Source of the DNA: Candidatus Shapirobacteria bacterium GW2011_GWF2_37_20
GTDB taxonomy: Bacteria > Patescibacteriota > Microgenomatia > UBA12405
NCBI GenBank assembly: GCA_000989305.1
Contig: LBTB01000013.1
Location: forward strand, 1 to 44,309
Direction: 5' to 3'
DNA: 44,309 nt
Part shown: piece by piece, positions 1 to 44,309 of the stretch
Layout: every line of letters starts with the position of its first letter
How positions within the stretch are numbered: the first letter of the stretch is position 1
Notes under the pieces: model-generated
Seen by the model: only the letters and a program-made list of their open reading frames with translations
Told to the model about the DNA's origin: nothing
The model's database searches: none
Translations under genes and position numbers: made by a program

Positions 1-167
1 CTTGGGTCAGCAATGAAGTCTTCAACTGATATCGCATTCAAGATAATTTCCGGAAATGGTAAATTTTCCTGGCTAATTTTTTCCAAAAGCATTTGAAAGA
101 ATCTGGCCCCGGCAAATGCCCCCATTCCGTCGATGATTCCAATTTTTTTTAATTCAGTTTGTTTCAT
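1..167 (-). CDS. Aspartate/glutamate racemase family protein, N-terminal part (runs off the left edge)
   Basis: Manual translation from ATG at 167 gives MKQTELKKIGIIDGMGAFAGARFFQMLLEKISQENLPFPEIILNAISVEDFIADP. This resembles the racemase N-terminal motif KxIGIIGGMG. Confidence 0.7.
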   Translation of the reverse strand, partial: MKQTELKKIGIIDGMGAFAGARFFQMLLEKISQENLPFPEIILNAISVEDFIADP

Positions 168-200
168 AAAAATTAATTAAATAATAAATAGGGGATTTTG

Positions 201-272
201 CAGGAACGAAGAGAGTTGAACTCTTATTACTTGTTCTGGAGACGAGCGTTTTACCAATTAAACTACGTTCCT
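201..272 (-). tRNA. tRNA-Trp (anticodon CCA), CCA end not encoded
   Basis: Cloverleaf on the reverse complement: acceptor AGGAACG/CGTTCCT, discriminator G; D-arm GTTT-AATTGGTA-AAAC; anticodon arm CTCGT-CTCCAGA-ACAAG (one C.A mismatch); T-arm AAGAG-TTCAACT-CTCTT. It is followed by CAA. Confidence 0.92.
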
Positions 273-305
273 AAAACAAAAATCTCCCGAAAAACCGGGA
301 GATTT
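273..305 (-). terminator. Intrinsic terminator (putative attenuator) directly upstream of tRNA-Trp
   Basis: Minus strand reads AAATCTCCCGG-TTTT-TCGGGAGATTT then TTGTTTT, ending 1 nt before the tRNA 5' end. Confidence 0.8.
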
Positions 306-326
306 AATATTTTTTGAAAAATAGTT

Positions 327-398
327 TTATGCCATTAAAACGTCTCCCGATTGGGCTAGTGCGTTTCGCCAATAGAAAGAACATTTAATTAATGACAT
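327..398 (-). CDS. Putative attenuator leader peptide MSLIKCSFYWRNALAQSGDVLMA (23 aa, Phe-Tyr-Trp cluster)
   Basis: Open frame from ATG 398 to TAA 327, with TTC-TAT-TGG at 377-369. It starts 6 nt after a -10 box and contains the antiterminator arm (352-343). Confidence 0.65.
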   Translation of the reverse strand: MSLIKCSFYWRNALAQSGDVLMA

Positions 399-404
399 TG
401 ATAT

Positions 405-432
405 ATCTTAACACTAAGCTATTGTGTGTCAA
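405..432 (-). promoter_or_regulatory. sigma70-type promoter for the leader/tRNA-Trp/racemase unit
   Basis: TTGACA (432-427), 16-nt spacer ending in TGT, then TAAGAT (410-405). Predicted +1 is at or near the leader ATG. Confidence 0.7.
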
Positions 433-477
433 GTTAGGCAATATTCTGTCAAAAATCTAAATACGTTATAATCAATT

Positions 478-660
478 ATGTTTGAAAAAAATGCTAATAA
501 ATACGATCCGGTAACAGCTACAATTCCCGGTGTTGATCAGCAACAACGGAGTGATGAGCTCAAGGAATTATCTCTTTCCGGTGATCCACAACCCAAAAAA
601 GAAACACCAAATGAGAAAAAAATAATTTTCCAAAAGCTTGGGATAAAGATAGTTAAGTAG
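478..660 (+). CDS. Hypothetical small protein (60 aa)
   Basis: ORF track. TATAAT (467-472) lies 5 nt before the ATG, as for other genes here. Confidence 0.5.
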   Translation: MFEKNANKYDPVTATIPGVDQQQRSDELKELSLSGDPQPKKETPNEKKIIFQKLGIKIVK

Positions 661-662
661 TA

Positions 663-735
663 TGCTATAATCGACCTTAGTCTTATTAGCTTAAAGCGAA
701 GTCGGTTAACAAAGGCGCTTTACCTAATATTTTTT
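663..735 (+). promoter_or_regulatory. Extended -10 promoter and structured 5' leader of rplY
   Basis: TGcTATAAT at 663-671. Stems TATTAG(684-689)/CTAATA(724-729) and TAAAGCG(692-698)/CGCTTTA(716-722). Confidence 0.5.
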
Positions 736-1425
736 ATGAAAAAAGAAAACCCCAAAATTTCTGCCGCGCTTAGAACCGTCACTGGACGTAAAGTAAAAAA
801 CCTCCGTTTGGCCGGTTTAACTCCCGCTACCATCTACGGTCATAAATTTGAACCAATTTCCATCGAACTATCAACCCCGGAACTTAATAAAATTTTTGAC
901 CAAGCCGGAGAGTCATTATTGGTTGAGATTGTTATTGGTGAAAATAATTATCCAATTATTTTCAAAAACCCTCAATTTCATCCAGTTTCCAGTGATCTAA
1001 TCCATATCGATTGCTACAAGGTTAACCTTAAAGAAAAAATTTCCACCATGGTTCCAATTGAGCTCATTGGTGAAGCTCCTGCTGTTAAAAATGGAAACAC
1101 TCTTATGTTTATCCAAAATGAAATCGAAGTCGAAGCTCTTCCTTCCGATCTTCCTGAAAAAATCGAGGTTGATGTTTCCTTGCTTGCCGAGGTTGATAAT
1201 AAAATTACTGTGGCCGAACTTAATGTTGACAGAAATATAATTGAAATTAAAACTGATCCAGAGCAAGTTGTGGTAATTATCGAAGCGCAGCGAGTCGAAG
1301 AAGAGCCGGTTGTTGTCGAAGAAGAAATTAGTCCAGAAGATGTTCCCGCCACTGCTCAAAAGACTGAGGAAGAAAAAGCCGCTAAGGAAGCTGCTGAGGG
1401 TGAAGAAGAGAAGACTGATAAGTAA
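736..1425 (+). CDS. rplY: 50S ribosomal protein L25 / general stress protein Ctc (long form)
   Basis: R.VTGRKVKNLR..G.TPATIYG, Q.HPV...LIHID.Y, EVEALP.DLPEKIEVDVS.L and an acidic tail. Confidence 0.95.
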   Translation: MKKENPKISAALRTVTGRKVKNLRLAGLTPATIYGHKFEPISIELSTPELNKIFDQAGESLLVEIVIGENNYPIIFKNPQFHPVSSDLIHIDCYKVNLKEKISTMVPIELIGEAPAVKNGNTLMFIQNEIEVEALPSDLPEKIEVDVSLLAEVDNKITVAELNVDRNIIEIKTDPEQVVVIIEAQRVEEEPVVVEEEISPEDVPATAQKTEEEKAAKEAAEGEEEKTDK

Positions 1426-1810
1426 AATAAATTTTACTTATATCTTCTCGTATCGGATCCAACATATAGGCATTTTTTATCGCTTCAAAAGCATCTTCTC
1501 TTTTGCCAAGTCTGTAAAATAAAACTGCTGTTTCCATCCAATCGTCAGCATTTTTCATCTTTTTTGTCTCTAGTGTCAACAGTCTTTTTTCCAGTTCCTC
1601 ACTCTTATTTTTTTTATTATAATTTTCTATATCTGTTATTTCCAGTTTTTTTTCAATTCTTTTAGCCCTTTCCCACTCACCCTTATTGACCAGCAGGTAC
1701 CACTTCTGTAGATTTCTATAATATATTTCTCCCTTTGATATTGGCCATATCTTTCCCAGGTTAATCGCAATTATCCAAATCAAAAGACTTATCAATACAC
1801 TCTCTTTCAT
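1382..1810 (-). CDS. Hypothetical membrane-anchored protein with a C-terminal TPR-like repeat
   Basis: N-terminal hydrophobic segment; WMETAVLFYRLGKREDAFEAIKNAYMLDP fits a TPR pattern; TGcTAAAAT upstream. Overlaps the rplY 3' end by 44 nt. Confidence 0.65.
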   Translation of the reverse strand: MKESVLISLLIWIIAINLGKIWPISKGEIYYRNLQKWYLLVNKGEWERAKRIEKKLEITDIENYNKKNKSEELEKRLLTLETKKMKNADDWMETAVLFYRLGKREDAFEAIKNAYMLDPIREDISKIYFTYQSSLLHPQQLP

Positions 1811-1861
1811 AATCTTCTCATTTTAGCATGCTGATTCTGTAAAAAATGATAAAATACCCCG

Positions 1862-2929
1862 ATGTTTATTCTGGATATTTCCCAAAATTATAATCAAGTT
1901 CTTCGTCAAGCCGCAGATTTAATTTCAGCGGGTTCTTTGGTCATCTTCCCTTCAGATACGGTCTATATTTTAGCCGTTGATCCGACCAATCAAAAAGCGG
2001 TCGACACTCTCTTGTCCTTTAAGGATCGTTGGGTTGGCAAGGCAATCTCCGTTGCTGTTTCTGATGTCGATATGGCCAAAGATTATGTTCAGTTGTCAGC
2101 TGATACAAAAAATCTATATCAAAACCTTTTTCCTGGCCCCTTTACTATTGTTTCCCCGGGTCTTCACCGTCTTGCTACAGGTATTGAGGCTGAAAATGGC
2201 ACCCTTGGCATTCGCATTCCTGATTCAAAATATATTCATGATCTGATCAAACTATTGGGTAAACCAATCACTGCCACTTCAGCCAACCTTTCCGGGCGTA
2301 CTCCAAACTACTCAGTGGCCACTTTTCTTCACCCCTTATCTCTTAAGAAAAAAAATCTCATTTCCTTGATCGTTGACGCTGGCAAATTACCCAGAAACAA
2401 ACCCTCCACCGTAATTGATGCTGTCGGTGGCGAAATAAAAATTCTTCGTCGTGGAGATTTGATTACCTCATCTTCAGAAACCCTTATCTCAAAGTCAGAA
2501 TCTGAAACCGGTAAAATAGCCCAATTTCTCCTTGATAAAGCCAAGAGACTTGGTCAAAATAAGCCACTTATCTTTTCTCTTTCCGGCGATCTTGGTTGCG
2601 GTAAGACAGTATTTTCTCGAAGTGTCGGCAAAAAACTTGGTATCACTCAAAAAATTCTCTCTCCAACTTTTGTAATTTACAACCAATATCCTCTCTCAAG
2701 TTCTGTTTACAAAACTTTTTATCATTTTGACCTATATCGTCTCGATAGGGAATCAGACTTTGAAGAAATTTCTTTTCTGAAACATTTTTTACCCGGTACC
2801 ATTTCCTGCATAGAGTGGCCCGAAAACATGGGAAAGAATTTATTTCAAAAGATCAAAAAAAATTCTCATCTTATTGCCGTTAATTTTACTTATCTTGACC
2901 CCTCTACCCGCCAGATTTCCTTTTCCTAA
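1862..2929 (+). CDS. tsaC-tsaE: Fused TsaC/Sua5 (YrdC) threonylcarbamoyl-AMP synthase + TsaE (YjeE) ATPase
   Basis: N half has FPSDTVY, KDR..K.ISV, PGPFT, GIRIP and TATSANLSG. C half has GDLGCGKT, SPTF, HFDLYRL and IEWPE. Confidence 0.9.
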   Translation: MFILDISQNYNQVLRQAADLISAGSLVIFPSDTVYILAVDPTNQKAVDTLLSFKDRWVGKAISVAVSDVDMAKDYVQLSADTKNLYQNLFPGPFTIVSPGLHRLATGIEAENGTLGIRIPDSKYIHDLIKLLGKPITATSANLSGRTPNYSVATFLHPLSLKKKNLISLIVDAGKLPRNKPSTVIDAVGGEIKILRRGDLITSSSETLISKSESETGKIAQFLLDKAKRLGQNKPLIFSLSGDLGCGKTVFSRSVGKKLGITQKILSPTFVIYNQYPLSSSVYKTFYHFDLYRLDRESDFEEISFLKHFLPGTISCIEWPENMGKNLFQKIKKNSHLIAVNFTYLDPSTRQISFS

Positions 2930-3504
2930 ATAAATTGAAAGTTTTCCAGAAATTTTTCACACTCAATTTTTAGTTCTGTTCTGCCATTATGGACACATTG
3001 AATCGTGTATTTATTGTCATTTTTTTCCACATCAACAATCTTTTGATTTGAAATTTCATAAACATAACTTTTTTCTCCGTCGATCAACAAATTATCAGTA
3101 TAAATCCTTTCCGAAGTAAGCCATGACCATTTTTTTCCGACGTGAACAGTAATATTTCCTAAAGAATTAGAAAAAACAAATCTTTTTCCGCTCTCTTCAT
3201 TTTCTATTAGCAACTTTCTTTTATTTTCATATTTAACTGCAAAACCATCATCAGGATTTTCATAACTTTCTATCAACTTAATTGTTGGAACAATTGTTGC
3301 TACTGTTGTCGCCGTTGTCACCAATTCCTCCTTTTCAATAATTACTGTCGGTGTTTTGGAAACTATTGTTTCCTCAATTACGCTTTCATTTTTGTCCTGT
3401 CCCATCCAAACTATTCCCAATCCAGATATTGTTAATAGCAATATACTGCCTAAAACATATTTTATTGGATTATGTTTGGTAGTTAAGTTGGTCCTTTGTG
3501 TCAT
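2926..3504 (-). CDS. Hypothetical single-TM exported protein with a T/P-rich linker (PsbP-like C-terminal pattern)
   Basis: TM at aa ~17-34, Thr-rich linker, YENPDDGFAVKY, and C-terminal FLENFQFI. Confidence 0.6.
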   Translation of the reverse strand: MTQRTNLTTKHNPIKYVLGSILLLTISGLGIVWMGQDKNESVIEETIVSKTPTVIIEKEELVTTATTVATIVPTIKLIESYENPDDGFAVKYENKRKLLIENEESGKRFVFSNSLGNITVHVGKKWSWLTSERIYTDNLLIDGEKSYVYEISNQKIVDVEKNDNKYTIQCVHNGRTELKIECEKFLENFQFI

Positions 3505-3526
3505 TTAATTTATAATACACCTCTAT

Positions 3527-4549
3527 ATGTTCATTCTTGGCATTGAAACTAGCTGTGACGATACCTGCGCTGCCGTTTTAAAAGACAGTCAAATTTTAAG
3601 TAATGTCATTTCTTCCCAAATCGATTTACATAAAGCTTGGGGTGGAGTAGTTCCCGATATTGCCAAACGAGCTCATCAGGAAAGAATTAATCCGGTTATA
3701 GAAACGGCCTTAAAAAGGGCTAAATTAACCATAAAAGATATTGATTTAATTGCCGTTACCAAAGGCCCCGGTTTAGCCATTGCCCTGGGAGTTGGGGTCA
3801 AAGCCGCCGTCTCTTTGGCTGTCAAATACCACAAAAAAATTGTCGCCGTCAATCATATTGAAGGTCACTTGATGGCTAATTTTTTAACTAATTCTCAAGG
3901 AAAACCTCTTCGCCCCTTTGTTTTTCCCTCTTTAACCTTAACTGTTTCCGGTGGTCACACCAAAATTGTTTTGATAAAAAAAATAGGGGATTATGAAGTT
4001 ATTGGTGAAACTTTAGATGACGCCGCTGGTGAGGCTTTAGACAAATCCGCCAAATTATTGGGTTTGGGTTATCCCGGTGGTCCGGTTATTGAAAGGCTTT
4101 CGCTTAAAGGGGATAGTACCTTTCTTAAATTGCCCACTCCGATTGCTGATAAAAAAATTCTTGATTACTCTTTCTCCGGTTTAAAAACCGCCTTCTATTA
4201 TCAAATAAAAGATTGGCCTAAAGTCAAAATAAATAAACATTTAGCCGATTTAGCCGCTTCTTTCCAGTCAGCAGTTTTTGCCACTTTAATTAGAAAATTT
4301 TCCTTAGCTGTTGAAAAATATCATCCGGCTTGTCTCATGCTTTCTGGCGGTGTTGCCGCCAATCTAACCCTGAGGACGAAAATGCGTCACCTTGCCAAAA
4401 CCTATAAATTACCTCTTTATTTGCCATTCAAAAAAGAACTCAATACTGACAATGCCGCCATGATTGCTTTAGCTGGTTTTTACCAGGCTAAAAGAGGGGA
4501 TTATGCTAATCCTAATATTTTGGACATCGATTCCCGTGCTGAGTTATAA
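3527..4549 (+). CDS. tsaD: tRNA N6-threonylcarbamoyltransferase TsaD
   Basis: ILGIETSCDDT, GGVVPDIA.RAH, GPGL, NHIEGH, VSGGHT, DDAAGEA.DK, FSFSGLKT-like motif and TDNAAMIA. Confidence 0.97.
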   Translation: MFILGIETSCDDTCAAVLKDSQILSNVISSQIDLHKAWGGVVPDIAKRAHQERINPVIETALKRAKLTIKDIDLIAVTKGPGLAIALGVGVKAAVSLAVKYHKKIVAVNHIEGHLMANFLTNSQGKPLRPFVFPSLTLTVSGGHTKIVLIKKIGDYEVIGETLDDAAGEALDKSAKLLGLGYPGGPVIERLSLKGDSTFLKLPTPIADKKILDYSFSGLKTAFYYQIKDWPKVKINKHLADLAASFQSAVFATLIRKFSLAVEKYHPACLMLSGGVAANLTLRTKMRHLAKTYKLPLYLPFKKELNTDNAAMIALAGFYQAKRGDYANPNILDIDSRAEL

Positions 4550-4555
4550 TTACTC

Positions 4556-4798
4556 ATGAGAATTCAACTCTATGATCGTGGTTTACTTCCCGGAAAACAG
4601 TTATTTACCGACCTTCAGGCTCTTTGTCAGCGTCTCCAGGTCGACTATGATCCTGAATATATCAAAGATATGACCCGGGTCTATGCCATGGGTCTTCAGG
4701 GAAATACTATTCTTTTAATTGACGGAGAAGTTGTTCTAATCGACAAATACCCCTCTATTAAAGAACTGGAAAATATCCTTAACGACTATCGGAAATAA
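4556..4798 (+). CDS. Thioredoxin-fold small protein (MTH895/Thioredoxin_3-like) lacking CxxC
   Basis: Follows the family pattern (IQL..., IKD....., LLIDGEVV....YPS.KEL..IL), but LLPG occupies the CxxC position. Confidence 0.55.
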   Translation: MRIQLYDRGLLPGKQLFTDLQALCQRLQVDYDPEYIKDMTRVYAMGLQGNTILLIDGEVVLIDKYPSIKELENILNDYRK

Positions 4799-4800
4799 GC

Positions 4801-5517
4801 TTAAATCCCAAACAATTTCTTTGCGTTAGCATCCAAAATTTCTTCAGTTTTTTCAAAGCTTTCTCCCCAAATATCAGCAATTTTTTGATAAACGTATTTT
4901 ACATATTCTGGTTTATTGACTTGCCCCCTAAATGGTTCCGGTGTCAAAAGAGGGGAGTCAGTCTCCGCCAAAACTCTATCTCTTGGGATTGCTTTTAATA
5001 CTTCTTCCAGCCCTACTTCATAAGTTAAATTACCGTCAAATCCAAAATACCATTCACCTGGTAAAGCGAGCACCTTATTTACTCTTTTTTTACCGCCACT
5101 GTAGCAGTGGATCACCCCTCTTAGCTCTTTATACTCACTCAAAATCTGAATTGTTTCATCCACCGCCTTTCTGGAGTGAACAATTAGTGGTTTATTGTAT
5201 TTTTTTGACAGCTCAATCTGTTTTCTAAAATATTCTTCTTGTTTTTTAGTGTCGACTTCGCCCAAATACTCCAATCCGCACTCTCCTATTGCGATTACCC
5301 TTGGATTTTTAACCAGTTCTTCCAATAAATTTATGTCATCACCAATCTCTTGGGGGTGTATTCCCACCGCCGGACAGAGAAAAGGGTATTTATCGGCTAA
5401 TAATAAATTATTTTTTGACGACTCTATGCTCGCCCCCGACAAAATAACCGCGTCTAAGGGTCCTCCCCCAATAATGTCGCACAATGTTGAATCAATATGA
5501 GCATGGGTGTCTATCAT
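4801..5517 (-). CDS. tatD: TatD family deoxyribonuclease
   Basis: IDTHAH, GIHP, AIGECGLEY, IVHSR, GVIHCYSG and ETDSP.L.P.P.RG..N.P. Confidence 0.95.
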   Translation of the reverse strand: MIDTHAHIDSTLCDIIGGGPLDAVILSGASIESSKNNLLLADKYPFLCPAVGIHPQEIGDDINLLEELVKNPRVIAIGECGLEYLGEVDTKKQEEYFRKQIELSKKYNKPLIVHSRKAVDETIQILSEYKELRGVIHCYSGGKKRVNKVLALPGEWYFGFDGNLTYEVGLEEVLKAIPRDRVLAETDSPLLTPEPFRGQVNKPEYVKYVYQKIADIWGESFEKTEEILDANAKKLFGI

Positions 5518-6941
5518 TTTATTCTAGGAAACAAACCGGTCTCTAAAGGTTTTATTTCACCCTTAAAAACTTCTTCAATTTTTTCACAAGTATCAGGCAT
5601 TATTGGCTTTAAAAATTTTATTGCCACCAACAAGTATTGAATAATTTCTTTTAATATTTTTTTTCTTTCCGGGTCCTCTTTATCTAATTTCCAGGGTGTT
5701 TTTTTATTTAAATCTAAATTTGCAGCATTTAAACTATCCCTGAAAATTATTTCTATAGCCTCATTAAACTTCAATTCATTAATTAATTTTATAAATATTT
5801 CATAGTCAGGATCTTTTTCTATTCCACTGTCAAGATTTTCAAAACTCTCTCCTTCAGCTAACTTTGCAACTCTACTCACCAAATTTCCCAAATTATTGGC
5901 TAAATCTGCGTTGTATCGTTCCTTGAACCTTTCAATTCCCACATCAGAGTCATTATCAGTCGGAAAAGATCTGGCAATCAAATATCTGGTGCCGTCAATG
6001 CCAAACAAGTCGACTAGTTGTTGTGGTGAGATTACATTACCCAGTGACTTTGACATTTTCTGCCCGTCTATCATGTAAAAACTGTGGGTAAATGTTTTTT
6101 TAGGTAAATCGATTTCTGCCGATAAAAGCATTGCCTGCCAGATTACTGTATGGAACCACAAAATTTCTTTACCCAATAAATGTAAATCTGCTGGCCAAAA
6201 TTCTTTTTTACCCTCCACAAACTGGGTGGCGCTGTAGTAATTAATCAAAGCATCAAACCACACGTAAGCCGTTTGAGTTTTATCCCAAGGCAGGGGAATT
6301 CCCCAAGCCACATTTTCCCGGGATAGGGAAATATCATTCACTCCAGCTTTTAATTTTGCTAACACCTCTCCCCTCTTTCCTTCCGGGAAAATGAAATTGG
6401 TTTCAGGGTTCTCTATTAGTTCGATAATCTTGGGAACATATTTTGATAATTTAAAAAACCAATTTTCTTCACTTTTCCAAACAGTTTTTTCCGGTGGATG
6501 TAGCGGACAATGTTTGTCAACCAATTCCGATTCGGTAACGAATTTTTCACAACCAACACAATACCACCCTTCATATTTGGCTTTGTGCACATCTCCCTTA
6601 TCATAAATTTTTTGTAATACCTCTCCTACCACCTTTTCGTGCTTTGGGTCTGTGGTTCGTATAAAAAAATCGTTGCTGATGTTTAAGTTTTTCCATGCCT
6701 CCTCAAAACGGGGGGCTATTTTGTCACAATATTCCCCTGGACTTAAATTTTCTTTTTCCGCAGCCTCAGCCACTTTTTGTCCATGCTCATCAGTTCCGGT
6801 CAAAAAGAACACTTCTTCTCCTAATTGACGGTGTAGTCGGGCAACAATATCCGCCGCCACCGTAGTACAGGTGTGACCAATATGGGGTACATCGTTAATA
6901 TAATAAATCGGTGTGGTGATAAAAAACTTTTTAGAATTCAT
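5514..6941 (-). CDS. metG: Methionine--tRNA ligase (short form, no C-terminal tRNA-binding domain)
   Basis: ITTPIYYIN..PHIGH, FLTGTDEHGQK, YCVGCE..CPLH and KMSKSLGN. Start set at ATG 6941 (MNSKKFFITT), not 6992. Confidence 0.96.
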   Translation of the reverse strand: MNSKKFFITTPIYYINDVPHIGHTCTTVAADIVARLHRQLGEEVFFLTGTDEHGQKVAEAAEKENLSPGEYCDKIAPRFEEAWKNLNISNDFFIRTTDPKHEKVVGEVLQKIYDKGDVHKAKYEGWYCVGCEKFVTESELVDKHCPLHPPEKTVWKSEENWFFKLSKYVPKIIELIENPETNFIFPEGKRGEVLAKLKAGVNDISLSRENVAWGIPLPWDKTQTAYVWFDALINYYSATQFVEGKKEFWPADLHLLGKEILWFHTVIWQAMLLSAEIDLPKKTFTHSFYMIDGQKMSKSLGNVISPQQLVDLFGIDGTRYLIARSFPTDNDSDVGIERFKERYNADLANNLGNLVSRVAKLAEGESFENLDSGIEKDPDYEIFIKLINELKFNEAIEIIFRDSLNAANLDLNKKTPWKLDKEDPERKKILKEIIQYLLVAIKFLKPIMPDTCEKIEEVFKGEIKPLETGLFPRIK

Positions 6942-6947
6942 TTTTTT

Positions 6948-6980
6948 AAAACAAAAAAGAGTATCTTTTGGATACTCTTT
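6948..6980 (-). terminator. Terminator-like hairpin between rpsT and metG
   Basis: Minus strand reads AAAGAGTATC-CAAAA-GATACTCTTT then TTTGTTTT. Confidence 0.65.
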
Positions 6981-7021
6981 ATTTTGCCACATTATTTGGA
7001 TTAATCCAAACTCAGTGGCTT

Positions 7022-7339
7022 TTACATTTTCTTGATAGCTTTTTTCTTGATCAATTTTTTCTTAGCTTTTTTGACAGTTTTTTTGACGACTACTTTTTCA
7101 ACAACTTTTCCGACTCTTTTTGCATATCTGGCTTTAAGTCTGGCCACTTTATTCTTCTGATATAAGTGTTTTTTCTCCGCCTTGTCCAAAATTGCTTGTA
7201 CTTCTGAAAAACCTTTCTTTTCAGGTTTTAACAAGAATTTCTTAATTACCTCTTTAAGTTTATTCTTAAAAGAAGTATTAATTTTTTTGTTTTTAATTGA
7301 CTTACGAAGTGATTTTTTAGATGATCTTCCAATTGGCAT
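7022..7339 (-). CDS. rpsT: 30S ribosomal protein S20 with a Lys-rich C-terminal extension
   Basis: MP..RSSKKSLRKS.K....N, LDKA.KK.....NKVARLKAR. TAGAAT lies 7 nt upstream. Confidence 0.9.
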   Translation of the reverse strand: MPIGRSSKKSLRKSIKNKKINTSFKNKLKEVIKKFLLKPEKKGFSEVQAILDKAEKKHLYQKNKVARLKARYAKRVGKVVEKVVVKKTVKKAKKKLIKKKAIKKM

Positions 7340-7392
7340 AAGTCGTATTCTATCCTATCGCCATTCTATTTACAATAATTTACAATAAGTAA

Positions 7393-9000
7393 ATGTCCCT
7401 CTTAGATAAATTTCGCTCTTTCGCTCATCACCGTCAAAAAAGTATTTTTTCTGCCACGGTTGTTTTGGCGGTCACTTTTTTGGCCTCAGCTCTTCTGGGT
7501 TTTTTACGTACCCGCTTTCTCTATTCAGCCTTTTTTAAATGCTGTGTTTTGGATCTTGATGCTTACAATGCCGCTTTCCGTATTCCTGATTTGATTTTTA
7601 AATTATTGGTTACCGGTGCTTTATCGGCCTCCTTTATTCCCGTTTTTAGTAGCTATCTTCACAAGAACAAGAAACAAGCCCAGCTTATGGCCTCTTCGGT
7701 CATCAACCTACTCCTTCTCATCTTTCTTGGTATTTCCTTAATTGCCTTAATTTTTGCCCATCCTCTGTCCCAGCTTATTGCTAAGGGCTTTTCTCCTTAC
7801 CAAATTGACCTCATGGCATCCTTAACTCGGATTTTGTTAATTGCTCAAATATTTTTTCTCATTAGCAATTTTTTAACAGCCGTTCTTCAGGTCAAACAAA
7901 TCTTTATCATTCCAGCTCTTTCTCCTATTGTTTACAACCTTTTTATAATACTGGGCATTTACACCCTAGCTCCCGCTTTTGGTATTTATGGTGTCGTCTA
8001 TGCTGTCGTCGTTGGTGCCTTCTTCCACATGGCGATTCAGATTCCTTCAATCAGACACATTGGTTTTAATTATTCGCGTGTTGCCAGCTTTAAAATTCCG
8101 GGAGTCCGGGAAATCGTTCGTCTGATGATTCCCAGAACTCTATCCCTGGGTTTAGCAGAAATTGAAAATACTGTGACTTTGTTCTTTGCTTCAACCTTAT
8201 CTGCCGGTTCAATCTCACTTCTTAACTTGGCACTCCAATTAATGTATCTCCCCAGTCGGATTTTTGGTACCACTGTTGGCCAGGCATCCCTTCCGGTACT
8301 TTCAAAAAATATTGCTAAAAACCAATTAGATCTTTTTCGAAATACCGTTCGAAAAACCATTCTTCAAAGCATTTATATTGCCTTTCCTATAGGCGTCTTA
8401 ATCCTGGTTAACCGTCTTCCGATTGTTCGTTTGGCCTTTGGTACCAGGCAATTTCCCTGGTCTGCCACCTTGTTAACAGCCAGAACCTTAGCTTTTTTGA
8501 CCCCAGCCATTGTCTGCCAGGCGGCAATTCAAATCCTCATCCGGTCCTTTTACGCTCTTCACGACACTAAAACTCCTCTTAAAATTTCCGCTCTTTCACT
8601 TTTTTTCAACGTCATTACCAGTTATTTTTTTATTCATTTCACTACTTTGGGAATTGTTGGTTTGGCCATCAGTGCTTCTATCGGTAACTTAGTCCAGTGT
8701 ATTGGACTATTTTGGCTCTTTGTTTTAAGAGTTGACGGTCAAGGTTGGAAAGAAATGTTATTTAGTTTTAATCGAATCCTAATTAGTTCCATTCTTTGTG
8801 GTTTAGTTTCTTGGCTAACCATCCGTTGTTTAGACTTGTTTATCCTTGACACCAGTAAAACAATCAACGTTGTTTTGGTTTTTGGGGCCTCAGTGCTTTC
8901 CGGAGCCTTTTCTTTCCTGGTCTTTACCTGGCTTTTTCATTCACCTGAATTTTTCTATATCAAATCCCATTTCCGTCGCATTTTTCGTTTCCTTTCCTGA
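7393..9000 (+). CDS. murJ: Lipid II flippase MurJ (MviN)
   Basis: LDAYNAAFRIPD, GALSASFIPVF, LP..IFG....ASLP.LS, RSFYALHDTKTP and many TM helices. Confidence 0.95.
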   Translation: MSLLDKFRSFAHHRQKSIFSATVVLAVTFLASALLGFLRTRFLYSAFFKCCVLDLDAYNAAFRIPDLIFKLLVTGALSASFIPVFSSYLHKNKKQAQLMASSVINLLLLIFLGISLIALIFAHPLSQLIAKGFSPYQIDLMASLTRILLIAQIFFLISNFLTAVLQVKQIFIIPALSPIVYNLFIILGIYTLAPAFGIYGVVYAVVVGAFFHMAIQIPSIRHIGFNYSRVASFKIPGVREIVRLMIPRTLSLGLAEIENTVTLFFASTLSAGSISLLNLALQLMYLPSRIFGTTVGQASLPVLSKNIAKNQLDLFRNTVRKTILQSIYIAFPIGVLILVNRLPIVRLAFGTRQFPWSATLLTARTLAFLTPAIVCQAAIQILIRSFYALHDTKTPLKISALSLFFNVITSYFFIHFTTLGIVGLAISASIGNLVQCIGLFWLFVLRVDGQGWKEMLFSFNRILISSILCGLVSWLTIRCLDLFILDTSKTINVVLVFGASVLSGAFSFLVFTWLFHSPEFFYIKSHFRRIFRFLS

Positions 9001-9025
9001 ATCTTTTGTTTATACTGTTAATAGT

Positions 9026-9586
9026 ATGCCTTCAAAAAAGGAGATCTCTTTATTACCTAGCGAGGAAAACAACAACAGTTTTCTGGGTCGTTTTCTTAGG
9101 TGGATTACCAGCGTCGGTCGGGTTGTTATCATTTTCACTGAACTAATAGTTATATTGGCTTTTTTATCCCGTTTTTGGCTGGACAGAAAAAATTCTGATT
9201 TGTCAGAAATTCTTCGTCAACAAAAGGCAATTCTTGCCAGTACCAAAGAATTTGAAGATGACTACACTTCTCTTCAATCCCGTCTCCGTCATATTAAAAA
9301 ATTCTATGCCTCTGAACCCAACTATGTTTATAATCTAAACTCATTAATTCAAAGTTTACCCTCTGGTATCTATTTTCAAAATTTCAATATAAAGAGTGAC
9401 GAAAAGACGTCACAAATCTCTGCCACGGTTGAACTCTATTCCTTTCAGGAAGACGCTATTGTCAACTTTATTACCAATCTCAAGCTCAATCCCGATATTG
9501 ATAGTGTTCAGGTTCAAAAAATCGAGAAAAAAACCAAAGACAGTAAATATTATTTAAGCCTTGCCCTGGCTTTCAAAAAAGTATGA
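9026..9586 (+). CDS. PilN-like type IV pilus alignment protein
   Basis: ISLLP N-terminal motif, TM, coiled coil, L.SL..SLP.GIYF, FITNLK. Start at ATG 9026; the longer ORF-track start lies inside murJ. Confidence 0.7.
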   Translation: MPSKKEISLLPSEENNNSFLGRFLRWITSVGRVVIIFTELIVILAFLSRFWLDRKNSDLSEILRQQKAILASTKEFEDDYTSLQSRLRHIKKFYASEPNYVYNLNSLIQSLPSGIYFQNFNIKSDEKTSQISATVELYSFQEDAIVNFITNLKLNPDIDSVQVQKIEKKTKDSKYYLSLALAFKKV

Positions 9587-10191
9587 TATTTAATCTTAAT
9601 ACATCAAAAATTTCTTCCCAAATAAACCCCCTCTTTGTTTATCTTCAGAAGCAAAAAGAAAACCAGAAGGTTACTAAATTGGTCGAAATTGGAGCCACTT
9701 TTTTTCTTATTTCTTTTTTTATATTTTTTGCTATAAAACCAACCTTTTTAACCATTTCTTCTCTTTTAGGCGATATTAAATCAAAAGAAATATTAAGCAA
9801 GGAACTAAAAACAAAAATCAACGACGTCATTATTGCCCAGGATCTTTTTTCACAGGTCCAGGAGAGATATTATTTGGTTGAATCCAGTCTACCCACCAAT
9901 CCCCGTTTTTCCCAGGCAACTTCTCAAATATTATCTTCATCGCAAAATCATCAGATATTTTTCAACAAAATTGATTTCTTAATGGAGGATTCTAATTCTT
10001 TTTCCACCAACATTAGTACCACCTCTTCCTACTTACCGGCCATTTCCCTTGTTTCCGAGCTTCTTCAAAGTCGCCGACTCATGGCTATTGATAACTTTAC
10101 TTTTTCTTTAAGTAAAAATATTCAGGATCAACGAATTAATATAAATTTACCCTTAAAAATTTATTATTGGCAAAACGATGCGGAAAAATAA
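9583..10191 (+). CDS. PilO-like protein
   Basis: TM ending FAIKPT, coiled coil, SLP..P, L.SRRL..I, C-terminal IYY. ATGA overlap with the pilN-like gene. Confidence 0.65.
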   Translation: MIFNLNTSKISSQINPLFVYLQKQKENQKVTKLVEIGATFFLISFFIFFAIKPTFLTISSLLGDIKSKEILSKELKTKINDVIIAQDLFSQVQERYYLVESSLPTNPRFSQATSQILSSSQNHQIFFNKIDFLMEDSNSFSTNISTTSSYLPAISLVSELLQSRRLMAIDNFTFSLSKNIQDQRININLPLKIYYWQNDAEK

Positions 10192-10387
10192 ATTACCTCA
10201 GTTTTTTGTTTTTTTGAGCGTTTGTACCTTTTTGGCCATTTTTTTCTTCGTTGTTCAACAAAGTTACAACAACCTAATTCGTGCTACTGCCGAAGTCCAA
10301 AGTAGTCCGCTTATTCGTTCCGTTTCACCGGATCTAGAAATAGATGTTTTGGATGAAATCGAAAAAAGACAAGAAATCATTCAATGA
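10178..10387 (+). CDS. Small single-TM hypothetical protein
   Basis: 69 aa with an N-terminal TM; overlaps both neighbours. Confidence 0.65.
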   Translation: MRKNKLPQFFVFLSVCTFLAIFFFVVQQSYNNLIRATAEVQSSPLIRSVSPDLEIDVLDEIEKRQEIIQ

Positions 10388-11585
10388 AAGATAAACGTTT
10401 CCCCACTATTTTAGGTGTTATATTGCTTACCGTAATTTTATTTGCTGGTGTTTATCTCTCAACTAAAACCACCACCTTTCTTTCAAAAGCCAGTAATGTT
10501 TGTGAACCAATAAATCCTCAAATAACAAATTTAACCTATGGTTCATTTGATTTTTCATTTACCACCTCCACCTCTTGTGTTACCACCCTGGTTATCAACA
10601 ATAAGATATATCAGGATTCCTCAACTGTCTCAAATACTCACTATTTTAAAATTGCCAATCTTTCACCTTCCACTTCTTACCAATTCCACCTAATTTCCTC
10701 CGGTATAACCTACTCTCGGCCTGAGTACAGTCTTACTACCACCGTAAAACCGGACTCTCCCATTCCCGCCTCAAACTTAGCTTGGGGAAAAATCCTAAAC
10801 AATAGTGGTGGTCCTGTTTCTGGGGCTATCATCTATTTAACTATTCCCGGATCCCAGGCCTTATCAGCCTTTTCAAATAGGGATGGTAATTGGAATATTT
10901 CTTTTGCCACCAGTTTTAACGAGGGGAAGACCGATTGGTTTTCTCCTGCTTCTCCTGTTGATGAAGATTTAATTGTCTATTCCCCCGACGGTCAGTTAAC
11001 CCAAATAACTAATAGTTCTGACAATAACGATCCCGTACCGGATATTATTGTCGGTCAAAATTATTTTTCAACGAGCTCCACTGTTTCTTTAAATAAAGAC
11101 ACTCTCCTTGGTTCCGGCACCGCCGAAAAGAATTAGAAACGATTTCTACTCCGAAACCCGACATTTTTGGTCGAGGTCCTGCAAACACTACTTTTCAAAT
11201 CAGCCTTGACGGTCTACCTGGTGTGGTTACTGTCGGAAACGACAATGTCTGGCACTGGTCTCCCTCACAAAACTTATCACTTGGTTCACATAAATTAGTT
11301 CTGAGTAATCAAGGTCAAACTATCACTAGGAATTTTTCTGTTTCATTAGACCAAAATTTAGCTTTTACCTCTACCCCTTCGGCCACCCTTGTTCCTACTC
11401 AAAAAATTGTTCCAACCACCCCCACTCTTCCCACAAAGATCCCCACGACTATTCCTACAATCAGAACGGCTAAACCCTCAACTACTTCGGCTCTTTATCA
11501 AAGCGGCGCCACTTTTCCCACCTATTTCTTAATAATTTTATCTTCCCTTCTATTTAGTGTATCCTTATATTATTATCGACGATGA
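10384..11585 (+). pseudogene. FN3/Ig-like surface protein split by a -1 frameshift near 11128 (ORFs 10384-11136 and ~11130-11585)
   Basis: N part: TM, ITNLT..SF..SFTT, THYFKIANLSPSTSY.F (FN3), and a WGKI..SGAIIY..DGNW beta-sandwich. The -1 frame is open from 11097 and reads ETISTPKPDIFGRG..WHWSP..LSLGSH (Ig-like), then a PT linker, LYQSG and a TM. Confidence 0.65.
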
Positions 11586-12457
11586 AAAAATACGGAATAT
11601 TAAGTATCTTATTTCTCTTACTATCTCTAATAGGTGGCCTATATTTAGTAAAAAATATTCAGGATAATCGGAATCGTGCTGAAACTGGTTGTTGGGCTAC
11701 CTGCAATTGTTCCTGTGGCCTGACTTTTTGTGCCGACCCCAATGCACGCGGTTGTCGCTATGAATGTCTTGATAAATGTGGAGAAATTTCCAATTATGGG
11801 TCTTTCACTGACGACCCTTGTGATCAAGTAAGCGCCACTGCAAAATGTCTTACCACCAGGTCTGGCACTATGGATGTTGTCAATCACTATAAATGTCCTG
11901 GCCTTGTTTCTATCCCGGCGGCAGGTTGTTCAAGTAACGTGACAACTTACAGAAATGTTACTAGTGTCTGTGTCGACGAATCTCTGTGTGGTGTCCAACA
12001 AATTGACTATCAGAACTGTTTTGTTTCTTATCTAAAAATATGCAAAGCCCCCACTGACGCCCCAGAAATTATTCGAACTCCTACCTCAACTCCTCGCCCC
12101 ACCTCAACTCCTACACCCGGACCTACCTCAACTCCTCGCCCCACCTCAACCCCGCGGCCAACCAATACCCCAACCCCGCGACCAACCTCCACTCCAATTC
12201 CCACCTCAACCCCAACACCAACAAATACCCCAACTCCCACCCCTGGTCCCACCTCCACCCCCGGCCCTACCTCTACTCCCAGTCCCACCTCAACTCCGGT
12301 CCCGCCAACCAACACCCCGGTTCCTACCGATGTCATTGCCAGTGGCCCAAGCCCCACCAGAATCATTCTTCCAGAATCCGGTATCGAATTTCCTTCCCAA
12401 ATGCTAACCATTTTCGGTGGAATCATCACCTTGCTGGGATTTTTGATATTATTGTAG
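11582..12457 (+). CDS. Cys-rich surface protein with a Pro/Thr stalk and C-terminal LPESG + TM
   Basis: N-terminal signal/TM, many Cys in aa ~36-155, PTSTP repeats, and RIILPESG followed by a hydrophobic tail. Confidence 0.85.
   Translation: MKKYGILSILFLLLSLIGGLYLVKNIQDNRNRAETGCWATCNCSCGLTFCADPNARGCRYECLDKCGEISNYGSFTDDPCDQVSATAKCLTTRSGTMDVVNHYKCPGLVSIPAAGCSSNVTTYRNVTSVCVDESLCGVQQIDYQNCFVSYLKICKAPTDAPEIIRTPTSTPRPTSTPTPGPTSTPRPTSTPRPTNTPTPRPTSTPIPTSTPTPTNTPTPTPGPTSTPGPTSTPSPTSTPVPPTNTPVPTDVIASGPSPTRIILPESGIEFPSQMLTIFGGIITLLGFLILL
12077..12328 (+). repeat. Degenerate tandem repeats encoding PT(S/N)TP(R/T/G) units
   Basis: Recurring ACCTCAACTCCTCGCCCC-like 18-nt units. Confidence 0.85.
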
Positions 12458-12458
12458 T

Positions 12459-13364
12459 GTGTTAGCACTTATTCAGGCACTTCGACCCAATCAGTGGATA
12501 AAAAATTTAAGTCTTTTTGCCGCTGCAATTTTAACCGGTCAACTTTTAAATCCTCAAGTATTTTCTGCCAGCATATTGGCATTTATTTGTTTTTGTCTTT
12601 TGTCATCATCCTCGTATCTGATTAACGACTTACTTGATTTAGACAAAGATCGTCTCCATCCTGTTAAAAAGTTTCGTCCTTTAGCTAGGGGCGCAATAAG
12701 CAAAAGAGATGCTATTTTCCTATCAATAGCATCGGCCCTACTGGGACTCTTTATCGCTCTATTTATTAACCCAACCTTTTTTATCGTTGCCCTTATTTTT
12801 ATTTTAATGCAATATTCCTATTCCTTTTTTATAAAAAAGAAAGCACTCTTGGACATTATGGGAATTGCTTTTTTCTTTATTATCCGGACTTATGCTGGTG
12901 AAGTTGCTACCGGCTATCATTTACCTGTTTGGATTATGCTCGCGGTTATTTTCCTAGCTCTTTTTATTGCCAGTGGTAAACGTCGAAGTGAGTTTTACAG
13001 TACCGGTAAAACAACCCGCAAAGCCCTCGAGGGTTACAACAAAAGTTTACTCAATTTTTACACCACCATTTTTGCTGTTTGTACTTTAATTAGCTATGCC
13101 ATGTTTACATTTTTTACTGAGACAGTCAGATTTGAAGGTATTATTCATGAATTCTTGTTAACTAATTATCCTTCCGCCCTAGATCGAAAGTGGTGGATGG
13201 TAACTTTATTACCGGTTGTTTTTGGCATCATGCGTTATGGTCAAATTATCTTTGAAATGCAGGAAGGGGAACGTCCGGAGAGGATAATTGCCACTGACAT
13301 ACCCCTACTTAGTGCGGTTTTAGTTTGGGGACTGATGATGCTTACTATCATGTATGTCCTTTAA
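12459..13364 (+). CDS. UbiA-family polyprenyl-phosphate phosphoribosyltransferase (DPPR synthase-like)
   Basis: RP.QW.KNL..F, Y.IND..D...DR.HP.K..RPLA.G, YS...K, and KRR.E. GTG start. Confidence 0.85.
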   Translation: MLALIQALRPNQWIKNLSLFAAAILTGQLLNPQVFSASILAFICFCLLSSSSYLINDLLDLDKDRLHPVKKFRPLARGAISKRDAIFLSIASALLGLFIALFINPTFFIVALIFILMQYSYSFFIKKKALLDIMGIAFFFIIRTYAGEVATGYHLPVWIMLAVIFLALFIASGKRRSEFYSTGKTTRKALEGYNKSLLNFYTTIFAVCTLISYAMFTFFTETVRFEGIIHEFLLTNYPSALDRKWWMVTLLPVVFGIMRYGQIIFEMQEGERPERIIATDIPLLSAVLVWGLMMLTIMYVL

Positions 13365-14796
13365 GCACAAAGTTCTTATCCTTATTTTATTAGCTTTAAT
13401 AACCAGATTCCTTGGTCTCAACTGGGGAAACAATTTTTTCTTTCATCCCGATGAAAACAATATGGCTGTGGCTCTTTCCAAACTTAGTCCCCAGAGCCTA
13501 AATCCGCATTTTTTTGCCTATGGTCAATTTCCACTCTATCTTGGTTATTTTTCATTAGAAGTTTTTAATTTACCCAACAACTTTGTAAACTCCATTTTTG
13601 TTCTTCGTTTTTATTCGGCTTTATTTTCCCTTTTGTCTCTTTATTTTTTCTATAAAATTTATCCCAGTCTTTCCTTTGTTCTTCTTCTTATCTTTACACC
13701 AGGCCTGATTCAGTTGGCCCATTTTGGTACCACCGAGAGCTTACTTATTTTGACCTTCTCCATTAATTTATTTTTGGCCAAGTTAATTTTAAAAAAACCC
13801 CACTTTATATTTTTTATTTTTGCCGCGATTAGTACTGCTGTGGCCACAGCTACTAAAATTTCCGGTGCCATCTTTGCCCTTCCGATTGTTTTTGCCGCCA
13901 TTCATATTCGCTCCTGGTATCTTATCCCTTACTTTTTATTGTCACTATTTTTAAGCATTGCTCTGTCGCCTTATAGCATTCTTGCCCTTCCCGATTTTAT
14001 CTCCACCATGAGATATGAAACCCAAGTTGCCACTGGTCTTTTACCGGTTTTTTATACTACGCAATTTCAAAATTCTTTACCTTATATTTTTCAAATCACT
14101 AAAATTTTTCCCTACGTTAATGGTTGGCCTATTTTTCTTTTTGCTCTTTTATCCATACCTTATTTGGTGATAAAAAATAAAAAATACTCAATAATTATTT
14201 TTCTTTCTTCCCTAATCTATTTCTTATATTTTGGGCAACTTTACGTTAAGTGGACTCGTTTTATGTCCCCCTTATTTTTTGTTTTACCGTTTTTTGCCAG
14301 CATCTTTTTAAAACGTTTTCCCAAACTTCTTCCCCTTGCTCTAATTCCCGGAATTATATTTTTTGCTCACTATTTATTTCCTGATACTCGCCTTGTGGCT
14401 TCAAAATATTTAGTTTCCAATTTACCTCAGGAATCTACAGTTCTTTCCGAATCAGGAAATGTTGTCAATCTGCCAGTATTACCAAATGGCTTGAACATTA
14501 ATAATTATGATTTTTACAATTACGATTCCGCCTCCTTGGCAAAAAGTCTTTCTTCCTCTGATTATATTTTGATTCCTTCTCGCCGGGTTTTTAAAAATTA
14601 TGAATTAAATTATTACCAGCATCTCTTTAATGGTAGCTTGGGCTTTCGGGAAATCAAAAGAATTTCACCTCTTTCTGATTTTTTTCTCAACCCGGAAAAT
14701 GCCGAAGAAACTTGGTCAGTATTTGACAGACCCATAATTAGAATCTATCAGAAAAATAACAACTTAACTTTAGACCAATATGAAAATCTTCTCTAA
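13354..14796 (+). CDS. GT-C fold glycosyltransferase (PMT/GT39-like)
   Basis: First-loop FHPDE, NPHFFAYGQFP.Y, IQLAHF.T.E, K.TRFM.P, C-terminal EETWSVFD.P.I.IY and many TMs. Confidence 0.8.
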   Translation: MSFKHKVLILILLALITRFLGLNWGNNFFFHPDENNMAVALSKLSPQSLNPHFFAYGQFPLYLGYFSLEVFNLPNNFVNSIFVLRFYSALFSLLSLYFFYKIYPSLSFVLLLIFTPGLIQLAHFGTTESLLILTFSINLFLAKLILKKPHFIFFIFAAISTAVATATKISGAIFALPIVFAAIHIRSWYLIPYFLLSLFLSIALSPYSILALPDFISTMRYETQVATGLLPVFYTTQFQNSLPYIFQITKIFPYVNGWPIFLFALLSIPYLVIKNKKYSIIIFLSSLIYFLYFGQLYVKWTRFMSPLFFVLPFFASIFLKRFPKLLPLALIPGIIFFAHYLFPDTRLVASKYLVSNLPQESTVLSESGNVVNLPVLPNGLNINNYDFYNYDSASLAKSLSSSDYILIPSRRVFKNYELNYYQHLFNGSLGFREIKRISPLSDFFLNPENAEETWSVFDRPIIRIYQKNNNLTLDQYENLL

Positions 14797-16441
14797 AAAA
14801 AATATACCAAAAATTGTTATTTTTCTTGTATTTATCCTTGCGTTTTTATTACGTATTTATGGTCTAAACTGGGACTCAAATAACCATCTTCACCCAGATG
14901 AGAGATTTTTAACTATGGTGACTGCTGACATAAAACTACCCTCTTCTCTCTCTGAATATTTAAACACTCTTACCTCCCCTCTCAACCCATACAATTATCC
15001 CCAATACCAATTCTTTGTTTACGGCACCTTTCCCTTGTTTCTGGTTAAAACATTGGCAGTATTTCTACATCTTGACAACTATAATCAAATTACCTTGCTT
15101 GGTCGGGTGCTTTCGGCCTTATTTGATTCCGGAAATGTTGTTCTCCTTTACTTTATTGCTAGAAAATTTTTAAAATCTTTTTATAGATATTTACCTTCAC
15201 TGCTCTACGCATTTTTAGTTATCCCTCTCCAGCTTTCTCATTTTTTTGCCGTCGATACTTTTCTTAATTTTTTTATTTTATTAACATTTACCCTATTTTC
15301 ATATAATTTTTTTGCTCTGGCCTTTTTGGCTTTTGGATTAGCTCTTTCGTGTAAAATTTCCGCTATTTACTTTATCCCCATAATCTTTTTATTTTTATTT
15401 AAAAATAAAAATCTAATATCTATTGTCTATTTTTTAATCTCCTTTTTAGCATTTAGGTTTTTTCAACCCTACGCTTTTACTGATATTTTTACCCCCAACC
15501 CTTTGTTTATTAACAACTTAAAAACTTTAGCCTCATACTCTAAACCAGACATTTTCTTTCCTCCTGGAGTCCAATGGATTAATCGCCTTCCTCTGTTAAA
15601 TTCTCTCAAAAACACCGGCGTTTGGGGTTTAGGTTTAGCTGTTTCTTTTCCATTAATATTTTTGTTATTTCGTTTTCTTACTAAATTTAGATTTAAATTT
15701 AATTTAATTTTTATTATTTCTGCCTGGGTTGTTTTATTATTTACCTATCAATCACTCCAAGCCGTACATACCATGCGTTATTTTCTCCCTATTTATCCCT
15801 TTATTTCCTTAATTTTTGTTACCCTACTTTCTCGTTTCAAAATTAAAAAATCGCTAATTATTTATCTTTTAATTATTAATTCATTATATGCAATTGCCTT
15901 TCTGTCGATTTATTCCCGACCTAATTCCCGCGTTCAAGCCTCAGAATGGATTAAGAAAAATATTCCCCAAAATAAAGTTTTAAGTAGTGAATATTGGGAC
16001 GATGCCTTGCCTTTAGGTTATTCTAATTATCAAAATGTTCCTCTTTCCCTTTTTGATCCGGACACTTTAGAAAAATGGGAAATAATCAATCAATCTTTAA
16101 GCCGAGTTGATTATTTAATAATGTCTAGCAATCGTCTGTGGGCATCAATCCCCAGGCTTCCTGATAAATATCCACTTACTTCAGAATTTTATAAAAATCT
16201 TTTTACCGGGGATCTAAATTTTATTAAAATAAAAACTTTTAATTCGTATCCTGGTTTTTCTCTCTCCTTTCTAAAATCTTGTTTCTATCTTGGTCTAAGT
16301 AATTATCCGGGAGTAAGAAACACCTGGTTTGAAAAAGATACGGACTGTCTTTATCCTGGAGTTTACATACGTGACGATACCTCTGAAGAGGCTTTTACGG
16401 TTTACGACCACCCCCAAGTACTAATTTTTCAAAAGAAATAA
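14780..16441 (+). CDS. GT-C fold glycosyltransferase (PMT/GT39-like)
   Basis: HLHPDERFL, FFVYGTFP, QLSHFFAVD, MRYFLPIYP, EYWDDALP and EEAFTVYDHPQV.IF. Confidence 0.82.
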   Translation: MKIFSKKNIPKIVIFLVFILAFLLRIYGLNWDSNNHLHPDERFLTMVTADIKLPSSLSEYLNTLTSPLNPYNYPQYQFFVYGTFPLFLVKTLAVFLHLDNYNQITLLGRVLSALFDSGNVVLLYFIARKFLKSFYRYLPSLLYAFLVIPLQLSHFFAVDTFLNFFILLTFTLFSYNFFALAFLAFGLALSCKISAIYFIPIIFLFLFKNKNLISIVYFLISFLAFRFFQPYAFTDIFTPNPLFINNLKTLASYSKPDIFFPPGVQWINRLPLLNSLKNTGVWGLGLAVSFPLIFLLFRFLTKFRFKFNLIFIISAWVVLLFTYQSLQAVHTMRYFLPIYPFISLIFVTLLSRFKIKKSLIIYLLIINSLYAIAFLSIYSRPNSRVQASEWIKKNIPQNKVLSSEYWDDALPLGYSNYQNVPLSLFDPDTLEKWEIINQSLSRVDYLIMSSNRLWASIPRLPDKYPLTSEFYKNLFTGDLNFIKIKTFNSYPGFSLSFLKSCFYLGLSNYPGVRNTWFEKDTDCLYPGVYIRDDTSEEAFTVYDHPQVLIFQKK

Positions 16442-17486
16442 CACTCTGTATTCCTCAATCGTTTTTTTATAATCAAAAAGCTTTTTTGATAATACTTTTT
16501 TCCGTTTTTTAAAACTATATTAATTTTTTTTGCCAGGTCATCAACGTTTTTGATTTCACAAATTTCACCCATTCCGGTCATTTGCACTGGCACCCTAACC
16601 CCCGGTAAGTTTGAGGCCACCACAGGAACCCCGCATTTCATCGCTTCAGCTTGCACTATCCCAAAAGTCTCTAAATTATTAATACTTGGTAATACCAAAC
16701 AATCAATATTTTTATAAAAAGTACTTAAATTATCGTGTTCAATTGCCCCCACTAGCTCTATTTTTTTACCTAAATTATTTTTTTATCACCAACAACATTT
16801 TTGTATGGTCCGGCCAATATTAATTTTGCATTTACGTTTTTCATCGCCTGAATTAAATAAGTTAATCCTTTCTCCCAAGCAATTCTCCCCACAAATCCCA
16901 CAACTTTCTCATGATTTTTTAACTCAAGTTTCTTCTTTCTCGTTTCTTTTTCTATTTTTATCGGTGGCAAAATATATATAACTTTTTTCAAAAACATTTT
17001 TAAAAACAACGAGTTTTTAGCATAATCTTCAGTGTAGGCTACTATTTTATCAGCCCAAAAGTAGGTCAAAAAATGACTGGGAAAAGAGAAGATGGCTATT
17101 AACTTATTAGATAAAGTTCCGCCAAATGCAAACTCACAATGATGTGTAATTATTAGCTTTTTCCCAAGAAACCTCGACCACAGAGCTAACCAAAATGCTT
17201 CCATTGAAGGTAGGTGACAATTGATAATCTCATTTCTTTTCACTGCCTTAAAACTAAGTATCGGGTATCGCCACATAAAAAAGCCCTTATTGATTTGCCA
17301 ACCATCAACCCGTTCAATTTTTATTTCGCCAATTTTTTCTTTTTTAAGTAATTCTTTCTTAAATCTGGCCGTGATTATCTCAATATTATTATTTTTACTA
17401 AACTCCTCTGCCAATATTTTGGCGTATTCACTCACCCCAGAAATGTTTGGACGATAGTAGGTTACTCCGATTAAGATTCTCTTCAT
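16429..17486 (-). pseudogene. GT4 (GT-B) glycosyltransferase split by a frameshift at an A7 run (16778-16784)
   Basis: N part has YYRP.ISG and FVGRIA.EKGL.YLI.A. C part has LVLPSIN..ETFGIVQAEAM.CG.PVVASNLPGVR. One extra A joins them into ~352 aa. Confidence 0.8.
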
Positions 17487-17509
17487 AAAGTTGATACAAT
17501 TATCTCATT

Positions 17510-18526
17510 ATGAAACATCTTGTCATAGGTGGGGCTGGTTTTATCGGCTCTAACTTGGCTAATACTTTGTTAAAGTCGGGTGATTCGGTCACCATTTTGG
17601 ACAATTTATCCCGTGAAGGTAGTAAAAAAAACTTAGACTGGCTTCAGACTCAGTATCCCAATCTGGAATTTATAAAAGCCGATATCGTCACCGACCAGGA
17701 AATTCTCAATAACGCTGTCAAGTCAGCCGACCGCATCTATCATTTGGCGGCCCAGGTTGCCGTTACCAGTTCCGTTTTGAATCCCCGCCACGATTTTGAA
17801 ATAAACGCTCTTGGTACTCTTAATGTTTTAGAAGCTCTCCGACTTTATAACCCCAAAGCCGTTCTAATTTTTGCTTCGACCAATAAGGTTTATGGAAATT
17901 TAGATAATTTAGAAATTGAAGAAACAGAAAGCAGATATAAACTTAAAAATATTGATGGGGTCAGCGAACTTCAGCCTCTGGATTTTCATTCGCCCTACGG
18001 TTGTAGCAAGGGTTCTGGCGACCAATATGTTCGTGATTATGGCCGTATTTATGATTTAAACACCATTGTCTTTCGCCAGTCATGTATTTACGGCCCCCGT
18101 CAATTTGGGGTCGAGGATCAGGGTTGGGTAGCCTGGTTTATCATCGCTTTAATGACTCAGAAGCCTATCACCATTTACGGTGATGGTAAGCAGGTTCGCG
18201 ACCTCCTTTACGTTGACGATTTAATTCGTGCTTATCAAATGGCCGCTGATAATATTGAAAAAACTCGAGGTCAGGTTTTTAACCTTGGTGGTGGGCCGGA
18301 TAATTCAATTTCAATCTATTTTGATTTCAAAAAATTACTGGAAAAACTCTTTGGCAAAAATCTTTCTCCTCCTTTTCTTCCGGCCCGACCGGGTGACCAA
18401 AAAATTTATATTAGTGACATAAGTAAGGCTAAAAAATATTTTAATTGGGAACCTAAAATTGATGTTGAAAATGGTTTAGAAAATTTATATCTTTGGGTGA
18501 AAGAAAACCTCTCCCTTTTCTCATGA
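17510..18526 (+). CDS. NAD-dependent NDP-sugar epimerase, CDP-tyvelose/paratose 2-epimerase-like
   Basis: GGAGFIG, HLAAQVAVT.S, STNKVYG, SPYGCSKG..DQY..DY and FRQSCIYG.RQFG.EDQGWVAWF. Confidence 0.9.
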   Translation: MKHLVIGGAGFIGSNLANTLLKSGDSVTILDNLSREGSKKNLDWLQTQYPNLEFIKADIVTDQEILNNAVKSADRIYHLAAQVAVTSSVLNPRHDFEINALGTLNVLEALRLYNPKAVLIFASTNKVYGNLDNLEIEETESRYKLKNIDGVSELQPLDFHSPYGCSKGSGDQYVRDYGRIYDLNTIVFRQSCIYGPRQFGVEDQGWVAWFIIALMTQKPITIYGDGKQVRDLLYVDDLIRAYQMAADNIEKTRGQVFNLGGGPDNSISIYFDFKKLLEKLFGKNLSPPFLPARPGDQKIYISDISKAKKYFNWEPKIDVENGLENLYLWVKENLSLFS

Positions 18527-19092
18527 ATAGAAAATCATTATTTTTTTGGCAACCTTCCGTTGATTATCTCCGCCTTCTCTCTTCTACAAAATTAGGTCGA
18601 CTATCATTAATAATTTTAAATTACGCCATTTGGGTATTTTTCTTTTATCTTTCCTTTTTATTGATTAGAACTAATTTTTCCATATTTTGGCAATTATTTT
18701 TTGCTACTATCATCGCTGAAACGGTGGAGAGACTTATTAAGAAGAAGGTGTTCTGGCGTCGGCCCATGTTTGTACGACATGACCTTACTCCAACGGGTTT
18801 AGTTGATAAATGGTACCGTTCCGGAGCCTTCCCTTCCGGTCACACGATTAAAGCAGCTTTCTTCTTACTCTTTATTCTTCAATACCCCGTTTTTTCAATT
18901 CCTCTTTTTTTGGCGATTTGTCTTTCCCTTTTATTTTTTCGAATTCTGGTTGGTTTTCATTACCCCATTGATGTTCTTGGTGGTGCTCTGATCGGCCTAT
19001 TAATTTGGATACCTGTCCATCTGATAAATTTTTCTCCTTCCCTAAATTATTATCTGCAACTTATTTTTAACACTCTCTTTTTTATAAAATAA
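18523..19092 (+). CDS. PAP2-family membrane phosphatase
   Basis: K.....RRP, FPSGH and RILVGFHYPIDVLGG. Start at ATG 18523 (ATGA overlap). Confidence 0.9.
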   Translation: MNRKSLFFWQPSVDYLRLLSSTKLGRLSLIILNYAIWVFFFYLSFLLIRTNFSIFWQLFFATIIAETVERLIKKKVFWRRPMFVRHDLTPTGLVDKWYRSGAFPSGHTIKAAFFLLFILQYPVFSIPLFLAICLSLLFFRILVGFHYPIDVLGGALIGLLIWIPVHLINFSPSLNYYLQLIFNTLFFIK

Positions 19093-19096
19093 TTCT

Positions 19097-21340
19097 ATGT
19101 TGGCTGATTTTAAATATATTTTTATTTGGTGGTTAAGTCTGTTTTTTCTTTCCTCTCTTTCTTTGCCGTTAATATTCTTACTCTTTCAAAAATTCTGGGA
19201 CAGGGGTTACATTTTTGCCAAAACCCTTTCCCTCTTTGTTTTTAGTTATCTGTTATTAGTTTTAGGTATTTTTCATCTCACTTCATTTACCCTCAACACT
19301 ATTTACACGATTATTGCCATTTTTGTCTTATTAGATATCTTTTTAATATTCAAAAATAAATCATTCTTCGCTGGCATCTTTCGTCGTTATTGGAAGATAT
19401 TTCTTTTTGAAGAAATTTTATTTTTTATTATCTTAACTCTTTGGTCCTTTGTTCGCGGTTTTGCTCCAGACATTGAAGGGTTGGAAAAATTTATGGATTG
19501 GGGTTTTGTTAATTCTATTTTAAGAAGTCAATATTTCCCTCCCGCCGACATGTGGTTTGCCGGTCAGCCAATTAACTATTATTATTTTGGTCATTTCGTT
19601 TTTGCTTTTTTAACTAAATTTTCCGGCATTAGTTCAGCCATTACCTATAACCTTTCTATTGCCACCATTTGCGCCTTAACCTTTCTTTCTGGTTTTTCCC
19701 TTACTTCAAATTTAATTTATCTATCTCTTAAAAAACCACTTTTTCGTCTTTATTTTTTTGGTGGTCTTCTCTCTGCCTTCCTTTTAACCTTCGGGGGAAA
19801 CCTTCATACCGCCTATAAAATTGGTAAAAATATTGTGATTGAGGATCAGAGTTTTTCCGAAGCCTCGTCCCTATATTGGTACCCCGATGCTACCCGTTTT
19901 ATCGGTTTTGATCCGGACACAACCGACAAAACAATTCATGAATTTCCTCTCTATAGTTTCGTGGTAGCCGATCTTCATGGCCACATGAACGATATTCCCT
20001 TGGTTGTTTTTTTTATGGCCTTCCTTTTTGTTGCCCTGACCACTGCCTCGAAATTATCAGCTTACCTCTTTCTTCCTGCCGGCTTTCTTCTCTCTTTGGC
20101 TTATATGACCAACGCCTGGGATTTTGCTGTCTACGGTTTACTTTTTGGTCTTAGTTCATTATTGCTTACCAAAAATTTTTGGAAAACTCTCACCTCCGGT
20201 CTTTTTACAATCGCTGTTTGGATTATTTTTACTCTTCCTTTTTCTTTAAAATTTTCACCCATGGCCGAGGGTTTAATGCTGGTTGACGCTCGCACTCCTT
20301 TTTACCAGCTCTTTATTTTATATGGTGGTTTTTGGCTAATATCTCTGCCCTTTATATACTTTTTTATTAAAAATTTCCGTCATAAAAAACTACCTCCCGC
20401 CGATTATTTTGTCGTCGCCCTTTTTATTACCGCCACTCTCTTAATCATTATTCCCGAATTAATTTATATAAAAGATATCTACATTTCTGAATATCGTCGA
20501 GCCAACACCATGTTCAAATTGGTTTATCAGGCTTTCATTATGTATTCCCTGATTTCTGGATACATTTTCATTCGCCTCCGTCAAAAGTTTCTCTATCGTT
20601 TTCTTTTTTGCCTTGTTTTTATAATTCATTTGTCTTATTCCTACTTTGCCATTAAGTCGTATTACGGTCTTAAAAGTTATCGTGGTCTTTGGGGATTACA
20701 CTTTTTACAAGTATCTTATCCGGATAACTTAGCTGCCATTAACTGGTTAAATAAAAATGTTTCCGGACAACCCCACATTGTTGAGGCTTCTGGTGACAGC
20801 TATACCACTTTCAATCAAATCTCTATGGCCACCGGCTTACCCACCATCGAAGGCTGGCTTGTTCACGAATGGCTCTGGCGTGGAGGTTACGAAGCTCCCG
20901 CTGCCCGTGTCGCCGAAGTCGAAAAAATATACAATTTTCTCTCCCAAAATTCTCAGATAAAAAATAATACTCAATCTTCAGAAGAATATATTGTTAGTCC
21001 TGGGGATAGTTTATGGAAAATTTCTAAACAAGAACTAAATAATGAATTTTTATGGAAAAAAATAGCTGAATTAAATAATTTAGAAAATCCATCTCTAATT
21101 TATCCATATCAGAGGTTAATTATTCCAATCGATATTCCAAACAATATTGTTGAAGGTAATGTTGATGTTTCAAATATCGATGAGGTGAAATCTATTTTAG
21201 ACAAATATCAAATAAAATATATCTTTGTCGGGGACAAGGAGTATGAGAAATACCCCGACATTAATTTTGAGAATTTTAATTTCTTAAACGCCAAAATTGT
21301 TTTTGAATCAGGTCAAACCAGAATTTACCAACTACCTTAA
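19097..21340 (+). CDS. DUF2298 / Chlor_Arch_YYY-type polytopic membrane protein (putative GT-C) with an inserted LysM domain
   Basis: EKFMD.GF.NS, PP.D.WFAG..INYYYFG, I.EFP.YSF...DLH.H, NAWDF, R.NT.FK, TGLPT..GW..HE..WR. LysM YIVSPGDSLWKIS...IAELNNL.NP.LIYP.QRL.IP at 20984-21127. Confidence 0.82.
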   Translation: MLADFKYIFIWWLSLFFLSSLSLPLIFLLFQKFWDRGYIFAKTLSLFVFSYLLLVLGIFHLTSFTLNTIYTIIAIFVLLDIFLIFKNKSFFAGIFRRYWKIFLFEEILFFIILTLWSFVRGFAPDIEGLEKFMDWGFVNSILRSQYFPPADMWFAGQPINYYYFGHFVFAFLTKFSGISSAITYNLSIATICALTFLSGFSLTSNLIYLSLKKPLFRLYFFGGLLSAFLLTFGGNLHTAYKIGKNIVIEDQSFSEASSLYWYPDATRFIGFDPDTTDKTIHEFPLYSFVVADLHGHMNDIPLVVFFMAFLFVALTTASKLSAYLFLPAGFLLSLAYMTNAWDFAVYGLLFGLSSLLLTKNFWKTLTSGLFTIAVWIIFTLPFSLKFSPMAEGLMLVDARTPFYQLFILYGGFWLISLPFIYFFIKNFRHKKLPPADYFVVALFITATLLIIIPELIYIKDIYISEYRRANTMFKLVYQAFIMYSLISGYIFIRLRQKFLYRFLFCLVFIIHLSYSYFAIKSYYGLKSYRGLWGLHFLQVSYPDNLAAINWLNKNVSGQPHIVEASGDSYTTFNQISMATGLPTIEGWLVHEWLWRGGYEAPAARVAEVEKIYNFLSQNSQIKNNTQSSEEYIVSPGDSLWKISKQELNNEFLWKKIAELNNLENPSLIYPYQRLIIPIDIPNNIVEGNVDVSNIDEVKSILDKYQIKYIFVGDKEYEKYPDINFENFNFLNAKIVFESGQTRIYQLP

Positions 21341-21367
21341 GTATTTTTTAATGACATAATCTAAATC

Positions 21368-23263
21368 ATGTCCGATATCTTTTCCGGTTTAAATGAATTT
21401 CAAAAAGAAGCGGTTATTTATCAGGGTAGCCCTCTTTTAATTTTGGCGGGCGCCGGTTCCGGTAAAACTAGGGTCTTAACTCATCGGGCTGCCTATTTTG
21501 TTCAACAAAAATTAGCCAGTCCAGGGGAAATTTTATTGCTTACTTTTACCAATAAAGCCGCCGGGGAAATGAAACAGCGCATGGGTCGACTTCTAAATGA
21601 TAAAAAAGCTGACAATCTTTTTGCGGGGACTTTCCACTCTTTTGGTTGTCGCACTCTTCGTATTTATGGACAACACTTAGGTATTTCTTCAGATTTTGTT
21701 ATCTACGATAGTGATGATCAGGAAAATTTAGTCCGCTCTCTTCTTTCGGAAATGGGACTGACTCCCAAGGAGTTCAAACCGTCTTCAGTTTTGTATTTTA
21801 TTGAGGCCGCTAAAAATTCTTATCTTACTCCTCAACAAGCCACTGCCCAGGCTCATGGATTTTGGGAATCTATTGCCGCCAAAATATATGTTAAATATCA
21901 ATCCAAGCTGATGCAAAATCAGGCTCTGGATTTTAATGACTTACTGTTTAAAACCGTTGAGCTCTTTCAACAATATCCTCAAGTTTTAGAAAAATTTTGG
22001 CAGAAATACCATTATATTTTAGTTGATGAATATCAGGACACCAATCAAATTCAATACTTATTAACTAAACTACTTGCCGCCAAATATCGTCAAATCACTG
22101 CCGTCGGTGATGCCTCCCAATCAATTTATGGTTGGCGTGGAGCTGATTATAAGAATCTGTCTGCCTTTACAGTTGATTTTGCCGACACCAAGGTTATTAA
22201 TCTTGAGCAAAATTATCGTTCTACTGAAAATATTTTAGAAGCCGCCAATGCTGTGATTTCCAAAAACAATAGCCATCCGGTTTTAAAATTATTTACCACC
22301 AAGAAAAGCCCCGCTAAAATAAAAGTCTTTGAATCCGATTCTGAAATTTCCGAAGCCGACTATGTTTCTCAAAAAATTAAAGAACTTCATGACACCCTTC
22401 ATTTTGCCTACAAAGACATTGCTGTTTTGTATCGCATGAATGCTCAGTCCCGAGCCATCGAAGAATCATTTTTAAGAAATACTATTTCCTATGTCCTAAT
22501 CGGTGGCCTTCGTTTTTACGATCGTGCTGAAATTAAAGATATTATTGCTATGCTTCGCGTGGCTCAAAATCGAAAAGACTCTCTTTCAGCCGCCCGGGTG
22601 GAAAAGGCCTTGGGCAAGCGCCGCAAAATTATTTTTGATCAGCATTTAGATAATTTAAATGTAAAAAAATTATCTTCTATTCAAATCCTGGAATCTTTAG
22701 TTATAAATTCCGGCTATTTGAGTAAATATAATCCTCAGGAGGAAGATGACCTGAAAAAAATTGAAAATATTAAAGAGTTAAAATCTGTTGCTGCCACCTA
22801 TCCTAAAATTAATGATTTTCTTGAAAACGTTGCCCTGGTTCAACAGGAATATTCACTCCAGGAAAAAAATAAGAAAAAAGAGAATCGTGAAGGTGTTCGC
22901 CTGATGACTCTTCATAGTTCCAAGGGTTTAGAATTTGACGTTGTTTTTTTGGTTGGTTTCGAGGAGGGGATTTTGCCTCACTCCCGTTCCATGATTGAGG
23001 ACAATGATATCGAGGAAGAACGTCGTCTTTGTTATGTTGGGATTACTCGTGCCAAAGAACTGCTTTACATTACTTATGCCTCTCGCCGCCTCTTTTTTGG
23101 CAAATCGTCTCTAAACGAAGCCTCCCGCTTTTTACACGATATCCCAGGTAATCTTATTGAGTGTGAAAGTTCTAGTGAAGTTACCAGAGATCTTCGTTCC
23201 TCACATCGTTTTACGAAACAGGATTCCAATTCCGACTTAGTCTACGACCCTGATATTTATTAA
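21368..23263 (+). CDS. pcrA: ATP-dependent DNA helicase PcrA/UvrD
   Basis: LAGAGSGKTRVLT, TFTNKAA.EM, LVDEYQDTN, VGD..QSIYGWRGA, LEQNYRST, MTLHSSKGLEF and EERRLCYVGITRA. Confidence 0.93.
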   Translation: MSDIFSGLNEFQKEAVIYQGSPLLILAGAGSGKTRVLTHRAAYFVQQKLASPGEILLLTFTNKAAGEMKQRMGRLLNDKKADNLFAGTFHSFGCRTLRIYGQHLGISSDFVIYDSDDQENLVRSLLSEMGLTPKEFKPSSVLYFIEAAKNSYLTPQQATAQAHGFWESIAAKIYVKYQSKLMQNQALDFNDLLFKTVELFQQYPQVLEKFWQKYHYILVDEYQDTNQIQYLLTKLLAAKYRQITAVGDASQSIYGWRGADYKNLSAFTVDFADTKVINLEQNYRSTENILEAANAVISKNNSHPVLKLFTTKKSPAKIKVFESDSEISEADYVSQKIKELHDTLHFAYKDIAVLYRMNAQSRAIEESFLRNTISYVLIGGLRFYDRAEIKDIIAMLRVAQNRKDSLSAARVEKALGKRRKIIFDQHLDNLNVKKLSSIQILESLVINSGYLSKYNPQEEDDLKKIENIKELKSVAATYPKINDFLENVALVQQEYSLQEKNKKKENREGVRLMTLHSSKGLEFDVVFLVGFEEGILPHSRSMIEDNDIEEERRLCYVGITRAKELLYITYASRRLFFGKSSLNEASRFLHDIPGNLIECESSSEVTRDLRSSHRFTKQDSNSDLVYDPDIY

Positions 23264-23281
23264 GTTAAAATATATTAATCG

Positions 23282-24322
23282 ATGATTACCCGTATTTTAT
23301 ACAACGAAGAAAAAGAAGCCTATTCTAGGGTCGTTATTCATCCTGTTCAAACCTGGGAGTGGGGGGATTTTCAAGAATCACAAGGTCATAAGGTTTATCG
23401 TCTTGGTGTTTTTGAAGATCAGAAAATGCTTTCTGGATATATGGTTTCTTTTCACAAAATCCCTCACACCAATTTTTCCATTGGTACTATCCTTCGTGGT
23501 CCTGTCATTGACAAAGACATGATCGAAAACATCAGAAAAATTGCTCAAAACGAAAATGCTATTTTTGTTAAATTTGAACCCGACGACATAGAAAAAATTT
23601 ATGACAACAACTGTCAGCTAATTAAAAATAAAAGTGTTCTATTAAATTTTCAATCCCTGATCACTTCTCCAAAAGTTGCTTTTTACCCCCACACTTTTAT
23701 TGTTGACCTGACTAAAAGTGAAGACCAACTGTTAGCCGACATGTCTCAAAAAACCCGTTACAATATCAAGCTGGCTAATCGTCACGGGGTCACCGTTTCT
23801 CATTCCGTCAAAGATGAGGATTTTGAAATCTATCTAAAGATGCTTTTTGAAACCACTAAACGTCAAGGTTTTTATTTACATTCAGAAAGCTATCATCGTC
23901 ATCTTTGGTCCGTTCTTAAGTCCACCGGTATGGCCCAAATTTTTCTGGCTTCTTTTCAGGGCCAGGTCTTGGCCGCTTTTATGGTCTTTAAACTAAAAGA
24001 CCGACTATTTTATCCCTATGGTGCTTCTTTGGATATTCATCGGGAAGTTATGGCTCCGACTCTATTGATGTGGGAAGCAATTAAATATGGCCAATCTTTA
24101 GGTTTAAAAACTTTTGATATGTGGGGTTGTCTTGGTCCTGACGCCAATGCTAGTCAACAGGGCTTTGGTTTTCATCGTTTTAAGCAAGGTTATGGTGGCA
24201 ATCTGGTCCAATTTGTCGGCACCTATGATTTAGTTATCAATCCCAAGCTTTATAAACTCTATAATTTGGTTGACAAGTATCGTTGGATTTTACTCCGCCT
24301 CAAAGCCTTCATTTTCCGCTAA
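23282..24322 (+). CDS. FemAB/FemX-family peptidoglycan peptidyltransferase
   Basis: QTWEWG.F, RGPV, VDLT..E..LL..M..KTRYNI..A, YPYGAS, LMWE.I, FD.WG and RFKQGYGG. Confidence 0.9.
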   Translation: MITRILYNEEKEAYSRVVIHPVQTWEWGDFQESQGHKVYRLGVFEDQKMLSGYMVSFHKIPHTNFSIGTILRGPVIDKDMIENIRKIAQNENAIFVKFEPDDIEKIYDNNCQLIKNKSVLLNFQSLITSPKVAFYPHTFIVDLTKSEDQLLADMSQKTRYNIKLANRHGVTVSHSVKDEDFEIYLKMLFETTKRQGFYLHSESYHRHLWSVLKSTGMAQIFLASFQGQVLAAFMVFKLKDRLFYPYGASLDIHREVMAPTLLMWEAIKYGQSLGLKTFDMWGCLGPDANASQQGFGFHRFKQGYGGNLVQFVGTYDLVINPKLYKLYNLVDKYRWILLRLKAFIFR

Positions 24323-24330
24323 AATACACT

Positions 24331-24633
24331 ATGTCGGACAACTTAATTACTGACGCTGTTTTTCAACACACCGCCAAACTTTCCCGTCTCGAGATCAAAC
24401 CCGAAGAAAGCTATATCAAAGACCAGTTGGCTCAGGCTGCGCAATATGTTGAAGTATTAAAAGAATTAAATACCGACAATGTCCCTCCAACCTATCAGGT
24501 AAACCATAAGAGTAATGTTTTGCGTGAAGATGTTGTCAATGATTCTTTATCCCAAGACCTAGCCTTATCTCAAGCCGAAAACACTACTGATGCTTATTTC
24601 AAAACCGCCCCCACAATCAATAAAAACAAATGA
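24331..24633 (+). CDS. gatC: Asp/Glu-tRNA amidotransferase subunit C
   Basis: H.AKLSRL, L.ELNTDNV.PT and NVLRED.V; precedes gatA. Start at ATG 24331. Confidence 0.9.
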   Translation: MSDNLITDAVFQHTAKLSRLEIKPEESYIKDQLAQAAQYVEVLKELNTDNVPPTYQVNHKSNVLREDVVNDSLSQDLALSQAENTTDAYFKTAPTINKNK

Positions 24634-26027
24634 CCGATTTAAATAAATTAACTCTAAAAGAAGCCCGTGAGGGATTATTGTCCAAAAAATTTACGGCAGT
24701 TGAATTGACTCAATCCTGTTTAGACAGAATTAAATCATTAGATAAAAAATTAAATTCTTTTGTTACTGTCACCGGTGAAGATGCCTTAAAACAGGCGCAG
24801 TCTGTTGATATTAACTTACCCCTTGGTGGTATTCCCATTGCCGTCAAAGACAACTACTTAACCAAAGATATTCGCACCACTGCCTCTTCCCGGGTTTTGG
24901 ATAATTATCTTGCTCAATATGACGCTACCACTATTAAAAAATTAAAAAATGCCGGCGCCATCATTATCGGTAAAACCAATTTAGACGCCTGGGCTCACGG
25001 TTCCAGCACCGAAACTTCCGATTATGGCCCAACTTTAAATCCCTGGAATATGGAGCATCTCCCTGGTGGTTCTAGTGGTGGCTCTGCCGCCGCTGTTGCC
25101 GCTGATGAAACCATTATTTCTGTTGGTTCCGAAACTGCCGGTTCTATCCGTCAGCCCGCTTCCTGGTGTGGCGTGGTCGGCTTTAAACCCACCTACGGTC
25201 GCGTTTCCCGCTATGGTGTCATTGCTATGAAATCCAGTACCGATTCTCCGGGTCCCATTTGTAAAACCGTTGACGATGCTGCCAATCTTTTAGAAATAAT
25301 GTCTGGCTCTGATCCTTTCGATGCCACTTCCATCGACGAACCACCCTGGAAAAAACCGGAATTAAGACAAAACCTTAAAGGTCTAAAAATTGGTTTACCT
25401 CTTTCCTATTTCCCGCCTCAAACTCAACCAGAAGTAAAAGAAGCGATTCTAGGCGCTGTTGAGACGCTAAAAAAACTTGGCGCTGAGATCATTGAATTGT
25501 CCGATGTCTTAGATCCCAAATATTCCATTGCAGTCTATACAATTTTGCAACGTTCTGAAGTTTCCAGCAATTTAGCCCGTTTTGATGGCATCCGTTATGG
25601 TCATGACCGCAGCTTTTTTGGCACCGAAGCCAAACGTCGGATAATGCTTGGCACCTATTCTTTGTCCGCCGGTTATTACGATGCCTATTATTTAAAAGCT
25701 CAAAAAGTCCGCACTCTTATTTGTCAGGATTTTGATAATCAATTTAAAAAAGTCGATGCCATTATCGGTCCGGTCTCTCCCACTACCGCCCTAAAAATTG
25801 GTGCTTCTGAAGGTCAGTCGATGTTTGGAGAAATCCAGGACATGTTGGTTGAACCATCAAGTATCGCCGGATTACCGGGTATTTCCATTCCCTGTGCTTT
25901 CGATAAAATCGGCCTTCCCATCGGTCTTCAAATTATGGCACCTCAAAAGCGCGAAGACCTTGTTTATCAAATCGCTAAATTATTTGAAGACAATACTGAT
26001 TACCATTTAGAAAGACCAAAACTATGA
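24630..26027 (+). CDS. gatA: Asp/Glu-tRNA amidotransferase subunit A
   Basis: GIPIAVKDN, GKTNLD, PGGSSGGSAAAVA, GSIRQPA, SSNLARFDG.RYG and RRIMLGTY.LSAGYYDAYY. Confidence 0.97.
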   Translation: MTDLNKLTLKEAREGLLSKKFTAVELTQSCLDRIKSLDKKLNSFVTVTGEDALKQAQSVDINLPLGGIPIAVKDNYLTKDIRTTASSRVLDNYLAQYDATTIKKLKNAGAIIIGKTNLDAWAHGSSTETSDYGPTLNPWNMEHLPGGSSGGSAAAVAADETIISVGSETAGSIRQPASWCGVVGFKPTYGRVSRYGVIAMKSSTDSPGPICKTVDDAANLLEIMSGSDPFDATSIDEPPWKKPELRQNLKGLKIGLPLSYFPPQTQPEVKEAILGAVETLKKLGAEIIELSDVLDPKYSIAVYTILQRSEVSSNLARFDGIRYGHDRSFFGTEAKRRIMLGTYSLSAGYYDAYYLKAQKVRTLICQDFDNQFKKVDAIIGPVSPTTALKIGASEGQSMFGEIQDMLVEPSSIAGLPGISIPCAFDKIGLPIGLQIMAPQKREDLVYQIAKLFEDNTDYHLERPKL

Positions 26028-26182
26028 TTCGTAAAATATTTATTTTTTTTCTAGCTATCATTTTTTTATACATCTGTTTATTGGTTTATAGATTTTTACC
26101 TTTATATTTAGCAGGTCGAAATGAACCAAAACATTTTTCTGGTTCACCATGTCAAACCGGTGAAGATTGTCCGCCACGATAA
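26024..26182 (+). CDS. Unannotated 52-aa single-TM protein between gatA and gatB
   Basis: MIRKIFIFFLAIIFLYICLLVYRFLPLYLAGRNEPKHFSGSPCQTGEDCPPR. ATGA overlap with the gatA stop; ends 4 nt before the gatB ATG. Confidence 0.65.
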   Translation: MIRKIFIFFLAIIFLYICLLVYRFLPLYLAGRNEPKHFSGSPCQTGEDCPPR

Positions 26183-26186
26183 AACT

Positions 26187-27590
26187 ATGAAAACTACACC
26201 CATCATTGGACTCGAAGTCCACGTCGAACTAAAAACCAAATCCAAAATGTTTTGCGGATGTAGTGCCGACCATTTTCATGTCGAAGCCAACACTCACACT
26301 TGCCCGGTCTGTCTTGGGCTTCCCGGCGCCCTTCCTGTTCCCAATAAAACTGCCTGTGAATGGTGTGTCAAATTAGGTCTGGCTTTAGGCTGTTCTATTA
26401 ATGAAGAATCTTTTTTTGAACGCAAAAATTATTTTTATCCGGACCTTGCCAAGGGTTATCAAATTACCCAGCTTCAAAAACCTTTTGCTGTTAACGGTAA
26501 ATTAGATATCGATGGTCATGAGATAAGAATTAACCGCGCTCACATGGAAGAAGATACGGGTAAGTCAGTCCACGTTGATGGTTCTACTCTTTTAGATTTC
26601 AACCGCTCCGGCGTTCCTCTCGTCGAAATTGTCTCTGAACCCGATTTAATTTCTGCCCTAGAGGCTAAAAAATATTTAAATAAACTCCAGCAAATTATCC
26701 GATACATCGAAGTTTCTGATGCTGATATCGAAAAAGGTTCCATGCGTTGCGAACCCACGGTCAACGTCAAAATTGAAACTGACAGTGGGGAAGTTGTTTA
26801 TACTCCTCTGGCTGAAATAAAAAATGTCGCCTCCTTAACCGGGGTTATGAATGCCATAGATTTCGAAATTAAACGTCAAATTGATCAGTATCAATCCGAT
26901 GGCGTTGCCAAAAATTCCACCAATAAAACTACCCGCGGCTGGGATGCCGATAAAAATCAAACCTTTTTACAACGCGAAAAAGAAGGCAGTGCCGACTACC
27001 GTTATTTTCCTGAGCCCGACATTCCTCCAATAACTTTTACGAAAGTTCAGGTCGAAGAAATTCGAAAAACTCTTCCGGAATTACCCGACCAAAAAATCAC
27101 AAAATATAAATCTCTAAGTTTGTCTGATTATGATGCTAATTTACTGGCACAAGATTCTGTATTTTCTTCCGCTTTTGAAAAAGCATTAAATAATTCCGCT
27201 AATTTATTAAATGGCGCCATTCGTACGGCACTCAATGAAAACCAAAGTGAAATTGATCTCAACAAAATTAATGCCACTCATTTTCAAGATATTTTTTCCA
27301 AAAAGTCTGAACTTTCTTCAACTGCCATCAAACAATTAACTTTGGAATCTTATAACTCCGGTACCAATCCCCTAACTTTTGCTAAAGACAATAATCTATT
27401 CCAAGTCTCTGATACTGGCGCTTTAGAGCAATTTGCCAAAGAGGTGATTGAAGCCAATCCCAAAGCTATTGAGGACTATCGCAAAAATCCCCTTGCCATC
27501 GGTTTTCTCGTCGGCCAACTTATGAAAGTTTCTAAGGGTAGTGCCAATCCTCAAACCGGTAAAGAAATCCTCGAAAAATTGCTAAAATAA
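26187..27590 (+). CDS. gatB: Asp/Glu-tRNA amidotransferase subunit B
   Basis: IGLEVHVEL.T.SKMFC, CPVCLGLPGALP, RKNYFYPDL, HMEEDTGK, DYRYFPEPD and a Yqey-like tail. Start at ATG 26187. Confidence 0.97.
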   Translation: MKTTPIIGLEVHVELKTKSKMFCGCSADHFHVEANTHTCPVCLGLPGALPVPNKTACEWCVKLGLALGCSINEESFFERKNYFYPDLAKGYQITQLQKPFAVNGKLDIDGHEIRINRAHMEEDTGKSVHVDGSTLLDFNRSGVPLVEIVSEPDLISALEAKKYLNKLQQIIRYIEVSDADIEKGSMRCEPTVNVKIETDSGEVVYTPLAEIKNVASLTGVMNAIDFEIKRQIDQYQSDGVAKNSTNKTTRGWDADKNQTFLQREKEGSADYRYFPEPDIPPITFTKVQVEEIRKTLPELPDQKITKYKSLSLSDYDANLLAQDSVFSSAFEKALNNSANLLNGAIRTALNENQSEIDLNKINATHFQDIFSKKSELSSTAIKQLTLESYNSGTNPLTFAKDNNLFQVSDTGALEQFAKEVIEANPKAIEDYRKNPLAIGFLVGQLMKVSKGSANPQTGKEILEKLLK

Positions 27591-27594
27591 GACA

Positions 27595-28221
27595 GTGGGA
27601 AATATTGACCTTAGTAAACATGAAGCTCTTTACGGCTCTTTTGATGGTGGACACGATAGACAACATTTAATTGCAGTTCGAAATTGTGCCCTAAAACTTG
27701 CAAAAAAATACGCTCCCAATAAAACTGACTTAGTTTATATTGCCGCTACTTTACACGATATCGGACTTAGTATTGATCGGGAAAACCATGAAATTGAAGG
27801 TGAAAAATTAATTCGCTCCGACCTCTATTTAAAATCCCAATTATCACCGGATGATTTTGAAGAATTGTGTCACTCTGTCGGACAACATCGTGCCTCCACC
27901 GGAAAACCTAAAAGTATTGTTGCCAAAATAATTAGTGATGCTGACCGTGGTGGTGGTTCTAATGATCCTGGTGAACAATTTTCTCGAGCCTACTGGTACG
28001 GCAAAAAAAATTATCCCGATCTTACAGATGATGAACAAATTTGGAGAGCAGCTAAACATCAAACTGAAAAATTTTCTCCGGGTAACTATGGACGACGTAC
28101 CTATTTTCCTGAAACGGAAATTCGACTAAAAAAGATTATTGATCCCATTATCAAGGCTTATAAAAATCAGGACTTAAAATTTCTCAAATCTTTGGTAAAA
28201 CCTTTGCTACACTTATATTAA
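27595..28221 (+). CDS. HD-domain phosphohydrolase
   Basis: GHD..H...V, AATLHDIG, H...G, HRAS and I.SDADR. GTG start. Confidence 0.85.
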   Translation: MGNIDLSKHEALYGSFDGGHDRQHLIAVRNCALKLAKKYAPNKTDLVYIAATLHDIGLSIDRENHEIEGEKLIRSDLYLKSQLSPDDFEELCHSVGQHRASTGKPKSIVAKIISDADRGGGSNDPGEQFSRAYWYGKKNYPDLTDDEQIWRAAKHQTEKFSPGNYGRRTYFPETEIRLKKIIDPIIKAYKNQDLKFLKSLVKPLLHLY

Positions 28222-29090
28222 TGAAATTGTTTCTGTATTTTTGTTTTACAGTTTTATCAATAACTGCCGTTCTTTTTTATAAATCATATTCCGCTCTTCA
28301 TCGAGAGTTAAATATTCATGCCACCGAAATTAGTACCAGTTCTCCTCTTTTCCTCAAAGCCAAAACCAAATATCTTTTAAACTCAGATCAGCAAAAAATT
28401 GCCTATTACTCTTTTCCGGTTGCCAATCCCAAAGCAGTTGTTATTTTAGCCCATGGTTACAGCAATCCCGGTGGTAAAAATCAAATGCTTGATCACGTTG
28501 ACTACCTCAACCGGGCAAAATATTCTGTCTATCTTCTGGATTTTAGATCTTTTGCTGAAAGTGAAGGTCAAAAAATCTATTTGGGCGTTAAAGAATGGCA
28601 GGATTTGGAAACCATTTATGATTACGTTTATTCTCTCCCTGAAAATCGTAATAAAAGAATTGGTTATCTGGGTTTTTCCATGGGTGCGGTTAGCGCCATC
28701 AATAGTGTGGCCAAAACCGGCAAGGGCGATTTTATTATTGCTTCTACTCCCTATGCCAGTGTTGACTCAATGTATCGTTTTCGTTTGGCTCAGAATAAAT
28801 TTCCCCCTTTTCTGTTTACAAAGCTTGCTATTATCGCCGAATTAGGCACAGCTTCGCAGGTAATTTCCCCTGAAAATCTTATCTCGAAAATCGATATTCC
28901 CATCACAATTTTTTCTGCCCAAAACGACACTCACGTCGATAGTCATGACGCCCAGAAGCTTTATGACCTATTAACAGCCAACATTGTCAAAGATTTTTGG
29001 CAAGCCAACGATTCTGATCACGATATCTATGCTAGCCATCCTGATGATTTCCAACAGCATGTTTTGTCTTTCTTAGCTAAAATACACTAG
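28221..29090 (+). CDS. Membrane-anchored alpha/beta hydrolase
   Basis: N-terminal TM, VILAHG, DFRS..ESEG, GFSMG nucleophile elbow, D..V and a C-terminal His. Confidence 0.88.
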   Translation: MKLFLYFCFTVLSITAVLFYKSYSALHRELNIHATEISTSSPLFLKAKTKYLLNSDQQKIAYYSFPVANPKAVVILAHGYSNPGGKNQMLDHVDYLNRAKYSVYLLDFRSFAESEGQKIYLGVKEWQDLETIYDYVYSLPENRNKRIGYLGFSMGAVSAINSVAKTGKGDFIIASTPYASVDSMYRFRLAQNKFPPFLFTKLAIIAELGTASQVISPENLISKIDIPITIFSAQNDTHVDSHDAQKLYDLLTANIVKDFWQANDSDHDIYASHPDDFQQHVLSFLAKIH

Positions 29091-32000
29091 TGAGTAATTT
29101 TGACACTGAGTATAAAAAATTAAATCCTGAACAAAAAATTGCCGTTGATACGATTGAAGGTCCTGTTATGGTTATTGCCGGTGCTGGTACCGGTAAGACC
29201 CAAACAATAGCTCTTAGAATTGGCAGAATATTACAGGAAACCCAAATCAACCCCAGCAACATTTTATGTCTGACCTTCACCGAAAACGCCTCTCTTAATA
29301 TGCGCGAACGTCTTTTGGATTTAATCGGTCCTTCCTCCTATTCTGTCCGTATTGCTACTTTTCACGCTTTTTGTAATTCTGTTATCAAGGATCACCCGGA
29401 ATACTTTCTCAAATCTACCGTCGAATCCGAAGCCATTGACGATATAACTCAAATTGAAATTGTCCGTTCCCTTATCGATAAATTACCATCTGCTAGTCCA
29501 CTCAAAAACCTTAACTTCACTTATTTTTATCAAAAAGATATTATTTCCACTCTCTCAACTCTTAAAAAGGAAAATATTTCTCCCGCTCGCTTCGATGAAT
29601 TATTAAAACATGCCGCCGACTTTGTTATCTTAGCCTCTCCCGTCGCCGATAAACTCCAAACTATTCGTGCCACACCAAAGGCCGCTTCCGAAATAACAGC
29701 ACTGATTTCTGATTTAATTGCCTCCCCAAAAATCGACCCCCTCTATCAGGTCCGTCTCAAATATTTTTTAAATCTCTATCACTCCGAGGCTTCATCCCTG
29801 TCAGATCTCAAGAAAAACGTCAAAGATTTTATCGAATCTGTAAATAACAATCTTCCTAAACTTCGGGACTTATCTCTAATTTATCAATCTTACCAGGACA
29901 CTCTTCAACAGCGCGGTCTCTACGATTATGAGGACATGATTCTCTGGGTAATTTTAGCCCTACAAACTCATCAAGAATTACTTTCCCAATATCAGGAACT
30001 CTATCAGTATCTTTTAGTCGACGAGTTTCAGGACACTAATTCTGCTCAAATGGAAATCCTAAATTTATTGACTAAAAATCAAAGCAACCCCAACCTATTT
30101 GTGGTCGGTGACGATGATCAGTCCATCTATCGTTTCCAGGGCGCCTCAGTTGAAAACGTTTACACTTTTTATCAAAAATATCAGAAAAATTTAAAACTAA
30201 TTGTCTTAAAAAATAATTATCGTAGCCATCAATTAATTCTTGATTCGTCTCAAGACGTCATTAATCATAACCTTAGTCGTATTACCCAATACATTAGTAA
30301 TCTCGATAAGTCATTAAAATCAGTTTCTACTTTCGATCCCGATCCTATCAATCTCTTTGCCGCCAATTCTATTGCCGAAGAAAACTATTGGGTTTCAGAA
30401 AAAATAAAAACTTTAGTTGACTCCGGAGTCACTCCTAAAAATATCGCCGTTCTTTATCGCAACAATGCCGACATTAACGACTTACTTCCTTATCTTTCGC
30501 AAAAGAGTCTTCACTATCTTCGCTCAGATTCCATCAATATTCTCGACACTCCCAAAATTCAACAACTATTAACTCTCTTAAAATATTTGGCAGATCCAAA
30601 AAACGACACCCTTCTTTTCCACGTTCTCTCTTATAAGTTTATTCATCTAAATTCTCTTGAACTCTACCAGCTTTTTCACTTAACCTCCAAAGAAAAACGG
30701 CCCCTTTCCGAACTTATTTTTGATAAAGAATTTATTAATAAAAATTTTTCCGGCCGTTTTGCCAAAAATCTTAATGTCTTTGCCCTTCGTGTCGCTAAAA
30801 TTCAAAAATTATCCAAAAGTCTTCCCGCCGATGAATTATTTAATTTAATCATCAGAAAATTTAAGTATCTGCCATTTATTCTAAAAACAGGCAATTTATC
30901 TCTACTTAAACAACTAAACACTCTTTACTCCCACCTCAAACAAAGTCTTCTGGTTGATAAAATAGATCTTTTTTCTTGGGTCAAAAAATTAGATTTACTT
31001 TTTGAAAATAATATTTCCCTTAATTCTCCACCACTTTTAGCCGATGTCGATAATTCTTTAAGACTGATGACTGTCCACAAGGCTAAAGGTTTAGAGTTCG
31101 AGCATGTTTTCTTAATTAAAGTTTTATCTGGGAAATGGGACAATTCCTTCTCGCGTTCTCTGATTAAACTGCCCCTGGGCATTCTTAACTACGATATCGC
31201 CACCCCCGAATCCCTAGAGGAAGACCGTCGTCTTTTTTATGTCGCCCTCACCCGGGCCAAAAAACAAGTTTACATTTCTTATTCCCGTTTCAATGACTCA
31301 CGCCGGGAGCAATTAGCTTCTCAATTTGTCAGTGAAATTAATCCTAAATTAATTGAAAAAACTACCACCGATTCCACTATCGAGAAAGAATCACTGACTT
31401 CCTTATTTCACCCCGGAACTCCCAAACTTCAGTCGACAGATCTAAAATCCTATCTCCAAAATTATTTGGATACTCAATACCGTTTTAATATTACCCACCT
31501 TAATTCATATTTAAAATGTCCACTTTGCTTTTTCTTTAAAACAATTTTGCGCCTGCCTTACCCAAAAACAAAATCTCTTTCCTTTGGCACCAGTGTCCAC
31601 GGTGCTCTGGCTTACCTTACTGAAATTTATAAAAAAGAAAATAAATTAATTTCTTTAGACAGGTTTCTTTCAATTTTTGATTTTAATTTGAAAAGAGAAA
31701 ATTTATCAAATAACGACTTTCAGGATCTCCTAAATCATGGCCATCAAGTCTTAACCAATTATTACGAACATTATAAAAATGATTTTAATGGTCATTGTTT
31801 TACCGAGCATGATTTCAAATCTCACAATGTTCGTCTTAATGACATTCCTCTCACCGGAAAGATTGATAAGATTGAATTTTTATCCGGGAATCAGGTTAAT
31901 GTTGTCGACTACAAAACCGGAAAACCAGACTCTAAATATCAAGAACTAAGTCCAGAAGGGGATTATTTTCGTCAGTTGGTTTTCTATAAATTACTTTGCT

Positions 32001-32236
32001 CTGAGGCCAAGAGTTTTCCATACGAAGTAGTCTCGGGAACTGTAGATTTCATTGAAAAAAATAACAAAAATTTATTTGTTCGCAAAAATTATTCTCTAAC
32101 AACTGACGACGTCAATAAATTAAAAGCCCAAATTACTGAGGTGTTCAGAAAAATTAAAACCCTTGACTTCACCCCCAATTCCAAATGTGAAGACAAAGAC
32201 CACTTACATTATTTATTTGATAAATATTTTAACTAA
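29090..32236 (+). CDS. UvrD/REP helicase with a C-terminal PD-(D/E)xK nuclease (AddA/AdnB-like)
   Basis: IAGAGTGKT, LVDEFQDTN, VGDDDQSIYRFQGA, TVHKAKGLEF, RRLFYVALTRA, then Y.KCP..F, G...H, GKIDKIE and VVDYKTG. Confidence 0.9.
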   Translation: MSNFDTEYKKLNPEQKIAVDTIEGPVMVIAGAGTGKTQTIALRIGRILQETQINPSNILCLTFTENASLNMRERLLDLIGPSSYSVRIATFHAFCNSVIKDHPEYFLKSTVESEAIDDITQIEIVRSLIDKLPSASPLKNLNFTYFYQKDIISTLSTLKKENISPARFDELLKHAADFVILASPVADKLQTIRATPKAASEITALISDLIASPKIDPLYQVRLKYFLNLYHSEASSLSDLKKNVKDFIESVNNNLPKLRDLSLIYQSYQDTLQQRGLYDYEDMILWVILALQTHQELLSQYQELYQYLLVDEFQDTNSAQMEILNLLTKNQSNPNLFVVGDDDQSIYRFQGASVENVYTFYQKYQKNLKLIVLKNNYRSHQLILDSSQDVINHNLSRITQYISNLDKSLKSVSTFDPDPINLFAANSIAEENYWVSEKIKTLVDSGVTPKNIAVLYRNNADINDLLPYLSQKSLHYLRSDSINILDTPKIQQLLTLLKYLADPKNDTLLFHVLSYKFIHLNSLELYQLFHLTSKEKRPLSELIFDKEFINKNFSGRFAKNLNVFALRVAKIQKLSKSLPADELFNLIIRKFKYLPFILKTGNLSLLKQLNTLYSHLKQSLLVDKIDLFSWVKKLDLLFENNISLNSPPLLADVDNSLRLMTVHKAKGLEFEHVFLIKVLSGKWDNSFSRSLIKLPLGILNYDIATPESLEEDRRLFYVALTRAKKQVYISYSRFNDSRREQLASQFVSEINPKLIEKTTTDSTIEKESLTSLFHPGTPKLQSTDLKSYLQNYLDTQYRFNITHLNSYLKCPLCFFFKTILRLPYPKTKSLSFGTSVHGALAYLTEIYKKENKLISLDRFLSIFDFNLKRENLSNNDFQDLLNHGHQVLTNYYEHYKNDFNGHCFTEHDFKSHNVRLNDIPLTGKIDKIEFLSGNQVNVVDYKTGKPDSKYQELSPEGDYFRQLVFYKLLCSEAKSFPYEVVSGTVDFIEKNNKNLFVRKNYSLTTDDVNKLKAQITEVFRKIKTLDFTPNSKCEDKDHLHYLFDKYFN

Positions 32237-32667
32237 TGAAACTTCTCATTAAGCGTTTCGACAAATCTCTCCCTCTCCCCGTTCATAAGACCCCAGGGGC
32301 TGTGGCAGTTGATCTTTGTTCCCGAATCGATCTTGACATCCAACCCAAAGAAATTGTCTATATCCCCATGAATGTCGCTATTAAAATTCCCGACGGGTAT
32401 TTTATTTTAAGTGCTCCCCGCAGTTCTACTCACAAAATGGGACTCCTCGGCATAAACAGCATTGGTATTTTCGACCGTGACTTTTGTGGTGACAACGATG
32501 AATATCATTTTGCGGCTTACAATTTCACCGACACGGTTGTTCACATTGAAAAAGGTGCCCGTTTAATCCAACTTGTTTTAATTAAATGCGAAAATTTTGA
32601 ATTTACTGAGCTTGACAAAATGTCAGATCCCACCCGTGGTGGCTTTGGTACTACTGGGGTAAAATAA
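32236..32667 (+). CDS. dut: dUTP pyrophosphatase
   Basis: AVDL, PRSS, N.IG.FD.DF.G and RGGFG(T)TG. Confidence 0.92.
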   Translation: MKLLIKRFDKSLPLPVHKTPGAVAVDLCSRIDLDIQPKEIVYIPMNVAIKIPDGYFILSAPRSSTHKMGLLGINSIGIFDRDFCGDNDEYHFAAYNFTDTVVHIEKGARLIQLVLIKCENFEFTELDKMSDPTRGGFGTTGVK

Positions 32668-32670
32668 ACC

Positions 32671-33711
32671 ATGACCATTGTTTATATTCTTTTAGTCCTG
32701 ATTTTAATCGCGGTTCTTTACTTTATCTATCTCCAAAAAACTACTAAACCCGACACCATCGATTTGTCAAAAGCCATCGACACCTTGGTTAAGCAATCAA
32801 ACGACAAGTTAAACGACAAAAATCTTCAAATTCAAACCGATCTTTCCAATAAAAAAGATGCCATCGAAAAAATGATTAGAGGCATCAGTGATCAATTAAC
32901 CACCGTCGAAAAAGAAAGAGTGGGTTCGTTTAAGGGTCTTCGTGAAGCTATTGAAAACACTTCAAAAATTACCAAGGAGCTTTCAGTTACCACTGAAGGT
33001 TTGAAGCGAACCCTAAGTAGCGATCGGATGCGTGGAGCCTTTGGAGAAAAGGTTGCCGAAGACCTCTTAATGCAATCAGGTTTTGTTATTGGAACAGATT
33101 ATTCCAAACAAGAAACTTTTGCTGAAGGTCGGCCAGATTTTACTGTCTACCTCCCAGATAAAACCAAATTAAACATAGACGCCAAATTTCCCTATGCCAA
33201 TATTGTCAAGATGAGTGAAACTGAAAATGCCGATCAAAAAGCCCAGTTTTTAAAAGCTTTCGAAGGTGATATAAAAAGAAAAATATCTGACGTCTCGACT
33301 CGAAACTACATAAACCCCGAAGAAAATACTGTTGATTTTGTGGTCGTTTTTATCCCAAACGAAATGATTTTTTCTTTTATCTATGAAAAATTTCCCAACA
33401 TTTTAGAAGAAGCCTTCAGTAAAAAAATCGTTTTTGCCGGCCCCTTTTCTTTTACTGCCATTCTTCGAATGGTTAAACAAGCTTATGAAAATTTTCGTTT
33501 TCAAAAAAATGTTGCCGGGATAATTACTCAAATTAAAATCTTTGGAACGGAATTTGAAAAATATAACGAAGAATTCTTTAAATTTGGTGATCGTATCAGT
33601 AGTCTTCAAAAACAATACGAAGAAGTCAGTAATACCCGGACCAAAAAACTCCAGAAAGTTGTGGACAAAATCAATATAGAGGACAAAAGTCAGAATAAGG
33701 CAATTGTTTAG
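32671..33711 (+). CDS. rmuC: DNA recombination protein RmuC family
   Basis: TM plus coiled coil, RG.FGE, RPD....LP, IDAKFP, YINP...TVDF...F.PNE. Confidence 0.9.
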   Translation: MTIVYILLVLILIAVLYFIYLQKTTKPDTIDLSKAIDTLVKQSNDKLNDKNLQIQTDLSNKKDAIEKMIRGISDQLTTVEKERVGSFKGLREAIENTSKITKELSVTTEGLKRTLSSDRMRGAFGEKVAEDLLMQSGFVIGTDYSKQETFAEGRPDFTVYLPDKTKLNIDAKFPYANIVKMSETENADQKAQFLKAFEGDIKRKISDVSTRNYINPEENTVDFVVVFIPNEMIFSFIYEKFPNILEEAFSKKIVFAGPFSFTAILRMVKQAYENFRFQKNVAGIITQIKIFGTEFEKYNEEFFKFGDRISSLQKQYEEVSNTRTKKLQKVVDKINIEDKSQNKAIV

Positions 33712-33759
33712 TATTAAATAAAATATTTTGGTAATAGGGTTTTAATTATCACTTACCTC

Positions 33760-33796
33760 TTGACAGTGCTTAGCAGTCAGTATAATATACTGCTAA
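33760..33796 (+). promoter_or_regulatory. Promoter overlapped by a CIRCE-like HrcA operator
   Basis: TTGACA at 33760-65. TTAGCAGTC-N9-TACTGCTAA at 33770-33796 contains TATAAT and ends 1 nt before the hrcA ATG. Confidence 0.85.
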
Positions 33797-33797
33797 T

Positions 33798-34538
33798 ATG
33801 GCTGATTTAACTCAACGTCAAATAAAAATTCTTAAGTGTATTACTGAGGAATTTATTGATTCGGCTCTTCCGGTCGGCTCGGAAACTTTAGAGCGAAAAT
33901 TCAACCTCGGTATTTCTTCTGCCACCATTAGGAATGAAATGGCTTCTTTAACTCAACTCGGCTTTCTAAAGAAAGGCCATCTTTCCGCTGGTCGATGTCC
34001 CACCTCGATGGGTCTCAAGTATTATGTCCGCAACTTAATGACCTCCAAAAATATGTCTGTTAGTGACGAAATTGGTGTCAAGGAAAAAGTTTGGGAATAT
34101 AGGAATGAATTTGAAAAATTACTTAAAGAAACCACTCGTGAATTAGCTCTAAAAACCCGTTCCCTGGCTATTGCTACCACTGACCAAGGAGCTATTTTTA
34201 GTTATGGTGCCTCAAATTTACTTGAAGAACCGGAATTTTATAACATCGATGTTACCAAAACTGTTTTATCTCTTTTGGACAATCCTGAATTCTGGTTTGA
34301 AATTATTTCCAAAGCCGGGGTTAATACCGAAGAACCCTCCTCTCAATTGATTCACTTATTAATTGGTGAAGATTTGGGTATGGAACATCTCGAACCATGT
34401 GGTTTTATTTATCAGACTTATCAAGCTGGTCCTCACCGTGGTATCGTTGGTGTCATTGGTCCTGCTCGTGTTCATTATCAAGTTATTATTCCCGTCGTCG
34501 ATTACTTTGCCGAGTTAATCTCGACCATTAGTCGTTAA
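33798..34538 (+). CDS. hrcA: Heat-inducible transcription repressor HrcA (short form)
   Basis: LT.RQ..IL..I.EEFI....PVGS..L, SSATIRNEM..L...G.L...H.SAGR.PT..G and GVIGP.R..Y. Confidence 0.93.
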   Translation: MADLTQRQIKILKCITEEFIDSALPVGSETLERKFNLGISSATIRNEMASLTQLGFLKKGHLSAGRCPTSMGLKYYVRNLMTSKNMSVSDEIGVKEKVWEYRNEFEKLLKETTRELALKTRSLAIATTDQGAIFSYGASNLLEEPEFYNIDVTKTVLSLLDNPEFWFEIISKAGVNTEEPSSQLIHLLIGEDLGMEHLEPCGFIYQTYQAGPHRGIVGVIGPARVHYQVIIPVVDYFAELISTISR

Positions 34539-34545
34539 ATTTTTT

Positions 34546-35010
34546 ATGACCGCTAAAAAAACTAAACAGAAAACCAATCTAGTGCCCGAAATCCTCAAAA
34601 TGGAGGAAAAAATTAAAGACCTAGAAGAAAAACTATCTCGGGCTCTGGCTGATTATGCCAATCTTCAAAAACGTCAGGATGAACAACATCAGTTTTATGC
34701 CACCTTGGCCATTAGTTCTTTTATTTCCCAGGCTTTAGGAGTTCTTGATGAGCTTCATTTAGCTTATAAACATCTACCTGATCCGGGACTTAAAATGGCT
34801 ATCGACCGCTTCGAGTCTGTCCTCAAAAATCAAGGCCTTGAAGAAATTAAGGCTCTTGGTGAAAATTTCGACCCGGAAACAATGGAATGCTTACAGGTTG
34901 TTGAGGGTGAACCCGATAAAGTTATTGAAATTCGTCAACAGGGTTACACCTTAAGCGGCCGCTGTCTTCGTCCTGCCCAAGTAATTGTTGGCAAAAAATT
35001 AAAACAATAG
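34546..35010 (+). CDS. grpE: Nucleotide exchange factor GrpE
   Basis: RALADYANLQKR, GE.FDP...E and Q.GY.L.GR.LRPA.V.V. Confidence 0.95.
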   Translation: MTAKKTKQKTNLVPEILKMEEKIKDLEEKLSRALADYANLQKRQDEQHQFYATLAISSFISQALGVLDELHLAYKHLPDPGLKMAIDRFESVLKNQGLEEIKALGENFDPETMECLQVVEGEPDKVIEIRQQGYTLSGRCLRPAQVIVGKKLKQ

Positions 35011-35039
35011 ATTATTTATTAATTAATATTTAAAAAAAT

Positions 35040-36971
35040 ATGTCAAACACATCCACAAAAATAATAGGTATCGATTTAGGTACCACCAATTCCTGCGTTG
35101 CCGTTATGGAAGCCGGCCATCCGAAAGTTATTCTCACCGCTGAAGGTCGTAACACTATTCCTTCCATTGTTGAACCTGTCAAAAAACTAGTTGGCGACCT
35201 TGCCAAAAGACAAATGGTTCTTAATTCCCAAAGTACGATCTTTAGTATTAAAAGATTAATGGGTCGCCGTTTTGACGATCCCGAAGTCGAAAAAACTAAG
35301 AAAATTGTTTCTTATAAAATTGTTGCCGGTAAGGACAATATGGCCGCCGTTGAAGTTGAGGGCAAGATTTACTCTCCTCAAGAAATTTCTGCCATGATAT
35401 TGCAAAAAGCTAAAGCTGATGCTGAAAGATATCTAGGTGAAAAAATTACTGACGCTGTTATCACTGTCCCCGCCTATTTTGATGATTCTCAACGTCAAGC
35501 CACTAAACAGGCTGGAGAAATTGCTGGTCTTAATGTTAAAAGAATTGTCAATGAGCCCACCGCTTCCGCTCTAGCCTATGGACTGGATAAAAAGAATAAA
35601 GGCATTGTGGCCGTTTATGATCTTGGTGGTGGAACCTTTGACATTTCCATTTTAGAAATCGGTGATGGAGTTTTCGAAGTCAAGGCTACTAACGGAGACA
35701 CTTTCCTTGGTGGTGATGATTTTGATCATCGTATTTCCAATTGGTTGATCGAAACTTTCCAAAAAGAACACGGTATCGATTTAAGTAAAGATCCCCAAGC
35801 TCTACAGCGTATTCGTGAAGCCGCCGAAAAGGCCAAGATTGAATTGTCTTCAACTGGTGAAACCGAAATCAATTTACCCTTTATTACTCAAAAAGATAAA
35901 GAATCTTTGCACTTAACCGTCAAATTAACTCGTTCCGAACTGGAGAAAATGGTTGATGATCTTATTCAAAAAACTATTGATCCTGTTGAAAAATGTCTCA
36001 AAGATGCCGGTGTTACTAAGAGCGATATCACTGATGTAGTCATGGTTGGTGGTATGACCCGTATGCCCAAAGTGCTCGAAGTAGTCAAAGACTTCTTTGG
36101 TCGTGATCCTAATACTACGGTTAATCCGGACGAAGTTGTTGCTATTGGCGCCGCTGTCCAGGGAGCAGTTTTAACCGGTGAAGTCAAAGATATTGTTCTT
36201 CTTGATGTCACCCCTCTAACTCTGGGTATTGAAACTGCCGGCGGTGTTCGTACTCCCTTAATCGAGAGAAACACTACCGTTCCCACCAAAAAATCCCAGA
36301 TTTTTACTACATATGCTGATTCCCAACCTCAGGTTGAAATCAATGTATTGCAGGGTGAGCGACCCATGGCCGCCGATAATAAAACTCTGGGTAAATTCAT
36401 CCTCGACGGACTGGCACCGGCTCCCCGTGGAGTTCCTCAAATTGAGGTTACCTTTGATATTGATAGCAACGGTATCTTAAGCGTTTCTGCCAAAGACAAG
36501 GGTACTAATAAGGAGCAAAAAATTACCATCCAAAATGCTACCAATCTTTCCGACGATGAAGTCGAAAAGATGAAAAACGATGCTGAAATGCATGCCCGTG
36601 AAGATGAAGAAAAGCACGCTTTTGTTGAAAGTAAAAACAAACTCGATGCCACTATTTTCACCGGTGAAAAAACCTTAAAAGACTTTGCTGACAAAGTTAA
36701 GCCAGATGATAAGACAAAAATTGAAGAAAAACTTAAAGCCGGCAAAGAGCTTTTAGCTAAAACCGATGTCAAAAAGGATGAGTTTGATAAATTCACCGAA
36801 GAATTAAATCAAATGCTTCAGGCTGTCGGTCAGGCAGTTTATGCCCAACCAGAAGCTAATAAGGCTGGCGAGCCCGCTCCCGAAACCGATGTCAAAGATT
36901 CAAAAAAATCTGACAAATCAAAACCGGACGACAAAAAAGAAGCTGAAGAAGGAGAAGTCGTTAAAGAATAA
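35040..36971 (+). CDS. dnaK: Chaperone DnaK
   Basis: [41 protein letters not shown] and [13 protein letters not shown]. Confidence 0.99.
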
Positions 36972-36986
36972 TAAAATTAAGTTAAA

Positions 36987-37020
36987 ATATAGGGACCCTG
37001 CAGTTACGGGGTCCCTATAT
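36987..37020 (+). other. Strong stem-loop between dnaK and dnaJ without a U-tract
   Basis: ATATAGGGACCCTG-cagtta-CGGGGTCCCTATAT. Confidence 0.7.
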
Positions 37021-37025
37021 CCAAA

Positions 37026-37886
37026 ATGAAACGCGATTTTTACGAAGTATTAGGTGTCAATAAAAATGCCTCAAAAGAGGAAATTAAATCGGCCTATAGG
37101 AAACAAGCGATGTCTTGGCACCCCGATAAGAACAAAGCTCCTGAAGCTGAAGAAAAATTCAAAGAAATTAACGAAGCTTACGAAGTACTTAGTAATACCG
37201 ATAAAAAATCTGCCTATGACCAATTTGGCAATGCCGCCTTTGATCCTAATTCGGGTAACTTTGGTGGACATACTTATTCTCAGCAAAATGGTCCTTTTAA
37301 CTTCACCTGGCAAGGTCAAAATGGAGGCCAGGGTGCTGATTTTGATTTCGGTGGTTTTAGTAACCCCTTCGATATTTTTGAACAATTTTTTGGTGGGGGA
37401 ACCGCTTTCAATTTTGGTGGCCAACAAAGACGCCAAATCCCCACCTATAAAATCCAACTTTCCTTTCTTGAAGCCGCTCTAGGTTGCGAAAAAGAAGTTG
37501 ATATTGACGGACACAGAAAAAAAATTAAAATCCCTGCCGGTGTTGATGATGGTCAACGAATTAAATTTCAGGAGTTCAATTTGTATATCGATGTTATTCC
37601 TGATAAATATTTTAAACGTGAAGGCAATGATGTTTATGTAAACGAAAATATATCCTTGTCACAGGCAATTTTGGGGGACGTCATCGAAGTCCAGACCTTA
37701 AAAGAGAAACTAAAAATTAGGGTAAAATCTGGAACTCAACCAAACACCCTGGTTCGCCTTCGCGGTCAAGGGATTAAGGATGTTGCTGGTTACGGAGTTG
37801 GCGACCTTTACATTCGCTTGGTTATTGTTATTCCTTCCCGTCTTTCAAGTAAACAAAAAGAACTGATAAATGAATTAGGACTGTAG
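37026..37886 (+). CDS. dnaJ: DnaJ chaperone, class B (no zinc finger)
   Basis: J domain with HPD, G/F region and C-terminal KIPAGV..G; no CxxCxGxG repeats. Confidence 0.9.
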
Positions 37887-37942
37887 ATTAGTTTTTAAGC
37901 CAATTTGGTGTTATAATAGCCCAATTAATCTGTGGTATTCGG

Positions 37943-37973
37943 AATGGGGGCGACGCGTCCCCATTTTTGTTTT
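37943..37973 (+). terminator. Terminator-like hairpin in the nusA 5' leader
   Basis: AATGGGGGCG-ACG-CGTCCCCATT then TTTGTTTT, downstream of TGtTATAAT (37909-37917) and upstream of ATG 37988. Confidence 0.65.
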
Positions 37974-37987
37974 ACCATCAAAAAAAT

Positions 37988-38986
37988 ATGGACATTAGAA
38001 GACTACCAAAAACAGAATTTGCCGCCGCTGTGGCTCAAATTGCCGGAGAGCGCAATATTGATCCCCAGGAAATTATCGATGCCATTGAACAGGGTTTGAT
38101 TTCTGCCTATAAACGGGATCAAAAAGAACACGGTGTTATTGTTCCCGAAGAAACTCTTTTTGAGGTCGATCTGGCACCCGAGTCCGGTTCTTTTGCCATT
38201 TTCGAAATGGATGGCGAAAAAAGAAAGAATGTTACTCCTCCCGGTTTTGGCCGTATAGCTGCCATGACCGCCAAACAAGTCATTGATCAAAAAATTCATG
38301 AAGTCGAAAGAGAAACGATTGTGACTGAATATCGTCAAAAAATCGGCACTCTCGTTTTGGGGGTAATTCTTAGAATTGATCCCTATAAAATGAGTGTCGG
38401 TATCGGTAAAACTGAAGGCCTCTTCTTAAAAGAAGAACAAATAAAAAACGAATCTTTAACCGTAGGCACCAAAAAATTATTTCTAATTAAAGGTATCAGT
38501 GAAGACGAGAACACGGGTCGTAAAGACATTATTCTTTCCCGTCGGGACCCCGAATTTATCGAACAACTCTTTGTCAGGGAAGTTCCCGAGGTCGGTAATC
38601 ATACGGTCGTAATTGAAAAAATTGCCCGTGAAGCCGGCCAAAGAACTAAAGTGGCTGTCAGTAGCTCTCAAAATGGAATTGATCCGGTTGGTTCCTGTAT
38701 TGGTCAAAAAGGTTCAAGAATTCAGTCAGTTCTCGGCGAACTTCCTGCCGACGAAAAAGTCGACGTTGTTGCCTTTGCTAAAAACCAGACTCAATTCATT
38801 ATGAACGCTCTTTCTCCGGCCTCTGAAGTAAAAGTAATTTCCCTAAAAGGTAACCTGGCTGTTGTTGAGGTACCCGAAGAACAATTAGCTCTTGCTATTG
38901 GCTCCGGTGGTGAAAACGTTCGCTTGGCTGGTATGCTCACTGACACGGACATCAAAGTTGGTGCCGCCAAATCAGCTAAAGGCTGA
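37988..38986 (+). CDS. nusA: Transcription factor NusA
   Basis: FGRIAA.TAKQVI, IILSR, IAREAG.RTKVAV, DPVGSCIG.KGSR and LAIG.GG.NVRLA. Start at ATG 37988. Confidence 0.97.
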   Translation: MDIRRLPKTEFAAAVAQIAGERNIDPQEIIDAIEQGLISAYKRDQKEHGVIVPEETLFEVDLAPESGSFAIFEMDGEKRKNVTPPGFGRIAAMTAKQVIDQKIHEVERETIVTEYRQKIGTLVLGVILRIDPYKMSVGIGKTEGLFLKEEQIKNESLTVGTKKLFLIKGISEDENTGRKDIILSRRDPEFIEQLFVREVPEVGNHTVVIEKIAREAGQRTKVAVSSSQNGIDPVGSCIGQKGSRIQSVLGELPADEKVDVVAFAKNQTQFIMNALSPASEVKVISLKGNLAVVEVPEEQLALAIGSGGENVRLAGMLTDTDIKVGAAKSAKG

Positions 38987-39026
38987 TCCGTTTCTTGCGG
39001 AAAATTTACAATTTAATTTTTTAAGT

Positions 39027-40469
39027 ATGACTACAAATTCGGCAAATAAATTCCGCCCACCCATCGTCGCCGTCATGGGTCATATTGACCATGGCAAAAC
39101 CACTCTTTTGGACAAAATCCGTAGTGCCCATGTTGCTTTAAAAGAATCCGGCGGTATTACTCAACATATTTCCTCATATCAAACTGAAGTTAAGTTAAAA
39201 AATGGTAAATCAGGCTTAATTACATTTATTGATACCCCCGGTCATGCCGCCTTTTGTGCCATGCGCACCCGAGGTGCTGATGCCACCGATATTGTCGTTT
39301 TAGTTATTTCTGCCACTGATGGAGTTATGGCTCAAACCAAAGAATGTATTAATCAAATAAAAAAGGCCAATCTTCCCGTTATTGTTGCTTTAACCAAGTT
39401 TGATTTAGACACTCGTCAGCCGGAAATGGTTAAGGGCCAGCTGGTGGAAATGGATTTGACTCCTGAAGAATATGGTGGTCAGGTTGCCGTTATTCCCGTT
39501 TCGGCCAAAAATGGTACCGGTATCGAAGAACTTTTAGACCTAATTCTTTTAAATGCCGAGATTATGGAACTTAAAGATGAATCAGACGCCCCCCTAGAAG
39601 CAGTAGTGGTTGAATCAAAACTAGACACTACCCGTGGTCCAGTAGCCGCCGTTATCGTCAAGAAAGGAATATTAAAACTCGGTGATCAAATCTTTGCTGA
39701 GGAGATTACCGGTAAGGTCAAGGCCTTGCTCGATTCCAATGGAAAAAACATCAAAGAGGCCAGTCCTGGTACCCCTGTCGAAATTCTGGGATTTGAAAAG
39801 GTTCCCTGCGTTGGTGCCAGAGTAGCTAACCATCCCCTTGAAGTTAGTTCTGAAAAAATAGTTGATGTCAAGACAGTTTTTGATCCTGACATCCCTCGGC
39901 TTAATATCGTTATCAAAGCTGACGTTGAAGGCACTCTCGAAGCCCTTAAAAACAGTCTAAGTGACGATGTCAACTTGATCTATACCGGTGTTGGTCCTGT
40001 TAACGACAACGACGTTATTGCTGCCAAGACCAGCCACGCCGAGCTTTTCGCCTTTAATGTTCCTGTTAGTAAAACCATTAAAAACCTGGCCGATAATGAA
40101 AAAGTTTTAATTTTTGAATCCAAGATAATTTACGAAATTATTGAAGATATTCAGTCTCAGGTTTTGAAGATGCTTGACCCGACGATTGAAGACACTATTG
40201 TGGGCGAGGGGACAATTATTGCCGAATTTAAAATTGAAAAAGTCCGTATAGCTGGGGTAAAAATCACTAAAGGGGAAATGACCAAAGGTGATTCTGTTCA
40301 CTTAATGCGTGATGCTAAAATCATCAAAAATACTCAAATCGAAGGTATCCGCCAGGGAAAAGAAATTGTGGAAAAAATTAAAGCGGGTCACGATTGTGGC
40401 ATGACATTTCGTCCTTATGTTGACTTTAAATTAGGAGATGCTATAATAGCCTATAAGAATTCCAAATAA
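39027..40469 (+). CDS. infB: Translation initiation factor IF-2 (minimal, no N-terminal domain)
   Basis: RPPIVAVMGHIDHGKTTLLD, GGITQHI, DTPGHAAF..MR.RGA and KADV.GTLEA. Start at ATG 39027. Confidence 0.96.
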   Translation: MTTNSANKFRPPIVAVMGHIDHGKTTLLDKIRSAHVALKESGGITQHISSYQTEVKLKNGKSGLITFIDTPGHAAFCAMRTRGADATDIVVLVISATDGVMAQTKECINQIKKANLPVIVALTKFDLDTRQPEMVKGQLVEMDLTPEEYGGQVAVIPVSAKNGTGIEELLDLILLNAEIMELKDESDAPLEAVVVESKLDTTRGPVAAVIVKKGILKLGDQIFAEEITGKVKALLDSNGKNIKEASPGTPVEILGFEKVPCVGARVANHPLEVSSEKIVDVKTVFDPDIPRLNIVIKADVEGTLEALKNSLSDDVNLIYTGVGPVNDNDVIAAKTSHAELFAFNVPVSKTIKNLADNEKVLIFESKIIYEIIEDIQSQVLKMLDPTIEDTIVGEGTIIAEFKIEKVRIAGVKITKGEMTKGDSVHLMRDAKIIKNTQIEGIRQGKEIVEKIKAGHDCGMTFRPYVDFKLGDAIIAYKNSK

Positions 40470-40494
40470 TCATTTATTTGTAAGCAGGACAAAT

Positions 40495-41304
40495 ATGAAA
40501 AATTATAATGTTACTGAAATAAAAACTCTCGTTGACAACGCTAAAAGCGCTCTTATTGCTGTACCCACCCTCTCTGTTGATAGCATCGGTGCCGCTCTTG
40601 CCTTGGCCATCTCTCTAAAAAAACAAGGCAAAGAAGTAAAAGTTTTCTGTCCTCAAAAAACTGATCAAAACTATTCAAAACTAAGTGGTTTAGAGCTTTT
40701 AGTTGATACTTATTCTGATTCCAGCCTGGTTGTTTCCCTAGACTATCCTATTGACCAAATCGAAGCTGTTTCATACAACGATGACGGTGGTCACCTCAAT
40801 TTAGTAGTCAAAACTAAATCTGGCGCTGCCAAAGTTGAAACTAATCAAATTTCAATCAACAATAGCGGTTCAACTGCCGATGTTTGTTTCATGCTCGGTG
40901 ACGAAGCTCCCTTAGGTGTGGCCGCTTCTATGGTCAATCAGGGAAATTGGATTTTAATTACTCCCTCTCAGGTTACTAAAACCTGGGCCAAGGTTACACT
41001 CTTGGATCCCGATGCTCCTTTTTCTGAAATCTTTACCTTCTTGCTACCTATGCTTGGCCTAACTCTTGATATTGATTCCGGTAAAGATTTGTTAATTGGT
41101 CTCCGTGTCGCCACCCAATCCTTTAGTGTCAATGTTTCCCCCGAAACCTTTGAAGCTGGTGCTATCTGCTTACGTGCCACACAGCCAGAGGAAACTGCAC
41201 CTCAATCCGAGGAACCAATTTCTATTGAAAACGTTGAAAAAACTGGCGGTTTGGCTCCTGGTGCCAACAATATCACCAAGCCCAACCCCACCCCTACCGC
41301 TTAA
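40495..41304 (+). CDS. Degenerate DHH/NrnA-like protein
   Basis: VDSIGAALALA..L...GK.V resembles DHH motif I; SEI, LLIG...T.SF and ETFE are also family-like. No DHH triad. Confidence 0.55.
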   Translation: MKNYNVTEIKTLVDNAKSALIAVPTLSVDSIGAALALAISLKKQGKEVKVFCPQKTDQNYSKLSGLELLVDTYSDSSLVVSLDYPIDQIEAVSYNDDGGHLNLVVKTKSGAAKVETNQISINNSGSTADVCFMLGDEAPLGVAASMVNQGNWILITPSQVTKTWAKVTLLDPDAPFSEIFTFLLPMLGLTLDIDSGKDLLIGLRVATQSFSVNVSPETFEAGAICLRATQPEETAPQSEEPISIENVEKTGGLAPGANNITKPNPTPTA

Positions 41305-41320
41305 ATTTTTATCCCTAATT

Positions 41321-41557
41321 ATGCCTTTTATCCCCAACAGAATTGAAGCAGTTTGTGGAGCTCACATTGACTTTATGTCCCAAGATCCTATGGTCACAGT
41401 TAAAACTGAACTTGGCGGTAAAGGAGCAATGTGTGCCGGATGCACTTTTACCATTAATCACGAAACAGGTAGAGTTACTTTAACAAACACAGATAAATAC
41501 CGCGAATGCTTGGAAGATAAAGCTCCGATTGCTGATAAAACATCAGCCTCGGAGTAA
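41321..41557 (+). CDS. Hypothetical 78-aa protein with 4 Cys (CxxC)
   Basis: Starts at ATG 41321 after the stop of the preceding gene: MPFIPNRIEAVCGAH...MCAGC...RECL. Confidence 0.5.
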   Translation: MPFIPNRIEAVCGAHIDFMSQDPMVTVKTELGGKGAMCAGCTFTINHETGRVTLTNTDKYRECLEDKAPIADKTSASE

Positions 41558-41564
41558 TTTTTTA

Positions 41565-41652
41565 TGCTATAATCCTTTCCTGACTATTAAATCGGTTTTT
41601 TGGGAGCCATTCCAAAATATTATAATTTACCGACAAATAGCCAAATAATTAC
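41565..41652 (+). promoter_or_regulatory. Promoter and structured 5' leader of rpsO (candidate S15 leader)
   Basis: TGcTATAAT at 41565-73. Nested stems CTATT/AATAG, TCGGT/ACCGA and TTTTGGGA/TTCCAAAA. Confidence 0.55.
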
Positions 41653-41922
41653 ATGGCATTAACTACCGAAGAAAAAAGCGAGATTATCGCTAAATATTCC
41701 CAAGCTAAGGGTGATACTGGTTCTCCTGAAATCCAAGTAGCAATTCTTTCAAAAGAAATCGAAAAACTGCAGGGACATCTGGGTGAAAACAAGCACGATT
41801 CTCCCGCCAAAAGAGGTTTATTGAGTAAGTTGGCCAAACGCCGACGTTTACTCCGCTATCTTTCAATCCACAACGAAGAGCGTTACGCCAAAATCGTTAC
41901 CGGTCTGAATCTTAAAAAATAA
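41653..41922 (+). CDS. rpsO: 30S ribosomal protein S15
   Basis: DTGSPEIQVAIL, HL..NKHD...KRGLL....KRRRLL.YL. Confidence 0.98.
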   Translation: MALTTEEKSEIIAKYSQAKGDTGSPEIQVAILSKEIEKLQGHLGENKHDSPAKRGLLSKLAKRRRLLRYLSIHNEERYAKIVTGLNLKK

Positions 41923-41968
41923 GTGTCTCTCTTTGCTTTATAATCAATTTATATTATTTTAATTTATC

Positions 41969-44188
41969 ATGGCTAAAAACTCTGTCGATATTACTATCGG
42001 AAACAAAAAAATTACACTTACTACCGGTCAACTTGCCCCTCAGGCTAATGCTGCAGTCACTGCTCAAATAGGCAATACTGTAGTCCTGGCCACCGTTGTT
42101 TTAGGCGCCATTGATAAAAACAAAGATTATTTTCCTCTCTCTGTTGAATTTGCCGACAAGCTTTACGCTGGCGGTTTAATCAAAGGTGGTAAATGGATCA
42201 AGCGCGAAGGTGGCCCTTCCGATACCGCCATCCTTTTTGGTCGCATTATCGATCGCTCCATTCGCCCGCTATTCTCCACCGATTTTAAATATGAAGTTCA
42301 GGTTATCGTCACCGTTTTGAGTAACGATAAAGAAAACGATGTTGTTATTCCCGCCTTTACGGCCGTTTCCACCGCCTTAATGCTTTCAGACATTCCCTTT
42401 AGTGGTCCCGTTTCCATTGTTCGTGTCGGCTCAGAAAATAACGAATTAAAACTTTTCCCCACTATTAGCGATCTTCAAAAATCGACCTTAGATCTCCTCG
42501 TTTGTAAGGATGCCAAAGGTATCAACATGATCGAAGCTGATGCCAATATTGTTGACAATGACACTGCCCTCAAGGCCATGCAACTAGCTTTTGATACTGG
42601 TACCGAAATTAACAAACAATTAGAAGAATTTGCCAAAAAATTCGGTAAAAAGAAAATTGAATATGAGCCCCTGTCTCCATCAAAAGAATTAATTTCTGAA
42701 ATTGAGACCTTGGTCAAAAAAGAATTGACTCAATTCATGGCCGATGGCGTTGATGGTGCTCACATTATTGCCGAAGATAAAATCAAAGAAAAAGTCAAAG
42801 AAGCTTATGAAACCAAAATCAAAGCCGAAGAAGTTGAGGCCAATCAAGTCATCGAAGCTGTTGATATTTTAGTTCGTCAATACTTGCGGACAGCTACTTT
42901 AGCTGGTACTCGTTATGACAAAAGAGCCTTTGACGAAATCCGTCCTTTAGAGATAGAGGCCGGAGTTCTTCCTATGACCCATGGTTCAGCTCTTTTTCAA
43001 CGCGGTTTAACTCAAGCACTAACTATTACCACTCTTGGCTCATTAGCCGAACAGCAATATCTTCAAAGTAGTAATGGTGAAGTATCTAAGCGTTACATTC
43101 ATTATTATTCCGCCGCTCCTTTTTCCACCGGCCAAACTGGTCGTTTCGGCCGTCCAGGTCGTCGCGAAGTTGGTCATGGTGCACTAGCTGAAAAGGCCTT
43201 AGTTCCTGTTATTCCTTCTATTGAAGATTTTCCCTATACCATTACTTTAACCTCTGAGGTTATGTCTCAAAACGGTTCTTCCTCTATGGCTTCTACCTGC
43301 GGTTCCACTCTCTCACTTATGGATGCTGGTGTTCCTATCAAAGACAAAGTTGCTGGAATTTCTATTGGTATGATTTCCGATGATGCAGACAAATATGTTT
43401 TATTAACCGACATCGCTGGAATTGAAGACCATTGTGGTGATATGGATTTTAAAATTACCGGTACCCGGAATGGTATTACTGCCATCCAACTTGATATCAA
43501 GAGAATGGGACTATCCATGCAAATGATTATCGATACCTTTGCTGCTTCTACCAAAGCTCGTCTTCAAATTTTAGATAAAATTGATTCGGTACTTCCAGCC
43601 CCTCGAGCTGAATTATCCCAATACGCTCCCAAAATCAAAATGATTACTCTTCCCGAAGATAAAATCGGTGAAGTTATTGGCTCCGGCGGTAAAACCATCA
43701 AGGGCTTAATGGAAAAATATGGTGTCGAAATTGATATTGACGATGACGGTCGCGCCTCTGTTTGTGCCATTGATAAGGATAAAATAGATGCCTGTCTTTA
43801 TGAGATTGAATCTATGATTAAGGAAGTCCAGATTGGTGAAGAATATGATGGTGTTGTCACTCGCGTCGAGGCCTATGGCGCCTTTGTTGAATTTCTCCCT
43901 GGCCGAGAAGCTCTTCTTCATGTTTCTGAATTAAGTGGGGGATTCATTTCCGATCCTTCCTCTATTATAAAAATCGGCGACAAACTTAAAGTCAAAATTT
44001 CCGGATTCAACGATAATCATCAAATAAAATTAAGTTCTCCTGAGTTTAAAGCAGCTCATCCGGGTAATCCCGATGCTATGCCTCAACGTGATGGTCCTTC
44101 AGCCTCCGGTCGTCCTCCCTTCCGAAACTTCGGTAGCCCTAGTGGTCAAAACCGTTCCTCTTTTGGTGGTGGCCGCCCCCGACGCTAA
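41969..44188 (+). CDS. pnp: Polyribonucleotide nucleotidyltransferase (PNPase)
   Basis: FPLSV, DRSIRPLF, HGSALFQRG.TQ, RREVGHG.LAE, NGSSSMAS.CG, EDH.GDMDFK, plus KH (IG.VIG.GG) and S1 domains. Confidence 0.98.
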   Translation: MAKNSVDITIGNKKITLTTGQLAPQANAAVTAQIGNTVVLATVVLGAIDKNKDYFPLSVEFADKLYAGGLIKGGKWIKREGGPSDTAILFGRIIDRSIRPLFSTDFKYEVQVIVTVLSNDKENDVVIPAFTAVSTALMLSDIPFSGPVSIVRVGSENNELKLFPTISDLQKSTLDLLVCKDAKGINMIEADANIVDNDTALKAMQLAFDTGTEINKQLEEFAKKFGKKKIEYEPLSPSKELISEIETLVKKELTQFMADGVDGAHIIAEDKIKEKVKEAYETKIKAEEVEANQVIEAVDILVRQYLRTATLAGTRYDKRAFDEIRPLEIEAGVLPMTHGSALFQRGLTQALTITTLGSLAEQQYLQSSNGEVSKRYIHYYSAAPFSTGQTGRFGRPGRREVGHGALAEKALVPVIPSIEDFPYTITLTSEVMSQNGSSSMASTCGSTLSLMDAGVPIKDKVAGISIGMISDDADKYVLLTDIAGIEDHCGDMDFKITGTRNGITAIQLDIKRMGLSMQMIIDTFAASTKARLQILDKIDSVLPAPRAELSQYAPKIKMITLPEDKIGEVIGSGGKTIKGLMEKYGVEIDIDDDGRASVCAIDKDKIDACLYEIESMIKEVQIGEEYDGVVTRVEAYGAFVEFLPGREALLHVSELSGGFISDPSSIIKIGDKLKVKISGFNDNHQIKLSSPEFKAAHPGNPDAMPQRDGPSASGRPPFRNFGSPSGQNRSSFGGGRPRR

Positions 44189-44229
44189 GGTCAGTCTGAA
44201 TTTTTTCTGAAAAGTAATATAATCCACTT

Positions 44230-44309
44230 ATGTTCTGTCGTTCCTGTGGTAAAAAAATCAGCCCCAAAAGTATTTTTTGTGAATACTGTGGGGAGAAACA
44301 GAAAAAAAT
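44230..44309 (+). CDS. Zinc-ribbon domain protein, N-terminal part (runs off the right edge)
   Basis: MFCRSCGKKISPKSIFCEYCGEKQ (CxxCG-x9-FCxxCG). TATAAT lies 6 nt upstream. Confidence 0.75.
   Translation, partial: MFCRSCGKKISPKSIFCEYCGEKQKK

What the first reader, a model, noticed from the sequence alone, without database searches (positions are those of the whole stretch)
201..432. Candidate ribosome-mediated aromatic-amino-acid attenuator controlling a tRNA-Trp gene
Seen in sequence (minus strand): (1) a promoter, TTGACA-16-TAAGAT with an extended TG; (2) 6 nt later, a leaderless 23-aa ORF with adjacent Phe-Tyr-Trp codons; (3) 16 nt after the Trp codon, AATCGGGAGA (352-343) plus TTTAAT, which can pair with ATTAAA-TCTCCCGGTT (308-293) for ~16 bp and sequester the terminator 5' arm; (4) the terminator's U-tract ends 1 nt before tRNA-Trp, and the racemase-family gene follows 33 nt after the tRNA. 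Established: this is the trpL/pheL attenuation layout, where stalling at control codons frees the antiterminator and translation to the stop lets the terminator form. It is classically found ahead of amino-acid biosynthetic or aminoacyl-tRNA synthetase operons. Inference: the first output here is the cognate tRNA itself, forming a feedback loop in which scarce Trp-tRNA(Trp) drives more tRNA-Trp and the downstream amino-acid enzyme. That would suit a probable auxotrophic CPR cell sensing scavenged amino acids. I know of no described case of this arrangement but cannot check the literature.
Basis: partly seen in the sequence, partly recalled or inferred. Interest (0 to 1): 0.85.

Follow-up and report, generated by a model that had tools for sequence, protein, structure and literature searches.

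The report
Tryptophan attenuator controlling tRNA-Trp and trpS
A tiny groundwater bacterium of the candidate phyla radiation carries a classical tryptophan-sensing leader peptide switch that, unusually, has an extra tryptophan tRNA gene as its first output, ahead of tryptophan-salvage genes and the tryptophan tRNA synthetase.

Summary
On the minus strand sit a promoter (432-405), a leaderless 23-codon ORF (398-327) with a Trp codon at codon 10, three mutually exclusive hairpins, and a terminator abutting tRNA-Trp (272-201).

A covariance model found the same element in 25 genomes, plus G091 at E=3e-4. I found G012 by eye. All lie in one family whose named records are titled Candidatus Shapirobacteria. 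None was found in 28 genomes of six sister families or in 143 genomes of 50 other families of the class.

All 27 leaders keep the ORF and the in-frame TGG; 7 of 26 have TGG-TGG. Phe and Tyr codons are not conserved. All three helices show compensatory changes.

The downstream genes vary but are Trp-related: tRNA-Trp directly after the terminator in 10 of 26, then trpB or an Asp/Glu-racemase-family gene, then trpS. Twenty-one of 22 operon proteins contain no Trp.

The attenuated tRNA is a second, diverged copy; G000 also has a canonical tRNA-Trp.

Leaderless Trp leaders ahead of trpS are known in Streptomyces. New here are the CPR lineage and a tRNA gene as direct output. No expression data exist.

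The parts
427..432 (-). -35 hexamer TTGACA
   Evidence: A hexamer matching TTGACA at 5 or 6 of 6 positions is found upstream of 15 of 26 related leaders: at 16 nt from the chosen -10 in 11 of them, and at 19 nt from the hexamer my script picked in 4.
405..413 (-). Extended -10 (TGT TAAGAT). It ends 6 nt before the ATG, so the transcript should be leaderless.
   Evidence: A TANNNT hexamer ends 6-10 nt before the ATG in 26 of 26 related leaders.
327..398 (-). Leader ORF of 23 codons plus stop: MSLIKCSFYWRNALAQSGDVLMA*
   Evidence: The ORF is kept at 23 codons in 25 of 26 relatives and at 22 codons in G030, and it is always open.
369..371 (-). Control codon TGG (Trp), codon 10
   Evidence: TGG sits at this in-frame position in 26 of 26 leaders. 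The codon before it is also TGG in 7 of 26.
368..385 (-). Region 1, the 5' arm of the inner 1:2 hairpin. It contains the Trp codon.
   Evidence: MFE fold and pair counts.
329..352 (-). Region 2. It pairs either with region 1 and the start-codon stretch (398-389 with 338-329) or, through 352-334, with region 3.
293..308 (-). Region 3, the 5' arm of the terminator, which is also the 3' arm of the antiterminator
   Evidence: the 10-bp core is paired in 93.5% of cells, and 4 pairs show changes on both sides.
273..305 (-). Intrinsic terminator: 3:4 stem 305-280 followed by a T tract to 273
   Evidence: In one search, helix 6 is 92.8% paired, with 8 of 10 pairs changed on both sides.
201..272 (-). 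Second-copy tRNA-Trp (anticodon CCA, A1-U72, G73, no encoded CCA end), starting directly after the T tract
   Evidence: The cloverleaf is kept in 9 orthologues, with 93.7% of cells paired and 5 pairs with compensatory changes.
3..167 (-). Asp/Glu-racemase-family gene: the first 55 codons, cut by the contig end
   Evidence: The full-length orthologue matches PF01177 and TIGR00035. The operon appears to continue on contig C8 with the 3' end of trpS.

Best explanation
This is a Trp-specific, ribosome-mediated transcription attenuator of the trpL type.

Proposed sequence of events:
1. RNA polymerase starts at or within a few bases of the ATG at 398. The -10 box ends 6 nt upstream, so the mRNA is leaderless.
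2. A ribosome translates the 23-codon leader.
3. When charged tRNA-Trp is scarce, the ribosome stalls with UGG (371-369) in its A site. It then covers region 1 and leaves region 2 (352-334) free.
4. Region 2 pairs with region 3 (308-293) before region 4 is transcribed, so the terminator cannot form.
5. Transcription reads through into a second-copy tRNA-Trp, a Trp-supply gene (here an Asp/Glu-racemase-family gene, trpB in relatives) and trpS.
6. When Trp-tRNA is plentiful, the ribosome runs on to the stop codon at 329-327 and covers region 2. With no ribosome at all, the 1:2 hairpin forms instead. In both cases 3:4 forms and transcription stops at 273.

What is shown: the sequence elements, their conservation, covariation in the helices, the Trp-related gene content, and the Trp-free products.

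What is inferred: the transcription start, leaderless translation, stalling, and the response to Trp.
For: - Anatomy. Promoter, ORF, three overlapping helices, terminator and tRNA are all present.
- Alternative fold. With nt 1-43 masked and region 4 absent, the 2:3 helix is the predicted fold in 9 of 9 leaders at -15.6 to -19.5 kcal/mol. A broader version of the test passes in 26 of 27.
- Distribution. Model R1 finds full-length matches at E <= 2e-5 in 25 of 132 genomes of the order, plus G091 at 3e-4, all in family f1. A diverged copy was found by eye in G012.
- ORF. ATG, frame, stop and TGG at codon 10 are kept in 26 of 26 leaders, and 7 have TGG-TGG. The distant leaders G093 and G091 carry offsetting indels that keep the frame.
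- Leaderless geometry. A -10-like hexamer ends 6-10 nt before the ATG in 26 of 26.
- Covariation on 25 sequences. The 2:3 core is 93.5% paired, with 4 of 10 pairs changed on both sides, against 25-56% paired when the partners are slid. The 1:2 plus 3:4 helices are 89.8% paired, with 17 of 34 pairs changed on both sides and 0 of 500 shuffles as high.
- Regulon. trpS lies downstream in 20 of 26 loci. It is also present in G093 and is inferred in G000 across a contig break. trpB (TIGR00263, 580 bits) and trpS (TIGR00233, 292-302 bits) are confirmed.
- Trp-free products. 21 of 22 encoded proteins have no Trp. In G000, 10 of 168 ORFs of 300-420 aa have none, and the background Trp frequency is 1.23%.
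- tRNA placement. The T tract lies -1 to 3 nt from the tRNA in 9 loci, leaving no room for a separate promoter.
- Precedent. Leaderless Trp leaders ahead of trpS are described in Streptomyces (PMC8079986, passages read; PMC1262725).
Against: - There are no expression data. No RNA run holds the sequence.
- The transcription start and leaderless translation are inferred from spacing alone.
- 19 of 26 leaders have a single Trp codon, which is a weak sensor by E. coli standards.
- The start codon is buried in the outer 1:2 stem, so a ribosome must load before nt 61-70 are made.
- With region 1 masked but region 4 present, the terminator is still the thermodynamic minimum in 7 of 9 leaders. The switch would therefore have to be kinetic.
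- Substitutions in the ORF show no codon periodicity: entropy is 0.70, 0.65 and 0.71 at codon positions 1-3. Conservation of the peptide itself gives no support for translation.
- The related sequences are not independent. The alignment used for 1:2 and 3:4 was fitted to that structure.
- trpS carries its own conserved promoter-like box, so part of its expression may bypass the attenuator.
Confidence: 0.85

Rival explanations
1. The RNA senses uncharged tRNA-Trp, free Trp or a protein directly, in the manner of a T-box, a riboswitch or TRAP. On this reading the small ORF is a by-product of the hairpin sequence.
For: The conserved part of the peptide (AQSGDVL) is encoded by region 2, so RNA pairing alone could explain its conservation. 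The ORF shows no codon periodicity. A UGGC stretch at nt 65-68 would be complementary to a 3' GCCA tRNA end.
Against: The Rfam T-box model gives no match at E <= 10. The UGGC stretch is not conserved; it reads CGGC, UGUC or UGGA in other leaders. This rival does not explain four conserved features:
- ATG, stop and frame are kept in 26 of 26 leaders, even across offsetting indels.
- The -10 box always sits 6-10 nt from the ATG.
- The TGG is always in frame at a fixed distance from region 2.
- The TGG is doubled in 7 leaders.

No (G/U)AG repeat array is visible.
Confidence: 0.05
2. The element is an independent small-RNA or small-protein gene with its own terminator. The downstream genes would be expressed from their own promoters or by unregulated leakage.
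For: The promoter, structured RNA and strong terminator form a complete transcription unit of about 125 nt. trpS has its own conserved promoter-like box, which is the only upstream element in G001. Attenuator RNAs are reported to act in trans in Sinorhizobium (PMC6614838; abstract seen in the listing).
Against: The element always faces Trp-related genes, although the gene order varies. The tRNA starts -1 to 3 nt after the T tract, so it has no room for its own promoter. This rival does not explain the conserved, covarying 2:3 helix that competes with the terminator. A trans-acting role could exist in addition to attenuation.
Confidence: 0.06
3. The element is a constitutive, partly leaky terminator that merely sets a low expression level, with no Trp sensing.
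For: The terminator is the most stable fold in most leaders. Most leaders have only one control codon.
Against: This does not explain the invariant in-frame TGG, the TGG doubling, the antiterminator covariation or the Trp-free products.
Confidence: 0.03

Closest known systems
E. coli trp operon leader trpL (Rfam Trp_leader RF00513)
   Same: Short leader ORF with a Trp codon or codons at position 10. The 1:2, 2:3 and 3:4 alternative hairpins are present, an intrinsic terminator precedes the regulated genes, and the control codon lies about 15-16 nt from region 2. The E. coli spacing is recalled from memory.
   Different: There is no sequence or model homology: the window gives no RF00513 match at E <= 10, and the best relative scores 24.3 bits against a cut-off of 41. 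This leader is leaderless rather than SD-led, usually has one Trp codon, has a longer ORF whose stop lies beyond region 2, and regulates tRNA-Trp, trpS and salvage genes rather than trpEDCBA.
Streptomyces leaderless TrpL2 leader ahead of trpS (PMC8079986; predicted earlier in PMC1262725)
   Same: [quoted passage not shown]
   Different: It comes from a different phylum and has an unrelated sequence. The paper describes it as monocistronic trpS with no U-rich tract. No tRNA gene or salvage gene lies behind it.
Trp T-box riboswitch ahead of trpS in Firmicutes
   Same: The regulatory goal is the same: more TrpRS when charged tRNA-Trp is low. It also uses a terminator/antiterminator choice.
   Different: A T-box binds uncharged tRNA directly and needs no translation. 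No T-box match is found here, and the UGG lies inside a conserved ORF.
pheM-pheST attenuator of E. coli
   Same: A classical leader-peptide attenuator in front of an aminoacyl-tRNA synthetase operon. The passage of PMC1262725 read mentions it as the gamma-proteobacterial analogue.
   Different: It responds to Phe, is SD-led, and has no tRNA gene as an output. These details are recalled, not checked here.
tRNATrp(A73)-ORF1-TrpRS-A operon of Microgenomates (Mukai et al. 2017, PMC5370408)
   Same: A CPR operon that begins with a tRNA-Trp gene followed by TrpRS genes. Its products lack Trp, and the authors suspected control by Trp availability (passages read). Relative G093 has this layout behind the leader described here.
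   Different: In the passages I read, that paper describes no leader peptide or attenuator. The window's own tRNA is of the bacterial type (G73, A1-U72), and its operon carries a racemase-family gene.

Membership tests
Classical ribosome-mediated (trpL-type) attenuator | Short translated leader ORF containing codons for the regulating amino acid | tested here: met
   A 23-codon ORF with TGG at codon 10 is present in 26 of 26 leaders, and 7 have TGG-TGG. Translation itself is not shown.
Classical ribosome-mediated (trpL-type) attenuator | Intrinsic terminator between the leader ORF and the regulated genes | tested here: met
   An 11-bp stem at 305-280 plus a T tract. It is conserved, with 8 of 10 pairs changed on both sides.
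Classical ribosome-mediated (trpL-type) attenuator | Antiterminator (2:3) that is mutually exclusive with the terminator | tested here: met
   The 10-bp core is 93.5% paired, with 4 pairs changed on both sides, against 25-56% paired in the slid controls. It forms in folds with region 1 masked in 9 of 9 leaders and in 26 of 27.
Classical ribosome-mediated (trpL-type) attenuator | Anti-antiterminator (1:2) that overlaps the control codons | tested here: met
   The MFE fold pairs nt 1-31 with nt 43-70. Helices 1-5 are 81-96% paired and show compensatory changes.
Classical ribosome-mediated (trpL-type) attenuator | Spacing that lets a ribosome stalled at the control codon free region 2 | tested here: met
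   Region 2 starts 16 nt after the TGG. The distance from the TGG to the stop codon is 13 codons in 26 of 26 leaders. The size of the ribosome footprint is recalled knowledge.
Classical ribosome-mediated (trpL-type) attenuator | Regulated genes that belong to the metabolism or charging of the same amino acid | tested here: met
   tRNA-Trp, trpB and trpS lie downstream, and 21 of 22 products are Trp-free.
Classical ribosome-mediated (trpL-type) attenuator | Read-through that rises when charged tRNA-Trp falls | not testable with these tools
   No RNA holder is listed. This needs a wet-lab assay.
Rfam Trp_leader (RF00513) | Score at or above the gathering threshold of 41 bits | tested here: not met
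   The window gives no match at E <= 10. The leader of relative G093 scores 24.3 bits. The element works like this family but is not a member of it.
T-box leader (Rfam RF00230) | Specifier loop plus the T-box antiterminator bulge, detected by the family model | tested here: not met
   No T-box match at E <= 10 in window 1-1500.
Bacterial-type tRNA-Trp | tRNA fold, CCA anticodon and G73 | tested here: met
   Rfam tRNA match at 62.8 bits with anticodon CCA. G73 and A1-U72 are read from the sequence. That bacteria use G73 is stated in PMC5370408. Pair 29:41 is mismatched in 8 of 9 orthologues.

The most novel reading that the evidence does not exclude
The attenuator and the tRNA behind it would form a closed homeostatic loop. 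In this loop the sensed molecule, charged tRNA-Trp, controls synthesis of a dedicated starvation copy of its own tRNA together with its synthetase.

The variable gene slot behind the switch would mark unrecognised Trp-salvage enzymes of CPR bacteria. That slot holds trpB, an Asp/Glu-racemase-family gene, or an unknown gene plus an AstE/AspA-like deacylase. Examples would be a PLP-independent racemase feeding D-Trp into the L-Trp pool, or a deacylase releasing Trp.

The diverged tRNA copy has a conserved 29:41 mismatch, lacks an encoded CCA end, and has G37 in the window's subclade. It may therefore differ functionally from the housekeeping tRNA-Trp.
Probability: 0.3. Interest if true: 0.8.

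Novelty: new variant of a known kind. Interest (0 to 1): 0.62.

Why it matters
- It would be the first leader-peptide attenuator described for a candidate-phyla-radiation bacterium as far as my searches reach. No paper held Patescibacteria + leader peptide + attenuat, and none held candidate phyla radiation + riboswitch + T-box.
- It implies that these very small cells couple transcription to translation and sense their charged tRNA-Trp pool.
- A tRNA gene placed directly behind an amino-acid attenuator was not found in three literature searches. If confirmed, tRNA supply joins enzyme supply as a regulated output.
- The element acts as a label for a Trp regulon in genomes that lack the Trp pathway. 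That gives testable functions to a racemase-family gene and to unknown genes.
- The Trp-free composition of the operon products shows how deeply Trp scarcity has shaped these organisms.
- The element is small, about 125 nt, and self-contained, so it can be tested directly in a reporter.

Tried and rejected
- **Rfam, window 1-1500, E <= 10.** Only the tRNA passes. Phe_leader at 30.3 bits (cut-off 55) aligns to the terminator alone. There is no Trp_leader or T-box match.
- **Codon-position entropy of the leader ORF.** No periodicity, so this gives no support for selection on the peptide.
- **Pattern scan of genome contigs.** It returned 47 stretches. The model matches 21 of them. The other 26 are titled Prevotella, Prevotellaceae, Bacteroidales or Saprospiraceae, do not match, and I did not examine them further.
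- **Weak model hits.** I read 4 of the hits between E = 4e-5 and 4e-4 (G122, G129, G114, G103). All 4 are ordinary terminators at gene ends. The remaining hits with E > 2e-5 were not read, except G091. The tally of 62 of 132 genomes at E <= 0.01 therefore greatly overstates membership.
- **Class-wide search.** There were hits in 3 of 7 family-f1 genomes and in 0 of 143 genomes of 50 other families. This is a sample scored with strict filters, so the element is 'not found in those searched' rather than absent.
- **Crude scan of G000 for other leader-peptide attenuators.** The first, stricter script found nothing, not even the known element, because its minimum downstream ORF length excluded it. 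The relaxed script gave 151 terminator-like sites and 12 candidates, of which only the Trp leader looked convincing.
- **Sequencing runs.** No RNA holder is listed.
- **Not used.** Structure prediction, complex prediction, the large protein searches and the metagenome scan; none would have changed the verdict.
- **Supplementary files of papers.** These were not opened. Supplements of PMC8079986, PMC4007540 and PMC5370408 could list further leaders or operons that bear on novelty.
- **G131.** It fails the automated antiterminator test only because my script recognised just 2 nt of its terminator arm. Its regions 2 and 3 have the same core as the others.
Full report
**What is in the window.** On the minus strand the sequence reads as follows:
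- TTGACA at 432-427, a 16-nt spacer, and TGT-TAAGAT at 413-405.
- Six bases later, ATG at 398, opening a 23-codon ORF (398-327) that encodes MSLIKCSFYWRNALAQSGDVLMA*.
- A spacer, then an 11-bp GC-cored hairpin at 305-280 and a T tract to 273.
- tRNA-Trp(CCA) at 272-201.
- 33 nt further on, at 167, the start of an Asp/Glu-racemase-family ORF that runs off the contig end.

The 126-nt RNA from 398 to 273 folds into a long 5' hairpin and the terminator at -38.5 kcal/mol. Its z-score is -5.55, and 0 of 200 shuffles fold as well. In the 5' hairpin, nt 1-31 pair with nt 43-70, and the start codon and the Trp codon both lie in the 5' arm.

The stretch AATCGGGAGA...TTTAAT (352-334) in the 3' arm of the first hairpin is also complementary to ATTAAA-TCTCCCGGTT (308-293), the 5' arm of the terminator. 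These are the 1:2, 2:3 and 3:4 regions of a textbook attenuator.

**Relatives.**
- A DNA search of 60 related genomes found the stretch in 8 of them. Homology began at or near the ATG, at query position 81-83 in 6 of the 8.
- I built covariance model R1 from the 9 leaders.
- In 132 genomes of the order it gives full-length matches at E <= 2e-5 in 25 genomes including the window's own, and in G091 at E = 3e-4. All are in family f1; none is in 28 genomes of six other families.
- Four weaker hits that I read are ordinary gene-end terminators, so the tally at E <= 0.01 overstates membership.
- A sample of the class gave hits in 3 of 7 family-f1 genomes and in 0 of 143 genomes of 50 other families.
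- While reading the DNA upstream of trpS in five genomes without a model hit, I found a diverged leader in G012 (MKLNVSQNLWQYTWPNAGDVNLS*). I found no leader in G001, G010, G015 or G018.
- The 21 named records that match the model are titled as follows: 8 Candidatus Shapirobacteria, 1 Patescibacteria group, and 12 under other depositor labels.
- NCBI places Candidatus Shapirobacteria in the Microgenomates group of the Patescibacteria.
- The window's genome has 0.81 Mb in 17 contigs.

**The ORF.**
- All 26 model-found leaders keep the ATG, an open frame, a stop at the same place and TGG at the same in-frame position. That is codon 10 of 23, or codon 9 of 22 in G030.
- The preceding codon is also TGG in 7 of them.
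- Phe and Tyr at codons 8-9 occur only in the window's closest relatives, so the signal is Trp and not aromatic amino acids in general.
- The two most distant leaders, G093 and G091, differ by offsetting 2-nt indels that preserve the frame.
- A TANNNT hexamer, mostly with a TGN extension, ends 6-10 nt before the ATG in 26 of 26. There is no room for a Shine-Dalgarno site, so the message should be leaderless.
- The peptide itself shows no codon-position bias in substitutions. That is expected if only the control codon and the RNA pairing matter, but it means peptide conservation gives no independent support for translation.

**The helices.** I counted pairs on the model-guided alignment of 25 leaders.
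- The 10-bp core of 2:3 was not part of the model's structure. It is paired in 93.5% of cells, and 4 pairs are changed on both sides. Only 25-56% of cells pair when the partner columns are slid by 1-3.
- One example: where region 2 changes C to U, region 3 changes G to A and region 4 changes C to U in the same genomes, G029 and G112.
- The distal 6-bp part of 2:3 is less regular in this alignment, at 33-80% paired.
- In G093 the distal part is replaced by a different complementary pair of hexamers (sequence, fold).
- 1:2 plus 3:4 are 89.8% paired, with 17 of 34 pairs changed on both sides and 0 of 500 shuffles as high. This alignment was fitted to that structure, and the sequences are related to one another.
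- With nt 1-43 masked, as by a ribosome holding UGG in its A site, and with region 4 not yet made, 2:3 is the predicted fold in 9 of 9 leaders. A broader script gives 26 of 27.
- With region 4 present, the terminator is still the energy minimum in 7 of 9 leaders. The choice must therefore be made kinetically during transcription, as in known attenuators.

**What the switch controls.** The gene order behind the terminator varies but stays Trp-related.
- tRNA-Trp starts -1 to 3 nt after the T tract in 9 genomes, and a truncated copy at a contig end in G097 makes 10 of 26.
- Next comes trpB in 5 genomes (TIGR00263, 580 bits), or an Asp/Glu-racemase-family gene in 8 (PF01177, TIGR00035), or neither.
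- trpS follows (TIGR00233, 292-302 bits). It was found downstream in 20 of 26 loci within the DNA fetched.
- G093 has two TrpRS genes further downstream.
- G009 and G097 end at contig breaks.
- G011 and G121 instead carry an unknown gene and an AstE/AspA-like gene.
- In the window's own genome the racemase gene is cut at C13 base 1. The last 36 codons of trpS, followed by a histidine-phosphatase-family gene, lie at the end of contig C8. The operon probably spans an assembly gap of about 1.4 kb.
- G000 has no trpB.

**Independent support.** 21 of 22 proteins encoded in these operons contain no tryptophan at all. The set includes TrpB of 405 aa, TrpS of 333-342 aa, the racemase-family protein and a 487-aa fused TrpRS. 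In G000 the background Trp frequency is 1.23%, and only 10 of 168 ORFs of 300-420 aa lack Trp. This composition is expected of proteins that must be made while Trp is missing. Mukai et al. noted the same for related TrpRS genes (PMC5370408, passages read).

**The tRNA.**
- G000 has two tRNA-Trp(CCA) genes and one copy of nearly every other tRNA.
- The copy on contig C4 encodes its CCA end. In five relatives, orthologues of this canonical copy lie beside tRNA-Ala.
- The operon copy is only about 60% identical to it, by eye from the alignment. It lacks an encoded CCA end but has A1-U72 and G73.
- The canonical copy was found in 3 of 5 genomes that have the operon tRNA and in 3 of 5 that lack it. 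The misses were in assemblies rated 91-100% complete.
- The operon tRNA is under selection. Across 9 orthologues 93.7% of cloverleaf cells pair, 5 pairs show compensatory changes and the T stem is 100% paired. Pair 29:41 is mismatched in 8 of 9.
- The attenuated tRNA is therefore an extra, diverged paralogue and not the cell's only tRNA-Trp. This removes the objection that an essential tRNA could not sit behind a terminator.

**Mechanism.** The best reading is classical ribosome-mediated attenuation that senses charged tRNA-Trp. The steps are set out under the best explanation.
- Shown: the elements, their conservation, the covariation, the regulon and the Trp-free products.
- Inferred: the transcription start, leaderless initiation, stalling, the kinetic competition, and processing of the tRNA out of read-through RNA.

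A conserved box ATGTTAAAAT lies upstream of the trpS start codon. Its last base sits 13-20 nt before the ATG, by my count from the sequences printed. It is exact in 19 of 20 loci and differs by one base in G017. It resembles an extended -10 element and is the only upstream element in G001, which has no leader. I infer that trpS has a basal promoter and that the attenuator adds Trp-starvation induction on top of it.

**Comparison with what is known.**
- The element works like E. coli trpL but is not a member of Rfam Trp_leader. The window gives no match, and the best relative scores 24.3 bits against a cut-off of 41. It is not a T-box.
- The closest described case is the leaderless 13-aa, single-Trp TrpL2 leader ahead of trpS in Streptomyces lividans (PMC8079986, passages read). 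It was predicted earlier by Seliverstov et al. (PMC1262725, passages read).
- Leaderless leader peptides for synthetase genes are also reported in Deinococcus deserti (PMC4007540, passages read).
- An operon of tRNATrp(A73), ORF1 and TrpRS-A in Microgenomates is described in PMC5370408. Relative G093 shows that layout behind this leader.
- I found no paper that joins CPR or Patescibacteria with leader peptides, attenuation or T-boxes. I found none that describes a tRNA gene as the output of an amino-acid attenuator.
- These searches cover only the held open-access library. Supplements were not read.

**Verdict.** It is a new variant of a known kind: a classical mechanism in a lineage where none was reported, with a paralogous cognate tRNA as its first output and a variable Trp-salvage slot. 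My confidence in the mechanism is 0.85 and my interest score is 0.62.

Noticed in passing
Relatives, upstream of trpS (for example L041 about 1545-1560; sequences printed). The sequence is not in the window because trpS lies beyond the contig end.: A conserved box ATGTTAAAAT lies upstream of the trpS start codon. Its last base sits 13-20 nt before the ATG, by my count from the sequences. It is exact in 19 of 20 loci and differs by one base in G017. It overlaps the 3' ends of trpB or the racemase gene where those are present. It resembles an extended -10 promoter and is the only upstream element in G001, which has no leader.
   Followed up: partly
Operon proteins in L039-L043, L045, L130 and the loci: 21 of 22 proteins encoded behind the leader contain no Trp residue. 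In G000 the background is 10 of 168 ORFs of 300-420 aa without Trp, at a Trp frequency of 1.23%.
   Followed up: yes
L130 (G093) 83-5085: Behind the same leader lie, in order:
- a two-hairpin element;
- a tRNA with anticodon CCA, G1-C72, A73 and C at position 33;
- a 320-aa unknown ORF;
- an archaeal-type TrpRS of 388 aa;
- a 299-aa unknown ORF;
- a 487-aa fusion of a YbaK-like domain with bacterial TrpRS.

This matches the tRNATrp(A73)-ORF1-TrpRS-A operon of PMC5370408, here with an attenuator in front.
   Followed up: partly
L059 1630-1700, L060 1410-1500 (minus strand), L130 205-280, and G126: A conserved element of about 75 nt lies between the leader's terminator and the next gene in 4 genomes. 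It consists of a long imperfect hairpin followed by a short GC hairpin. Fold z-scores are -2.8 to -4.5. It has no Rfam match at gathering score. Its function is unknown, and it could be a second regulatory stage.
   Followed up: partly
L053 1831-2809 (G011) and L056 1913-3128 (G121): In these two genomes tRNA-Trp is followed by an ORF with no Pfam or NCBIfam match and by an AstE/AspA-like (PF24827) gene, instead of trpB or the racemase gene and then trpS. These are possible further Trp-salvage functions.
   Followed up: partly
window 201-272 (-) and its orthologues (alignment A4): The operon tRNA-Trp has a non-Watson-Crick pair at 29:41 of the anticodon stem in 8 of 9 orthologues. Position 37 is G in the window's subclade (G000, G008, G005, G009) and A in the others.
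   Followed up: partly
window 478-660 (+): A 60-aa ORF lies between the leader promoter and the L25 gene. G001 has recognisably similar DNA at the same place, judged by eye from the sequence. It may therefore be a real small gene, and it is absent from this position in most relatives.
   Followed up: no
window 661-735 (+): Upstream of the L25-family gene (736-1425) there is a TGCTATAAT promoter-like site. It is followed by a 5' UTR that includes a stretch conserved in relatives, seen as GACTTCGC...ACTAAGG on the opposite strand. This may be a ribosomal-protein leader structure.
   Followed up: no
L063 (G097), contig end just after the leader: The contig stops 12 nt into the tRNA and ends in a sequence that I recall as a Nextera-type adapter. 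That would be an assembly artefact rather than biology.
   Followed up: no
L076-L122: 12 of the 21 named records that carry this leader have titles in other groups: 11 are titled uncultured Gammaproteobacteria and 1 Candidatus Methanoperedens. The leader and its gene context match the Shapirobacteria-titled records, so those 12 titles are probably misassignments.
   Followed up: no
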